A stretch of DNA of 32,000 nucleotides from Telmatocola sphagniphila (GTDB taxonomy: Bacteria > Planctomycetota > Planctomycetia > Gemmatales > Gemmataceae). Below are positions 1 to 32,000 of this stretch, piece after piece. The stretch spans positions 6,240,001-6,272,000 of the forward strand of contig NZ_CP074694.1 in NCBI RefSeq assembly GCF_018398935.1, written 5' to 3'. The stretch's first letter is position 1. Every line of letters starts with the position of its first letter. The notes beneath the pieces were generated by a model. That model worked only from the letters and a program-made list of their open reading frames with translations. It searched no databases and had not been told where the DNA came from. The position numbers were made by a program, and so were the translations under genes.

Positions 1-3000
1 GTAGATCCAGTTCGGTTCGCCGAAGCCGTGCACTTTCAGCATGCCATCGGCTGTCAGACAGAAAGATTCGGGCTGAATCCGGCCATGATGCAAACCGACC
101 TGAGAAGCGGTATATAAGGCGAGCCCCGCCTGGGAAATCAAGCGGAACCAGACACCCGGTGCCGCGGCCAGGGCCGGCCATTCGTCTCCCGGCAATCCCG
201 TCAGCCACTCTTGAAGCACGGCCGGTCGCCCGGCGATATCCAGCACCTCATAGGTGGCGCGGATGTTCGGATGGGCCAGATCGCGGGCCACCCGGTACCG
301 TTCCCGATACTCATCGGGGCGGATGGCATCCTGCATTTCGCTCTCGGCCAAATGTCGAAGCAGACAAATGCCTTCCGGACCTTGCGGCCCCGAGCGTCGG
401 GAATCGGCCAGCCCCTGCGGATCGTAGACCTTGTACTGGGCCTCGCGGGATGTGCCCGGCAACCGGTCGATGACGCGGAAGCGACCCAGTACCAGGCCGT
501 TGATATTTCCCGCTTCGATCAGAGCCATCTGATAGACGGTGAGGGCGTTGCTGGCGAGAAGAACCTGCCGCAACTGCTTGTTGGAATTCCTCGCCACCGT
601 CCACAGTGCGTTCAGCGTTTCCGAATCGACCAGATCGTAGGTGCGGAGCATTTCGCCGAGCTTACGATCGCCCGCATCGAGTTCTTCCACTCGAATCGGC
701 ATTACCTGATCTTCCAGCAACATCGGCAGGATCGAATGATCGTCGAGTTCTTCCGGATCTGAGGCGCGACTCCCGTCGACCAGTTCCCGCAGCTTCTGGC
801 GGTACCATTCGCGCATATCTTTCAAATGGCGTTCGACATCGCCCCGTTTCTCGGCGATAAACTTTCGTTCCTTTTCGATCTCTTCGCTCTTGTGAGCCAG
901 TTCGATCGTAGTGACTTCGATGAACGCCTGCTTTTGCGCGCTTTGCGTCTGATTCTGTGCGATCGTCTGCCGCAAACCAGAGAAGCGGCTCTGCCATTCG
1001 AGCAATTGTTGTTTGAAGGAGGCGACCGAGTGCCGATGTTCGGTACGAGCCCGGTTCAGGTTGGCTTCCTGCTGGCGGAGTTTCTCGACTTCACTCGAAA
1101 GTTGATCGCGAATCGCCTGCAGTTCTTCCTGGCTCTGTCGGGCGTAGGAATGCAATTCGGAAAGCTGACCGCGCAACTGATCGCGAACCTGGTTGGTTTT
1201 TTCCAGCGAACCTTGAATGCGCTGTTCGAATTCGGGAATCGAGTTCCGCAATTCGGCGGCGTGACTGGTCAAATCGGTGTGATAGAGACTCAGCTTTTTG
1301 TAAGCTTCGTCGGTCTGCTCGGCCGTCAAACGGCGATCCTGAGACAGGATGGCGCGAACTTCGGCAAGATCGTTCTTCTGTTTCTCGATGGTCGTCTCGG
1401 CCTGACGAAGCAACTCGCTCTGTTGACGGAGCTGTTCGTCCTTTTTGGCCAGTTCGGCGAAGTGGCTTTCCGAGATCTGGCGGGCGGCGATGGCATCGGC
1501 CCGCAGCGATTCCAAAGCGTCGGCCTGTTCCTGAAGCAGTTTGGTCTGATCTTCGAGTTGCTGCGCCTTGTCGCCCAGTTCCTTTTGCTGCTGAGCCAAT
1601 TCATCGGATCGACGGCGCAGCTGTTCCTGCAGTATTCGCCGGGGTTCATCGGCCGATAACAATTCGTTTTCGCGGACCCGAAGCGAAGCGCGATCCTCGT
1701 CGAGCTTGTGTTGAAGTTCGTTCAATTGTGCCGTGCGAGCCTTCCAGAGGGCGGCTTCCTCGGCCAGCTCATCTTTCCGGCGGGCCAACTCCTCTTCCCG
1801 GCGCCGTAGCCCGGTATCCTGATCGGCCAGCTGATCCTGCAAAGCGCGAAGCTGCATCATCGCCTGCCGCATCATTTCGGAGCGTTCCGCGAAGACCTTC
1901 TGACCTTCGCTGACCGAAAGAGTCTGATCCGCCAGCGATTCGCGCAACAGTTCGGCTTCGCGGAGTTTGTCGCGGGCTTCCTTCAGATAAGAGTCCTGCT
2001 TCAGGCGTTCGTCGGCAATACGAGCGGTTTCCTTCTGGAACTCTTCGCGCTCGCGTTCGAGCTGATTGCGAAGATTAGCGAGCATCGCCTGCTGAGTTTC
2101 CAACTGGGCGATGCGAGTATTGAGAACCGATTCGCGGTCCTGAAGGTCGCGCATGCGATTGTACAGCACGGTCTCTTCGAGCAGGATTTTTTCCCGTCGG
2201 TCGTCCAGTTCCCGGGCCTGGCTTTCGAAGGTTCCGGCATCGGCGCGATATTTTTCAAAGTGCGAATCGATTTCGGCAGCGCGGGCCGCCAAATCTTTGT
2301 CTTTCGCATCGAGTTCCAGCTGCAGTTCGCCCAACCGCACCAGATTGGTGCGGAATTTCGCTTTGAGTTCCTCGACGCTCTCGGCATCCCGGTCGATCGC
2401 CGCTTCGCGTTCTTTCAGACGGAATTCCCAGGTCGTCAATTCATTTTCTTTAGCGATCCAGCGTTCCTGCCACTCGCTTTCCTTGGCGAGGTAACGTTCC
2501 TGCCAGGCTTTCTGCTCGGCATCCAGCGCCGCCTGGGACTGCTTCCACTCCTCGTAGCGGCTTTCGATTCCCCGTATCCGGTCTTCGATTTCGGATTCCC
2601 GTTTCAGCAGTTCCTGCCAGCGCGGCTCGAATTGCCGGATCTGATCGTCGTGCATGTTGCGCTGTTCGCGCAGCTGCACCGCCGCTTCCCGAATGCTGAG
2701 CTGGAACCGATCGAGTTCTTCGCCCCGTTTGCGGTACTTTTCGTAGAAATCGGCTTCGAGCTGCGCTCGAAACTGCGAATAGCCGGTATCCTTCTGTTCG
2801 ATCCAGATACGCCATTCCGCTTCGGCCTGTTCGCGACGCTGGGCTAACTCGGCTTCTAGAGAGGTCCGACGATTCGTCAGTTCTTCTTCAATTTCCTGCC
2901 GTCGTTTGTCGATTTCCGATTCGAGAACTTTCCGCCGTTCTTCCCAGTCTTCGGAAAGAACCTTTTCGCGTTCCTGCAGTTCGTGGCGTTGCTGCTGGAG

Positions 3001-3783
3001 TTCCAGTCGCATCCGTTCGATATCGGACTGATGATTGGCGAGTTTATCCCGCCAATCGGCCAGTTCGACATGCTTTTTCTCAATAACGGCGTAGCGATCT
3101 TCGAGTTCTTTGCGCTTGTGAACATCCCCCTCTAATTCCGCACGCGACTGCTGATGTTCTTTCTCCATCTCCTCGCGACGGCGGTACCAGAGGATGCGGT
3201 CGTTCTCCAGCTCCTTCTGAGCATCGTGCAGTTTGCGTTCGCGGGCCTGCAGTTCCTGATGCCGAATGCGGAATTCATTCTCGAGCATCTCTTGAGCGCT
3301 GAGAGCCGGTTTCGAGGGTTTCGGAGGCGCCGGCGGTGGGACAGGTTCGGGCTGTTTCGCTTCCTCCACAGGCGGAGTAAAGGCGGGAGGAGTCTCCGGC
3401 GGCAGTATCGGTTGCGGGGCCGGCACATCCTGATCGATATTCAACAGGATGTCGGTTCGTCCGATGGTGATCGTGTCGCCCTGGTTCAGGACGGCGAGAT
3501 TCGAATTCGATACTGGCTGACCATTCAAAAGCACTGGGGTGTTCTGGGCGACTTTACGAAGTTTCACACCGTCCGGTTTACGCAGCAGAATGCAGACTAC
3601 CGGGGGAAGTCCGGTTCCTGGAAGGCGCAACTCGCAACCGGCGGCCGCGCCGATCAAAAATTCTTCGCGAGTCATTTCCGAGGAAGACGAGGACGATTTG
3701 CCGTGGCGCACCTCGATGCGAACCCCCGGTAACCGCTCGGTGGTCGGCGTCGAAGCTCGCGATCCAAAAAAGAAGCTGGCCAT
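1..3783 (-). CDS. Giant FHA / coiled-coil / kinase-like (probable pseudokinase) protein. The C-terminus runs off the window, with 1261 codons visible.
   Basis: Absent from the supplied ORF track because no stop codon lies inside the window. Manual reverse-strand translation in the register of the ATG (complement of 3781-3783) stays open to position 1. The N-terminus MASFFFGSRAS...EFLIGAAAGCELRLPGTGLPPVVCILLRKPDGVKLRKVAQNTPVLLNGQPVSNSNLAVLNQGDTITIGRTDILLNI has an FHA-fold pattern. A Pro-rich linker follows (PAPQPILPPETPPAFTPPVEEAKQPEPVPPPAPPKPSKP), then about 900 aa of E/K/R/Q/L heptad-like sequence. The last ~185 visible aa look like a protein-kinase N-lobe and catalytic loop (LAHPNIRATYEVL, LHHGRIQPESF, KVHGFGEP). 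The start codon is moderately certain, since no other ATG lies in frame before the upstream terminator. Confidence 0.8.
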   Translation of the reverse strand, partial: MASFFFGSRASTPTTERLPGVRIEVRHGKSSSSSSEMTREEFLIGAAAGCELRLPGTGLPPVVCILLRKPDGVKLRKVAQNTPVLLNGQPVSNSNLAVLNQGDTITIGRTDILLNIDQDVPAPQPILPPETPPAFTPPVEEAKQPEPVPPPAPPKPSKPALSAQEMLENEFRIRHQELQARERKLHDAQKELENDRILWYRRREEMEKEHQQSRAELEGDVHKRKELEDRYAVIEKKHVELADWRDKLANHQSDIERMRLELQQQRHELQEREKVLSEDWEERRKVLESEIDKRRQEIEEELTNRRTSLEAELAQRREQAEAEWRIWIEQKDTGYSQFRAQLEADFYEKYRKRGEELDRFQLSIREAAVQLREQRNMHDDQIRQFEPRWQELLKRESEIEDRIRGIESRYEEWKQSQAALDAEQKAWQERYLAKESEWQERWIAKENELTTWEFRLKEREAAIDRDAESVEELKAKFRTNLVRLGELQLELDAKDKDLAARAAEIDSHFEKYRADAGTFESQARELDDRREKILLEETVLYNRMRDLQDRESVLNTRIAQLETQQAMLANLRNQLEREREEFQKETARIADERLKQDSYLKEARDKLREAELLRESLADQTLSVSEGQKVFAERSEMMRQAMMQLRALQDQLADQDTGLRRREEELARRKDELAEEAALWKARTAQLNELQHKLDEDRASLRVRENELLSADEPRRILQEQLRRRSDELAQQQKELGDKAQQLEDQTKLLQEQADALESLRADAIAARQISESHFAELAKKDEQLRQQSELLRQAETTIEKQKNDLAEVRAILSQDRRLTAEQTDEAYKKLSLYHTDLTSHAAELRNSIPEFEQRIQGSLEKTNQVRDQLRGQLSELHSYARQSQEELQAIRDQLSSEVEKLRQQEANLNRARTEHRHSVASFKQQLLEWQSRFSGLRQTIAQNQTQSAQKQAFIEVTTIELAHKSEEIEKERKFIAEKRGDVERHLKDMREWYRQKLRELVDGSRASDPEELDDHSILPMLLEDQVMPIRVEELDAGDRKLGEMLRTYDLVDSETLNALWTVARNSNKQLRQVLLASNALTVYQMALIEAGNINGLVLGRFRVIDRLPGTSREAQYKVYDPQGLADSRRSGPQGPEGICLLRHLAESEMQDAIRPDEYRERYRVARDLAHPNIRATYEVLDIAGRPAVLQEWLTGLPGDEWPALAAAPGVWFRLISQAGLALYTASQVGLHHGRIQPESFCLTADGMLKVHGFGEPNWIY

Positions 3784-3942
3784 ATCCGTAAGCCACCCTA
3801 GAAGGCATCCTGCCTGACACGATGATGGCGCGCGGCCACCCGTGGCACGCCAGTAGAACCGATTTTGGCGATTCAGACAAGCTGAATTGATTGATGGGAA
3901 TGTTGGCAAGCTGGGCAAATTTGGTGGAGCGGGAAAATAACA

Positions 3943-3974
3943 AGCCAGAGGAGAGTCGAGACTCTCCACTGGCT
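3943..3974 (-). terminator. Rho-independent terminator candidate downstream of the glutathione peroxidase gene
   Basis: Inverted repeat AGCCAGAGGAGAGTC / GACTCTCCACTGGCT (15 bp, one mismatch) about 30 nt past the stop codon. On the transcribed minus strand it is followed by TGTTATTTTCCC. Confidence 0.6.
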
Positions 3975-4002
3975 TCGAGGTGTAACTAATGTTGCAGAGG
4001 AA

Positions 4003-4572
4003 TTACTTCTTTTCGAGTTCGACCTTAATGGCCTTCACCAGTTCATCCGATTCCGGCTTCACCTTGCTGGCGTAGCGGCCGACCACTTCGCCATTGCGAT
4101 TGACCAGGAACTTCTCAAAGTTCCAGCCGATGGGGCCATGGAACTTGGCGTCGGTCTTGGTGGTGAGATAGTCGTACAGTGGGCAGATGCCTGAGCCCTT
4201 GACCACCACTTTTGACATCATCGGGAAGGTGACGTTGTACTTGCTGGAGCAGAATTTGGAGATTTCTTCATCGGTGCCCGGTTCCTGAGCGCCGAATTCG
4301 TTGGCGGGAATGCCGATCACGACAAGTCCTTCTTTTTCGTAGGTCTTATACAGCTTTTGCAGACCTTCGTACTGCGGCGTGTAGCCGCACTTGCTGGCGA
4401 CGTTGACGAACAGGACGACCTTGCCTTTGTATTCGGACAGGTCGACCTCTTTACCGTCAATGCTTTTCATCTTGAAGCTTAATGCATTGGACACGAGGTT
4501 TTCTCCTCCCAGGGTGAAAGCGGCGAAGGGAAGTGTGAGGCAGAACATAACCAACAGACTGATTCGACGCAT
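4003..4572 (-). CDS. Glutathione peroxidase-family peroxidase with N-terminal signal peptide
   Basis: 189-aa ORF. Motifs NVASKCGYTPQYEGLQKLY (peroxidatic Cys), FPMMSKV and GPIGWNFEKFLV are typical of the GPx/BtuE family. The N-terminus MRRISLLVMFCLTLPFAAF is hydrophobic. Confidence 0.9.
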   Translation of the reverse strand: MRRISLLVMFCLTLPFAAFTLGGENLVSNALSFKMKSIDGKEVDLSEYKGKVVLFVNVASKCGYTPQYEGLQKLYKTYEKEGLVVIGIPANEFGAQEPGTDEEISKFCSSKYNVTFPMMSKVVVKGSGICPLYDYLTTKTDAKFHGPIGWNFEKFLVNRNGEVVGRYASKVKPESDELVKAIKVELEKK

Positions 4573-4663
4573 GTTGCAGAACTCCGGGTGAAATTAGGTT
4601 GCGAATCTCCAGGCAGATACTCCGTCGCGAGAAATATCTAACAGAGATTATAGGCATTCCCGC

Positions 4664-5899
4664 TTAGAGTTTTTCCAAGGGGCCATATGCGGTGGTGGTC
4701 ATTTGATCGATCGGATAGCGTTCGAGAGCTTCCGAGATTGACTTTCTGGTCACCAGATTGAGTTCGCGCAATTCGTCATCCACCGTGCGGTATTGATTCA
4801 AATAGGCCCAGTCCTTGGCGATAGTGAACATCCGCCGGGAAGTGCGCTCCCCAGCCCGCACTTCTCGCGAAGCGATCTTCGTTTTGGCCTGTTGCAGCTC
4901 TTCCTCGGTGATTCCGTTTTTTTGAACTTCCGCCAGCACTTCCCGGGCGATTTCCAGACATTCGGCCGCGTTTTCGGGATCGCAGGAATAGCTGACGAAC
5001 TGGCAACCAGCCCGGTCGTATTCGTCCGAACCCATGCCCGCATTGTCGGCCAGACCGGGATCGACGAGCGCCCAATAGAGCCGGCTACCGGTGTAATCGC
5101 CGACGATCGTGGACAGCACGGCCGAGGCGTAGCGCAGCGGGTGATCGGCCGCCGGGCCCGGGGCCATCATAATTACATATTCCTGGGCCGATTTTTCGGC
5201 GGGGACGGTCACGACCTTTTGACCGCCGGGGCCGGCGACTTCGTGGCGGTGCTGACGGACTACCTGACCGGCGGGCCAGTTCCCACAGGCCTTCTCAATC
5301 AATTTCGTGAAGGCCTCCCAGTCGTAGTTGCCGACGGCGATGGCATGAATATTCCCGGCAGTGTAGCGGGAGTCAAAGTACTTCTGCATCTGATCGCGGG
5401 TCAGGGCCGTGATGCTTTCGGTCGTGCCCAGCACCTGATTTCCCAGCGGATGATCCCGAAAGTAAAATTCTCGGGCCCGGTCGTACGCCGCCGATTGCGG
5501 TTGCACCGAGTAGCGGACGATCTCATCCAGAATGACTTTTTTTTCCGTATTGAAGTCTTCCTCGCGGAGACTGGGCCGCATGATATCGGCCAGAACGTCC
5601 ACCAGCTGAGGGAGATATTCGGGTAATACGGCGGCGTGGAAAACCGTGTTTTCTTCGCTGGTGAAAGCGTTATTATCGGCCCCGATCAACGAGAAATCTC
5701 GATTCACCTGAAATGGGTTGCGACGTTGCGTTCCCTTGAACACCATATGTTCGAGAAAGTGCGAAACGCCGAGGACATCGGGAGTTTCGTCCCGTCCTCC
5801 CGTTCGAACCCAGAAGGCCACGGCCGCCGAAAGGGCCGAGGGGTTCGTTTCGCCGATTATTTGCAAACCATTGGGCAGAACGTGCTGATGGAAATTCAT
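4664..5899 (-). CDS. M16 (pitrilysin/insulinase) family zinc peptidase
   Basis: 411-aa ORF with the inverted zinc motif HxxEH in GVSHFLEHMVFKGT. Length fits a two-lobed M16 subunit. Confidence 0.9.
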   Translation of the reverse strand: MNFHQHVLPNGLQIIGETNPSALSAAVAFWVRTGGRDETPDVLGVSHFLEHMVFKGTQRRNPFQVNRDFSLIGADNNAFTSEENTVFHAAVLPEYLPQLVDVLADIMRPSLREEDFNTEKKVILDEIVRYSVQPQSAAYDRAREFYFRDHPLGNQVLGTTESITALTRDQMQKYFDSRYTAGNIHAIAVGNYDWEAFTKLIEKACGNWPAGQVVRQHRHEVAGPGGQKVVTVPAEKSAQEYVIMMAPGPAADHPLRYASAVLSTIVGDYTGSRLYWALVDPGLADNAGMGSDEYDRAGCQFVSYSCDPENAAECLEIAREVLAEVQKNGITEEELQQAKTKIASREVRAGERTSRRMFTIAKDWAYLNQYRTVDDELRELNLVTRKSISEALERYPIDQMTTTAYGPLEKL

Positions 5900-6094
5900 T
5901 TAGTTACTGTAGCTTTCCGACGGCAGCCCGGACACCCGAAGAAGTCGAACGCGAAAGGATATAAATCGAGAAACTTCGAATAGGAATGCTTGACCGGACA
6001 TTTTTGGCAGAACATAATGGAATTTAGAATTACATGCCAGCCTGGGCATCGACATTTCCTTCCTTTTCTTCAAAGTCTCTGGGGTTTCTCCATC

Positions 6095-6835
6095 ATGTTC
6101 ATTTTCCGGCGTCTTGTGCCCATTGTGTGCGTGGTTTTATTTGCAGGAGTTCTAGCGGCTGCCGAACGAACTTATTCCGGGGTCGTCGATAAGGTCGATA
6201 CCAAGACCCGAGCCGTTTTGCTGAAGGACTTCAAGGAAGTTAAAGAAAGTAAGGATGGCAAGGAACCTAAAGGGAAAGTGGCCACCTACTATCTCACCGA
6301 TAAAGTCGAGCTTACCGACGACAAAGGAAACAAGATTGATGTGAAGGATGCCCAGAAACTCGAAGGCAAAGAGGTGACGGTCACGCTCAATGAAGCGGTC
6401 AAGAACAACAAGATCGAAGCGACCATCGTTGCCATCAAGATCGGCAAGCCGGATGAGAAAAGGGCAGGTAAGGGCGAAGAGAAGACGGCTAAGCGGGATG
6501 CTAAACGAGAAGATAAAAAAGATGCAGCCATGTCCAAAAACGATCCCTCCAAGGCGAATAAGCCCTCCGATTACACGGTGGTGAGCGCCGATGCCGCGAA
6601 GGGGGAAATTGCCGTGGAGGCCGGGGCCAGCAAGCTGACGATCAAAGTGGATGCCAATACCAAATTCATCGGACCCCGCGGCGGCGACCGGGGGGAAGGG
6701 GTCGCGGCGATGACCGCGGAGGACAATAAGGACCTGTTGACCGCCGGTTACAAGATCAAGGTCGTTATGGAAAAAGGCAAAGTGAAGGAAATTCACCTTC
6801 CCTACGCCAACTCCCTGAAGGATAAAGATAAATAG
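6095..6835 (+). CDS. Secreted Lys/Asp/Glu-rich hypothetical protein
   Basis: The ORF track opens at TTG 5990, but ATG 6095 yields a classical signal peptide MFIFRRLVPIVCVVLFAGVLAAAE. Two beta-rich modules flank a charged linker (KRAGKGEEKTAKRDAKREDKKD). No family recognised. Confidence 0.6.
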   Translation: MFIFRRLVPIVCVVLFAGVLAAAERTYSGVVDKVDTKTRAVLLKDFKEVKESKDGKEPKGKVATYYLTDKVELTDDKGNKIDVKDAQKLEGKEVTVTLNEAVKNNKIEATIVAIKIGKPDEKRAGKGEEKTAKRDAKREDKKDAAMSKNDPSKANKPSDYTVVSADAAKGEIAVEAGASKLTIKVDANTKFIGPRGGDRGEGVAAMTAEDNKDLLTAGYKIKVVMEKGKVKEIHLPYANSLKDKDK

Positions 6836-6857
6836 GATCTTACGGGTGATCTCAGGG

Positions 6858-6887
6858 AGCCCATCGAGTAGATTCGATGGGCTTTTT
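6858..6887 (+). terminator. Rho-independent terminator after the Lys-rich secreted protein gene
   Basis: Stem AGCCCATCGA / TCGATGGGCT (10 bp perfect), 6-nt loop GTAGAT, followed by TTTTAATT. Confidence 0.7.
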
Positions 6888-6925
6888 AATTGGCGGTGAG
6901 CGAATGCCATCAGGAATCTTGACCT

Positions 6926-7189
6926 ATGATTCAGGAATATATCGGGCAGAAAGTGGTCATCGATTTGCGTTCCGAATACGTCTGTCTGGGAACGCTGATT
7001 CGGGTGGATGAACATTTTCTCGAATTGAAAAATGTCGATCTGCACGATTTGCGGGACACCGATACCAGCCGCGAAAATTATGTCATTGCCTCGGTGAAAA
7101 CGGGTGTGAAACGCAATCGCAAAAAGCTCTTACTTTTTCGTTCCGAGCTGGTGGCCATTTCCTTACTGGAAGACGTCGTCGACCAATAA
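6926..7189 (+). CDS. Small Sm-like (LSm-fold) protein, tentative
   Basis: 87-aa ORF. IGQKVVIDLRSEYVCLGTLIRVDEHFLELKNV fits the Sm1 pattern (hydrophobic strand, G-x-L, D, N). KKLLLFRSELVAISLL fits an Sm2-like strand (compare archaeal IVIRGDNVLAIS). A ~25-aa insertion lies between them. The gene ends 9 nt before the SDR gene. Confidence 0.5.
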   Translation: MIQEYIGQKVVIDLRSEYVCLGTLIRVDEHFLELKNVDLHDLRDTDTSRENYVIASVKTGVKRNRKKLLLFRSELVAISLLEDVVDQ

Positions 7190-7198
7190 AAGACCTTC

Positions 7199-7987
7199 AT
7201 GAAACTCAAAGACAAAGCGATTCTGGTGACCGGCAGCAGTCAGGGCATTGGCCTGGCCGTGGGACTGGCCATGCTGCGGGAAGGCGCCCAAGTGGTCTTC
7301 CACTCCGAAAAGCCGATGTCTAAATGCGGCGAAGTCATCAAAGCCATTGGAACGCCGAACGCTTTTTATGTTCAGGCTGATCTGTCCAAAGAAGGGGAGG
7401 CCCGGCGACTGGTTCAGGTCGCGAGCGAGCGTTATGGTCCGCTGGACGCCCTGGTGAACAACGTCGGCACTTTTCGCGAACCGGAATTGCTGGCGGTCGC
7501 GAAGAAAGATTTCGAAGCGATTTTCAGTTTGAATGTCTGGTCGGCTTTGGAAGCCACTCAGGAATATGTACGCATCAATCAGAAAGCGGGTCGGGGCGGA
7601 CGGATTCTGTTCAGCAGTTCTCTAAATGGGACACGATCAGAGCCGGGACACACGCTCTATGATGCCAGCAAGGGTGCTCTGAATGCTCTGACCCGGCAAT
7701 TAGCTTTGGAACTGGCGCAGCTGGGGTTTACAACTGCCGCGGTGGCGCCGGGGCTGATTGAAACTCCCTTGACGGATTTTGGCATGAAATCCGATCCGGC
7801 GGTTCGCGAAGCGATACGCAAACAGATCCCCATCCAGCGCATCGGTACCATCGAAGATGTGGCCGAGTGGTATGTATTTCTGGCGTCGGACGCGGCGAAA
7901 TATGCGACAGGTCAAGTCGTCGCGGTCGACGGCGGACTCGACGCGCAGCAGATGGCGTTCCGTCCCATAGCCCACTCAGAGAGATGA
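7199..7987 (+). CDS. Short-chain dehydrogenase/reductase (SDR) family oxidoreductase
   Basis: 262-aa ORF with TGSSQGIGLA (TGxxxGxG cofactor site), NNVG and catalytic YDASKGAL (YxxxK). Confidence 0.92.
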   Translation: MKLKDKAILVTGSSQGIGLAVGLAMLREGAQVVFHSEKPMSKCGEVIKAIGTPNAFYVQADLSKEGEARRLVQVASERYGPLDALVNNVGTFREPELLAVAKKDFEAIFSLNVWSALEATQEYVRINQKAGRGGRILFSSSLNGTRSEPGHTLYDASKGALNALTRQLALELAQLGFTTAAVAPGLIETPLTDFGMKSDPAVREAIRKQIPIQRIGTIEDVAEWYVFLASDAAKYATGQVVAVDGGLDAQQMAFRPIAHSER

Positions 7988-8028
7988 ACGGGCCACCCGG
8001 TATTCGGATGACCCGAGATTATCCTCTA

Positions 8029-8250
8029 CTAAGGGGCAATTACACCGCTAGTACGGTTGGGTGTCAGAGTCGACGGATGGTCGTTGAACCAGAATCGACG
8101 CCATTCTTCCTGAATGTGTCGCATGTCTTCCGACTGGTTCATGAGTTGTTCGGTACGAACCCGTTCATCACTCGAATACTGATTGAGCATACAACCAGAG
8201 TTCAAGAGACCGACGGACGCCAGAACGGCCAATAGCAGTTTGCGAGCCAT
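8029..8250 (-). CDS. Small secreted protein or lipoprotein candidate
   Basis: 73-aa ORF with signal-like N-terminus MARKLLLAVLASVGLLNSGC. The Cys follows S-G, but the -3 position (N) is non-canonical for a lipobox. No family recognised. Confidence 0.45.
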   Translation of the reverse strand: MARKLLLAVLASVGLLNSGCMLNQYSSDERVRTEQLMNQSEDMRHIQEEWRRFWFNDHPSTLTPNRTSGVIAP

Positions 8251-8469
8251 CTCGCGCCTCCCCCTCTAGATAGCTGGCACGCGAGTGGTAAAGCACCCAC
8301 AATGCCATTCTAACGCTACCCATTATCCCCCTGGGTAACGTTCTACTTTCGGAATAATCGTCATTTCCCAAATACGACTTGAACACGCAATGGGAAATCT
8401 GAATCGATTTTTTGGATTTTCGGCCGAGGAGTGGATTTTAGGCAAGCATAGCAGAATGGAAAAACCGCC

Positions 8470-8847
8470 TTACGAACTGGCGGCGGCGGATTGCATGGTT
8501 GCGCTCGAGCGGGATGCAACCGGGGTCGCCCGAGGTCGCTTAATTTTTTTCTTTGTCTCCGTTACCTTGGTAAGCTTCTTTACCTTCTCTTCCATTTCTT
8601 TGCCAGGCTGGAAGGTCACCACATTTTTCGGCTCGACGGTAACCGGCACCCCGGTGCGGGGATTGCGGGCCCGGCGGGCCTTGCGGCGCTTGACTTCGAA
8701 GACACCGAAATTTCGAAGCTCGATCCGCCCGTGCTTGACCAGCGTGTCCACGATGGAATCGAAAGTCAGTTGAACGATTTCTTTGATCTTCAACTGAGGC
8801 TGATTCGTCTGATCGGCAATGTACTTAACGATGTCTTTTTTGGTCAC
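8470..8847 (-). CDS. HU/IHF-family DNA-binding protein with Lys-rich C-terminal tail
   Basis: 125-aa [17 protein letters not shown]...[46 protein letters not shown] matches the HU/IHF arm and body pattern (RNPxTG, F.PGK). About 35 extra residues follow ([22 protein letters not shown]...). Confidence 0.88.
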
Positions 8848-9244
8848 TTGCTGTCTCTCAGGTCTTTCACATGCGACGGGAGCGCCGAACGAGTTCGACG
8901 AGATACAAGTCTAGGTAGGGTATGGAGTAGTGTCAAGGAAAAATGGGCGTACGAAATAGCTTTGCCTCCGGGAATTCGCAACTCTTCTGGAAAAACATCA
9001 CTCAATTGAGAGTCGATTTCTTGGAAGATTTTTTTTGCGGCTCCGAATCGCGCTGAGCTTTCTGCACCGTAAAACCAACTTCCCGAAGTCGTCCGGGAAA
9101 TGTTAACGAATTATCAGAGTCGACGTGTGCTGATTGGCTGGGAAATTTGGGTGAAATAGGGGGACTGACTTGCTTCCGGATGTGGTACCATTAGAAAGTT
9201 AATGGACTGGGCACAAATTGGATCTGTAGCTATTCGAGGCCGTA

Positions 9245-11083
9245 ATGATTAGTTTCTCCTGGAAGCATCGCCGAAGCAATGACTTCTTTTCAAATTTCTT
9301 TGGGAATCCCCCGCTGTCGAGTTCGGCATTCGTCTCCCACCTTCGCGTCGAAGAATTGGAACAGAAAAATACGGTCAGTACGATGATGGGTGTCACTGGC
9401 GATAATATGCTGGTCTCCTTCAATACCAATAGCCCGAATGTTATCACCAACTCGGTTAACATCACCAATCTGGCCGGAACCACGGGTGAAGAACAGGTCG
9501 TCGGACTCTCCTACCGGCCGCGTACCGGACAGCTGTACGGCATAGGCGTCGAAACGGTTAATAATCAGGACTTGCTTCGCCTTTACATGATCAATCCCCT
9601 GACGGGAGTGGCGACTCAGGTAGGATCCAACAGCATCACGCTGCCTCCGGCGCTCTACTATGAAGTGAGCATCAATCCCGCAGCCGATGTCCTGCGCGTG
9701 GAAAGCACGGCCGATGTCAACATTCGCGTGAATCTCAATAACGGTTCTTTGATTTCCTCCGATACCACTTTCAAACCGGCCAGCCTATTGATCGATGGCA
9801 TCGCTTACGACCGAAATTTCAACGGCAACTTGGGTACTAACGGCACAACGCTTTATGGCATCGCCCGCAATGGAAACCAATTGGTGACCATCGGCGGCAT
9901 CAACCAGAATCCCAGTCCCAACAACGGCGCGGTCACTTCAATCGGACCATTAGGTGTGAACATCAGCCCGACGGCCGGTGTCGGTTTTGTGATTCCTCCT
10001 TCGGGAACTGCCGGTGGGACCGGCTATGCGGTGCTCACCGACAACAACACCAATCTGACAGGCCTTTATGCCATTAATCTCGCCACCGGCGCAGCGATCA
10101 AAGTCGGCAATGTCGGTTCCGGAACGACACCGCTCAATGGCTTGGCGGCGGTGCCCAATAGCGTCATTGCGGTCGGTTCCGGTCCGGGTACCAATGCCGA
10201 TGTTCGAGTTGTCAATGGCAACACCGGCGAACAGTTGATGGCGATCTCACCGTTCAATGGTTACCTGGGTGGTGTCAGTGTCGCCTTGGGAGATGTCAAT
10301 CGCGATTCTGTTCCGGATATCATTGTCGGCGCGGGCGCTGGGGCGCCAGGTGGGCATGTGAAAGTCTACGACGGGGCCACCGGAAATCTGATCTACAGTT
10401 TCCTGGCCTTCCCGGGATTCACCGGCGGTGTTCAAGTTGCATCCGGCGACGTCAACGGCGATGGCTATGCCGACATTATTGTGGCGGCCGAAGGGTCCTC
10501 CGGGGCTCAGGTGAAAATTTTCAGCGGCCAGAACGGTACCTTGCTCTCCAGCTTCGGTGCCTATCCCGGTTACAACGGCCAGTTTGCCATCGCCGCCGGG
10601 GATATAAACGGTAACGGGCTCTCGGAAATCGTGACGGCGGCAGCCGCCAACGGGCACATCAAGATCTTTAATGCTCAGGGCGGCGGAGCGACCACACCGG
10701 GGATTCCCAATAGCTTCCTGGAAAACAACGGAGTTTACCGCAATCTGAGCGTGGCGGTGGGCGATGTGAACTTCGACGGCCGACCCGACATCATTGTCGG
10801 CGAACAATATGGCGACGGGTTGATCAAAGTCTTCAGCGGCGCGAATGGCTCGCAAATACTCAACTTCAATGCCTATCCGGGAGGGGCTACCGGTGGTGTG
10901 AATGTGGCGGTGGGCGATGTGACGAGTTCCGGGGAATACTCAATTCGAACGATGCCCGCCGGTACGGGAAATCTGGCTTCGCTGGGGGCGTTCAGCGGGT
11001 TCGATGCCTCGACTCAAGCGGCCTTCACGCCTTTCTTGAACTACGCCGGTTCGGCTTCAATCGCCGGTTATCGGGTTAGCTAA
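9245..11083 (+). CDS. Secreted DUF4394-like / FG-GAP repeat (beta-propeller) protein
   Basis: 612-aa ORF. The N-terminal half resembles DUF4394 (LVSFNTNSPN...VVGLSYRPRTGQLYGIG...LYMINPLTGVATQVG). The C-terminal half has at least 5 FG-GAP-type repeats (GDVNRDSVPDIIVGAG, GDVNGDGYADIIVAA, GDINGNGLSEIVTAA, GDVNFDGRPDIIVGE, GDVTSSGEY). The N-terminus carries LRVEELEQK (9341-9367). Confidence 0.85.
   Translation: MISFSWKHRRSNDFFSNFFGNPPLSSSAFVSHLRVEELEQKNTVSTMMGVTGDNMLVSFNTNSPNVITNSVNITNLAGTTGEEQVVGLSYRPRTGQLYGIGVETVNNQDLLRLYMINPLTGVATQVGSNSITLPPALYYEVSINPAADVLRVESTADVNIRVNLNNGSLISSDTTFKPASLLIDGIAYDRNFNGNLGTNGTTLYGIARNGNQLVTIGGINQNPSPNNGAVTSIGPLGVNISPTAGVGFVIPPSGTAGGTGYAVLTDNNTNLTGLYAINLATGAAIKVGNVGSGTTPLNGLAAVPNSVIAVGSGPGTNADVRVVNGNTGEQLMAISPFNGYLGGVSVALGDVNRDSVPDIIVGAGAGAPGGHVKVYDGATGNLIYSFLAFPGFTGGVQVASGDVNGDGYADIIVAAEGSSGAQVKIFSGQNGTLLSSFGAYPGYNGQFAIAAGDINGNGLSEIVTAAAANGHIKIFNAQGGGATTPGIPNSFLENNGVYRNLSVAVGDVNFDGRPDIIVGEQYGDGLIKVFSGANGSQILNFNAYPGGATGGVNVAVGDVTSSGEYSIRTMPAGTGNLASLGAFSGFDASTQAAFTPFLNYAGSASIAGYRVS
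10268..11020 (+). repeat. Tandem ~50-codon FG-GAP repeat modules inside the 9245-11083 CDS (approximate bounds)
   Basis: A unit recurs five times: G-G-V-x-V-A-x-G-D-V-N-x-D-G-x-x-D-I-I-V...h-V-K-V/I-F-S-G-x-x-G-x-x-L-x-x-F-x-A-Y-P-G. Confidence 0.75.
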
Positions 11084-11116
11084 AAAGGGAATTTCGAACG
11101 GAGATCAATCCCCAGT

Positions 11117-11902
11117 TCAGGAAAAGGGTAGCCGACCGGCGATGACGTCGGCTTCCCACTCCTCCATCAGCGGCCAGTCGGTCGCACACGTACCAAAATC
11201 GGCCATGTGCATGTAACCGCTCAGACGATCGATGGCTTTTTGAATTATCTGGGCCTCGCGTGGAAAGACCGGGCCGTGGCTGGGGAGGAGATACTTGGAA
11301 TCATCCCCCAGGATGCGAGACAGAGATTTCACAAAATCGCCCAGATGCGAGCCGTGGTGGGCGTCGATGACGCCGACGCAGCTATCCTTGTAGATGTTGT
11401 CGCCGCTGAACAGCAAATCGCGCATCTTGAAGCTGAGTTGACCCGGGGTATGTCCCGGTGTATGCCAGACGTCCAGTTTCACATCGCCGACCTCGATGGT
11501 GTCCCCTTCATTCAGTCGCAGGTCGATTTTGACAGGAACCATCGGCAAGTCGATGCCCTGAGCGGTGATTTTGGCGTAGGTTTCGATGGCATCGGCTTTT
11601 TCCAGCGGTTTGACGCTTTTCGGATGCGCGGCCACGCTGGTTTTCAGCCGGTCTTTAGCCCGCTTGAGCCCTTGAATGTGGTCGGCGTCGGCATGCGTGG
11701 CGATGATCATCTTGCACTTCGACAGGCTGAAATCCATCTGGCGGATCAGTTCGATGATCTCATCGACCGTATCCTCGAAGCCGATGTCGATCAGCAGAAA
11801 TTCGGAGCCTCCATCGATCAGGTAGACGTTCACTCCCAGCCGACGACCGGCCTGGTAGTTCATCTCTATGACGTTGGGGAAGAGGTATTTCCGACGAATC
11901 AT
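11117..11902 (-). CDS. MBL-fold metallo-hydrolase with a variant metal motif
   Basis: 261-aa ORF. VYLIDGGSEFLLIDIG, IIATHADADHIQG (HxDxDH where HxHxDH is expected), WHTPGHTPG and LLPSHGP are MBL-fold landmarks. Confidence 0.85.
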   Translation of the reverse strand: MIRRKYLFPNVIEMNYQAGRRLGVNVYLIDGGSEFLLIDIGFEDTVDEIIELIRQMDFSLSKCKMIIATHADADHIQGLKRAKDRLKTSVAAHPKSVKPLEKADAIETYAKITAQGIDLPMVPVKIDLRLNEGDTIEVGDVKLDVWHTPGHTPGQLSFKMRDLLFSGDNIYKDSCVGVIDAHHGSHLGDFVKSLSRILGDDSKYLLPSHGPVFPREAQIIQKAIDRLSGYMHMADFGTCATDWPLMEEWEADVIAGRLPFS

Positions 11903-11943
11903 CTGGTGCCACCTACGATTTTTTGAATCCCCTTATTTTACAC

Positions 11944-12957
11944 TCAGCGGGCGAAAGTATCCCGTAGAAATTGCTGAACGCTTTCCCAGCGGTCGGCACT
12001 CTTCTCAAAAGAGACCTCCATGCGCCGGACTTGATCGGGGCGTTTCAGCGTTTCGTGCAGCTTGGTCTGACTGGCTGTCGAGAGCGGAATTTGGAAGCCT
12101 CCTTTCAGGGCCAGCTTGTCTTCCGTTCCGGGATTCAGGAGGAATTTCACGAGCTTTTGGGCGTTTTCCGGATTCGGCCGATTTTTCAGGATGCAGATCG
12201 TGTTCGGGATAAAAAGGGTTCCTAAGGCCGGGTATTTCGGATGAGCCTCCTGGTCGAGGTAGAGTATTTTCACCGGCCGTTTGTCGTTGTATTCTTCGAT
12301 GGCATCGTCGGTGTCGGTCAGCCCGGCGGCGAAATCGCCCCGAGCCACCCGCTCGGCCACCTGTTTATTCCCGGCTAAAATCGTGATATCATTGGCTTTT
12401 AAACCATTGAAAAACGCCTGAGCGCCTTCCTCGCCCAATACTTCGAACAAACAGGCCGCGTGCGTTGCGGTCGTGCCGAACTGAGGCTTGGCCATGGCCA
12501 GCTTGCTTTTCCATTTCGGATCGGTCAGATCGAGAATGGATTTGGGATAATCGGCTTCTTTCAGCTTTTCGGTGTTCACAATCAGGATGCGGCCCCGCGC
12601 AGCGAAGGCCTGCCAGCAGCCGCTTTCGGGACGCGTCCAGGCCGGGTAGTTGGGATCGGGCTCCATGCGATCGAGAAGACCTTTACGCTCGAGACGGATC
12701 GTGTTGATGATTTCGTTATTCCAGAAAACATCGCAGCGGGGTCGTTTCGCCTCCTGCACGAGCTCTTCGAACAGACTGACCGACTTATTAGCTTCCGTAT
12801 CGAACTTGGTGGCGACCGGGATGCCCGTTTCCTTCTCAAAACTCGAAAGAATTTCCTGGGCGTATTCCATGTCCTGGGCGCAATACAGCACGGCCCGATC
12901 CGGCGATTTTCCGCAGCCGGAGAGAAGGGCCAGGAGAAGCAAACAGAGATATTTCAT
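11944..12957 (-). CDS. Periplasmic solute-binding lipoprotein, Fe(3+)/FbpA-AfuA-like family
   Basis: 337-aa ORF with lipobox LLALLSGCG. VLYCAQDMEYAQEILSSFEKETGIPV, FWNNEI, WQAFAARGRILIVNT, AMAKPQFGTTATHAA and GLTDTDDA match iron-type extracellular solute-binding proteins. No permease or ATPase gene is adjacent. Confidence 0.8.
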   Translation of the reverse strand: MKYLCLLLLALLSGCGKSPDRAVLYCAQDMEYAQEILSSFEKETGIPVATKFDTEANKSVSLFEELVQEAKRPRCDVFWNNEIINTIRLERKGLLDRMEPDPNYPAWTRPESGCWQAFAARGRILIVNTEKLKEADYPKSILDLTDPKWKSKLAMAKPQFGTTATHAACLFEVLGEEGAQAFFNGLKANDITILAGNKQVAERVARGDFAAGLTDTDDAIEEYNDKRPVKILYLDQEAHPKYPALGTLFIPNTICILKNRPNPENAQKLVKFLLNPGTEDKLALKGGFQIPLSTASQTKLHETLKRPDQVRRMEVSFEKSADRWESVQQFLRDTFAR

Positions 12958-12969
12958 GACGTAGCCAGA

Positions 12970-14187
12970 TTAGAGGTTTCTATGAGAATGAAAGGCCATG
13001 GCGGCGAAGCTGACGCTTTCGAATCCTTCCGGATGCACATATTGATCGTATTTCAAAAGCTGGCCTTGCCCGGGTTGTAGCGCACTCAAGAACAGTGAAG
13101 TCGGGGGTAGTCCGCAAATTCTCCTTCGGTCCTGTTCCTGCTGGATCACCCGATAATAGGCTTGGGCATCCGCCTTCTCGGCCGCTTCCAAAATCCGTCT
13201 ATCCTGAAGACGACTCGCGGCCAGGACGGTTTCATTTACCGGTTCGGGATCGTCGAATTTCGGACCAATATGAGCCAGGTCCCCGCTGATGATGGTACAA
13301 AAAGGTTCCTGGATCTCGGCGGCCAGCTTGCGAAGAGACCGAACCATTCGTTGAATGTCATCTGCGGACTCGGGGGTCGATCCCGCTTCGATGCAATCGG
13401 CATAAGAACCGACCAGCAGGGGGACAATGCGAATCGGCTCCGGAATCAGGTGCTGCAGCAGGAGCACTTCCAGTTCAATCGAATGCTCGGGCAGATGAGC
13501 GATGGGATCGTTGAATAAACCTTCGCCGTATAACTCGACCAGGCGGTCGATGAGCTTCTGATCGGTTTCGACAACGCCGAGCGGCGTCGCGAAGTTTTGT
13601 CGAGTGAGTGTGAATCGTTCGCCCGAATAGTGCGAGGTGGCAATGATCAGGAACAAGCGGGCGCGGCTTCGCTCGACCAGTTCTTTGTAACCCCACCCGT
13701 AGACGGTGCCGCCGCGGCCGTAATCCATATGCGGCACCAAGAGCCCCTGTATCTCGCCGTCGCGGGCAACTCGGCTGCCCCATTCGCCCGGTAGGCCGGG
13801 GCCGCCGTCAGCTGTGAACAGGCGATTTAATTCCGAGGCGATGATCTTGGGATCTTCCGAATAACAGCCGATACAGGAGGGTTTGCGAACCGGCCCAAAA
13901 ATCAGCTCCTGAAATTTCCGGCTATCCAGATAAAGGCAATCGTCCAATTCCGACACCAGTCGAGCCAGATCTTCGATTGATGGGTAACCACTTCGATTCT
14001 GAGTAACCTGAAAGTGAATTTCGTGCAGAGTTCGCTGGCCATTGAATAAGCGAATGAATTCGAAGGAGAGAGCGTTGAGAGTAATAGTGGGGGACAGCCG
14101 GAGCTGATCCTCCAGAATGTAATCGAGCGACTGAGCCGTGATGAATAGTCCGGGGCGAAATCGGGGTTTTTTCAATCGCTCGGGCAC
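12970..14187 (-). CDS. Memo-family protein (AmmeMemoRadiSam system protein B-like) with a ~100-aa N-terminal PqqD/RRE-like extension
   Basis: 405-aa ORF with a GTG start preceded by AGGAG. Memo landmarks are LLVPHMDYGRGGTVYGWGY, IIATSHY, IISGDLAHIGPKF and RRICGLPP. The N-terminal segment PRFRPGLFITAQSLDYILEDQLRLSPTITLNALSFEFIRLFNGQRTLHEIHFQV...IEDLARLVSELDDCLYL resembles PqqD-type peptide-binding domains. Confidence 0.8.
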   Translation of the reverse strand: MPERLKKPRFRPGLFITAQSLDYILEDQLRLSPTITLNALSFEFIRLFNGQRTLHEIHFQVTQNRSGYPSIEDLARLVSELDDCLYLDSRKFQELIFGPVRKPSCIGCYSEDPKIIASELNRLFTADGGPGLPGEWGSRVARDGEIQGLLVPHMDYGRGGTVYGWGYKELVERSRARLFLIIATSHYSGERFTLTRQNFATPLGVVETDQKLIDRLVELYGEGLFNDPIAHLPEHSIELEVLLLQHLIPEPIRIVPLLVGSYADCIEAGSTPESADDIQRMVRSLRKLAAEIQEPFCTIISGDLAHIGPKFDDPEPVNETVLAASRLQDRRILEAAEKADAQAYYRVIQQEQDRRRICGLPPTSLFLSALQPGQGQLLKYDQYVHPEGFESVSFAAMAFHSHRNL

Positions 14188-14196
14188 CGCCGGCTC

Positions 14197-15663
14197 CTAC
14201 TTCTTGCTGATGGTAGCTATACCCGGCGAGGCATTGAATCCTTTCACCAGCTTCGCATCGGCCAGATTCCAAATTCGAACTTCCCCATTGTAATCTCCTG
14301 CGGCAAGCAGTTTTCCATCGGGGCTCAAAGCCAGGGAGTAGACCTGATCGGTCAAACCACTCAGAGTTTTGGTATTCTTTTGCGTCTCGGCTTCCCAGAT
14401 CTTCACAGTTTTGTCGGCACCCGCAGTGGCTAATAGCAGTCGATCCGGTGAGCTGAGGAGTTTCAAGATATCTTCGTTGTGTCCACCCAGAACTTTCAAT
14501 TGTTTCCCCTGGGGAACCGCTTCCCATTGCCGAAGGACATGATCGGCTCCCGCGGAGAAGGCTTTCTTCCCATCTTTAGACCAGGCCACGCCGTAGACGT
14601 TGTTCTGATGTTCCGGAAATGTCGTGATCGATTCTCTATTCATCAGATCCCAGATCTTGGCGGTTTTATCGCGGGCGCAAGAGAGCAACCGTTCGCCAGT
14701 CGCATCGAAGGCGAGCGCGAAAACCCAGTCCGCATGGTTATCAATAACCTGCTCCAGCTTGGCCCGCCGAGCGCCGGCACTGACATCCCAGACCCGAATG
14801 GTTCGATCGCAGCCCCCCGCAGCTAGTAGATTGCCGTCCGGGGAGATTGCGAGACAGAGAATGGAATCGTCGCTATCCAGCAGTTGTTTGCGGAACACCT
14901 GGGGATCGCTGACCCCATCGAGGAAAATAACTTCTCCTTCCTTTTTCCCGGCCGCCTGCAGGTTATAGACGCGAATGTCCCCTTCCTGGCCCGGTCGTGA
15001 ACCGGCGACTATCAGGGAGCCATCGCGGTGAAAGAGCATCGCCAGGGCCCGCTCGGCCCGGGTCCGGAGGCGCTTCGTGAGTTTACTGGAATCGACATTC
15101 CACACGGTCAGTTCGTGGTGACCTCCGGCGACGAGTTCCTTCCCATCGGGAGTGAACGCCAGTGCGGTGACCGGCATGGCGAACTTGTATTGCGTAGGCG
15201 ATGCGGGCGGTTGCCAGCGCACCCGCAACTCTTTCACCAAATCGCTTTTGGTATCGATGCCCGAATCGAGTTTGGCCCCTTGCTCAATCCAACGGCGAAC
15301 GATCTCCGCTTTCTCTTTGGGCACAGCACTGATGCCGTCTTTGCGGGGTGGCATACGGCGATCTTCATTCGTGACCATTAAGTCGTAAAGATCGCTCTCC
15401 TGCGGTTTGCCTGGCGATACGGTTTCCCCATTGGAGCCACCGGCGATCAGTCTGGCAAAGGTAGTCATCTCGTATTTGCCGGAACGCTTTTTGGCATCGT
15501 GACAGGCGAAGCAGTAGTCCTTCAGGATGGGAGCTACATCGTTGATGAAACTGACTGGTGCCGCGGGGGACTGGGCGCAGGTCGACGATTCGCTGTAACG
15601 GAGCAACCAGAGGATCAGTGCACTGAGTAGAGCACAGAAAACGCAGAAACGGAACGATTTCAT
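14197..15663 (-). CDS. Planctomycete cytochrome c (PSCyt1) domain protein fused to 7 WD40 repeats, with signal peptide
   Basis: 488-aa ORF with heme motif CFACH in VAPILKDYCFACHDAKKRSGKYEM...RRMPP. Seven WD40-like units follow (LTVWNV, IRVYNL, IRVWDV, AKIWDL, LRQWEA, VKIWEA, VRIWNL). The N-terminus is hydrophobic. Confidence 0.88.
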   Translation of the reverse strand: MKSFRFCVFCALLSALILWLLRYSESSTCAQSPAAPVSFINDVAPILKDYCFACHDAKKRSGKYEMTTFARLIAGGSNGETVSPGKPQESDLYDLMVTNEDRRMPPRKDGISAVPKEKAEIVRRWIEQGAKLDSGIDTKSDLVKELRVRWQPPASPTQYKFAMPVTALAFTPDGKELVAGGHHELTVWNVDSSKLTKRLRTRAERALAMLFHRDGSLIVAGSRPGQEGDIRVYNLQAAGKKEGEVIFLDGVSDPQVFRKQLLDSDDSILCLAISPDGNLLAAGGCDRTIRVWDVSAGARRAKLEQVIDNHADWVFALAFDATGERLLSCARDKTAKIWDLMNRESITTFPEHQNNVYGVAWSKDGKKAFSAGADHVLRQWEAVPQGKQLKVLGGHNEDILKLLSSPDRLLLATAGADKTVKIWEAETQKNTKTLSGLTDQVYSLALSPDGKLLAAGDYNGEVRIWNLADAKLVKGFNASPGIATISKK

Positions 15664-15690
15664 TTTTTCAACACACTTCGGAGCAGGATG

Positions 15691-15709
15691 AGAAACCCGG
15701 CAGGTTTCT
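15691..15709 (-). other. Short hairpin between the HEXXH protein gene and the PSCyt-WD40 gene (weak terminator or 5'-UTR structure)
   Basis: AGAAACC / GGTTTCT 7-bp stem with 5-nt loop. No U-tract follows on the transcribed strand. Confidence 0.3.
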
Positions 15710-15761
15710 TCAGTAGGGGACGGTCGAAAATTCTTTGCCAGTGAAAAATGCTTCTCGAAAA

Positions 15762-16805
15762 CTAATCGCTGAGCGTTTTCCGAATCTCCGCTGCTTTTTT
15801 CGCGGCCTCGGTCATGGGAAATTGCTTGATCAAATCATCGAGCTTTTCCTTGGCCGCTTCCTGCTTGCCGGCATCGAGGATGAACTGAATCGCTTTCAAT
15901 TTATTTGCAGCCAGTTTCTCTGTGTCGGCAGACACTTCGGGTGGCTTTTCGGCCGGTCGTTTCGCCTCGGTTTTCGTCTCTTTATTCGTAGCGACCGGCG
16001 CCTTCTTTTTGGGCCGCATGACGAACAACTCGGGATTCTTGCCCCAGATCTGCTCCATCGCTTTGTAGCCTTCGGGATCGAGCGTTTTCAAATCTTCGCG
16101 CGTGACGATCGGCTTGCGGCCTTTATCGAGGTAGCTGCAGGTCAGCTCCGCGAAATATTCCCGGGCACTGGTGGCTGCGTAAACTTTCGCCGGTTGGCCG
16201 CGCGAAGGGGGATCGCCGTAGAGCTTACGATCCATGGCGACCTGATAGGCTTTGACAATCTGAGGCTGCTGATAGTTGTAAATCGCATGGTCCACCGCAT
16301 GGGCGAACTCGTGCAGAATCACACATTCTTCGTTAGGGTTATCCGGCTGGTAGACTTTGGTGATGTAAGACATCTTCACAATCGAAACGTTGTTTCCGCG
16401 TTCCCGGTCGTTGGGGAAATAAGCGGCGACCGCTCGGTCGTTGGCGATTTTCGCGCTCCCATCCCACTCGACGAAGATCGGTAGCCGACGCAGTTTGACG
16501 ACGTACTCCGCTTTCATGACCTGGATGATGGTCTGCAATTCCTGATCCAGAGCTTCGAGCGGCTTTACTTCGTATTCGTCGCTATTCTGGTGTTTGAGTA
16601 CTTCATCCGAAACGTAAACGTTGAATCCATGCAGTTTTTTGAGCGTGAAACCGGCTAAAGGGGAGTTGGATTTCGCCTTGGTCTGTGCGAAAACGGTTGG
16701 GGAAGCGCTGAAGTAAATCAGCAGGCTACAGAGAACGACCAGAACACACGAGCGCCGAAACATACACTTAAACCCGTGGAGAAGGCGACGAAGCTTCCAC
16801 TTCAT
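15762..16805 (-). CDS. Secreted putative zinc metallopeptidase (HEXXH) with Lys-rich helical C-terminal region
   Basis: 347-aa ORF with signal-like segment CVLVVLCSLLIYFSASPTVFAQ. It carries HEXXH in CVILHEFAHAVDH and a downstream Glu-containing EYFAE (SAREYFAELTCSYL). The start could be 16805 or the internal Met at 16763. Confidence 0.55.
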   Translation of the reverse strand: MKWKLRRLLHGFKCMFRRSCVLVVLCSLLIYFSASPTVFAQTKAKSNSPLAGFTLKKLHGFNVYVSDEVLKHQNSDEYEVKPLEALDQELQTIIQVMKAEYVVKLRRLPIFVEWDGSAKIANDRAVAAYFPNDRERGNNVSIVKMSYITKVYQPDNPNEECVILHEFAHAVDHAIYNYQQPQIVKAYQVAMDRKLYGDPPSRGQPAKVYAATSAREYFAELTCSYLDKGRKPIVTREDLKTLDPEGYKAMEQIWGKNPELFVMRPKKKAPVATNKETKTEAKRPAEKPPEVSADTEKLAANKLKAIQFILDAGKQEAAKEKLDDLIKQFPMTEAAKKAAEIRKTLSD

Positions 16806-16849
16806 TCTACCGGGAGAATGGCCCGCGCGAACACTAAAAAGCCAGGCCT

Positions 16850-17047
16850 CTATTTGCCGGAGGTGTAACCGAAAAAGTGCATGGCGAGATAGCTCGCCAG
16901 ACTATAAGCCAAAACCAGAAGAACACTCAGTGTCCATACGGTAAAAGCCAGTCGGTCACCCAGTCGCACGGGAGCTCCGCTGGCGGTGGTGTGAGGCAGC
17001 GGAAGTTCATCTTGAACCGAATTGGTGTTGGAAGAGGTGGCGTTCAT
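16850..17047 (-). CDS. Small single-pass membrane protein (hypothetical)
   Basis: The ORF track starts at TTG 17098, but ATG 17047 is preceded by AAGGAG. The 65-aa product MNATSSNTNS... has one hydrophobic helix, LAFTVWTLSVLLVLAYSLASYLAMHFF. Confidence 0.5.
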   Translation of the reverse strand: MNATSSNTNSVQDELPLPHTTASGAPVRLGDRLAFTVWTLSVLLVLAYSLASYLAMHFFGYTSGK

Positions 17048-17214
17048 AAAACTCCTTTTATGCCTGGCGTCAGCAATAATCGTCAGCCCAAGTTTCAAAC
17101 TCTAAAAATCTGGAGCTAGAACTGCGTTCTACTTCCAATTTTAACGGACGTCGGGGGCAACTCTTAAATAAGATCTACTTAACGGCGCAACTTCTATCTG
17201 ATCGGCAGGAATGA

Positions 17215-18180
17215 ATGACCAAGCTGAGATTACTCATTCTAACGGTTATTCTGTTAGTCCTGGGCTTTTCCTCGCTCTACAAGGTCGATCAAACCGAGTT
17301 CGCTTACGTCACTCGTTTCGGCGAACCGGTCGTTACTTATGATGGTTCGACCGATGCCGGTTTACACTTTAAGCTTCCCTGGCCAATTGATTCGGTTCTG
17401 CGAATCGACCGCCGGTTACAAGTGTTCGATTTACCGCCAACGGAATCGTTGACTCGCGATCCACAGAATCAGACTGTAGATAAAACCCTGTTGGTGGATG
17501 CCTACGTTTGCTGGAAAATTCCGGATTCCGCGGGTGTCGATAAATTTATCCGGGCGGTGGGCTCGCCCGAGCAGGCGCGCCGGCTACTTTCTCCGAGATT
17601 TAGCAGCCGTTTGGCGGCGGTGATCTCCAATATGCCTCTGGATAATCTGATTCAGGTCGCCGACGTGGCAAAGGTGGATCAGAGAAATCTCACTTTAAAG
17701 AATCAGCTTCTAGGAATTCAGAAATTGGGTCCTAGCGATACGGCGGAGTCGCTGCCTTCGGCCATACTTCGGGAATATGGCATCGAAATAGTTGATGCCC
17801 GACTCCGGAGATTTAACTATCCCGAAGCGGTGCGCGATAGCATTGCCGAGCGAATCCGCAGTGAACGAGGGCGGAAAGTGGCGGACTACCAGAGTGAAGG
17901 GGATCGCCGGTATCGCGAGATTGTCAGCACCGCCGAGCGCGATGCTCGAAAAATTTTAGCCGAAGCTCAGGCGGAGAAGGCTCGAATTGAAGGCAAGGCG
18001 GATGCCGAAGCCGACCAGATTCGCAACGCGGCCCATTCGCAAGACCGCGAATTCTACACGTTTCTGCAAAAGTTGAAAGCCTATCAATCGATGCTCAGCG
18101 ATACGCGAGATTACTTATTGCTTTCGACGAAAAATGAACTCTTCGATCTTCTCCTCAAGCCGCCACCGGTGAAGAAATAG
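17215..18180 (+). CDS. hflC: SPFH/band-7 domain protein, HflC-like protease modulator
   Basis: 321-aa ORF. An N-terminal TM (LRLLILTVILLVLGFSSL) is followed by YKVDQTEFAYVTRFGEP, GLHFKLPWPID, EYGIEIVDARLRRFNYPEAV and a coiled-coil tail ending EFYTFLQKLKAYQ, as in HflC. No hflK is adjacent. Confidence 0.8.
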   Translation: MTKLRLLILTVILLVLGFSSLYKVDQTEFAYVTRFGEPVVTYDGSTDAGLHFKLPWPIDSVLRIDRRLQVFDLPPTESLTRDPQNQTVDKTLLVDAYVCWKIPDSAGVDKFIRAVGSPEQARRLLSPRFSSRLAAVISNMPLDNLIQVADVAKVDQRNLTLKNQLLGIQKLGPSDTAESLPSAILREYGIEIVDARLRRFNYPEAVRDSIAERIRSERGRKVADYQSEGDRRYREIVSTAERDARKILAEAQAEKARIEGKADAEADQIRNAAHSQDREFYTFLQKLKAYQSMLSDTRDYLLLSTKNELFDLLLKPPPVKK

Positions 18181-18192
18181 GATCATCGGATC

Positions 18193-19581
18193 TCAGCGAT
18201 TTTTTACGGGCTCCACCGCCATCGTGAATTGCGGGGAGTAAATACTTCCCTGGGTCGGAATCAACGCTCGACCGGTCTGTTTCTGCCCTTCGATGTAGTA
18301 TTCCCCCGCCCATTGGATGCCGACTCGATCCTTCTGGCGAAAGATTCGCAATGGCTGTTCCAGATCGGGCAGACAGACGTGAACTTTTTCTCCCGGGCCC
18401 AGCACCAGAAGATCGGCCATCAACAGCACGGCATCCACGGCCATCGGCAAACGTCGCGAACCGGGGAAATCGAGCCGGGCGGAGGCACAACCGGGGACGG
18501 GCAAATTGAAGCGAATATTGCAGGATGCGTTCAGGGTCAACAAATCACCGACTTGCAGCACTCCCGCCCGCTCGATGCACTTTCCGTTTATCTGGACCTG
18601 CTGGCTCGATTCCAGAATGTAATTTTCATCATCGCGCTTCAAGGAGGCGTGGAATCGCGAAACATCGGCCATCAGAGGAATGTCCACGGGACCGCTCTCC
18701 AGACTGGCTTGACCAATGGTAACCTGCTGCCCCATGCAAACCAGAAAACCGCCGATGCCATCGATCCAGAGGTAAAATCGCTTGACCGGGGCCAGCGGCT
18801 CCAGCGGGAACGCATTGGAGGCGGAAGAAAATAAGGGCGAACCTTCGGAGGACGTCGGGTCGCTGCGGTAAGTGGGTGTTTCCGGTTGAACCGCCGTCCA
18901 GGCCCGACTGCGCAGCGTCTGCACATCGCGGTGCATGGGCGCGACGGCGAGGGCATCATCCGCATGTTTCAACACTTCGCGGGCATTCAGTTGATTGGCT
19001 GATTCCTGCAGCTTGGAAAAGGACTCCCGGAACCGATCTTCCCGGCGATCGAGTTCCCGCTCGAATTTCTCCAAGCCCGCAGGTACCTTGCCGAGTTTCT
19101 GCCGGCAGTTCTCAACGGCCTGCTTGGCCTGTGGAAAATCGCCGCGCTGGGCGTAATCCTCTGCCAGCGCCCATTCCTGCGAGGCCGCTTCCAGGAGCGT
19201 CAACTCGTTGGATTGGATCGGTTGTTCGCGGAGGTGGCCGATGAGGCGCAGGGCTTCCAGCGGTTTGCCGTTTTCGAGCGATTGGCGGATTCCCGTCAGT
19301 TCGAACTGGATCAGCTTTTCGCGAAGTTTGAGACCCGCTTTGTCGCCGGGGGCAATCGATTCAACTTTGGCGAGATCTTGCCAGGCGGCCTCGGGTGAGT
19401 TTTGAGCGAGGAATTTTTCGGCCCGTTCCACATAGCCCCGAACGACATCTGAGCGAAGTGCCCAGGCGCGCCGATTGCCCGAGGCGATGAGACTATCCAG
19501 CAGGCGATGGGCTTCTTCGGGGCGGCCGTTTTTAATTGCCTCCCGCGCCTGCCATTTCATTAACCACGCTGGTTCGCTCAT
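18193..19581 (-). CDS. TPR-like / FHA domain-containing protein
   Basis: 462-aa ORF. The N-terminal ~230 aa are helical-repeat-like. The C-terminal part shows an FHA pattern: FYLWIDGIGGFLVCMGQQVTIGQ...VDIPLMADVSRFHASLKRDDENYILESSQQVQINGKCIERAGVLQVGDLLTL (S-R-x-H and N-G conserved). Confidence 0.75.
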   Translation of the reverse strand: MSEPAWLMKWQAREAIKNGRPEEAHRLLDSLIASGNRRAWALRSDVVRGYVERAEKFLAQNSPEAAWQDLAKVESIAPGDKAGLKLREKLIQFELTGIRQSLENGKPLEALRLIGHLREQPIQSNELTLLEAASQEWALAEDYAQRGDFPQAKQAVENCRQKLGKVPAGLEKFERELDRREDRFRESFSKLQESANQLNAREVLKHADDALAVAPMHRDVQTLRSRAWTAVQPETPTYRSDPTSSEGSPLFSSASNAFPLEPLAPVKRFYLWIDGIGGFLVCMGQQVTIGQASLESGPVDIPLMADVSRFHASLKRDDENYILESSQQVQINGKCIERAGVLQVGDLLTLNASCNIRFNLPVPGCASARLDFPGSRRLPMAVDAVLLMADLLVLGPGEKVHVCLPDLEQPLRIFRQKDRVGIQWAGEYYIEGQKQTGRALIPTQGSIYSPQFTMAVEPVKNR

Positions 19582-19625
19582 GGATGTGGGTTGTCTAGAG
19601 TTCCCGAATTAATCGACCGAGACGG

Positions 19626-19651
19626 AAAAACCCACGGAATTCAGCCGTGGG
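19626..19651 (-). terminator. Rho-independent terminator after the PspA-like gene
   Basis: On the minus strand: CCCACGG-CTGAATT-CCGTGGG followed by TTTTTCC. It lies ~60 nt past the stop at 19710 and upstream of the TPR-FHA gene start. Confidence 0.7.
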
Positions 19652-19709
19652 CTCGTGAGTTCAACGGTTAATCTAGCAATCTCGCACCCATAACGAAAGG
19701 GTATGAGCC

Positions 19710-20510
19710 TTAGTCGCGGGTACCGTTGTTGTCGGTCGAAGCCGATTTACCGTCCAGATCCGCCAGGATTTCGTCCACGCTCTTACCGCTGACAGCCGTG
19801 TCCGTGCTATAGGTTTCTGCCAGTTTCAGCTTCTCGCGCTGAACTTCCACGCGGGTCTGAAGTTCGCGGAGCGATTCCTTGATGTCGGCCAATCGAGTGC
19901 CGTCGTTCTGGTAACGGCTCTCGATCTGCTGCAGCTTGACCATGCGAATCTGGGATTCCATGTCGGCCACGGCCGCTTTCAATTCCGATTTCTGAGCAAT
20001 CATCGCATGGAGCTGCTGTTCGAGAATCAGGCGGGATTTTTCGTGGGTCGCCATCATCTGCTTCTGAGCTTCCATCTCCTTGCGGTTGTTTTTCAGTCGT
20101 TGCACGTCGGATTCGAACATTTCCTTGGCGCGGTTGTAGGAGACGGTTCGGCCGTCCCACTTGACCTTCTCGCCCGTTTTGGCTTCTTTCAGGGCTTCAG
20201 CCTGTTTGTGAACCAGAGCTTCTTGGCGTTCGATATTGCGAGTCAAGTTGTCGCAGGCTTCTTTTTGCATCCGCTCGGCAACAATCTGTTCCGCCAGATT
20301 CCCCTTGGCCTTGTCGATATCCTTATCCAGGGACAAGACTTCCTTCTTGATGCGCGAGATTTCGTGGTCCAGCGGAATCTGAGCTTCGGCCTGTTCCCAA
20401 GCCCGTTCGGCCCGGTAACTCATATAGCTGCCGATTTTCGTGTTGGCGACAGTTGCCGCACCCAAACCGCCCAAAACTCCAACGACGGCGATTTTCTTGA
20501 TCAAACCCAT
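19710..20510 (-). CDS. Membrane-anchored coiled-coil protein, PspA/IM30-like (tentative)
   Basis: 266-aa ORF. An N-terminal TM (IAVVGVLGGLGAATVA) is followed by long amphipathic helices whose layout resembles PspA (IPLDHEISRIKKEVLSLDKDIDKAKGNLAEQIVAERMQKE..., ELKAAVADMESQIRMVKLQQ). The family assignment is by eye only. Confidence 0.65.
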   Translation of the reverse strand: MGLIKKIAVVGVLGGLGAATVANTKIGSYMSYRAERAWEQAEAQIPLDHEISRIKKEVLSLDKDIDKAKGNLAEQIVAERMQKEACDNLTRNIERQEALVHKQAEALKEAKTGEKVKWDGRTVSYNRAKEMFESDVQRLKNNRKEMEAQKQMMATHEKSRLILEQQLHAMIAQKSELKAAVADMESQIRMVKLQQIESRYQNDGTRLADIKESLRELQTRVEVQREKLKLAETYSTDTAVSGKSVDEILADLDGKSASTDNNGTRD

Positions 20511-20688
20511 TGCAATTCCCCTTGATGTAGGTGGTTTTTTTCAAAATTCGCCGTCGAAACTGATTAACCGGCGGCGCTGCACACTGGGTCATTCGCCACC
20601 CCCGCCCGCATATTTGACACTCCGGAACAAAAAAAGAGGAACAATCGTCCGGTAATCTTATTTCTGAAAAAACTGTTCTAAGTTAAAA

Positions 20689-23409
20689 TTGATTGGTTGT
20701 GTACGGGTTTTTAATTATTGTTTTCCCTGTGTCATTGCGTACCACGTGAATATTTGGAAATCGAAAATCCGATTCGATCAAATTCCGGCCGGAAATGGGG
20801 CTGGAAGCGCGAATTGCCTGCCTAACACCGAATCCTCCACGCATTTTGAAGTGGCCGGGGCGAATGTTACCCGGGCGACCGATACCCGTCTGGGAAATTC
20901 CAAGCAAAAACTTCAGATTCCCGATGAAATTGATGGCCGGTACAACCTCTTTGAAGAGCTGGCTACCGGCGGCATGGGACGGGTTTATAAAGCCTATGAC
21001 CGCGTTCTGAATCGCAATATCGCCCTAAAAATCCTGCGCAGCCGGTTCATGGCGCAGGACGAAATTGCCTTGCGATTCATGGAAGAAGCCCAGATCATGG
21101 CCCGACTCCAGCATCCCGGCGTAGTGCCCGTCTATGAGACCGGAAAGCTCAAGGACGGACGACCGTTCATCGCGATGAAGCTGATCGAGGGTTGCACACT
21201 TAAAAATTTGCTTACGGATCGCAGTAATCCCAAGCAGGAACTTGCCCACTACATCAATATTTTCGAACAGGTTTGCCAGACTGTCGCCTTCGGCCATTCC
21301 CGCGGCATCATTCATCGCGATATTAAGCCCGAAAACATCATGGTGGGAGCTTTCGGGGAAGTTCTGGTGATGGATTGGGGCTTAGCGAAAAGTCTCGATC
21401 CCAAATTCGCCTCGCTACAGCCTTCCTTGCAGTGGCCGGTCTCGAAAAATGAGATCGATGACGAAATTGAAGACTTTGAAGACACCAAAGTTATCAAAGT
21501 GAATATGGTTCCGGCGCGTATGCCGGAGGAAAATATCACGAACGCTGGTCAGATTCTGGGCACCTTCCAGTACATGCCCCCGGAGCAGGCTCGGGGGGAC
21601 CACGATAAGCTCTCCTTCCAAAGCGACGTATTTTCCCTGGGCGCCCTACTTTGCGAATTGTTGACCGGCAGCCCGCCCTACAGTTCCGTTAAAGCAGAGG
21701 CCCGGCGGCAGGCTCAAGAAGCCGACCTCCGTCATGCATTCAACATGTTGAATGATTCCGGGGCGGATGCCGACCTGATTCAACTGGCCAAACACTGTTT
21801 AAACGAAAATCCGCACGATCGTCCCAAATCGGCCGAGCAAGTGGCTCTGTCGGTAGGATCTTATCTGCGCGGCGTTCAGGAACGCTTGCATAATGATCTG
21901 GTTCGTCGGATTGCCGCTCAGGCGCACGATCACCACACCCGGCATAAATCGCAAGTTATCAAACAGTTTCGCAATAATGCGATTCTGACATCCATTGCAC
22001 TGTTCATTGTTTTCGTGACCGTCGGATCCTTCCTTCTGATGTACCGCAATCAGCAGTTTCATCAGCGGTACGTCCAGACAGCCCAACAGGAATCGGCCCG
22101 CAAGGAACTCGACCATAAACTGGAAAATGTCACAGCGCTTCTGGGCAAACTTTCCACCAATTCCAGCGATTTCAGCCAGTCGATCGACACGGTGGAGCAG
22201 GCGAGCCAATTGATGCTCGATGCCGATTCCCTCGCTCAACAGACTGCACAACCTATCGCCGATAAAGCCCGAGTCGACGAGTTACGCTCGCAGTGTGATT
22301 CCTGGAAGCAAAATCTGATTTTGTTGGCCGATTTGGAGCGGATCTCTTTTGAGGATGACGAACTCCGACCCGTGAAAAATCGATCCGAAGAGGTCGGCCG
22401 TCGCTATCAGACTGCTTTCCAAAATCATCCTTTGAAACCGCTCGACGGTCCTTTGGAAGATGCCAAAGCCCGACTGCAAGGGTCGTCCATCGAAAGGCTG
22501 CTGCGACCGCATTTGTTAAAATGGTTGAGCCTCGCCGTGGAAGCCGAGCAAAGAAATCGTCTCTCGGGGTTGTTGAAATTTGAAGGGCCCAATCAAAATC
22601 AGATGGCCACTGAATGGCTGCGAGCCGTTCAGAAGAAGGACTCTGATACGCTGGTGCCGATGACCCGATTTTTGCTTTCGGCGAAGTTCGAAGCGGCGGA
22701 ACTCCGCGTTTTCGCCGAGCAGATTTATCAGCTGGGCCATCCCGAAGCCGCTGAGAAAATTCTTTTGAGTGCCCAAGTCAACAATCCAGAGTCCTACGAA
22801 GTCAATCGAGATCTGGGTAGGCTCTATCGACATATACCAGGACGTTCTTCGGATGCCGTTCGCTTTTGTACGGCGGCGTTATATTTACATCCGCGTTCCC
22901 CACTGCCGCATCTGGCTCTGGCCTCGGCGTTACGGGAAGATCATAAAGATGCGGCGGCTCTGCAAGAACTGAAAAACGCCCTGAAGTTGAACGAAACAGA
23001 CTTTCAGACCAACGTCCTTCTGGCAGAACTGGATCGCGAGCAAGGGCGTTTTGCCCAGGCCCTTGTGGCCTATCGCCGCATTCTCACCAAGCCCGAAGAC
23101 CTGAGCCGCGAACAACTTGGCAAAACGAGATTATCTGCCGCGGAAGTGGCGATTCAAGCTACGGCGAGCGATGCCGCCCGCGCACCCGCTCTGCGGCTCG
23201 AAGCGCTGAACTTTCTTCGAAATCAGTGGGTGGCTTGTAGCATGGACCGCCGGCCGGAAGATCGCAGCGAGTTCGAAAGCTGGCTGAAAAATGAAATTTT
23301 TGCCCCCGTCCGGAAACCCTCCTTTCTCGAAAAATTGGATGAGAAAGAGCGTGCGGACTGGACCACCTTCTGGCAGGAAGTGGAAAGTGGACTGCAAATC
23401 AATCCCTGA
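20689..23409 (+). CDS. Transmembrane Ser/Thr protein kinase with C-terminal TPR-like region
   Basis: Hanks motifs GGMGRVYKA, IALKIL, HRDIKPENIMV, DWGLAK (DFG variant) and GTFQYMPPE. One TM (AILTSIALFIVFVTVGSFLLMY) is followed by ~430 helical/TPR-like aa. No in-frame ATG precedes the kinase domain. TTG 20689, GTG 20746 and GTG 20851 are the candidates, so the start is uncertain. Confidence 0.9.
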   Translation: MIGCVRVFNYCFPCVIAYHVNIWKSKIRFDQIPAGNGAGSANCLPNTESSTHFEVAGANVTRATDTRLGNSKQKLQIPDEIDGRYNLFEELATGGMGRVYKAYDRVLNRNIALKILRSRFMAQDEIALRFMEEAQIMARLQHPGVVPVYETGKLKDGRPFIAMKLIEGCTLKNLLTDRSNPKQELAHYINIFEQVCQTVAFGHSRGIIHRDIKPENIMVGAFGEVLVMDWGLAKSLDPKFASLQPSLQWPVSKNEIDDEIEDFEDTKVIKVNMVPARMPEENITNAGQILGTFQYMPPEQARGDHDKLSFQSDVFSLGALLCELLTGSPPYSSVKAEARRQAQEADLRHAFNMLNDSGADADLIQLAKHCLNENPHDRPKSAEQVALSVGSYLRGVQERLHNDLVRRIAAQAHDHHTRHKSQVIKQFRNNAILTSIALFIVFVTVGSFLLMYRNQQFHQRYVQTAQQESARKELDHKLENVTALLGKLSTNSSDFSQSIDTVEQASQLMLDADSLAQQTAQPIADKARVDELRSQCDSWKQNLILLADLERISFEDDELRPVKNRSEEVGRRYQTAFQNHPLKPLDGPLEDAKARLQGSSIERLLRPHLLKWLSLAVEAEQRNRLSGLLKFEGPNQNQMATEWLRAVQKKDSDTLVPMTRFLLSAKFEAAELRVFAEQIYQLGHPEAAEKILLSAQVNNPESYEVNRDLGRLYRHIPGRSSDAVRFCTAALYLHPRSPLPHLALASALREDHKDAAALQELKNALKLNETDFQTNVLLAELDREQGRFAQALVAYRRILTKPEDLSREQLGKTRLSAAEVAIQATASDAARAPALRLEALNFLRNQWVACSMDRRPEDRSEFESWLKNEIFAPVRKPSFLEKLDEKERADWTTFWQEVESGLQINP

Positions 23410-23439
23410 CGCTGGCTCCGGGAATCATATCGTTACTTC

Positions 23440-24369
23440 ATGACTGTCGATCTGACAACTCGTTTGGGGCGACTGACCCTTCGCAATCCGATTCTGACCG
23501 CCTCGGGAACCTTCGGCTATGCCCGCGAGATGGCCGATTTCGTCGACTTCACTCAGTTGGGCGGCCTCGTCCCCAAAACGGTAACCCGGCAACCGCGTGC
23601 GGGCAATCCTCCACCCCGGACCGTCGAAACCGCCTCCGGATTATTGAATGCCATCGGACTGGATAACGATGGTATCGAACACTTTATTTTCCATCATTTG
23701 CCCTATCTGAGAACTCTTCCGACTGCCCTCGTCGCCAACATCGCCGGTAAAAGCGAAGAGGAATTCCCAGAGATGGCCGGCATGCTGGCCAATCAAGCGG
23801 GCATCGCGGCAATCGAACTGAATTTGTCCTGTCCGAACGTGGCGGGCGGTGCCGACTTCGCCACGCAACCCGCTGTCACCAAAAGAATTGTGGAAAGAGT
23901 CCGGGCGGCTTGTTCATTTCCGATTCTGGCCAAGCTGACCCCCAATGTGACCGATATTTTGCCCATTGTCCGGGCTGCGGCCGAAGGGGGAGCGGATGCG
24001 GTCACGCTGGTGAACACCTACCTCGGCATGGCCATCGACTGGAAGAAGCGAAAACCGATTCTCGGCAATCAGACCGGCGGATTGAGCGGCCCGGCCATCA
24101 AACCGATGGTTTTGCGACTGGTTTGGCACGTCGCCCGAGCCAATATTCTCCCCATTGTGGCCGTGGGGGGCATCGCCAATGTCGATGATGTCATGGAATT
24201 TCTGGTGGCTGGGGCTCAGGCAGTGCAGATCGGCACGGCTAATTTTTACGATCCCTCGGCCTCCAGTCGAATTGTGGGCCAATTAACCGATGCACTTTCT
24301 TATCTTCGGGCCGAGCAATTGAAAGATGTAATCGGTACCGCTCACACTCAACTCCCTTCAAATAGCTAG
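23440..24369 (+). CDS. pyrD: Dihydroorotate dehydrogenase, class 1 catalytic subunit
   Basis: 309-aa ORF with LTASGTFGY, NAIGLDNDG, IELNLSCPNV (catalytic Cys), KLTPNVTDI, GGLSGPAIKP and VGGI. Confidence 0.92.
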   Translation: MTVDLTTRLGRLTLRNPILTASGTFGYAREMADFVDFTQLGGLVPKTVTRQPRAGNPPPRTVETASGLLNAIGLDNDGIEHFIFHHLPYLRTLPTALVANIAGKSEEEFPEMAGMLANQAGIAAIELNLSCPNVAGGADFATQPAVTKRIVERVRAACSFPILAKLTPNVTDILPIVRAAAEGGADAVTLVNTYLGMAIDWKKRKPILGNQTGGLSGPAIKPMVLRLVWHVARANILPIVAVGGIANVDDVMEFLVAGAQAVQIGTANFYDPSASSRIVGQLTDALSYLRAEQLKDVIGTAHTQLPSNS

Positions 24370-24379
24370 AATAGAGTAC

Positions 24380-25543
24380 TTGTCGTGGTCTGATTGTTCA
24401 GGGAGTTTAGCGCGCTTGGAATTTCTTTATCTGCTGGCAATTCCGTTACTTATAGCGGTGAATGCGCTGTTCGTGGCTGTGGAATTTGCCCTGGTATCCG
24501 TCCGGAAAACTCGCGTTGAAGAGATGGTTCAGCAGAAACTGGCCGGGGCCAAATCGGTCAAATTCGCCTTCGACAATATTGATCGCAGTATCGCCACCTC
24601 CCAATTGGGGATAACGATCGCCAGCATTGCTATCGGAGCAGTTGGGGAACCGGTGCTGGCCAGGCTCATCGAACCGCTGTTAGGCGCCCTTTCCGGTTCG
24701 ATTCTGTTCATTACCAAACATGGTCTGGCGACGACGGTCGCCCTGATCTGCATTACGCTTCTGCACGTCGTTCTCGGCGAGCAGGTTCCCAAGCTGGCTT
24801 CGCTCCAGGCGCCGGATCGCACGGCACTCTGGCTCTGCCCGCCGTTGAACTTTTTTTCGGGAGTGATGAACCCGCTGATCATTTTGATGAACGCGGTGGG
24901 TAACTTTTTGCTGCGCTTATTTGGTTACAAGGCTGCCACCAATGGCGTGCACATTCACTCGATTCAGGAATTGCGGATGCTGATCGATGAAACTGAGGAC
25001 GCCGGGCTGATCGATGCCGAATCGGCCGATTACGTGCAGAACGTGTTCGAGCTGCGCGACAAGAAAGTCCGGGAGTGTATGGTACCGATCGAAAAGATGG
25101 ATGCACTCGAACTTCATTCCTCTTCCGAGGCAATTCTGGAATTCGTCCGCTCTTGCGGGCATACCCGTATTCCCGTTTACGATGGCACGCGCGATAACAT
25201 CATCGGAATTCTGAACACGAAGAATCTCTTCTACTTTTTCAGCCTGATGAATGCCGTCGTGCTGGACGATGCGCTCTACCCGGTCGAGTTTCTGAGGGCC
25301 GATGAGTTAATCTCCAACGCTCTGCGCGAACTGAAGAAGACCAAGGTCCCGATGGCGATTGTCCGGGATGAGAATAAGATGGTGGTCGGTATGATCACCC
25401 TGGAAGATATCATCGAGGAGATCGTCGGGGACATCGAAGATGAGCACGATGGCCCGACGATGAAACTGCGAAGAGTCCTCAAGAAGCCGACGGACTCTGG
25501 GGCCTCCCGCAGTTCGGTTCAAATCCGACCGCATTCCACTTAA
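24380..25543 (+). CDS. CNNM/DUF21-CBS (hemolysin/CorB family) membrane protein
   Basis: 387-aa ORF with a TTG start. It has an N-terminal multi-TM DUF21-like region, a CBS pair (RECMVPIEKMDAL..., GHTRIPVYDG..., PMAIVRDENKMVVGMITLEDIIEEIVGDIEDEHD). The usual CorC_HlyC C-terminal domain appears to be missing. Confidence 0.82.
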   Translation: MSWSDCSGSLARLEFLYLLAIPLLIAVNALFVAVEFALVSVRKTRVEEMVQQKLAGAKSVKFAFDNIDRSIATSQLGITIASIAIGAVGEPVLARLIEPLLGALSGSILFITKHGLATTVALICITLLHVVLGEQVPKLASLQAPDRTALWLCPPLNFFSGVMNPLIILMNAVGNFLLRLFGYKAATNGVHIHSIQELRMLIDETEDAGLIDAESADYVQNVFELRDKKVRECMVPIEKMDALELHSSSEAILEFVRSCGHTRIPVYDGTRDNIIGILNTKNLFYFFSLMNAVVLDDALYPVEFLRADELISNALRELKKTKVPMAIVRDENKMVVGMITLEDIIEEIVGDIEDEHDGPTMKLRRVLKKPTDSGASRSSVQIRPHST

Positions 25544-26274
25544 AAGAAGCGCCGATTCACCTGCAGCAGCTGATAGTTTTGATAAGCCAGCAAGCCGAAC
25601 AAAATCAGTGTGAATGCTCCGGCCGGGAGCACGAAGATTCCCCAGCCGACCTCGGGAATCTTACGGGTCATGTGGCCCAACGAGTAAGCGACGTAAACCA
25701 GCGATAGAACGATCGAGATTTGCAGCGTCCATTGCAAGCCGCGCCGACGATTGACCGAACTTAATCCTTCCTTCAGCAAATGTCCCCCATCCAGGGGATA
25801 GATGGGCAGCAGGTTGAACAGACTGAGTATCAGCGAACCGTAAAAGAGATATTCAAAGGCAACTTTCCCAAAAAGCCCGGCACGCAAGGGCCAATCGTCC
25901 ATTTCCAAACTCGCGTAAAGCAACCCCGCAAGAATTAAACCCATCAGCGGTCCTGCTGCCGTACAGACGACCCGCTTCCAGCGTTCGCCGATGCGAATAT
26001 CGGGAGTGGCCGCACCGGTGAAAAATTGCAAATCGATCGCCGGGAACGCTCGGAAATAGAGAAAGGCCAAAGCGTGGCCGAATTCGTGAACCAGAACGAT
26101 CAAAGAAACGCAGACGATTGCCACTAACCAAAGAAGTGGATTAATTTCGGTCAGCCGAAAAGTCAAGATCGCACCGAAGAGAAAGAAGCTGGGATGGATT
26201 CGCGTCGGAATTCCAAACAGTTTGAAATTCAGATCGTAACGCGACGGCGGTTGATTCTGAAACAGCATGATCAC
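25540..26274 (-). CDS. M50 (site-2 protease) family membrane metalloprotease
   Basis: 244-aa polytopic ORF with HExxH in VLVHEFGHALAF and the second M50 motif NLLPIYPLDGGHLL. Confidence 0.85.
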   Translation of the reverse strand: MIMLFQNQPPSRYDLNFKLFGIPTRIHPSFFLFGAILTFRLTEINPLLWLVAIVCVSLIVLVHEFGHALAFLYFRAFPAIDLQFFTGAATPDIRIGERWKRVVCTAAGPLMGLILAGLLYASLEMDDWPLRAGLFGKVAFEYLFYGSLILSLFNLLPIYPLDGGHLLKEGLSSVNRRRGLQWTLQISIVLSLVYVAYSLGHMTRKIPEVGWGIFVLPAGAFTLILFGLLAYQNYQLLQVNRRFF

Positions 26275-26349
26275 TTTCAGGCAGAACGCAAGGACTTTGA
26301 ATAGAGTGATTCTAAGGAGCCACAGGAACGCACACCAAGGGAATAGTCG

Positions 26350-27477
26350 ATGACTTTCGAGGAATGGCGACAGCAGATGCCGGTAACCCAGTTATGGGCC
26401 TATTTCGATCATGCGGCGGTCGCTCCGCTGCCGGCCCCGGCGGCCCGCGTCATCCAGTTTTATGCCGAGAGCTATCAGGCCAACGGCATCGCCGTCATTC
26501 AAGATTGGGTCGATCGGATTCGCGAAGTGCGCCGCCTGGCCGGGAAACTGGTTAATGCCGATCCGCACGACCTGGCTTTCGTTCCCAGTACGACTATGGG
26601 GATTTCCATCGTGGCTGAAGGGTATCCTTTTCAGCCCGGCGAGAACATCGTCTCCGTGGCCGACGAATACCCGTCCAATCAGTATCCCTGGATGAACCTT
26701 CGGGATCGCGGCGTGGAATTTCGAGCCGTTCCCACAGTTCAGGGTCGAGTCGATCTGGATGCTTTGTTTGGCGCGGTGAATGATAAAACTCGACTGCTGA
26801 CGATCAGCTCTGTGGAATACGCCACCGGCTTTCGCAACGATCTGGCCAAAATCGGTGAATTCTGCCAGTTGCGAAACATCTTTTTTTTCGTCGATACCAT
26901 TCAATCGCTGGGCGTCTCGCCACTGGATGTTCAGCAGCTTCCCCTAGATGCTTTCGCGGCCGATGGCCATAAATGGCTGCTTGGCCCCGAAGGAGCCGGG
27001 CTGCTCTACCTGAAACGCAAATGGATTGAGAACTTTCGACCCATCGGCGTCGGCTGGAATAGCGTGGTCGACAATTTGAATTTCGGCAAAATTGATTTTC
27101 GATTGAAACCGCACGTCGGCCGCTGGGAAGGCGGCACGACTAACATGGTGGGCCTGACGGCTTTGGGAGAGTCGATACGCCTGCTTTTGGATGTCGGCAT
27201 TGTCAAGATCGAACAGAAGCTTGAGAGTTTGACCGATCGGCTTTGCGAGGCGCTAACGGGCATCGGCTGGTCGATTTACAGCAGTCGGCAGCCGGGCGAA
27301 AAATCAGCCATCGTCTCGATTAGCAAAGACGGCGTGGATCCGCTGGAGCTTCAAAAGCGTTGCCGGGACGCCGGGGTTATCGTTAATGTGCGGGGAGGTC
27401 GGTTGCGAATTTCCGCCCACGGTTACAACACCTGGTCGGAGATGGAAGTGCTTTTGGAAATTCTGCGGAAGTACTAG
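26350..27477 (+). CDS. Class-V aminotransferase / cysteine desulfurase-like PLP enzyme
   Basis: 375-aa ORF with YFDHAAVAPLP, SSVEYATGFRND, FFVDTIQSLG and AADGHKWLLGPEGAGLLY (PLP Lys in HK). Confidence 0.88.
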   Translation: MTFEEWRQQMPVTQLWAYFDHAAVAPLPAPAARVIQFYAESYQANGIAVIQDWVDRIREVRRLAGKLVNADPHDLAFVPSTTMGISIVAEGYPFQPGENIVSVADEYPSNQYPWMNLRDRGVEFRAVPTVQGRVDLDALFGAVNDKTRLLTISSVEYATGFRNDLAKIGEFCQLRNIFFFVDTIQSLGVSPLDVQQLPLDAFAADGHKWLLGPEGAGLLYLKRKWIENFRPIGVGWNSVVDNLNFGKIDFRLKPHVGRWEGGTTNMVGLTALGESIRLLLDVGIVKIEQKLESLTDRLCEALTGIGWSIYSSRQPGEKSAIVSISKDGVDPLELQKRCRDAGVIVNVRGGRLRISAHGYNTWSEMEVLLEILRKY

Positions 27478-27492
27478 GGCTATCAAACGCGA

Positions 27493-27530
27493 ACCCCCGG
27501 TCGTTCGTCACGATCCGGGGGTATATTTAT
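27493..27530 (+). terminator. Terminator hairpin after the aminotransferase gene. A second hairpin at 27533-27560 probably serves the convergent gene.
   Basis: ACCCCCGG / CCGGGGGT stem (8 bp, extendable) followed by ATATTTAT. The adjacent CCGTCCGA...CGATGGACGG imperfect stem lies downstream of the minus-strand Gly/Tyr-rich gene. Confidence 0.55.
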
Positions 27531-27615
27531 AACCGTCCGATCAAGGTCCCCGATGGACGGGCTGAAGTTGGATGCCGCCAGATTATACCCGGCGGAGAGT
27601 TGTTTCTTTCTCGAC

Positions 27616-27987
27616 TTATCGACGCCAGCCGTAGTAGTGGCCGTAGTAAGGTCGGTAGTAGCCGCCGAAGCCAATTCCTACGCTAACGCTCGGTACGACG
27701 ACTGGTGCCGGTGCGGCGTAGACGACTGGGGCCTGCTGAACGACAACTGGGGCCTGAGTCACCACGGCGGGCGAGGTAGTCACGACTGTCGGAGAAGTGA
27801 CCACTGTCGGGGCATAATAAGAAGGATAGTAGCCGTAATAACCCGGGGCGAAGCCACCGATACCGATACTGAAGCCACTTCGGTGCCCATAGTTGGAATA
27901 TCCAAAGCTGACACCTTGAGCACTCGCCGATCCACTGAAGGCGAAGATTCCAAGCACCGCGGCCAAGCCAAATACTGCAGATTTCAT
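27616..27987 (-). CDS. Small secreted Gly/Tyr-rich protein with central Pro-Val-Val repeats
   Basis: 123-aa ORF. Signal peptide MKSAVFGLAAVLGIFAFSGSASA, then GVSFGYSNYGHRSGFSIGIGGFAPGYYGYYPSYY, then APTVVTSPTVVTTSPAVVTQAPVVVQQAPVVYAAPAPVVVP, then SVSVGIGFGGYYRPYYGHYYGWRR. Confidence 0.7.
   Translation of the reverse strand: MKSAVFGLAAVLGIFAFSGSASAQGVSFGYSNYGHRSGFSIGIGGFAPGYYGYYPSYYAPTVVTSPTVVTTSPAVVTQAPVVVQQAPVVYAAPAPVVVPSVSVGIGFGGYYRPYYGHYYGWRR
27691..27813 (-). repeat. Degenerate 18-21-nt tandem repeats encoding (A/S)P(T/A/V)VV(T/Q) units
   Basis: On the plus strand the units GACGACTGGTGCC, GACGACTGGGGCC, CGACAACTGGGGCC, CACGACTGTCGGA and GACCACTGTCGGG recur in series. Confidence 0.6.
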
Positions 27988-28444
27988 AGTGTTTCTCCTG
28001 ATTTTGGCCGGCTTTTGATACTCTTTTTTTGCTTCGGAGTTCGTTTCCGGCTTGTGTTACGGAATTATAACGTGCTCGAAGGTAGAACTTGCATAACCTC
28101 AAGCATTTTTCATTTTAAGTTGGGAATCTTCGCCGCAATGGGGCAATCTGGGTTCCTCCGAGATTGCCGAATTTAGGGTGATTTCGCAATTTGCGGAAAG
28201 TGCCGACCCTGGGCTCTTTCACGCCTGGGCAAACCTGTGAAAGTATACTGAGAAGACCTGTAAAATCGATTGCATTTCAGCGAATTCGCTATTAGATTAC
28301 CTACATCACAAAGCACTCGCAATTGCTCCTGTGACCCACCGAAACTCGAATCACGCAACCGTGTTAGTTGCTGAATCCTCACTGTTTTCAGCAGACACTA
28401 AACGATTCAGCGAAAGGTTCTCTTTTCTCTAGGGAGGCCAATGC

Positions 28445-28915
28445 ATGTATAAGGCTTTACAGGTAGCCGAAGCCATTTTGGCGTACTGCTACGAACAGGA
28501 ACATTCCTGTAGCAATCGTAAACTGCAAATGCTGCTCTATTACGTTCAAGGCTGGCATTTGGCGACCGCGGACGAACCTCTTTTCGATGAAGTGATACAT
28601 GCCGGGCCGATCGGCCCAGTGATTCACACCGTCGAAAGGCGTTATAAAGGGCATGGGAATCGACCCATCCACGTATATATCATTGATGCGGCGTATCACG
28701 AAAAACTGCGTCCCATCGTCAGCGAAGTCTGGTCGGCCTACGGAGATATGACCGATTTCGATCTTCAGAAATTGATTCAGGAAGAAATTCCCTATTTGGC
28801 CGCCCGACAGGATCTCATTCCGACCGACCCCGCCTTACCGGCGATTTCCATCGACGAACTTTGGGTTTTCTTCCAGGATCAACTGTCTGCCCGCGAAGCG
28901 TATAGCCGGAATTGA
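28445..28915 (+). CDS. Panacea / DUF4065 domain protein (SocA/GepA/PanA antitoxin-type)
   Basis: 156-aa ORF with GGAGG 7 nt upstream of the ATG. VAEAILAYC...NRKLQMLLYYVQGWHLATADEPLFDEVIHAGPIGPVIHTVERRYKGHGNRPI matches the DUF4065 signature (KLQKLLYY.QGW.L....PLF.E.....GPV...Y). The gene is AT-richer than its neighbours. Confidence 0.75.
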   Translation: MYKALQVAEAILAYCYEQEHSCSNRKLQMLLYYVQGWHLATADEPLFDEVIHAGPIGPVIHTVERRYKGHGNRPIHVYIIDAAYHEKLRPIVSEVWSAYGDMTDFDLQKLIQEEIPYLAARQDLIPTDPALPAISIDELWVFFQDQLSAREAYSRN

Positions 28916-28963
28916 GTCGTCTGATATTTGATTAAGTTATCCTACAATTCGGAACTGTTGCTT

Positions 28964-29004
28964 TTGCTGAGTTATGTCCGACAGCGCTCAGCAAGCATTT
29001 TGTC
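28964..29004 (+). terminator. Hairpin downstream of the Panacea gene (terminator or operator candidate)
   Basis: Perfect 8-bp inverted repeat TTGCTGAG (28964-28971) / CTCAGCAA (28987-28994) with a 15-nt loop, followed by GCATTTTGTC. Confidence 0.45.
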
Positions 29005-29104
29005 ACGTCGAATTGAGTTCCTTCTCATATCAAGTTCCTAGAGATTCCAATCACACTCTTGACAAAAGCTGTTTTCAACCCCTTTTTTAAAGGAGTATTC
29101 GTCC

Positions 29105-29965
29105 GTGAAGATTTCGGATATCGAAACAAAAGGACTATCCTTAGTCCTTGCTACACCGAAACAAGTTGAATCGCTTGAAAACGAGCTCTGGATTACATTT
29201 CCCAAAGGCTATCTACAGTACATTACCAAAATTGGGGAAGGCATATTAGGCGGTCATTACATTCGAATTTATCCACCTTGGAGAATCAAATCAGAACTCA
29301 CGGATTGGCGAAACAGAATCAAAAAATATTGGTTCTGGGAAAAAGGAAAGAAAATTCTCCCCCAAACACGAGCCCTAGAGTGTGTAATACTAGGAGACAC
29401 TTTGGATGGGGATGAAATTGTTTTCCATCCTGCAAAACCTCAAACTATTTTCATTTTGCCACGTAATTTCGAAAAAATTTTTGCGGTCGAAGGAGGACTG
29501 TTTGAAGCGATCGATTGGCTGTGTACCGCGGGTAAATTAACGAAAGCTTTCACGGAACGGGAGATCGTTCCATTCGATAGCCGAAAGCAGAACTCCGAAG
29601 GCTCGATGTCTGCCCAAAAAGAAGCTGATCCCCCAGGTGAGTCTCTTTCGGAGCTAATAGATGCGGGAAAGAGATGGGCCAAGCGGAATAAAGCATTCAA
29701 GACCTGTAAAGAGATCTTGAAAAATATTGTCGGAGAGCAGGAAGAGACCAAGGTTATTTACGAGGCAATCGGGTTCCAAGGAGATTACCCCTATTCAGCT
29801 GGTTGCTATATTTCAGTTATCGAGGTAATTGATTCACAAACCAAATTAAGTTTAGGCTTTTTAACAGCTCATGTGAATGAGGGGAGTTACGGAAGCAGCT
29901 TCGAAGCCAACAAAGCAAACAGAAAAAAATTGGGACGAAAATTAGATCCTCATGCGCCAGGATAA
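29105..29965 (+). CDS. SUKH (SMI1/KNR4)-like N-terminal domain fused to an unassigned ~120-aa C-terminal region
   Basis: 286-aa ORF with a GTG start 9 nt after AAAGGAG. VESLENELWITFPKGYLQYITKIGEGILGG and CVILGDTLDGDEIVFHPAKPQTIFILPRNFEKIFAVEGGLFEAIDWL fit the SMI1/KNR4 pattern (E..LG..LP..Y..FL...NGG ... G..Y.......V....F.EFL). No motif recognised in residues ~165-286. One 60-nt line counted by hand gives about 38% GC. Confidence 0.6.
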   Translation: MKISDIETKGLSLVLATPKQVESLENELWITFPKGYLQYITKIGEGILGGHYIRIYPPWRIKSELTDWRNRIKKYWFWEKGKKILPQTRALECVILGDTLDGDEIVFHPAKPQTIFILPRNFEKIFAVEGGLFEAIDWLCTAGKLTKAFTEREIVPFDSRKQNSEGSMSAQKEADPPGESLSELIDAGKRWAKRNKAFKTCKEILKNIVGEQEETKVIYEAIGFQGDYPYSAGCYISVIEVIDSQTKLSLGFLTAHVNEGSYGSSFEANKANRKKLGRKLDPHAPG

Positions 29966-30151
29966 ATGCTCTCATCTAGATCGTTCGAAGTCGCCCACAT
30001 TTCATAGCGATTCGCTAATGCTGACCCATCATGTAGTGGTATTCTCAAGTTTTTTCGCTACCGACATTCTCTTTTGGTGCAATTCTGTATACTATTTCCT
30101 TTGTCGCATAAAGAGAAAACTATCCCAATATTGTTCTAAGTGAGATCTCTC

Positions 30152-31237
30152 ATGGCCGAGAATGATCGTGAATTGAAAAACACACTGTCGGCAATTGAAA
30201 AGGAGTTCGGCAAAGGGTCCATCATGTCTCTGGGCGAGACGGATGTTTCCGATATCCAGGGCATTCCCACAGGGGCTCTGAGCCTGGATATCGCTCTGGG
30301 TGGGAAAGGTCTTCCCCGCGGTCGAATTATCGAAATTTATGGGGCCGAATCCTCGGGCAAAACCTCCATTGCCCTACACTGTGTCGCGAATGCTCAAAAA
30401 CAGGGCGGTGTCGCTGCATATATCGACGCCGAGCACGCTCTGGACCCCAGCTGGGCCAAGCGCCTGGGCGTTGACCTGGAATCGCTTCTGGTCTCCCAGC
30501 CTACCTTCGGCGAAGAAGCCCTGCGGATCGCGGAAATGCTGGTGAAATCGAATGCGGTAGACATCATCGTGATCGATTCGGTGGCCGCGCTGGTGCCGAA
30601 GACCGAAATGGAAAACGAGATCGGCGATTCCTCGATGGGGATGCAGGCTCGGTTGATGAGCCAGGCCCTGCGGGTTCTGAATCCGGTTATCTCCAAGACG
30701 AAAACCTGCGTGATCTTCATCAACCAGATTCGACAGAAGATCGGTATCGTCTACGGCAACCCGGAAACGACGCCGGGCGGGCTGGCCCTGAAGTTCTATT
30801 GCTCCGTTCGGTTGGAGGTCCGTCGCGGCCCGGCCATCAAAGATGGCGACGACATCATCGGTAACGAGACCAAAGTCAAGGTCGTCAAGAACAAGATCGC
30901 TCCCCCGTTCCGACAGGCCGAGTTCGAATTGCTTTACGATCGCGGCATCAGCTACGAAGGCGATTTGCTCAACCTGGGCGTGAATGCGGAAATCGTTTCC
31001 AAGAGCGGCTCCTTCTTCAGCTATGGCGACACCCGGCTGGGGCAGGGCAAGGAAAATGCTCGCGAATTCCTCCGTCAGAATGGCAATGTGGGCGAAGAGA
31101 TTCGCGGCAAGATTCTGGAGAAAATGGGCTTCGTCGCCAATGCCATGCTCGTTCCCGTGGAAAACCGCGATAAGGAGGAAGAGGTAGAGCCCGAAGCCAT
31201 TCCCGCCCCGAAACGGAAGAAATCCTCAGAAAAGTAA
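30152..31237 (+). CDS. recA: Recombinase RecA
   Basis: The ORF track starts at GTG 30140, but ATG 30152 ([29 protein letters not shown]) is the more likely start. Motifs include Walker [36 protein letters not shown] and [28 protein letters not shown]. Confidence 0.97.
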
Positions 31238-31267
31238 TCGCTCACTTTTCCCTCCTAAAATGAGTGG

Positions 31268-31660
31268 ATGTCGGAAAACCGTCTTTCTCTGGGACAGCAT
31301 CAGCGGCTGAAAAAAACGGCTGAGTTCGATGCTGTCTACAACCTGAAAAAGTCGGTTTCCGATGCCCAGCTGATTCTCTTCGGCAAGAAAAACGAGCTTC
31401 CCCTGTCTCGGATTGGCCTCTCGGTTTCCAAAAAGCACGGCAACGCCGTGGTGCGCAATCGCATTAAAAGAATGCTCCGGGAGGCTTTTCGGACTCGACA
31501 GCTGCAAATTCCGCCCGGTTTCGATTTCGTGCTGGTTCCTCGTGTCGGCCTGGAACTCGATTTGCGCCTGTTGCAGGAGTCTATTCAGAAATTGACCTCC
31601 CGGCTCGCCAGACGTATTTCAGAACAGAAAGAAACCCGTCCCGCAGAGAATCTGCCGTGA
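31268..31660 (+). CDS. rnpA: Ribonuclease P protein component
   Basis: 130-aa basic ORF with [12 protein letters not shown] and the RNR motif [18 protein letters not shown]. Confidence 0.9.
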
Positions 31661-31878
31661 TGAAGCGACTCTTTTCCTATCTGCTGATCGCCCTGGTAAA
31701 AGTGTACCAGTATTGCATCCGGCCCTTTCTACCGCCCTCATGTCGCTTTATCCCTGGTTGCAGCGAATATATGATCCTCGCCATCCAGAAATATGGCCCG
31801 CTCAAAGGTACCTGGAAGGGCATAGGTCGGGTTTGTCGTTGCCACCCGCTGCATCCGGGCGGATATGACTGGCCTTAG
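31657..31878 (+). CDS. yidD: Membrane protein insertion efficiency factor YidD
   Basis: 73-aa ORF with [22 protein letters not shown]...[27 protein letters not shown]. The start is GTG 31657 or ATG 31660, and either overlaps the rnpA stop codon. Confidence 0.9.
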
Positions 31879-31990
31879 AAGGCTCTCTGTCCGTGATTCG
31901 TGGCAATTCTGAATTCGAATTGCTTCAAGTTAATAAAACAAGCCAAATATTTAAATCTCTCCGAACGTTGCCAAAGAAGGAGCGCGACGC

Positions 31991-32000
31991 ATGTCGCAAC
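31991..32000 (+). CDS. Probable start of a yidC-like gene (only 10 nt in window)
   Basis: ATG 8 nt after AAGGAG (31977-31982). The identity is inferred only from the conserved rnpA-yidD-yidC order. Confidence 0.3.

Follow-up and report, generated by a model that had tools for sequence, protein, structure and literature searches.

The window analysed here is a 32,000-nucleotide stretch of the Telmatocola sphagniphila genome, and positions 1 to 3783 carry on the minus strand a single open frame that translates into 1261 codons with zero stops, from an ATG at 3783 to the window edge, as a preliminary description of this DNA had read it. The end of a glutathione-peroxidase gene supplies a stop in the same frame upstream of this ATG, no further in-frame ATG lies before that stop, and the start agrees with the N-termini of aligned relatives. 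The C-terminal domain, already suspected of being truncated, is cut by the window edge and lacks about 105 residues, gauged on complete relatives that include P0001 (1366 aa, 68% identical). Four plus-strand ORFs (211 to 762, 826 to 1659, 2260 to 2847 and 3154 to 3732, together spanning 211 to 3732) had been taken for antisense shadows rather than genes. All four indeed run antisense to the 1261-codon frame in codon-aligned register and none matches a Pfam family, and the minus-strand frame has 52 full-length homologues (E from 1e-76 down to 0); it is the real gene. Its product has a six-part layout of FHA fold, Pro-rich linker, rod, second linker, four-helix module and Hanks-type kinase fold, and every anatomical element of the order first proposed (FHA-like fold, Pro-rich linker, helical region, helical module, kinase-like domain) was recovered.

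The N-terminal domain (aa 21 to 116, positions 3436 to 3723, minus strand) is an FHA fold of the YscD / kinesin-3 type, supported by Pfam, an AlphaFold model, Foldseek and a PDB sequence match. Pfam family PF16697 matches aa 25 to 115 (E = 3.7e-9, 37.2 bits, cut-off 33.2), the model places beta strands across aa 21 to 116 with pLDDT of about 88 to 92, and the top 50 Foldseek matches of the head model are all FHA domains, with target-normalised TM-scores up to 0.90; among PDB sequences the closest to it is the FHA domain of KIF13B (E = 0.0017). The canonical phosphothreonine-reader residues, Gly-Arg and Ser-x-x-His, are gone from this fold in a census of 38 relatives, the same set that was used for the catalytic-site alignment of the kinase fold. 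At the "GR" Arg position no relative has Arg and S, G, T or A stands instead; Pro occupies the Ser position in 33 of the 38, with Ser kept in one; the His position is L, V or I except for Cys or Ser in two, and never His. The domain is thus a degenerate FHA, in which only Asn-Gly (N87 G88) remains of the phosphothreonine-binding set. Nevertheless, the block at aa 41 to 80 is among the most conserved of the whole protein, and the most conserved blocks include the loops equivalent to the peptide-binding face of canonical FHA domains.

The type of this head raises the question of whether the protein is part of some secretion machinery, such as T3SS YscD/PrgH or T7SSb EssC/EssB, since its best Pfam family, PF16697, is the cytoplasmic domain of YscD and its top Foldseek match, 4d9v, is a T3SS FHA domain. 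However, the PF16697 match reflects only the shared degenerate FHA type, the protein has no transmembrane segment (maximum 19-residue hydropathy 1.24 to 1.38), and secretion genes are found nowhere nearby, whether in the window or in 83 related loci. With neither a membrane anchor nor secretion genes, membership in a T3SS or T7SSb is largely contradicted, and we consider it highly improbable.

The FHA head is followed by a disordered linker (aa 120 to 163, 3295 to 3426, minus strand) that fits the Pro-rich segment of about 45 residues described before, with 18 Pro within aa 121 to 159 and pLDDT of 30 to 36; in the family this linker is anywhere between 4 and 65 residues long. Next comes the rod, aa 164 to 1004, which contains 3 Pro in 841 residues and is modelled as helical over aa 164 to 330 and 337 to 1004, in a full-length monomer model of low global confidence (pTM 0.30). 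Scanned in 84-residue windows from aa 169 to 1008, hydrophobic periodicity is mostly 3.48 to 3.58, with 3.66 to 3.68 in three windows; it reaches z >= 2 in about half of the rod windows and is irregular outside the rod. No internal repeats were found in it. The coiled coil of some 900 residues claimed earlier therefore stands as a helical, E/R/K/Q-rich rod, its length being revised to about 840 residues with five low-confidence hinge points.

The rod falls into two parts that differ in conservation. The N-terminal part (aa 164 to 493, 2305 to 3294, minus strand) is likewise helical and rich in E/R/K/Q, interrupted at 331 to 336. Among family members it measures between 152 and 338 residues, and its sequence is poorly conserved outside an ELEADRxLWYRRR island at about aa 190 to 206. 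The heptad signal in this third of the rod is moderate (z about 0 to 3), so it could be a single stable helix rather than a coiled coil. The C-terminal part (aa 494 to 1004, 772 to 2304, minus strand) is helical with heptad periodicity, keeps a length of 503 to 535 residues throughout the family, has low-confidence hinge points near aa 494, 624, 715 and 850, and carries conserved islands that include LEGQQAMLAxLRTRLE, LQEQLRRR, AREQLRGQLAELHxYARQSQ, RxEHRLAVAxFRQQLIEWQ and ERHLxDMREWYRxKLREL.

Several JGI annotations name relatives "chromosome segregation ATPase" or "DNA repair exonuclease SbcCD ATPase subunit", and weak NCBIfam matches to SMC models point the same way, to an SMC / Rad50 / SbcC-like ATPase of chromosome segregation or repair. 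Those matches score at most 40 bits against cut-offs of 567 to 729 and cover coiled-coil arm positions only. The relatives share no conserved Walker A motif, ATPase head or hinge, and the chain is capped by an FHA at one end and a kinase fold at the other. Moreover, the lengths of the variable and fixed rod parts do not co-vary (r = -0.34) as expected of an antiparallel arm, and this speaks against a hairpin folded back in SMC fashion. Membership in these families is already contradicted by the missing ABC ATPase head and by the rod, leaving this reading extremely improbable.

Beyond the rod, a second disordered linker (aa 1005 to 1035, 679 to 771, minus strand), recognised from the model and the family alignment and 21 to 57 residues long among family members, leads to a very highly conserved four-helix module (aa 1036 to 1097, 493 to 678, minus strand), which the model shows where a helical module had been expected ahead of the kinase-like domain. 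It is built from two tandem motifs, RKLGELLxxLxLVDxxTLxxLW and SLRQVLLxxGxLTLYQLALIEAGN, is 62 to 67 residues long in all members, and has no match in a Pfam search. The module is similar to the N-terminal pair of MshEN / GSPII motifs found in ATPases of pili and secretion systems, though not to a statistically significant degree: its profile aligns weakly (E = 4 overall) and in the same register with Thermus PilF at residues 6 to 51, 164 to 202 and 334 to 375, which we take to be the starts of the three GSPII domains of that protein, and several MshEN motif residues are replaced, such as Gly by Arg in motif 2. MshEN domains themselves bind c-di-GMP and carry the tandem consensus RLGxxLLxxG[IL][IL]xxxxLxxxLxxQ on four helices.

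The last domain (aa 1098 to 1261, 1 to 492, minus strand) comprises an N-lobe and a C-lobe up to the DFG-equivalent position, where the window ends. Its model is of high quality (pLDDT 89.9, pTM 0.85) and retrieves PknA, PknI and PknB by Foldseek at E of about 1e-11, and a family profile search retrieves StkP (E = 2e-11) and PknB (1e-7), so that the kinase-like call is borne out and both bilobal fold and sequence homology place the domain in the Hanks-type Ser/Thr kinase superfamily. Its catalytic apparatus has nevertheless been dismantled. The beta3 Lys is Arg (R1143 here) in all 38 relatives and the alphaC Glu is Arg (R1162) in 37 of them; HRD has become H1233-G1234-R1235, with Asp at the HRD position in none; the catalytic-loop Asn, also retained by none, is Ser1240 here; and DFG has become G1253-F-G1255 with EPxW immediately after, its Asp being Gly in all 38. 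The family motifs read LLRH / xHG[RH] / G[FL]G. The fold has no Gly-rich loop in any of the 38, and some 20 residues are missing from its activation segment, whereas an intact Ser/Thr kinase encoded in the same window, which served as a control, keeps all these catalytic motifs. The missing catalytic residues make this kinase fold a pseudokinase.

Might the domain be an atypical active enzyme, working with migrated residues or carrying out AMPylation or glutamylation like SelO and SidJ? Some "pseudokinases" later proved active (PMC12599244). In the present family His1233 is invariant, as are many arginines along the N-lobe and catalytic-loop region. However, the Gly-rich loop, beta3 Lys, alphaC Glu, catalytic Asp/Asn and metal-binding Asp are all replaced together, the activation segment is shortened, and the metal-binding positions have no conserved acidic residue, making such activity very unlikely. 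The invariant arginines of the N-lobe (R1103, R1107, R1118, R1143, R1160, R1162 and R1186) could form a ligand site for nucleotide or anion binding of the kind seen in pseudokinases. Judged by their residues, both signalling-type domains are degenerate, a point that the preliminary description had missed; its view that the protein is not an enzyme is strengthened by the loss of kinase catalytic residues in the 38 aligned relatives and of the phosphothreonine-binding residues from the FHA.

A relative is encoded at a genome locus in at least 175 species representatives. Among the 80 loci listed there is one per assembly, and 65 bear a Gemmatales or Gemmataceae label or that of a constituent genus; the family is almost wholly confined to Gemmatales. 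The gene is single-copy and stand-alone. In a library clustered at 50% identity, 206 clusters were retrieved at E <= 1e-30, with the domain C-terminal in every case. Of 81 loci, no more than 11 share any one neighbour family, and there is no operon, so gene context is silent on the role of the protein. A divergent short-form subfamily of 836 to 864 aa has the same FHA-type head, module and pseudokinase but a disordered region in place of most of the rod. Since these short forms keep the ends without most of the rod, the functional core seems to reside in the ends and the rod to be a spacer.

Given this anatomy, the protein is probably a rod-like scaffold or tether, soluble and without enzymatic activity, that is specific to Gemmatales planctomycetes; the preliminary description had already suggested a structural scaffold or cytoskeleton-like element. 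The head is an FHA fold stripped of its phosphothreonine-binding residues that presents a conserved loop face on a flexible Pro-rich tether, and the tail a four-helix module fused to a dead Hanks-type kinase domain beyond the second flexible linker. Between them, the rod of about 840 residues is most likely a parallel homodimeric heptad coiled coil, which would measure about 125 nm when fully extended (100 to 126 nm across the family). The fixed length and conserved islands of its C-terminal ~510 residues suggest a docking platform or ruler, and the N-terminal third would be a variable-length spacer. The end domains may both act as protein-binding modules, neither phospho-reader nor enzyme. 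The most economical model of partners has the degenerate FHA of one molecule docking onto the pseudokinase of a second, in the manner of the phosphorylation-independent contact of YukB/EssC with YukC/EssB in T7SSb; such plausible contacts, suggested by this analogy, would permit head-to-tail chains or networks.

A stronger, more specific version of the scaffold explanation is a self-assembling cytoskeletal filament, in which dimers polymerise by head-to-tail FHA-pseudokinase contacts, lateral coiled-coil contacts or both, and the polymer shapes invaginated membranes or joins the FtsZ-less budding of Gemmatales. Its length and heptad character are like those of bacterial coiled-coil filament formers, binding between a degenerate FHA and a pseudokinase has precedent, and the two ends are kept together in the short-form subfamily; the gene is also a single-copy one conserved in an order known for unusual cell architecture (PMC8567305). 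On the other hand, flexible linkers of 30 to 45 residues at both ends fit tethering equally well, and the short forms without most of the rod imply that lateral coiled-coil packing is not essential to the core function. We regard a filament as quite unlikely.

A phospho-signalling adaptor, unlikely in our judgement, would be a protein whose pseudokinase is allosterically paired with, or phosphorylated by, an active Gemmataceae Ser/Thr kinase, whose FHA reads a phospho-site in a non-canonical manner, and whose rod merely spaces or dimerises the two. Pseudokinases are often regulators of active kinases, and the strong conservation of the FHA loop face suits such a role. Gemmataceae have about 100 to 140 Ser/Thr kinases (PMC11032199), one of them encoded in this window, and phosphorylation of the MviN pseudokinase brings in an FHA protein (PMC12599244). 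Yet the phosphothreonine-binding Arg and His are missing in all 38 relatives and the Ser in 37, the neighbour genes include no kinase or phosphatase, and a rod of about 840 residues with a conserved part of fixed length is hard to explain as a mere linker.

The architecture had been noted as matching no characterised family, and a comparison with databases and literature upholds this: none was found, nor any paper describing this protein family. A long heptad-periodic helical rod, the hallmark of bacterial coiled-coil-rich scaffold and filament proteins, is present here. Of that type, AglZ and FrzS of Myxococcus combine a pseudo-receiver with a long coiled coil, and Scy and FilP of Streptomyces are coiled-coil scaffolds; these are polar or cluster scaffolds rather than enzymes, with a signalling domain that does no chemistry. 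AglZ and FrzS carry a receiver, whereas the present family has defined domains, FHA and pseudokinase, at its two ends, and we know of no sequence relationship between it and AglZ, FrzS or Scy/FilP. The kinesin-3 proteins KIF13A/B share the non-canonical FHA type, "LIGS...L.G.G..P..C", adjoining a coiled coil (5djo, by Foldseek), but they are eukaryotic motor proteins and the present family has no motor domain. Rad53 and Chk2 likewise join an FHA and a kinase fold on one chain; there both domains are functional and adjacent, whereas in the present protein the two are degenerate and separated by about 900 residues.

Among catalogued bacterial pseudokinases, the families ActPs1-3, GLW, CP1, DYD and DLHK are actinobacterial, proteobacterial or cyanobacterial and have PQQ, transmembrane, COG3899 or helicase partners (PMC12599244). 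They resemble the present domain in having a Hanks-type fold with degraded catalytic motifs, and ActPs2 also has Arg for the beta3 Lys, but none of the seven is planctomycete or associated with an FHA or coiled coil (PMC12599244). Going by the published descriptions, motifs, partners and Gemmatales distribution set the present family apart from all of them. The Pfam Pkinase model scores below threshold on this family, which was thus probably outside that survey. Close parallels include two bacterial systems in which a pseudokinase meets an FHA domain. Mycobacterial FhaA binds the pseudokinase of MviN (MurJ), of the ActPs3 family (PMC12599244), a pseudokinase that likewise serves as docking site for an FHA domain, and their structure (PDB 3oun) is among the Foldseek matches of the FHA head. 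That contact, however, is phosphorylation-dependent and made by a canonical FHA, MviN is an actinobacterial membrane flippase, and its motifs are VALT and Lsidhpsr as against LLRH, HGR and GFG here. In T7SSb, the FHA of YukB binds the YukC pseudokinase directly and independently of phosphorylation (PMC9600267). YukB/EssC and YukC/EssB thus pair a degenerate FHA with a dead kinase fold, as the present family does, although EssB is not among the top matches of our pseudokinase, which is closest to PknA/PknB/PknI-type kinases. T7SSb divides the two domains between different membrane proteins of its secretion apparatus, whereas here they belong to one soluble chain with a rod of about 840 residues between them.

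Read on the minus strand from its ATG at position 3783, the large frame translates into 1261 stop-free codons and is open to base 1, the window edge, as the preliminary description had stated. Its product, here called the rod protein (residue numbers refer to it), has 52 full-length homologs of 881 to 1376 amino acids, with E values from 1e-76 down to 0. The nearest is 68% identical and 1366 amino acids long, meaning that about 105 C-terminal residues of the rod protein lie outside the window. Upstream of ATG 3783, this frame contains a stop codon, the end of the neighboring glutathione peroxidase gene, and no further ATG; the N terminus aligns with those of the relatives. Four plus-strand ORFs of 183 to 277 amino acids lie inside the gene. 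All four run antisense to the large frame in a codon-aligned register, and a Pfam search gave no family match for any of them, which rules them out as real genes. Thus, the real gene is on the minus strand and the ORFs opposite it are its shadows, as had been proposed; the ORF list misses the giant gene, again as noted before, because ORFs running off the window were dropped. Elsewhere in the window, two overlapping ORFs on opposite strands, at 5990 to 6835 (+, 281 amino acids) and 6152 to 7045 (−, 297 amino acids), also have no Pfam match.

The preliminary description had ordered the protein as an FHA-like fold, a Pro-rich linker, a long coiled coil, a helical module, and a kinase-like domain cut by the window edge. 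Domain searches support both the FHA and the kinase folds (PF16697, Foldseek, family profile), and both the linker and the module could be delimited. The FHA fold occupies residues 21 to 116, where Pfam PF16697 (YscD cytoplasmic domain, FHA clan) scores above threshold (E = 3.7e-9) and the structure model has a pLDDT of ~88 to 92. All of the top 50 Foldseek matches of a 1200-residue model are FHA domains, including YscD, PscD, Rad53, FhaA, Ki67, GarA, and KIF13A. In a census of 38 relatives, the arginine of the FHA Gly-Arg pair occurs in none, Pro mostly replaces the Ser, an aliphatic residue takes the place of the His, and Asn-Gly alone is retained. The best PDB sequence match of the head is the non-canonical FHA domain of the kinesin-3 KIF13B. 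The loops equivalent to the canonical peptide-binding face fall within one of the best-conserved blocks of the rod protein, and this conservation despite the lost phospho-binding residues suggests that the ligand is specific and probably non-phospho. A role as a phosphosignaling adaptor is possible in a family, the Gemmataceae, that carries about 100 to 140 kinases (PMC11032199), but it is weakened by the loss of the residues with which an FHA domain binds phosphate groups and by the lack of neighboring kinase or phosphatase genes.

A Pro-rich linker (residues 120 to 163, with 18 prolines between residues 121 and 159 and pLDDT of 30 to 36) follows the head and ranges from 4 to 65 residues across the family. 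The rod itself spans residues 164 to 1004, modeled as helix at 164 to 330 and 337 to 1004 by DSSP. The earlier reading of an uninterrupted coiled coil of ~900 residues thus holds for a long heptad-periodic helix, whereas its length is 841 residues and the helix is broken at 331 to 336. Model confidence dips around residues 335, 494, 624, 715, and 850, at or near Gly or Pro residues (G334, G485, G627, P714, and P850), and the full-length monomer model has a pTM of 0.30. The composition is typified by Glu (16%), Arg (12%), Leu (12%), Gln (10%), and Ala (9%), with 3 prolines in 841 residues. Heptad a/d scoring discriminated poorly, and the heptad call relies on hydrophobic periodicity instead. 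Over residues 169 to 1008, the strongest period is 3.48 to 3.58 in most 84-residue windows and 3.66 to 3.68 in three, with z ≥ 2 in only about half of the windows; elsewhere in the protein, the leading period is irregular. Self-BLAST found no internal repeats in the rod. A second disordered linker (residues 1005 to 1035 in the model) follows it.

The two parts of the rod differ among 49 full-length members. The N-terminal part (residues 164 to 494) is weakly conserved and varies from 152 to 338 residues, and the C-terminal part (494 to 1004) keeps to 503 to 535 residues with several near-invariant islands. Their lengths do not covary (r = −0.34), unlike what would be expected of an antiparallel arm folded back within one molecule, as in SMC or Rad50; the pattern fits a rod able to grow at one end, for example, as a parallel dimer. 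An SMC/SbcC-type ATPase was rejected on these arm lengths, on the lack of an ATPase head, and on the search for a conserved Walker A motif in the rod protein, which found none; SMC models score ≤40 bits against cutoffs of 567 to 729, at coiled-coil arm positions only. The names that several relatives bear in public annotations, "chromosome segregation ATPase," "DNA repair exonuclease SbcCD ATPase subunit," or "Zn-ribbon protein," are artifacts of coiled-coil composition, and the public ATPase labels should be corrected.

The helical module (residues 1036 to 1097) is built of four short helices and ranks with the best-conserved blocks of the rod protein; it has no significant PDB match and no Pfam match. 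As a lead only, its two tandem motifs resemble the paired MshEN/GSPII motifs found in ATPases of pili and secretion systems. In a single register, the profile of the module can be aligned with three regions of Thermus PilF (6 to 51, 164 to 202, and 334 to 375), a weak match (E = 4 overall) to what we take to be the starts of three GSPII domains.

From residue 1098 to the window edge, the protein adopts a kinase fold. A model of the C-terminal region of P0001, a complete relative, built with 25 family sequences, has a pLDDT of 89.9 and a pTM of 0.85 and matches the kinase domains of PknA, PknI, PknB, and Stk1 (Foldseek E of ~1e-11), and the family profile finds StkP (E = 2e-11) and PknB (1e-7) from sequence alone. 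HMMER alignments to StkP and the census of 38 relatives gave the state of each active-site position. The β3 Lys is Arg in all 38 and the αC Glu is Arg in 37; the HRD motif reads His-Gly-(Arg/His/Gln/Asn), with Asp in none; the catalytic-loop Asn is mostly Ser and never Asn; and the DFG Asp is Gly in all 38. The Gly-rich loop has no glycines, and the activation segment is ~20 residues shorter. A 906-amino-acid Ser/Thr kinase with C-terminal TPR repeats in the same window (20689 to 23409, +; Pkinase E = 2.8e-41) retains GGMGRV, ALKIL, HRDIKPEN, and DWG, indicating that the losses are specific to the rod-protein family and not a habit of the lineage. Judged by these residues, the domain is a pseudokinase, and the earlier view that the protein is not an enzyme agrees with these replacements and with the lack of a conserved Walker A. 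An atypical active enzyme would find its argument in the many arginines and the His1233 that never vary, but the positions for binding nucleotide and metal have all been lost together, and we consider this reading highly improbable. The unusually numerous invariant arginines of the N-lobe (R1103, R1107, R1118, R1143, R1160, R1162, and R1186) and a basic insertion, RKGxKxK, conserved in the pseudokinase C-lobe of complete relatives (family alignment A1, columns ~1636 to 1665), could form a binding surface for an anion, a nucleotide, a lipid, or nucleic acid. The ~105 residues beyond the window edge are expected to resemble those of P0001, in which the remainder of the C-lobe and this basic patch precede a tail ending in LRxSA. 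The window's intact kinase is typical of the expanded Gemmataceae kinome, and a 488-amino-acid WD40 β-propeller protein (14197 to 15663, −; WD40 E = 9e-56) is a member of one of the eukaryote-like repeat families that have expanded in this family.

How widespread is this architecture? When one genome was scanned for each GTDB species, relatives proved to be encoded at 175 loci. Among the best 80 of the 175, 65 are labeled as Gemmatales, Gemmataceae, or one of six Gemmataceae genera (Gemmata, Zavarzinella, Fimbriiglobus, Frigoriglobus, Urbifossiella, and Limnoglobus), 11 as planctomycetes only, and 2 as Isosphaeraceae MAGs; the remaining 2 are short contigs in non-planctomycete bins, probably binning errors. 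These 80 loci come from 80 different assemblies. Carriers include culturable Gemmataceae, namely Gemmata species and Zavarzinella formosa. From 1.84 billion cluster representatives, the profile of the C-terminal region collected 206 clusters at E ≤ 1e-30 and, at E ≤ 1e-10, 4113 clusters corresponding to ordinary kinases. In every long member from this search (~1050 to 1633 amino acids), the kinase-fold domain is C-terminal.

No conserved genomic partner accompanies the gene. In the window, it lies downstream of glutathione peroxidase and M16 peptidase genes, in three contexts inspected individually, other members among them, the neighbors are unrelated housekeeping genes, and clustering of 719 ORFs from 81 loci found no neighbor family in more than 11 loci; a conserved operon was therefore rejected. 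PADLOC reported only the PD-T4-6 model (E = 3e-8, residues 1065 to 1255, window 1 to 765), presumably a kinase-based defense candidate; since a defense-like neighborhood is absent, we read this match as generic kinase-fold similarity and reject anti-phage defense. An SPFH/Band 7 family protein, a membrane-microdomain scaffold (17215 to 18180, +; E = 3e-23), is encoded 13 kb away and is unlinked to the family in other genomes, and a 612-amino-acid protein with DUF4394 (E = 1e-40) and FG-GAP repeats, an integrin-like propeller element, is encoded at 9245 to 11083 (+).

A divergent short-form subfamily (P0190 and P0196 to P0198, 836 to 864 amino acids) is known from metagenomes only, with housekeeping neighbors such as MutL and glyoxalase genes at its loci (L082, 10001 to 12595; L083, 736 to 3330). 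Its members have the same type of FHA head ("LVLGSALGCDIRLPVELPPV...NGQ") as well as the module and the pseudokinase (hhalign E = 8e-38). Their helical part is short, and a long disordered region after it, acidic and rich in Pro, stands in for most of the rod. Both ends have thus been kept as a set, with the rod behaving as a spacer between them.

These features, together with a search that found no transmembrane segment in the rod protein, make a scaffold or tether that is soluble, non-enzymatic, and rod-shaped the most likely reading. At ~0.15 nm per residue, the 841 residues would span ~125 nm in extended form, with flexible linkers at both ends carrying putative protein-binding modules. 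The most economical idea for a partner is that the FHA domain of one molecule binds the pseudokinase of another, which would allow head-to-tail chains; this contact, dimerization, and any cellular role are what we infer. The FHA domains of YukB/EssC in type VIIb secretion, which like that of the rod protein have no phospho-binding residues, bind the YukC/EssB pseudokinase without phosphorylation (PMC9600267), and mycobacterial FhaA docks onto the MviN pseudokinase (PMC12599244). The structure of the latter pair (PDB 3oun) is among the Foldseek matches of our model. A component of a secretion machine is an unlikely identity for a protein that has no membrane anchor and no secretion genes nearby. 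For the scaffold or tether, a far more specific version can be drawn: a new cytoskeletal or tethering system of the Gemmatales, made of ~100-nm parallel coiled-coil dimers joined head to tail by phospho-independent FHA-pseudokinase links, which the MshEN-like module might place under the control of nucleotide second messengers, c-di-GMP for instance, and organizing the invaginated cytoplasmic membrane or the apparatus of FtsZ-independent budding. We consider it unlikely in this full form.

The preliminary description did not recognize the architecture as a characterized family, and we likewise found no description of it in planctomycetes in the literature. Seven families of bacterial pseudokinases, ActPs1 to ActPs3, GLW, CP1, DYD, and DLHK, are set out in a review from 2025, and by its descriptions, none is planctomycete, linked to FHA or coiled-coil regions, or equipped with the rod-protein motifs (PMC12599244). 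The Pfam kinase model stays below threshold on the rod-protein family, which has thus probably escaped kinase surveys. Both the FHA-rod-module-pseudokinase architecture and its pseudokinase family therefore appear to be new, adding an uncatalogued family set apart from the catalogued ones by their descriptions. This would be the first degenerate FHA domain and pseudokinase on one chain, and the pairing known from type VII secretion would then look like an interaction module of wider use.

Cells of the Gemmatales bud without FtsZ, and their inner membranes are heavily invaginated; to our knowledge, the structural proteins behind both traits are largely unknown. A single-copy, order-wide protein of ~1300 residues with conserved heads for putative binding is a well-defined, testable candidate for a part in this cell architecture. 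Long bacterial coiled-coil scaffolds that carry a chemically dead signaling domain have precedents in AglZ, FrzS, and Scy, and the rod protein is of the same general kind.

Follow-up and report, generated by a model that had tools for sequence, protein, structure and literature searches.

A tightly packed four-gene string in Telmatocola sphagniphila, probably composite, with a PSCyt1-WD40 and RRE-Memo pair as its conserved core

Four genes lying close together on the minus strand of a 32-kb stretch of the Telmatocola sphagniphila genome (hereafter the window, analysed over its whole length of 32,000 nucleotides) probably make up a composite string. In this reading, a conserved two-gene core, encoding an exported PSCyt1-WD40 haem protein and a cytoplasmic Memo protein with an RRE-like N-terminal domain (RRE-Memo), is joined by two unrelated genes, those of an SBP lipoprotein and an MBL-fold protein. 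The evidence comes from the layout of the string, the features of its four products and, above all, the gene order in related loci.

Layout and products of the gene string

The string comprises the PSCyt1-WD40 gene (14197-15663; open reading frame of 488 aa), the RRE-Memo gene (12970-14187; 405 aa, GTG start), the SBP lipoprotein gene (11944-12957; 337 aa) and the MBL-fold gene (11117-11902; 261 aa), all on the minus strand and separated, in this order, by 9, 12 and 41 nt. At the WD40/Memo junction (14188-14198, minus strand), the AGGAG at 14198-14194 takes in the final AG of the TAG stop codon of the WD40 gene, and 6 nt separate it from the GTG start (14187) of Memo. This arrangement, including the AGGAG in the first gap, was read directly from the sequence as the earlier note had described it, and a scan for predicted sites agreed with that note in finding all three spacers free of terminator-like sites. 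The tight packing of the four genes is confirmed, and in this single genome of the Gemmataceae they probably share a transcript. The sole sigma-70-like site on the minus strand (17167-17138) is situated 5' of a fifth co-directional gene (15762-16805, minus strand), 98 nt upstream of the WD40 gene, the product of which is an exported putative metallopeptidase with a HEFAH motif and only sub-threshold ATLF/M90 matches. Relatives of this product are encoded directly upstream of WD40 in metagenome loci, with strong matches in L156 (209 bits) and L126 (127 bits) and weak, partial ones in L138 and L141. Rfam and tRNA scans of the 32-kb window gave no matches. Note that gaps of this size are nothing unusual in the genome, since the genes of a Ser/Thr kinase, a dihydroorotate dehydrogenase and a CNNM/CBS protein at 20689-25543, which are functionally unrelated, are packed equally tightly, with gaps of 30 and 10 nt.

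The domain labels proposed earlier for the four products (PSCyt-WD40, Memo, SBP lipoprotein and variant MBL) were borne out by HMM scores, a lipobox and a HADADH motif. The product of 14197-15663 matched the PSCyt1 (43.9 bits) and WD40 (184 bits) domain HMMs and is predicted to be an exported haem c (CxxCH) protein with a WD40 propeller. Residues C51/C54/H55 and R103-M-P-P are invariant among its orthologues, which are 52-62% identical. A CxxC specific to the family (C7, C10) is found in its N-terminus, which resembles a signal peptide; among 2503 long reading frames scanned, an N-terminal C-x-x-C was present in 52, all of them WD40 orthologues.

The product of 11944-12957 carries the lipobox LLSGC with an invariant C15 and matched the SBP_bac_6/11 HMMs, as well as PDB chains of HitA and FbpA at E values of 6e-20 to 5e-23; for the cluster including the non-iron relatives, the PDB matches had E values of 1e-20 to 1e-23. 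Judged by these HMM and PDB matches, it belongs to the same SBP cluster as FbpA/HitA and their non-iron relatives (PhnS, P5PA, AfuA-type), and it is classified as an orphan lipoprotein SBP of the FbpA/PhnS/AfuA cluster; the profile of its family also matched the PLP-binding P5PA and the AfuA-type entry 4r72. The Fe(III) ligands of Haemophilus influenzae FbpA, which we take to be His, Glu, Tyr and Tyr (H9/E57/Y195/Y196 in 1d9v), align with D29, N81 and an invariant LTDTDDA motif. Thus, in contrast to FbpA/HitA, the window's SBP has all four iron-ligand positions substituted and no adjacent permease or ATPase; genes for these ABC components were found neither in the 32-kb window nor in three orthologous loci. 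As all four ligands are replaced in the SBP family, metal binding by this protein is unsupported. The protein probably does not bind Fe(III), its former designation as an Fe-type metal-binding SBP is doubtful, and the public label “iron(III) SBP” of the family is probably wrong. A look-up of the Zavarzinella SBP (P0135) returned no record.

The product of 11117-11902 scored 80.3 bits with Lactamase_B and 27.6 bits with ODP and matched YcbL-like glyoxalase II chains at an E value of 1e-14. Its motif is an invariant H-A-D-A-D-H, not the canonical HxHxDH, and H70, D72, D74, H75, H147, H151, D168 and H209 are invariant. Assignments as a B3 beta-lactamase (NCBIfam score of 89 against a cut-off of 240) and as a glyoxalase II (GloB score of 49.8 against 200.8) were both rejected, the HADADH motif counting against each, and every NCBIfam model of these two groups remained below its cut-off. 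Inspection of the N-terminus revealed no signal peptide, and the protein is predicted to be cytoplasmic.

Gene order in related loci

Relatives of Memo were collected from genome contigs by a search with an alignment, a single-sequence Memo query having matched nothing, and neighbours were counted with tblastn. In none of the 171 related loci was an SBP or MBL orthologue located beside Memo, beside WD40 or beside the other. These two genes occurred in six different neighbourhoods, a new one in each genome examined: the SBP orthologues (55-69% identity) in three mutually unrelated ones and the MBL orthologues (75-80% identity) in three others, two of which have the MBL gene directly after a phosphofructokinase gene. 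At the same time, 17 of the 65 evaluable genome loci (~26%), belonging to several clades in the tree of Memo sequences, have a PSCyt1-WD40 orthologue upstream of Memo and co-directional with it. Counted from the WD40 side, Memo came after WD40 in 9 of the 62 evaluable metagenome loci (~15%). For the two Memo proteins most similar to that of the window (59% and 57% identity), the gene directly upstream is again WD40, the downstream genes are different from those here, and neither SBP nor MBL accompanies them. The expected conservation of gene order therefore applies to the WD40-Memo pair, which recurs, and not to the SBP and MBL genes, which never join it.

These counts bear directly on the pathway proposed in the earlier note, namely a single lineage-specific periplasmic redox or metal-handling pathway formed by all four products. 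The close spacing, the Shine-Dalgarno sequence before Memo and the spacers free of terminator-like sites are what such a pathway would lead one to expect, and every product belongs to a family able to bind metals. However, the same spacing is found between the unrelated genes at 20689-25543, the SBP and MBL genes are unlinked from the other two throughout the 171 loci, and the two closest Memo relatives retained WD40 only. Inspection of the N-termini also revealed no signal peptide in Memo or MBL, which places both outside the periplasm, and the SBP is devoid of the FbpA iron ligands. We consider a four-component pathway very unlikely. The compared relatives are no closer than ~59-69% identity, so a young lineage-specific four-gene operon may nevertheless exist here.

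The commonest partner of Memo is an alpha/beta hydrolase (Abhydrolase_1), which is missing from this window; its gene is directly downstream of Memo in 32 of ~70 loci (~46%), often with a 4-nt ATGA overlap at the junction. The hydrolase gene also comes directly after WD40 in 3 of the 62 metagenome loci that were evaluable. One clade has the gene of a Ser/Thr kinase inserted between WD40 and Memo. The WD40, kinase, Memo and hydrolase genes thus occur in several different pairings.

Linkage of WD40 and Memo in only 15-26% of loci is compatible with the decay of an ancestral synteny without function. The order of genes in planctomycetes is generally poorly conserved, and each relative locus examined had different neighbours. 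Moreover, the WD40 protein is predicted to be exported and Memo to be cytoplasmic, and a direct interaction between them is not obvious. The adjacency could accordingly be a leftover of Gemmataceae gene order, with no functional module behind it, and the whole string an accident of co-directional packing. We regard this as unlikely, because six or more separate clades of Memo have kept the pair at ~50% protein identity, in every case with WD40 upstream and both genes in one direction, and because the varied pairings, that of WD40 with the hydrolase included, are more typical of a functionally tied set of genes. A composite string built on a conserved WD40-Memo core is the reading that we prefer.

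The RRE-Memo protein

The Memo protein consists of an RRE-like (PqqD-like) winged-helix domain, approximately residues 1-100 (13888-14187, minus strand), and a Memo catalytic domain of the class III extradiol-dioxygenase-like type with an intact metal site (12970-13887, minus strand). The call of an RRE, which sequence HMMs had missed, was backed by an AlphaFold model and a Foldseek search. Residues 11-90 were modelled with a pLDDT of ~96 and a beta3-alpha3 topology, i.e., three strands and then three helices as in the RREs. The top PDB matches of this domain were solved RREs, namely TbiB1 (TMt, the TM-score normalised to target length, of 0.73) and PqqD (0.69), together with those of lasso B1, ThcOx, TruD and PbtF; the Foldseek probability was 1.00 at E values of 3e-3 to 6e-2, and the E values of the search as a whole were modest (3e-3 to 0.1). 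The Pfam PqqD model (PF05402) did not match the window's protein even at E ≤ 10, nor any of 24 homologues at E ≤ 1, so that the RRE assignment is based on predicted structure. The model thus supports an RRE-like fold for the N-terminal ~100 aa, for which peptide binding is putative. The domain is conserved across the RRE-Memo family (493 clusters at 50% identity, E ≤ 1e-10), which is bacterial and mostly from Gemmataceae, and all ten of the distant matches that were checked were Memo fusions. The full-length model (pTM 0.87) suggests that the two domains are held in a fixed mutual arrangement.

The Memo domain scored 123 bits with PF01875, and its fold is common with that of MEMO1 (TMt 0.78, E 4e-16; family entries 3bcz, 7kq8 with bound iron and 7l5c with bound copper). 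The invariant residues H153, H186, D303, H306 and C358 line up with the His/His/Asp/His/Cys metal site of MEMO1. Identity to MEMO1 is only ~20%, and RRE-Memo differs from it by the additional conserved domain of ~100 aa at the N-terminus. Where the Memo domain begins, the conserved Tyr is preceded by a family-specific C-I-G-C instead of the usual A-G-x-[FW].

Homologues are named “AmmeMemoRadiSam system protein B” in public sources, and the window's Memo passed the NCBIfam cut-off of the corresponding model (TIGR04336, 94.7 bits against 26). Both facts would suit a degenerate AmmeMemoRadiSam component whose AMMECR1 and radical-SAM partners are encoded elsewhere in the genome. This origin appears extremely improbable. 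Genes for AMMECR1 and radical-SAM proteins were found neither in the 32-kb window, in line with the earlier note, which had also remarked on the absence of ABC permease and ATPase genes, nor in five Pfam-annotated relative loci, nor among the recurrent neighbour families of 81 loci. Unlike the components of that system, RRE-Memo has PSCyt1-WD40, the alpha/beta hydrolase and the Ser/Thr kinase as recurrent neighbours, and its RRE-like domain is not covered by the matches to the Memo and TIGR04336 models.

Fusion of an RRE to a modifying enzyme is a usual architecture in RiPP pathways. In contrast to known RREs, that of RRE-Memo is not accompanied by an adjacent precursor peptide or other RiPP genes: when ORFs of 40 aa or more from the 81 loci were clustered all against all, no conserved small ORF emerged next to Memo, and all recurrent small ORFs were shadow frames inside Memo, WD40 or hydrolase genes. 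An SD-preceded ORF of 65 aa at 16850-17046 was rejected as a precursor, with no homologues in 171 loci, as was a Cys-rich N-terminal extension of the alpha/beta hydrolase as an RRE target, which is confined to one subclade. A survey of 2025 mentioned the RRE-Memo fusion in one sentence, as “unprecedented in RiPPs”, and assigned no function to it (PMC12710340).

Possible function of the core and its significance

The module and its distribution are observations, to which an inferred mechanism for the core may be added. In Gemmataceae, the core probably belongs to a loose neighbourhood with the hydrolase downstream of Memo and, in one clade, the Ser/Thr kinase; in this genome, where the hydrolase is not beside Memo, that position is occupied by two probably unrelated single genes of family-wide occurrence (the orphan SBP and the HADADH MBL). 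The RRE-like domain might hold a segment of a peptide or protein, which the His/His/Asp/His/Cys metal centre of Memo would then modify in a metal-dependent and probably oxidative reaction, and the hydrolase commonly encoded downstream may process the product. A combination of this kind has a parallel in aromatic catabolism, where the genes of an extradiol dioxygenase and a meta-cleavage-product hydrolase are paired, e.g., BphC/BphD or LigAB. The likeness to the ~46% of related loci in which an extradiol-dioxygenase-like fold is combined with a hydrolase is in architecture only; this hydrolase is missing from the window, no other catabolic genes are nearby, and we know of no demonstration of ring-cleavage activity in a Memo protein.

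A bolder version of this scheme, which we put forward as a quite doubtful proposal, would unite RRE-Memo, the CxxC-tagged PSCyt1-WD40 protein, the hydrolase and the clade-specific kinase in an undescribed, Gemmataceae-wide system of peptide or protein modification. Memo, guided by its RRE, would perform a metal-dependent oxidation, and the target could be the CxxC leader of the WD40 pre-protein.

Tight and apparently translationally coupled strings can join unrelated genes in this genome, so that in planctomycetes a pathway should not be deduced from spacing alone. Of continuing interest is RRE-Memo itself, an uncharacterised enzyme found throughout the Gemmataceae. To our knowledge, the conservation of Memo proteins extends from bacteria to humans, their reaction is unsettled, and no bacterial Memo has a known substrate. 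The permanent fusion of Memo to a domain resembling peptide-recognition elements in a large family suggests that the substrate is a peptide or protein, and the recurrent partner genes of RRE-Memo would make the question of the substrate directly testable. If RRE-guided modification is true, it would provide the first defined substrate class for bacterial Memo proteins.

Organisation of the four-gene string

Four minus-strand genes are closely packed in this region: gene 1, encoding a PSCyt1-WD40 protein (14197–15663, 488-aa ORF); gene 2, encoding a Memo-family protein (12970–14187, 405-aa ORF with a GTG start); gene 3, encoding a solute-binding (SBP) lipoprotein (11944–12957, 337-aa ORF); and gene 4, encoding an MBL-fold protein (11117–11902, 261-aa ORF). 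Successive genes in this order are 9, 12 and 41 nt apart, an AGGAG (14198–14194) shares bases with the TAG stop of gene 1 and lies 6 nt 5' of the gene 2 GTG, and a consensus scan revealed no terminator-like sites in the three spacers. The layout described in the earlier note was therefore confirmed by the ORFs, the gaps and the scan. A convergent DUF4394/FG-GAP gene lies 33 nt beyond the end of the string. Such close spacing does not set the string apart in this genome, since the genes for a Ser/Thr kinase with TPR repeats, dihydroorotate dehydrogenase and a CNNM/CBS protein (20689–25543), which are co-directional and functionally unrelated, are equally tight (gaps of 30 and 10 nt).

The sole sigma-70-like site detected on the minus strand by the consensus scan (17167–17138) is located 5' of a fifth co-directional gene, HEFAH (15762–16805), and of a small ORF preceded by a Shine-Dalgarno sequence. 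The HEFAH gene, 98 nt upstream of gene 1 on the same strand, encodes an exported 347-aa protein with the motif HEFAH and only below-threshold matches to ATLF/M90 peptidases; HEFAH-like proteins are encoded directly 5' of WD40 in four metagenome loci, with strong matches in L156 and L126 and weak, partial ones in L138 and L141. The small ORF (65 aa, 16850–17046, minus strand), between the promoter-like site and HEFAH, follows a strong Shine-Dalgarno sequence (AAGGAG) and is predicted to encode a single transmembrane helix; no homologue of it was found in the fetched loci. Elsewhere in the window, a region directly 5' of recA (28001–30000) has a GC content of 0.42–0.48 against ~0.54 in the rest and carries a SocA/Panacea-domain antitoxin-like gene (28445–28915) and an SMI1/KNR4 (SUKH) gene (29105–29965); it may be an acquired islet.

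Conservation of the gene order in relatives

Conservation of the order, a check that the earlier note had itself proposed, was examined by counting co-occurrence with tblastn of all window proteins against 171 related loci: 80 Gemmataceae genome loci with Memo homologues of 47–57% identity, five loci retrieved via the exact protein, 80 metagenome loci at WD40 orthologues, and three loci each at SBP and MBL orthologues. Memo was present in 93 loci, the WD40 orthologue in 99 and both together in 27, and neither SBP nor MBL accompanied any other of the four genes in a single locus (0 of 171). The four-gene order is common to no relative; the WD40-Memo pair alone recurs. Orthologues of SBP (55–69% identity) and MBL (76–80% identity) have different neighbours in each genome; in two of the three MBL loci (L087, L088), a phosphofructokinase gene directly precedes MBL. 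The four genes are thus very probably not a conserved four-gene system. With the closest relatives compared only 59–69% identical, the string may also represent a very young lineage-specific operon. The best reading is that a conserved WD40/RRE-Memo module is followed here, by chance, by two unrelated and individually well-conserved genes.

Of 65 evaluable loci around Memo, 17 carry a co-directional WD40 orthologue (52–62% identity, >350 bits) upstream, and these 17 fall in at least six clades of the Memo neighbour-joining tree; of 62 evaluable loci around WD40, 9 have Memo downstream. Both of the closest relatives of the window Memo (59% and 57% identity) have PSCyt1-WD40 directly upstream, and a DUF1559-type gene and an aldehyde dehydrogenase gene, neither SBP nor MBL, downstream. 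In the Limnoglobus/Fimbriiglobus clade, an orthologous Ser/Thr kinase gene is inserted between PSCyt1-WD40 and RRE-Memo (5392–6945 in L069, Limnoglobus roseus; also L020, L029, L039, L041, L054, L064, L065, L083, L140 and L150). Linkage at 15–26% could be the remnant of a decaying ancestral order, and a functional tie between WD40 and RRE-Memo is about as likely as not.

The commonest Memo neighbour is an alpha/beta hydrolase gene (Abhydrolase_1, ~300 aa) directly downstream in 32 of ~70 Gemmataceae loci (~46%; for example, L003 9212–10141 and L073 8188–9036, with about 30 further loci), often joined by a 4-nt ATGA overlap. It directly follows WD40 in three metagenome loci and is missing from the 32-kb window; in one subclade, its product has a Cys-rich N-terminal extension. 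Neither AMMECR1 nor radical-SAM genes recur around the Memo homologues, judging by the recurrent neighbours and the five exact-protein loci. The WD40/RRE-Memo module is best regarded as belonging to a loosely kept neighbourhood, WD40–(kinase)–RRE-Memo–hydrolase. Seven MAG records with Gemmataceae-type RRE-Memo loci (L012, L014, L032, L062, L065, L072, L078) are titled 'uncultured Alcaligenaceae bacterium', probably wrongly.

The SBP and MBL proteins and the metal-handling proposal

The gene 3 product belongs to the FbpA/PhnS cluster of solute-binding proteins and is a lipoprotein, with an LLSGC lipobox whose Cys is invariant. In a profile comparison with Haemophilus influenzae FbpA, its D29, N81 and the invariant LTDTDDA of the family occupy the positions of the FbpA iron ligands H9, E57, Y195 and Y196, and the PLP-binding P5PA and the AfuA-type entry 4r72 match the profile as well as iron binders do. 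AfuA binds sugar phosphates. Because of these substitutions and equally good matches, "iron-type" is a family label that tells little of the ligand, and the public name 'iron(III) transport system substrate-binding protein' is probably wrong.

In the gene 4 protein, the HxHxDH motif is replaced by an invariant H-A-D-A-D-H, and identity across Gemmataceae is unusually high (75–80%). No B3 lactamase or glyoxalase II model was matched above its cut-off, and the threshold of the ODP (diiron) family was barely exceeded (27.6 bits, threshold 27.2). Inspection of the N-termini revealed no signal peptide in MBL or in Memo, and both proteins are predicted to be cytoplasmic.

The earlier note had combined the four products into one periplasmic redox or metal-handling pathway. 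This proposal fails, because gene order, the sole evidence tying the four genes, is shared with no relative, two of the four products appear to be cytoplasmic, and iron binding by SBP is unsupported.

The RRE-Memo and WD40 proteins

The gene 2 product matches PF01875 (Memo) with 123 bits and TIGR04336 with 94.7 bits (cut-off 26). Alignment of 28 homologues showed H153, H186, D303, H306 and C358 to be invariant at positions aligning with the MEMO1 metal site, and an N-terminal extension of ~100 aa to be conserved along the whole family. The full-length AlphaFold model (pLDDT 90, pTM 0.87) resembles class III extradiol dioxygenases as well as MEMO1, with a TMt (TM-score normalised to target length) of 0.78 to the latter. 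When modelled by itself, the N-terminal part, undetected by sequence HMMs, forms three strands followed by three helices (pLDDT ~96 at residues 11–90). A Foldseek search with this predicted structure gave, at modest E-values, solved RiPP recognition elements (RREs) as the top PDB matches: TbiB1 (TMt 0.73) and PqqD (0.69), followed by lasso B1 and the RRE domains of ThcOx, TruD, PbtF and TglI. The models support an RRE-like domain at the fold level, and the RRE-Memo label of the earlier note holds to that extent. The N-terminal profile retrieved 493 clusters (50% identity) at E ≤ 1e-10, and all ten distant full-length or nearly full-length matches checked were Memo fusions. The fusion itself is already on record: a 2025 structure-based RRE survey mentions it in one sentence as "unprecedented in RiPPs" and attributes no function to it (PMC12710340).

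The gene 1 product combines a PSCyt1 haem-c domain (CxxCH, 43.9 bits) and a WD40 propeller, and its N-terminus resembles a signal peptide. An invariant C-[VIL]-x-C-[AGV] is found across the orthologue family where the hydrophobic segment begins (C7 and C10, 15634–15645, minus strand; also in L022–L169). When the 2503 long reading frames of all fetched loci were scanned with a regular expression for it, 52 matched, all of them WD40 orthologues, a specificity that holds within these loci since the pattern was built from the family itself. It is unusual for a signal peptide to keep single residues conserved; this CxxC may act as a tag for recognition, as a metal or acylation site, or as a signal anchor. 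The module contains a second CxxC where the Memo domain begins, in a near-invariant C-I-G-C-Y (13864–13875, residues 105–108), whereas canonical Memo proteins have A-G-x-[FW]-Y there.

A tentative mechanism, held with low confidence, can be proposed, in which the RRE-like domain would offer a segment of a peptide or protein to the metal centre of Memo, where it would undergo metal-dependent modification, and the hydrolase often encoded downstream would act on the product. Ring-cleavage dioxygenases pair with meta-cleavage-product hydrolases, and the combination of an extradiol-dioxygenase-like fold and an alpha/beta hydrolase is similar to such pairs in architecture only. No conserved precursor ORF was found in the fetched loci, and the substrate may therefore lie in a protein tail or be encoded elsewhere; the WD40 N-terminus is one candidate. 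RRE-Memo is an uncharacterised Memo-family enzyme with a predicted RRE-like domain, encoded in a non-AmmeMemoRadiSam gene context and widespread in Gemmataceae.

Follow-up and report, generated by a model that had tools for sequence, protein, structure and literature searches.

To our knowledge, the biochemical function of Memo proteins has been resolved neither in humans (MEMO1) nor in bacteria. The first-pass annotation of the window studied here (the whole stretch of Telmatocola sphagniphila DNA that was analysed, 32,000 nucleotides in length) described a Memo-family enzyme that begins with a PqqD-like domain, i.e., a candidate RiPP recognition element (RRE). This locus raises two questions: whether the N-terminal domain is a true homologue of PqqD, and what it indicates about the substrate of the Memo enzyme to which it is fused.

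Gene layout and Memo core

The minus-strand open reading frame at 12970-14187 encodes a 405-aa protein of two domains, an RRE-like domain and a Memo core. The extra N-terminal domain (~88 residues) is absent from canonical Memo proteins. The gene and its parts are as follows:

12970-14187, minus strand: complete RRE-Memo gene, stop codon included (open reading frame list, Pfam, homologues, AlphaFold2)
14194-14198, minus strand: Shine-Dalgarno-like AGGAG, 6 nt 5' of the GTG start codon and sharing bases with the TAG stop codon of the preceding gene (sequence reading)
13924-14187, minus strand: N-terminal PqqD-like RRE domain, aa 1-88 (AlphaFold2, Foldseek, hhalign, conservation profile)
13891-13923, minus strand: linker helix connecting the RRE to Memo, aa 89-99, with a conserved 'RF' motif that includes F92 (helix 90-97 in both models)
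12973-13890, minus strand: Memo / LigB-fold catalytic core, aa 100-405 (Pfam, TIGR04336, Foldseek, MEMO1 alignment)
13864-13875, minus strand: clade-specific C105-I-G-C108 motif ('PSCIGCY') at the entry of the Memo core (Gemmataceae alignment)
13729-13731, minus strand: putative metal-site residue H153 (MEMO1 alignment, conservation)
13630-13632, minus strand: putative metal-site residue H186 (MEMO1 alignment, conservation)
13279-13281, minus strand: putative metal-site residue D303 (MEMO1 alignment, conservation)
13270-13272, minus strand: putative metal-site residue H306 (MEMO1 alignment, conservation)
13114-13116, minus strand: putative metal-site residue C358 (MEMO1 alignment, conservation)

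Reading of the sequence identified the GTG at 14185-14187 as the earliest usable start codon downstream of an in-frame stop codon. A mis-called start was considered and rejected: no earlier start is possible, the AGGAG motif lies 6 nt upstream, and relatives align from residue ~8. The start codon hence lies upstream of the N-terminal domain, rather than downstream of it as the first-pass annotation had cautioned might be the case. The region that this annotation assigned to the domain (13888-14187) corresponds to codons 1-100 of the 405-aa open reading frame, and the peptide that it cited as resembling PqqD comprises residues 8-87 of the protein. Its claim that ~100 residues precede the Memo core held: the Pfam Memo model (PF01875) matches aa 145-397 (E 1.7e-35; 123 bits against a cut-off of 27), the NCBIfam model TIGR04336 matches only aa 109-382, from profile position 10 (94.7 bits against a cut-off of 26), and the alignment to human MEMO1 begins at aa 136.

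In a Foldseek search with the full-length model, MEMO1 (7kq8, 3bcz) was matched with a TMt of 0.80 and an E-value of 4e-17; the structural relatives that ranked next were LigB-type extradiol dioxygenases. The window protein shares its fold with human MEMO1 (3bcz, 7kq8, 7l5c), but MEMO1 has no N-terminal RRE, is ~100 residues shorter, and is only ~20% identical. MEMO1 has been crystallised with iron and with copper, according to PDB entry titles. The His/His/Asp/His/Cys positions of the metal site align between the two proteins, with H153, H186, D303, H306, and C358 corresponding to the MEMO1 metal-site motifs. Close relatives show no variation at these five residues, and the distant branch of the family shows little or none; the catalytic centre therefore looks intact. 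We take the equivalent MEMO1 residues to be His49, His81, Asp189, His192, and Cys244. The title of PDB entry 7m8h confirms C244 as a metal-site residue of MEMO1.

The window protein differs from RRE-Memo fusions at large in belonging to a Gemmataceae clade whose Memo core opens with a C-x-G-C motif. Among Gemmataceae-type sequences (n = 27), C105 is invariant and C108 is at least 90% conserved. The C105-x-G-C108-Y of this clade occupies the place of 'AG..YP' in other Memo members (distant-branch consensus 'AGxxYP').

Identity of the N-terminal domain

AlphaFold2 models were obtained for the full-length protein (pLDDT 91.7, pTM 0.88) and for aa 1-98 alone (pLDDT 90.2). DSSP assigned to the RRE domain of these models strands at 14-19, 22-27, and 35-37 and helices at 39-45, 54-62, and 71-83, with the linker helix (90-97) following the domain in both. 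This predicted topology, a sheet and then three helices, is the order found in RREs and is unlike that of the usual winged helix.

When the isolated domain was searched against the PDB with Foldseek, the top ranks were taken by ThcOx, TbiB1, TruD, FusB1, PbtF-RRE, TigE, TbtB, and CteB. The TbiB1 match had a TM-score of 0.75-0.78 normalised to the target and an rmsd of 2.6 Å over 83 columns. Stand-alone RREs were matched with TMt values of 0.71-0.78 and a probability of ~1.0; the E-values were modest (7e-3 to 0.5), as expected because the fold is small (~85 residues). Taking together the lasso-peptide B1 proteins TbiB1 and FusB1 (5v1u, 5v1v, 6jx3) and the RREs of ThcOx, TruD, and PbtF, the similarity amounts to TM-scores of 0.71-0.78 and ~2.6 Å over ~83 columns, at a sequence identity of 13-20%. 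The entries for TbiB1, FusB1, and PbtF were solved with leader peptide bound, as stated in their titles. In short, the winged-helix RRE fold on which the first-pass proposal depended is predicted by AlphaFold2, and the best PDB matches are almost all RRE domains. The Foldseek matches of the domain also include other winged-helix-like proteins (Rv2067c, PKMT).

Sequence profiles gave a more graded picture. Direct HMM scans of aa 1-110 of the window protein returned no Pfam or NCBIfam match; the region fell short of the PF05402 (PqqD) gathering threshold, and the protein gave no PqqD match even at E ≤ 10. Across 46 diverse relatives, PqqD was the commonest weak Pfam match (7/46, best E 0.0017), and PaaA-like_N was weakly matched in three. 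HTH families also occurred among the weak Pfam matches of these relatives. A family profile searched against PDB sequences matched the RRE segment of PaaA best (E 0.0018) and the PqqD entries 3g2b and 5sxy at E ~0.4. A narrower, Gemmataceae-only profile gave sub-threshold PaaA and PqqD matches amid EF-hand noise; the broader profile raised the PaaA match to its E-value of 0.0018, and PqqD remained at ~0.4.

We then aligned the extensions (n = 46, diverse) to PqqD proteins (n = 20) with hhalign, which yielded a Prob of 91.9% and a P-value of 7e-7 over 87 columns, covering the whole domain. Control alignments scored far lower: 0.6% for the reversed PqqD alignment and at most 2.2% for 30 column shuffles. 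On these comparisons, the resemblance of the domain to PqqD exceeds what would be expected by chance. The two are homologous along the entire domain by profile-profile comparison (PF05402; PDB 3g2b, 5sxy) and have in common a 'P.lR.g' opening, a hydrophobic beta2, a 'DG..t' turn before alpha2, and an amphipathic alpha3. With regard to the PqqD/RRE profile match anticipated in the first-pass annotation, the direct Pfam search of aa 1-110 was negative, but the weak PF05402 matches in 7 of 46 relatives and the hhalign comparison were positive.

Could the N-terminal region instead be a generic nucleic-acid-binding winged helix, unrelated to PqqD, whose likeness to it reflects chance or a mis-called start? 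The sheet-then-three-helices order is that of an RRE and not of the usual winged helix, the RRE domain is acidic in family members (median net charge -5), the hhalign score against PqqD is far above those of the shuffled controls, and neither the start codon nor the conservation from residue 8 is in doubt. Each of these points weighs against this very improbable reading, even though the window protein lacks a Pfam match in the region, Rv2067c and PKMT appear in the Foldseek list, and the weak Pfam matches include HTH families. Moreover, the Pfam PKMT_2nd model also matches bona fide PqqD proteins, so the PKMT matches of the extension point toward PqqD too. Topology and charge led us to reject a DNA-binding winged helix, and we regard a chance resemblance or a DNA-binding role as effectively excluded. 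Predicted structure, fold search, and sequence comparison concur that the N-terminal domain is a PqqD homologue, i.e., an RRE, as the first-pass annotation had proposed for the first ~100 residues.

Spread and genomic context of the fusion

The full-length protein has over 1800 homologues of ~400 aa. The best 120 of these are ~400 aa in length and align to 91-99% of the query (nearly all to 97-99%), including the N-terminus; the named proteins among them come from Gemmataceae. Apart from a single metagenomic copy of the window protein, no database protein exceeds 59% identity to it. When 27 sequences were aligned, the extension could be followed from residue ~8, with R11, D27, G50, L81, L87, and F92 invariant. 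In the wider family, R11, D27, and G50 are invariant and P8, L81, D82, and L87 are nearly so.

An exhaustive profile search of 1.84 billion representative proteins with the extension alone recovered 1237 clusters (50% identity) at E ≤ 1e-3 and 271 at E ≤ 1e-10. Among the best 150 matches, all 45 proteins of 380-450 aa have the N-terminal domain followed by a Memo core, and they align across most or all of the window protein at 25-51% identity; the short matches inspected look like contig-end fragments, given that their sequence continues into the start of the Memo core. With the distant branch as seed, a second search retrieved members whose names place them in Latescibacteria, Poribacteria, and other Planctomycetes, indicating that the RRE-Memo fusion is old and widespread. 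This pattern of sequence conservation indicates that selection maintains the fusion in several phyla and that the RRE domain is constrained.

In the window, the gene is flanked by two genes for exported proteins:

14197-15663: upstream neighbour, a WD40 protein that has a signal peptide and whose N-terminus is cytochrome-like
11944-12957: downstream neighbour, a solute-binding lipoprotein

A gene for a metallo-beta-lactamase-fold protein is next after the lipoprotein gene. We surveyed the context of the fusion in 80 species-representative Gemmataceae loci and 8 distant-branch contexts (~88 loci). A WD40 orthologue is upstream of the Memo gene in 17 of the 80 Gemmataceae loci; in at least Limnoglobus roseus (L065), a Ser/Thr kinase gene is located between the two. 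This syntenic gene was considered as a partner and rejected, since its N-terminal signal peptide means that the product is probably exported. The lipoprotein gene is not kept beside the Memo gene in other loci.

To look for a precursor peptide, we clustered open reading frames that were 20-110 aa in length and lay no more than 2.5 kb from the gene across the 80 Gemmataceae loci. No conserved small open reading frame was found; the recurrent clusters were shadow open reading frames of the hydrolase and WD40 genes or were low in complexity. The same clustering found no conserved small open reading frame near the gene in 7 distant loci. The eight distant contexts have no neighbour in common, and RiPP-type genes (protease, transporter, radical SAM) are not recurrent neighbours among them. 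There is no RiPP-like cluster in the ~88 related loci, and the window neighbours suggest none either. The first-pass remark that the operon contains no obvious precursor gene therefore applies to the window and to the related loci alike, including the short conserved open reading frames that were sought in the 80 Gemmataceae and 7 distant loci.

In this respect, the window protein differs from the known systems that its N-terminal domain resembles. PqqD is a stand-alone peptide chaperone of ~92 aa in PQQ biosynthesis, encoded next to the PqqA peptide and the radical SAM enzyme PqqE; the extension is fused to Memo, with neither a peptide gene nor a radical SAM gene linked to it, and it scores under the Pfam threshold. 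Likewise, TbiB1, FusB1, ThcOx, TruD, and PbtF are encoded in RiPP gene clusters with identifiable precursors, whereas the window protein is not.

The gene context also bears on the name that the protein carries. PGAP and JGI annotate it as an AmmeMemoRadiSam system protein, relatives are named likewise, and its TIGR04336 score (94.7 bits against 26) places the Memo core above the model cut-off. It could accordingly be the 'B' component of such a system, with its partners AMMECR1 and a radical SAM enzyme encoded at other sites in the genome and with the RRE docking the radical SAM partner or its peptide, much as PqqD does with PqqE; radical SAM enzymes are, as is generally known, the classical partners of PqqD-type RREs. 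We consider this unlikely. No AMMECR1 or radical SAM protein is encoded among the open reading frames of at least 150 aa in the 32-kb window, and neither occurs in the recurrent neighbour clusters of the 80 Gemmataceae loci. AMMECR1 was found in none of the eight distant contexts, and a radical SAM gene was absent from six; of the remaining two, one (L087) has a MiaB/RimO-type gene two genes from the Memo gene and the other (L088) has an adjacent radical SAM gene with no match to TIGR04337. The three-gene context of the system (TIGR04335/04336/04337) is thus absent at this and related loci. Furthermore, canonical B proteins are ~270 aa long and have no N-terminal domain or RRE; the TIGR04336 profile has a length of 270, and its match to the window protein starts at aa 109. 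Given that no AMMECR1 or radical SAM gene is linked, the name 'AmmeMemoRadiSam system protein B' probably over-annotates the RRE-Memo subfamily.

Proposed substrate recognition and significance for the Memo family

The explanation that we favour, with moderate confidence and by analogy with characterised RREs, is that the RRE would bind a stretch of peptide or protein and present the remainder to the Memo metal site, with the substrate encoded elsewhere. The two-domain enzyme, in which the RRE homologue is joined to a Memo (LigB-fold) domain with a His/His/Asp/His/Cys metal site, would be cytoplasmic. By the same analogy, the short peptide or protein stretch would be captured as an added strand beside beta3 of the RRE, against helix alpha3. 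The rest of the substrate would be kept at the metal centre of Memo, where it would undergo a redox or oxygen-dependent modification. Encoding of the substrate elsewhere would follow from the lack of a substrate gene linked to the RRE-Memo gene, and this lack suggests that the peptide or protein undergoes a modification of the housekeeping type, as opposed to one organised in a classical RiPP gene cluster. More generally, the fused RRE hints that a peptide or protein may be the substrate of the enzyme.

Other features of the family may be read differently. Conservation is highest at L81, D82, L87, and F92, which occupy the alpha3 end and the linker; this could mean that these residues pack on the Memo domain rather than form a ligand groove. 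It is possible, with a lower probability than the favoured explanation, that the RRE-like domain has lost peptide recognition and serves as a lid or as a module for oligomerisation or for docking of a partner protein, and that Memo acts on a small, possibly aromatic, metabolite whose product passes in many Gemmataceae to a translationally coupled alpha/beta-hydrolase. Such a pathway would resemble an extradiol dioxygenase followed by a meta-cleavage-product hydrolase, and it is consistent with LigB-type extradiol dioxygenases being the nearest structures of the Memo core after MEMO1. Of 73 Gemmataceae loci, 27 have an alpha/beta-hydrolase gene directly after the Memo gene, and in most of these the two genes share 4 nt at the Memo stop codon, yet the hydrolase gene is missing from the window and from all eight distant contexts. 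The best NCBIfam matches of this hydrolase, all far below threshold, are to 3-oxoadipate enol-lactonase and related hydrolases; however, generic alpha/beta-hydrolases often match PcaD-type models weakly. While the peak of conservation at the alpha3 end and linker, and the failure to find a precursor gene in the 80 Gemmataceae or 7 distant loci, would also suit a lid or docking module, the invariant polar residues R11 and D27 and the complete RRE fold across the family suggest more than a spacer, and all characterised RREs bind a peptide or a peptide-carrying partner (general knowledge; PMC12710340).

A more specific proposal joins peptide capture by the RRE to the hydrolase. In a widespread RRE-dependent modification outside gene clusters, the tail of an unlinked cellular peptide or protein would be captured, Memo would oxidise or cleave an aromatic side chain (e.g., of Tyr or DOPA), and the coupled hydrolase would process the ring-opened product in many Gemmataceae. 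We regard this as speculative and improbable. If true, it would provide the Memo family with its first biochemical reaction and a parallel with the binding of a phosphotyrosine peptide by MEMO1, the active-site cleft of which binds an ErbB2 phosphopeptide (Qiu et al., 2008, as cited in PMC7694686).

RRE-Memo fusions have already been published. In a search for new RRE fusions with Foldseek, Bregman et al. (mSystems, Nov 2025; PMC12710340) explicitly listed 'Memo-like proteins (PF01875)' as fusion partners without precedent in RiPPs, added the HMM RREFam044 'Memo_RRE' to RRE-Finder, and described RRE-Memo fusions with high-confidence predicted RRE folds, to which they gave no function or substrate. 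The window protein is a fairly divergent further member. It has the same architecture of RRE and PF01875 as the RREFam044 fusions and was likewise detected by structure rather than by Pfam; judging from this architecture and the single-family size, it would belong to the RREFam044 seed group. Our literature search, the scope of which excluded the PCAD-Memo superfamily survey (Burroughs et al., 2019), found no additional paper on the fusion.

To this published description, the present analysis adds controlled sequence homology to PqqD, figures for the size of the family and its phyletic spread, an intact Memo metal site, and the negative result that precursor, AMMECR1, and radical SAM genes are not linked to the fusion. 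As no precursor is linked, an inspection of adjacent genes, which is the usual approach of genome mining, would not be expected to find the substrate. The hint of a peptide substrate is present in the literature as a one-line observation (PMC12710340). Concrete hints at the class of substrate on which Memo proteins act are few, and a fused peptide-recognition domain that several phyla retain counts among them; the isolated RRE domain could serve as bait, offering an experimental handle on the Memo substrate.

Fold and naming of the Memo protein

The N-terminal domain of the Memo protein (12970–14187, minus strand) gives weak matches to PKMT_2nd and Rv2067c, which might suggest a fold other than that of PqqD. 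However, precomputed Pfam annotations also assign PF21782 (PKMT C-terminal winged helix) to bona fide PqqD proteins, namely P0391–P0397 and others from Xanthomonas. The PKMT_2nd and Rv2067c matches therefore point to the same fold as PqqD rather than a different one. At the entry to the Memo core lies a short cysteine motif:

13864–13875, minus strand, C-I-G-C motif ('PSCIGCY', aa 105–108), conserved in the Gemmataceae clade

This motif is invariant or nearly so across the clade, occupies the position of 'AG..YP' in other Memo proteins, and could be an additional metal or redox site.

The window protein and relatives (including P0007, P0023, P0067, P0304, and P0318) are publicly annotated as 'AmmeMemoRadiSam system protein B'. 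Inspection of approximately 88 loci revealed neither AMMECR1 nor a matching radical SAM gene near the RRE-Memo gene; this name is thus probably an over-annotation for the RRE-bearing subfamily.

Upstream and neighboring genes

Three genes near the Memo gene are considered here:

14197–15663, minus strand, WD40 propeller protein gene
18193–19581, minus strand, FHA/TPR-domain protein gene
20689–23409, plus strand, Ser/Thr kinase gene (906 aa, TPR repeats)

The WD40 protein combines a signal peptide, an N-terminal region with a CxxCH-like 'CFACH' sequence, and the propeller itself; its stop codon is separated from the Memo start by 9 nt. Of the 80 Gemmataceae loci, 17 carry an orthologue on the upstream side of the Memo gene, and in Limnoglobus roseus (L065) a Ser/Thr kinase gene (L065:8392–9945) stands between the two. 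In the window, a few kb separate the FHA/TPR and 906-aa kinase genes from the Memo gene. Planctomycetes are rich in kinases, and hence the proximity of kinase and Memo genes in both the window and L065 may be due to chance.

Elsewhere in the window, and with no connection to the RRE-Memo finding, two consecutive ORFs may form a small locus of the toxin-antitoxin or immunity type:

28445–28915, plus strand, ORF with a SocA/Panacea antitoxin domain
29105–29965, plus strand, ORF with weak, sub-threshold SUKH/SMI1-KNR4 matches

A downstream alpha/beta-hydrolase

An alpha/beta-hydrolase gene directly follows the RRE-Memo gene in 27 of 73 Gemmataceae loci (L008, L010, L022, L027, L051, L058, L064, L067, and L070 among them), usually with a 4-nt overlap, as exemplified by:

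L010:11197–12126, downstream alpha/beta-hydrolase gene (Abhydrolase_1)

No homologue was found in the window. Seven loci (L009, L011, L029, L058, L061, L068, and L074) come from ENA metagenome-assembled genome records titled 'uncultured Alcaligenaceae bacterium'. They are approximately 50% identical to the Gemmataceae-type gene of the window, and L058 and L074 also carry the downstream hydrolase known from Gemmataceae loci; the recorded taxonomy looks wrong. The hydrolase is an Abhydrolase_1 protein weakly similar to 3-oxoadipate enol-lactonase-type hydrolases and, by analogy, the gene pair recalls a dioxygenase followed by a hydrolase of the ring-cleavage product.

Follow-up and report, generated by a model that had tools for sequence, protein, structure and literature searches.

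A solo Panacea gene and a SUKH-fusion gene side by side in an AT-rich islet upstream of recA in Telmatocola sphagniphila

The islet (27988–30139) lies upstream of recA in a 32-kb stretch of DNA, referred to below as the window (32,000 nt). The two genes that a preliminary description had placed there were recovered with the same limits, as were the spacers of 457, 189 and 186 nt before, between and after them. The features of the region are as follows.

27988–28444, no strand: divergent spacer separating gene 1 from the minus-strand Gly/Tyr-rich gene; 457 nt, GC 0.457; no supported gene or RNA.
28445–28915, plus strand: gene 1, a solo Panacea/DUF4065 gene (PanA-type) of 156 aa; intact, with a GGGAGG Shine-Dalgarno site upstream.
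28959–29003, plus strand: terminator-like hairpin; a 12-bp stem followed by TTTTGT, 44 nt past the gene 1 stop.
29105–29965, plus strand: gene 2, encoding a two-domain protein of 286 aa; intact, with a GTG start, an AAGGAG Shine-Dalgarno site and a strongly foreign composition.
29966–30151, no strand: spacer upstream of recA; 186 nt, GC 0.398; presumably the recA promoter and leader.
30152–31237, plus strand: recA, a housekeeping gene that bounds the islet on the right and is given for context; product 100% identical to Telmatocola sphagniphila RecA.

Composition was analysed by windowed GC over the 32 kb. The islet had a GC of 0.444 versus 0.545 in the remaining window, the minimum among all windows of 2152 nt (mean 0.544, sd 0.017 and minimum 0.513 outside the islet), and its tetranucleotide distance was the largest in the window. 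The composition drop described from single lines was therefore confirmed, and the flat GC profile named beforehand as refuting a foreign islet was not seen; deviation from the host is what a horizontally acquired islet displays. The dip was due mainly to gene 2 and to the spacers (GC 0.40–0.46). Compared with the 23 other genes of the window, gene 2 (GC 0.424, GC3 0.397) had a GC3 z-score of about −5.4 to −5.5, and gene 1 was mildly low (GC 0.505, GC3 0.561; z about −2).

The flanking genes scanned (17.2–27.5 kb and 31.3–31.9 kb) were housekeeping genes. As anticipated, no nuclease, integrase or secretion gene was found among them, nor any recombinase or toxin gene. Hallmarks of mobility were sought around the islet (integrase, tRNA target, flanking direct repeats) and none was found; the 32-kb window contains no tRNA gene. 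An 18-nt imperfect direct repeat (27978 / 29996) was considered as an att-like site and rejected: with 15/18 nucleotides matching it is at chance level, about 1.6 pairs of this kind being expected in 3 kb. In three relatives with 74–78% identical RecA, neither gene was present upstream of recA; their recA flanks were non-syntenic with the window, a synteny too poor to decide whether the islet is an insertion. The recA gene itself belongs to no system with the islet genes.

The spacers were then considered, since a toxic partner, whether an RNA or the product of a small ORF (toxin of type I or II), had been proposed to be concealed in them. All three exceed the median gap of the window, and in this respect they are long; they are only partly unusual, however, as gaps of 1494, 1257, 409, 270 and 252 nt occur elsewhere in the window according to a crude gene map. 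None of the five spacer ORFs was present in a protein collection with 15 billion entries. This absence extends to the 63-aa ORF at 29952–30143, the hydrophobic stretch of which would suit the proposal. The Shine-Dalgarno sites of genes 1 and 2 have no comparable counterpart upstream of any spacer ORF. Rfam (E ≤ 1) gave no match over 27000–31000, promoter and terminator scans returned the counts expected from shuffled sequences, and the folding z-scores of the spacers were unremarkable (only −1.1 to −1.5; −1.37 for 27988–28444). Conserved non-coding sequence was sought in the flanks of three solo Panacea genes and none was shared; similarly, 27988–28444 had no conserved sequence in common with the upstream regions of loci L217 and L008. 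With, in addition, no trace of the usual gene 1 partner in the islet (see below), a toxin hidden in the spacers is considered very unlikely.

The 189-nt gap between the two genes contains the terminator-like hairpin. It was present in both the MFE and the centroid structures and is also legible directly in the sequence; a simple terminator scan missed it because its loop holds an inner helix. The position of this predicted hairpin suggests that genes 1 and 2 may form separate transcription units.

The assignment of gene 1 to DUF4065/Panacea proved correct. Its product scored 41.4 bits against PF13274 (SocA_Panacea, cut-off 25.7), with residues 27–115 covered. The match to NF047745 (SocA) was restricted to residues 4–79, and its score of 39.6 was far from the equivalog cut-off of 190 bits. 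PADLOC returned no match for the protein of gene 1 or that of gene 2. Gene 1 matched phrog_1281 (9e-25), 303 relatives were found in viral contigs, and its subfamily is common in prophages and metagenomes.

In this subfamily, a partner of about 145 aa is normally encoded directly downstream of the Panacea gene and overlaps it. A single partner family occupied the directly downstream position in 58–66 of the 79 metagenomic loci with room for a partner, and 45 of the 80 viral loci of gene 1 relatives also had it. This MAG6450-like family matched nothing in Pfam or the PDB and is probably the PanT toxin of the subfamily. Remnants of the partner were searched across the six reading frames of the window with hmmsearch --max (best E-value 0.72, outside the islet) and by tblastn (nothing in the islet). 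The partner is also missing in the two closest relatives of gene 1 (53–55% identity), whereas relatives at 31–39% identity are arranged antitoxin-first and overlap the conserved partner. The solo clade lacks a Trp of the EAWIHGPV motif that hardly varies otherwise (Gly54 in gene 1), so the predicted binding function could be altered or lost. Gene 1 nevertheless keeps the 15 invariant residues of the subfamily and is full-length in three lineages, which argues for selection. Only about half of DUF4065 proteins are encoded in conserved two-gene loci (Kurata et al., 2022; PMC8832971).

The N-terminus of gene 2 had been described as SUKH/SMI1-KNR4-like. The SUKH scores of the protein itself were below the cut-offs (SMI1_KNR4, 21.1 vs 25.4 bits; SUKH_5, 21 vs 27 bits), but 33 of 41 members of its family matched PF09346 (best E-value 1.2e-8). 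In an AlphaFold model (pLDDT 88), residues 1–160 adopted the SUKH/SMI1-KNR4 fold. The top Foldseek matches in the PDB were 3d5p, an SMI1/KNR4 protein (E 2.7e-4, probability 1.00), YobK (2prv) and 2pag, which agrees with the earlier reading. Residues 176–286 (about 110 aa) were confidently modelled as a helical hairpin plus a four-stranded sheet, a domain that matched nothing in Pfam or the PDB. Its conservation is concentrated in the first helix; invariant residues are almost absent from the sheet.

The gene 2 family as a whole is unusually conserved for an immunity protein (40–50% identity across phyla, 24 invariant columns). At 15 of 19 full-length loci the homologue had a lower GC than the flanking sequence, which points to recurrent horizontal transfer; no homologue was found in viral contigs. 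The relatives are single-copy and all lie in differing housekeeping contexts. No recurrent neighbour family was detected across 20 non-redundant full-length loci, and among the loci examined none was seen in an immunity array or beside a toxin gene. Likewise, no toxin gene adjoins gene 2 among the flanking genes scanned. Because the family is never seen beside a toxin gene, an immunity role can be proposed by analogy only.

The SUKH superfamily has non-immunity members, such as yeast Smi1/Knr4. Gene 2 might accordingly be read as a cellular binding or regulatory protein of this superfamily spread by horizontal transfer, next to a gene 1 that is left over from a toxin–antitoxin module and is decaying or neutral. 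The high conservation of the gene 2 family across phyla, its constant single-copy occurrence in housekeeping contexts, away from immunity arrays and toxins, and the missing Trp in the gene 1 clade are all in favour of this reading. However, the family is patchily distributed and has a foreign GC in most of its hosts, as would be expected of a conflict or accessory gene more than of a core function, and an intact gene 1 kept full-length with its invariant residues is more consistent with selection than with decay. We regard this explanation as unlikely, although it deserves some weight.

To search for a link between the two genes, a Panacea HMM was built from 153 sequences; positive controls were detected with it. 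No Panacea ORF was found within 6 kb on either side of gene 2 relatives at any of 52 loci, a number that includes a few contigs counted twice. Conversely, the gene 2 family HMM found nothing at the 162 loci of gene 1 relatives (82 metagenomic and 80 viral). The neighbourhood comparison called for in the preliminary description thus spoke against co-occurrence of the pair. The two genes are also discordant in GC3 (0.561 for gene 1 vs 0.397 for gene 2).

These data bear directly on the proposal that the islet encodes a new PanAT-type pair, in which the SUKH fusion or its C-terminal domain would be an effector neutralised by Panacea and the MAG6450-like partner would have been replaced by swapping. 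Gene 2 is on the same strand, in antitoxin-first order and exactly at the usual partner position, and no known fold matches its C-terminal domain. Partner exchange by Panacea is described as hyperpromiscuous (PMC8832971), so that a one-off new pairing could arise despite the comparative data, and SMI1/KNR4 proteins are listed beside PanA as cluster T66 in Dataset S1 of Kurata et al. Against this, besides the absence of co-occurrence and the discordant composition, true partners overlap the Panacea gene, whereas here a 189-nt gap holds a terminator-like hairpin. Relatives of gene 2 persist alone across many phyla without a conserved neighbour, as a toxin could not; their solitary position in unrelated housekeeping contexts implies that no adjacent antidote is needed. 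The conservation pattern of the C-terminal domain is unlike that of a catalytic toxin, and T66 is listed amid obvious chance neighbours (MurA, FtsY, CTP synthase). The effector reading is therefore highly improbable. We attach just as little probability to a variant in which the gene 2 family is a single-chain conflict protein, with the SUKH domain restraining or sensing for a C-terminal effector, that was captured by a toxin-less Panacea in Telmatocola. If true, this would give PanAT pairs their first tested example with an immunity-type SUKH protein in the toxin role.

At the sequence level, neither a new toxin system nor a functional two-gene link in the islet is supported. Given that the genes do not co-occur elsewhere, the islet has the appearance of an unexceptional patch of accessory genes that arrived separately. 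It is probably a small variable region with two unrelated, separately acquired antidote-type genes rather than a two-gene system. Gene 1 would represent a solo PanA from a small clade whose usual partner is missing. If active at all, it would bind a related toxin provided in trans, in an anti-addiction or cross-immunity role, or else serve in a toxin-independent one. Gene 2 would be a recent import from a family that is widespread, stands alone and joins SUKH to a novel C-terminal domain. On the analogy of SUKH immunity proteins, its product would serve as an orphan immunity protein by binding an incoming polymorphic-toxin domain and blocking its action. Orphan SUKH immunity genes have been described as functional protectors (PMC12247911). 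Of the three readings first proposed, that of an orphan-immunity locus thus fits best. A toxin cognate to either protein could be encoded outside the 32-kb window, in which case the antidotes would be distal and not orphan.

With two separate acquisitions, genes 1 and 2 would lie side by side near recA by accident of insertion, a common fate for accessory genes, and the finding as it stands matters little. Two aspects are of wider relevance. A small Panacea clade is kept intact without the usual partner of its subfamily, which bears on the role of 'orphan' antitoxins. In addition, a widespread and well-conserved family joins SUKH to a C-terminal domain for which solved structures offer no match.

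The islet was finally compared with known systems. An adjacency of Panacea and SMI1/KNR4 genes is already known from cluster T66 (Kurata et al., 2022; Dataset S1 of PMC8832971), where PanA and an SMI1/KNR4 gene are neighbours in Saccharothrix carnea and S. australiensis. The view that no described system pairs both modules therefore needs a small correction, with T66 as a listed, untested candidate. T66, which is set beside the islet by its listing and not by sequence, is toxin-first (T|A), has gaps of 67–95 nt and is limited to two species of one genus; in the islet, Panacea comes first, the gap is 189 nt and the arrangement is not conserved.

PanAT systems are type II toxin–antitoxin systems with PanA antitoxins (Panacea/DUF4065; SocA of SocAB), which exchange partners frequently and were surveyed with a 100-nt limit on the distance between the Panacea gene and its partner (Kurata et al., 2022; PMC8832971). 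Gene 1 shares with them the Panacea domain, above the Pfam cut-off, and resembles PanA in size (about 150–160 aa) and in having no N-terminal domain. It differs in that no gene lies within 100 nt (189 nt to gene 2, 457 nt upstream) and that genes 1 and 2 form no conserved two-gene architecture (0/52 and 0/162 loci). It also differs by its missing subfamily partner, by the Trp to Gly change in EAWIHGPV and by a SocA equivalog score far below the cut-off.

SUKH immunity proteins such as B. subtilis YobK (2prv) share their predicted fold with the N-terminal 160 aa of gene 2. The latter differs from them by an additional conserved C-terminal domain of about 110 aa and by the lack of an adjacent toxin, and its family is much more conserved than typical members. 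Compared with a rAID-like island, gene 2 is a single SUKH gene, with no immunity array and no recombinase among the flanking genes scanned. Like the orphan SUKH genes of Bacteroidales rAID islands (PMC12247911), gene 2 stands alone and is of foreign composition.

The window comes from the chromosome of the planctomycete Telmatocola sphagniphila, whose NCBI entries for RecA and for the two islet proteins match at 100% identity. The islet at 27988–30139 was defined by composition and gene content. Its GC content was 0.444 vs 0.545 in the remainder of the window, the lowest among all 2152-nt windows (outside the islet: mean 0.544, sd 0.017, minimum 0.513), which confirms the dip reported in the preliminary description. 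The tetranucleotide distance within the window also peaked at the islet. The GC dip was not uniform. It was strongest in gene 2 (GC 0.424, z −5.7; GC3 0.397, z −5.4, relative to 23 other genes) and in the three spacers (GC 0.40–0.46), and slight in gene 1 (GC 0.505, GC3 0.561, z about −2). Both genes were preceded by good Shine-Dalgarno sites (GGGAGG ahead of ATG 28445 and AAGGAG ahead of GTG 29105). Gene coordinates and spacer lengths (457, 189 and 186 nt) were as first described. These spacers had been called unusually long; their lengths hold but their uniqueness does not, since a crude gene map placed gaps of 1494, 1257, 409, 270 and 252 nt elsewhere in the window. The layout was as follows.

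28445–28915, plus strand: gene 1, Panacea/DUF4065 protein of 156 aa
29105–29965, plus strand: gene 2, predicted SUKH-fold protein of 286 aa
Flank, one side (housekeeping): Ser/Thr kinase, dihydroorotate dehydrogenase, CNNM, M50 peptidase, class-V aminotransferase
Flank, other side (housekeeping): recA, rnpA, yidD

The start of recA is ambiguous: its ORF opens at GTG 30140, yet ATG 30152 gives the product (MAENDRELK...) that is 100% identical to the public 361-aa RecA. On the other border, an ORF of 123 aa (27616–27987, minus strand), rich in Gly, Tyr, Pro and Val, has a signal-peptide-like N-terminus and short internal repeats (families D1, D3 and D4). It had no Pfam match, and its exact sequence was absent from a collection of 15 billion proteins, so this ORF may be annotated publicly from a different start codon or not as a gene at all.

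Judged by composition, at least gene 2 is foreign. At 15 of 19 full-length loci the gene-2 homologue also had a lower GC than its flanks, as expected of a horizontally moving gene. Neither gene was found upstream of recA in three relatives (RecA 74–78% identical), whose recA flanks were non-syntenic with the window. Hallmarks of mobile elements were absent at the islet, with no tRNA gene in the window and no integrase among the flanking genes scanned. An imperfect 18-nt direct repeat (27978–27995 and 29996–30013, 15/18 matches) brackets the islet almost exactly. It was rejected as an insertion mark and attributed to coincidence, about 1.6 such pairs being expected by chance in 3 kb.

Gene 2 had been proposed as an effector neutralized by the Panacea protein, and co-occurrence of the two genes in other genomes had been suggested as a check. 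This was examined both ways. A Panacea HMM was built from 153 relatives and used to search all ORFs within 6 kb on each side of gene-2 relatives. It recovered gene 1 in the window and two control loci, and found no Panacea ORF at 52 gene-2-relative loci, a few of which were the same contig fetched twice. Conversely, the gene-2 family HMM gave no hit at any of the loci of gene-1 relatives, 82 of them metagenomic and 80 viral. The two families were thus never seen together (0/52 and 0/162). Gene-2 relatives had no conserved neighbour of any sort: in all-against-all clustering, the sole links were between a few close, syntenic relatives. When 133 neighbouring ORFs from 20 non-redundant full-length loci were scanned against Pfam, no family recurred, and Panacea did not figure in the list of the 25 commonest families. 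Six annotated neighbourhoods all differed and were mostly metabolic. Since the gene-2 protein persists alone in many phyla, a toxin dependent on an adjacent antidote is very unlikely. The two genes also differ in composition (GC3 0.561 vs 0.397), and the 189-nt gap between them contains a 12-bp hairpin followed by TTTTGT (28959–29003), which resembles an intrinsic terminator. That genes 1 and 2 are a genuine new pair of toxin and antidote is very improbable. To count as a pair in the PanAT survey by Kurata et al. (PMC8832971), genes had to lie no more than 100 nt apart and the arrangement had to recur in two or more species; because the islet locus has a gap of 189 nt and no conservation, it is not a PanAT pair.

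Gene 1 matched PF13274 SocA_Panacea (41.4 bits vs a gathering score of 25.7), in agreement with its first assignment, and the phage family phrog_1281 (9e-25). An exhaustive HMMER search returned 4371 relatives at E ≤ 1e-3; below 1e-30, the only 50%-identity cluster representative was gene 1's own. A word-indexed search added three relatives at 55%, 53% and 34% identity. Relatives at 31–39% identity were almost always followed directly by an ORF of about 140–155 aa, usually overlapping. A single family accounted for 52/59 of these ORFs. Of 79 metagenomic loci that extended far enough to include it, 58–66 had this family, as did 45 of 80 viral loci. Examples of this partner family (about 145 aa) are given below by locus.

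L055: 4443–4889
L007: 926–1360
L058: 4450–4869
About 100 further loci (L055–L216)

The partner consensus includes ...RFSFKYL...HPI.W..TTEP.GF...WQF...GRVHGF...FY.VWLDP.H.LY. Pfam and PDB searches gave no match. All 13 members sampled matched NCBIfam NF046006 ('MAG6450 family') weakly, below cut-off (best E 4.7e-8), and one member matched phrog_8366. Judging by name and arrangement, this family probably corresponds to PanT cluster T1 (Kurata et al. 2022): in Dataset S1 (PMC8832971), T1 is the partner of the PanA from Mycoplasma agalactiae, in antitoxin-first order and with gaps of −35 to +16 nt. No partner remnant was detected in the window; over all six-frame segments, the best profile match (E 0.72) lay outside the islet. 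The partner was likewise missing beside gene 1's two nearest relatives, at loci L008 and L217. At L008 a convergent membrane-protein gene begins 10 nt downstream of the Panacea gene, and at L217 just a hairpin lies within 106 nt past the Panacea stop. The solo clade has three members.

Window: 28445–28915
L008: 1689–2150
L217: 396–872

The near-invariant Trp of the EAWIHGPV motif is replaced in all three (Gly54 in the window protein, Ser and Glu in the others), and the window protein alone has Tyr for the conserved Trp at position 117. With the partner absent throughout and this Trp replaced, gene 1 is part of a Panacea lineage kept intact without its usual neighbour. Kurata et al. (PMC8832971) had already remarked that no more than roughly half of DUF4065 proteins are encoded in conserved two-gene loci.

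A toxin concealed in the spacers, as a small ORF or RNA, had also been suggested. None of the five spacer ORFs (37–69 aa) occurred in the 15-billion-protein collection, the islet spacers had no Rfam match, their folding z-scores were −1.1 to −1.5, and no conserved sequence was common to the flanks of the three solo Panacea genes. This suggestion found no support and is highly improbable.

Gene 2 alone scored slightly under the SUKH-clan cut-offs. Its family contains at least 174 proteins of about 270–290 aa (full-length identity 40–50%) from Planctomycetota, Chloroflexota, Acidobacteriota, Actinomycetota and Pseudomonadota, and shorter versions of 160–170 aa consisting of the N-terminal domain only. 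In an alignment of 41 sequences, 24 columns were invariant and 33 members matched PF09346 SMI1_KNR4. The AlphaFold model (pLDDT 88.2) has an N-terminal SUKH fold, and its top Foldseek PDB matches were the SMI1/KNR4 protein 3d5p (E 2.7e-4), YobK (2prv) and 2pag. By this model gene 2 is a SUKH-fold protein, as originally read. The C-terminal domain (29630–29965, residues 176–286) follows a disordered linker and is predicted to form a helical hairpin and a four-stranded antiparallel sheet (pLDDT 88.7 when modelled alone). It had no match in Pfam or PHROG and none significant in PDB or BFVD. About half of the SUKH-family relatives carry it; the 160–170-aa versions do not. Conservation centres on a DPEGES...W...R segment at the beginning of the domain, with little of it in the sheet, a pattern unlike that of an enzyme active site.

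In two planctomycete MAGs (L037, 6001–6812; L045, 5914–6896), a frameshift at profile position 70 divides the gene-2 homologue into two overlapping ORFs, reflecting either a pseudogene or an assembly error. In a Caldilineaceae MAG (L001/L011, 2587–3332 and 9770–10834), a homologue itself flanked by sugar-kinase genes lies within a few kb of a DUF433/DUF5615 pair and a NotI-type restriction-modification pair; the surroundings of one homologue, at least, are thus rich in defence genes.

Of the earlier interpretations, orphan immunity was retained, and the effector pair and the spacer toxin were not. Unlike a cognate immunity gene of a polymorphic toxin system, gene 2 has no toxin gene among the flanking genes scanned, nor is it part of a rAID-like orphan array. 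Because orphan SUKH immunity genes that function have been described (PMC12247911), 'orphan immunity' would be a reasonable analogy for it, no more. The statement that no Panacea-SUKH pairing had been described was not exact: PanT cluster T66 already lists SMI1/KNR4 proteins adjoining PanA in two Saccharothrix species (Kurata Dataset S1, PMC8832971). T66 is listed as a pairing only, toxin-first with gaps of 67–95 nt, whereas Panacea comes first in the islet, at 189 nt; the same dataset includes plainly fortuitous neighbours (MurA, FtsY, CTP synthase). The likeliest picture, favoured with moderate confidence, is of two orphan genes of antidote type, each acquired independently, at a variable site next to recA. 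The islet genes are fresh members of already known kinds, gene 2 of SUKH and gene 1 of the Panacea domain family, like which it would work.
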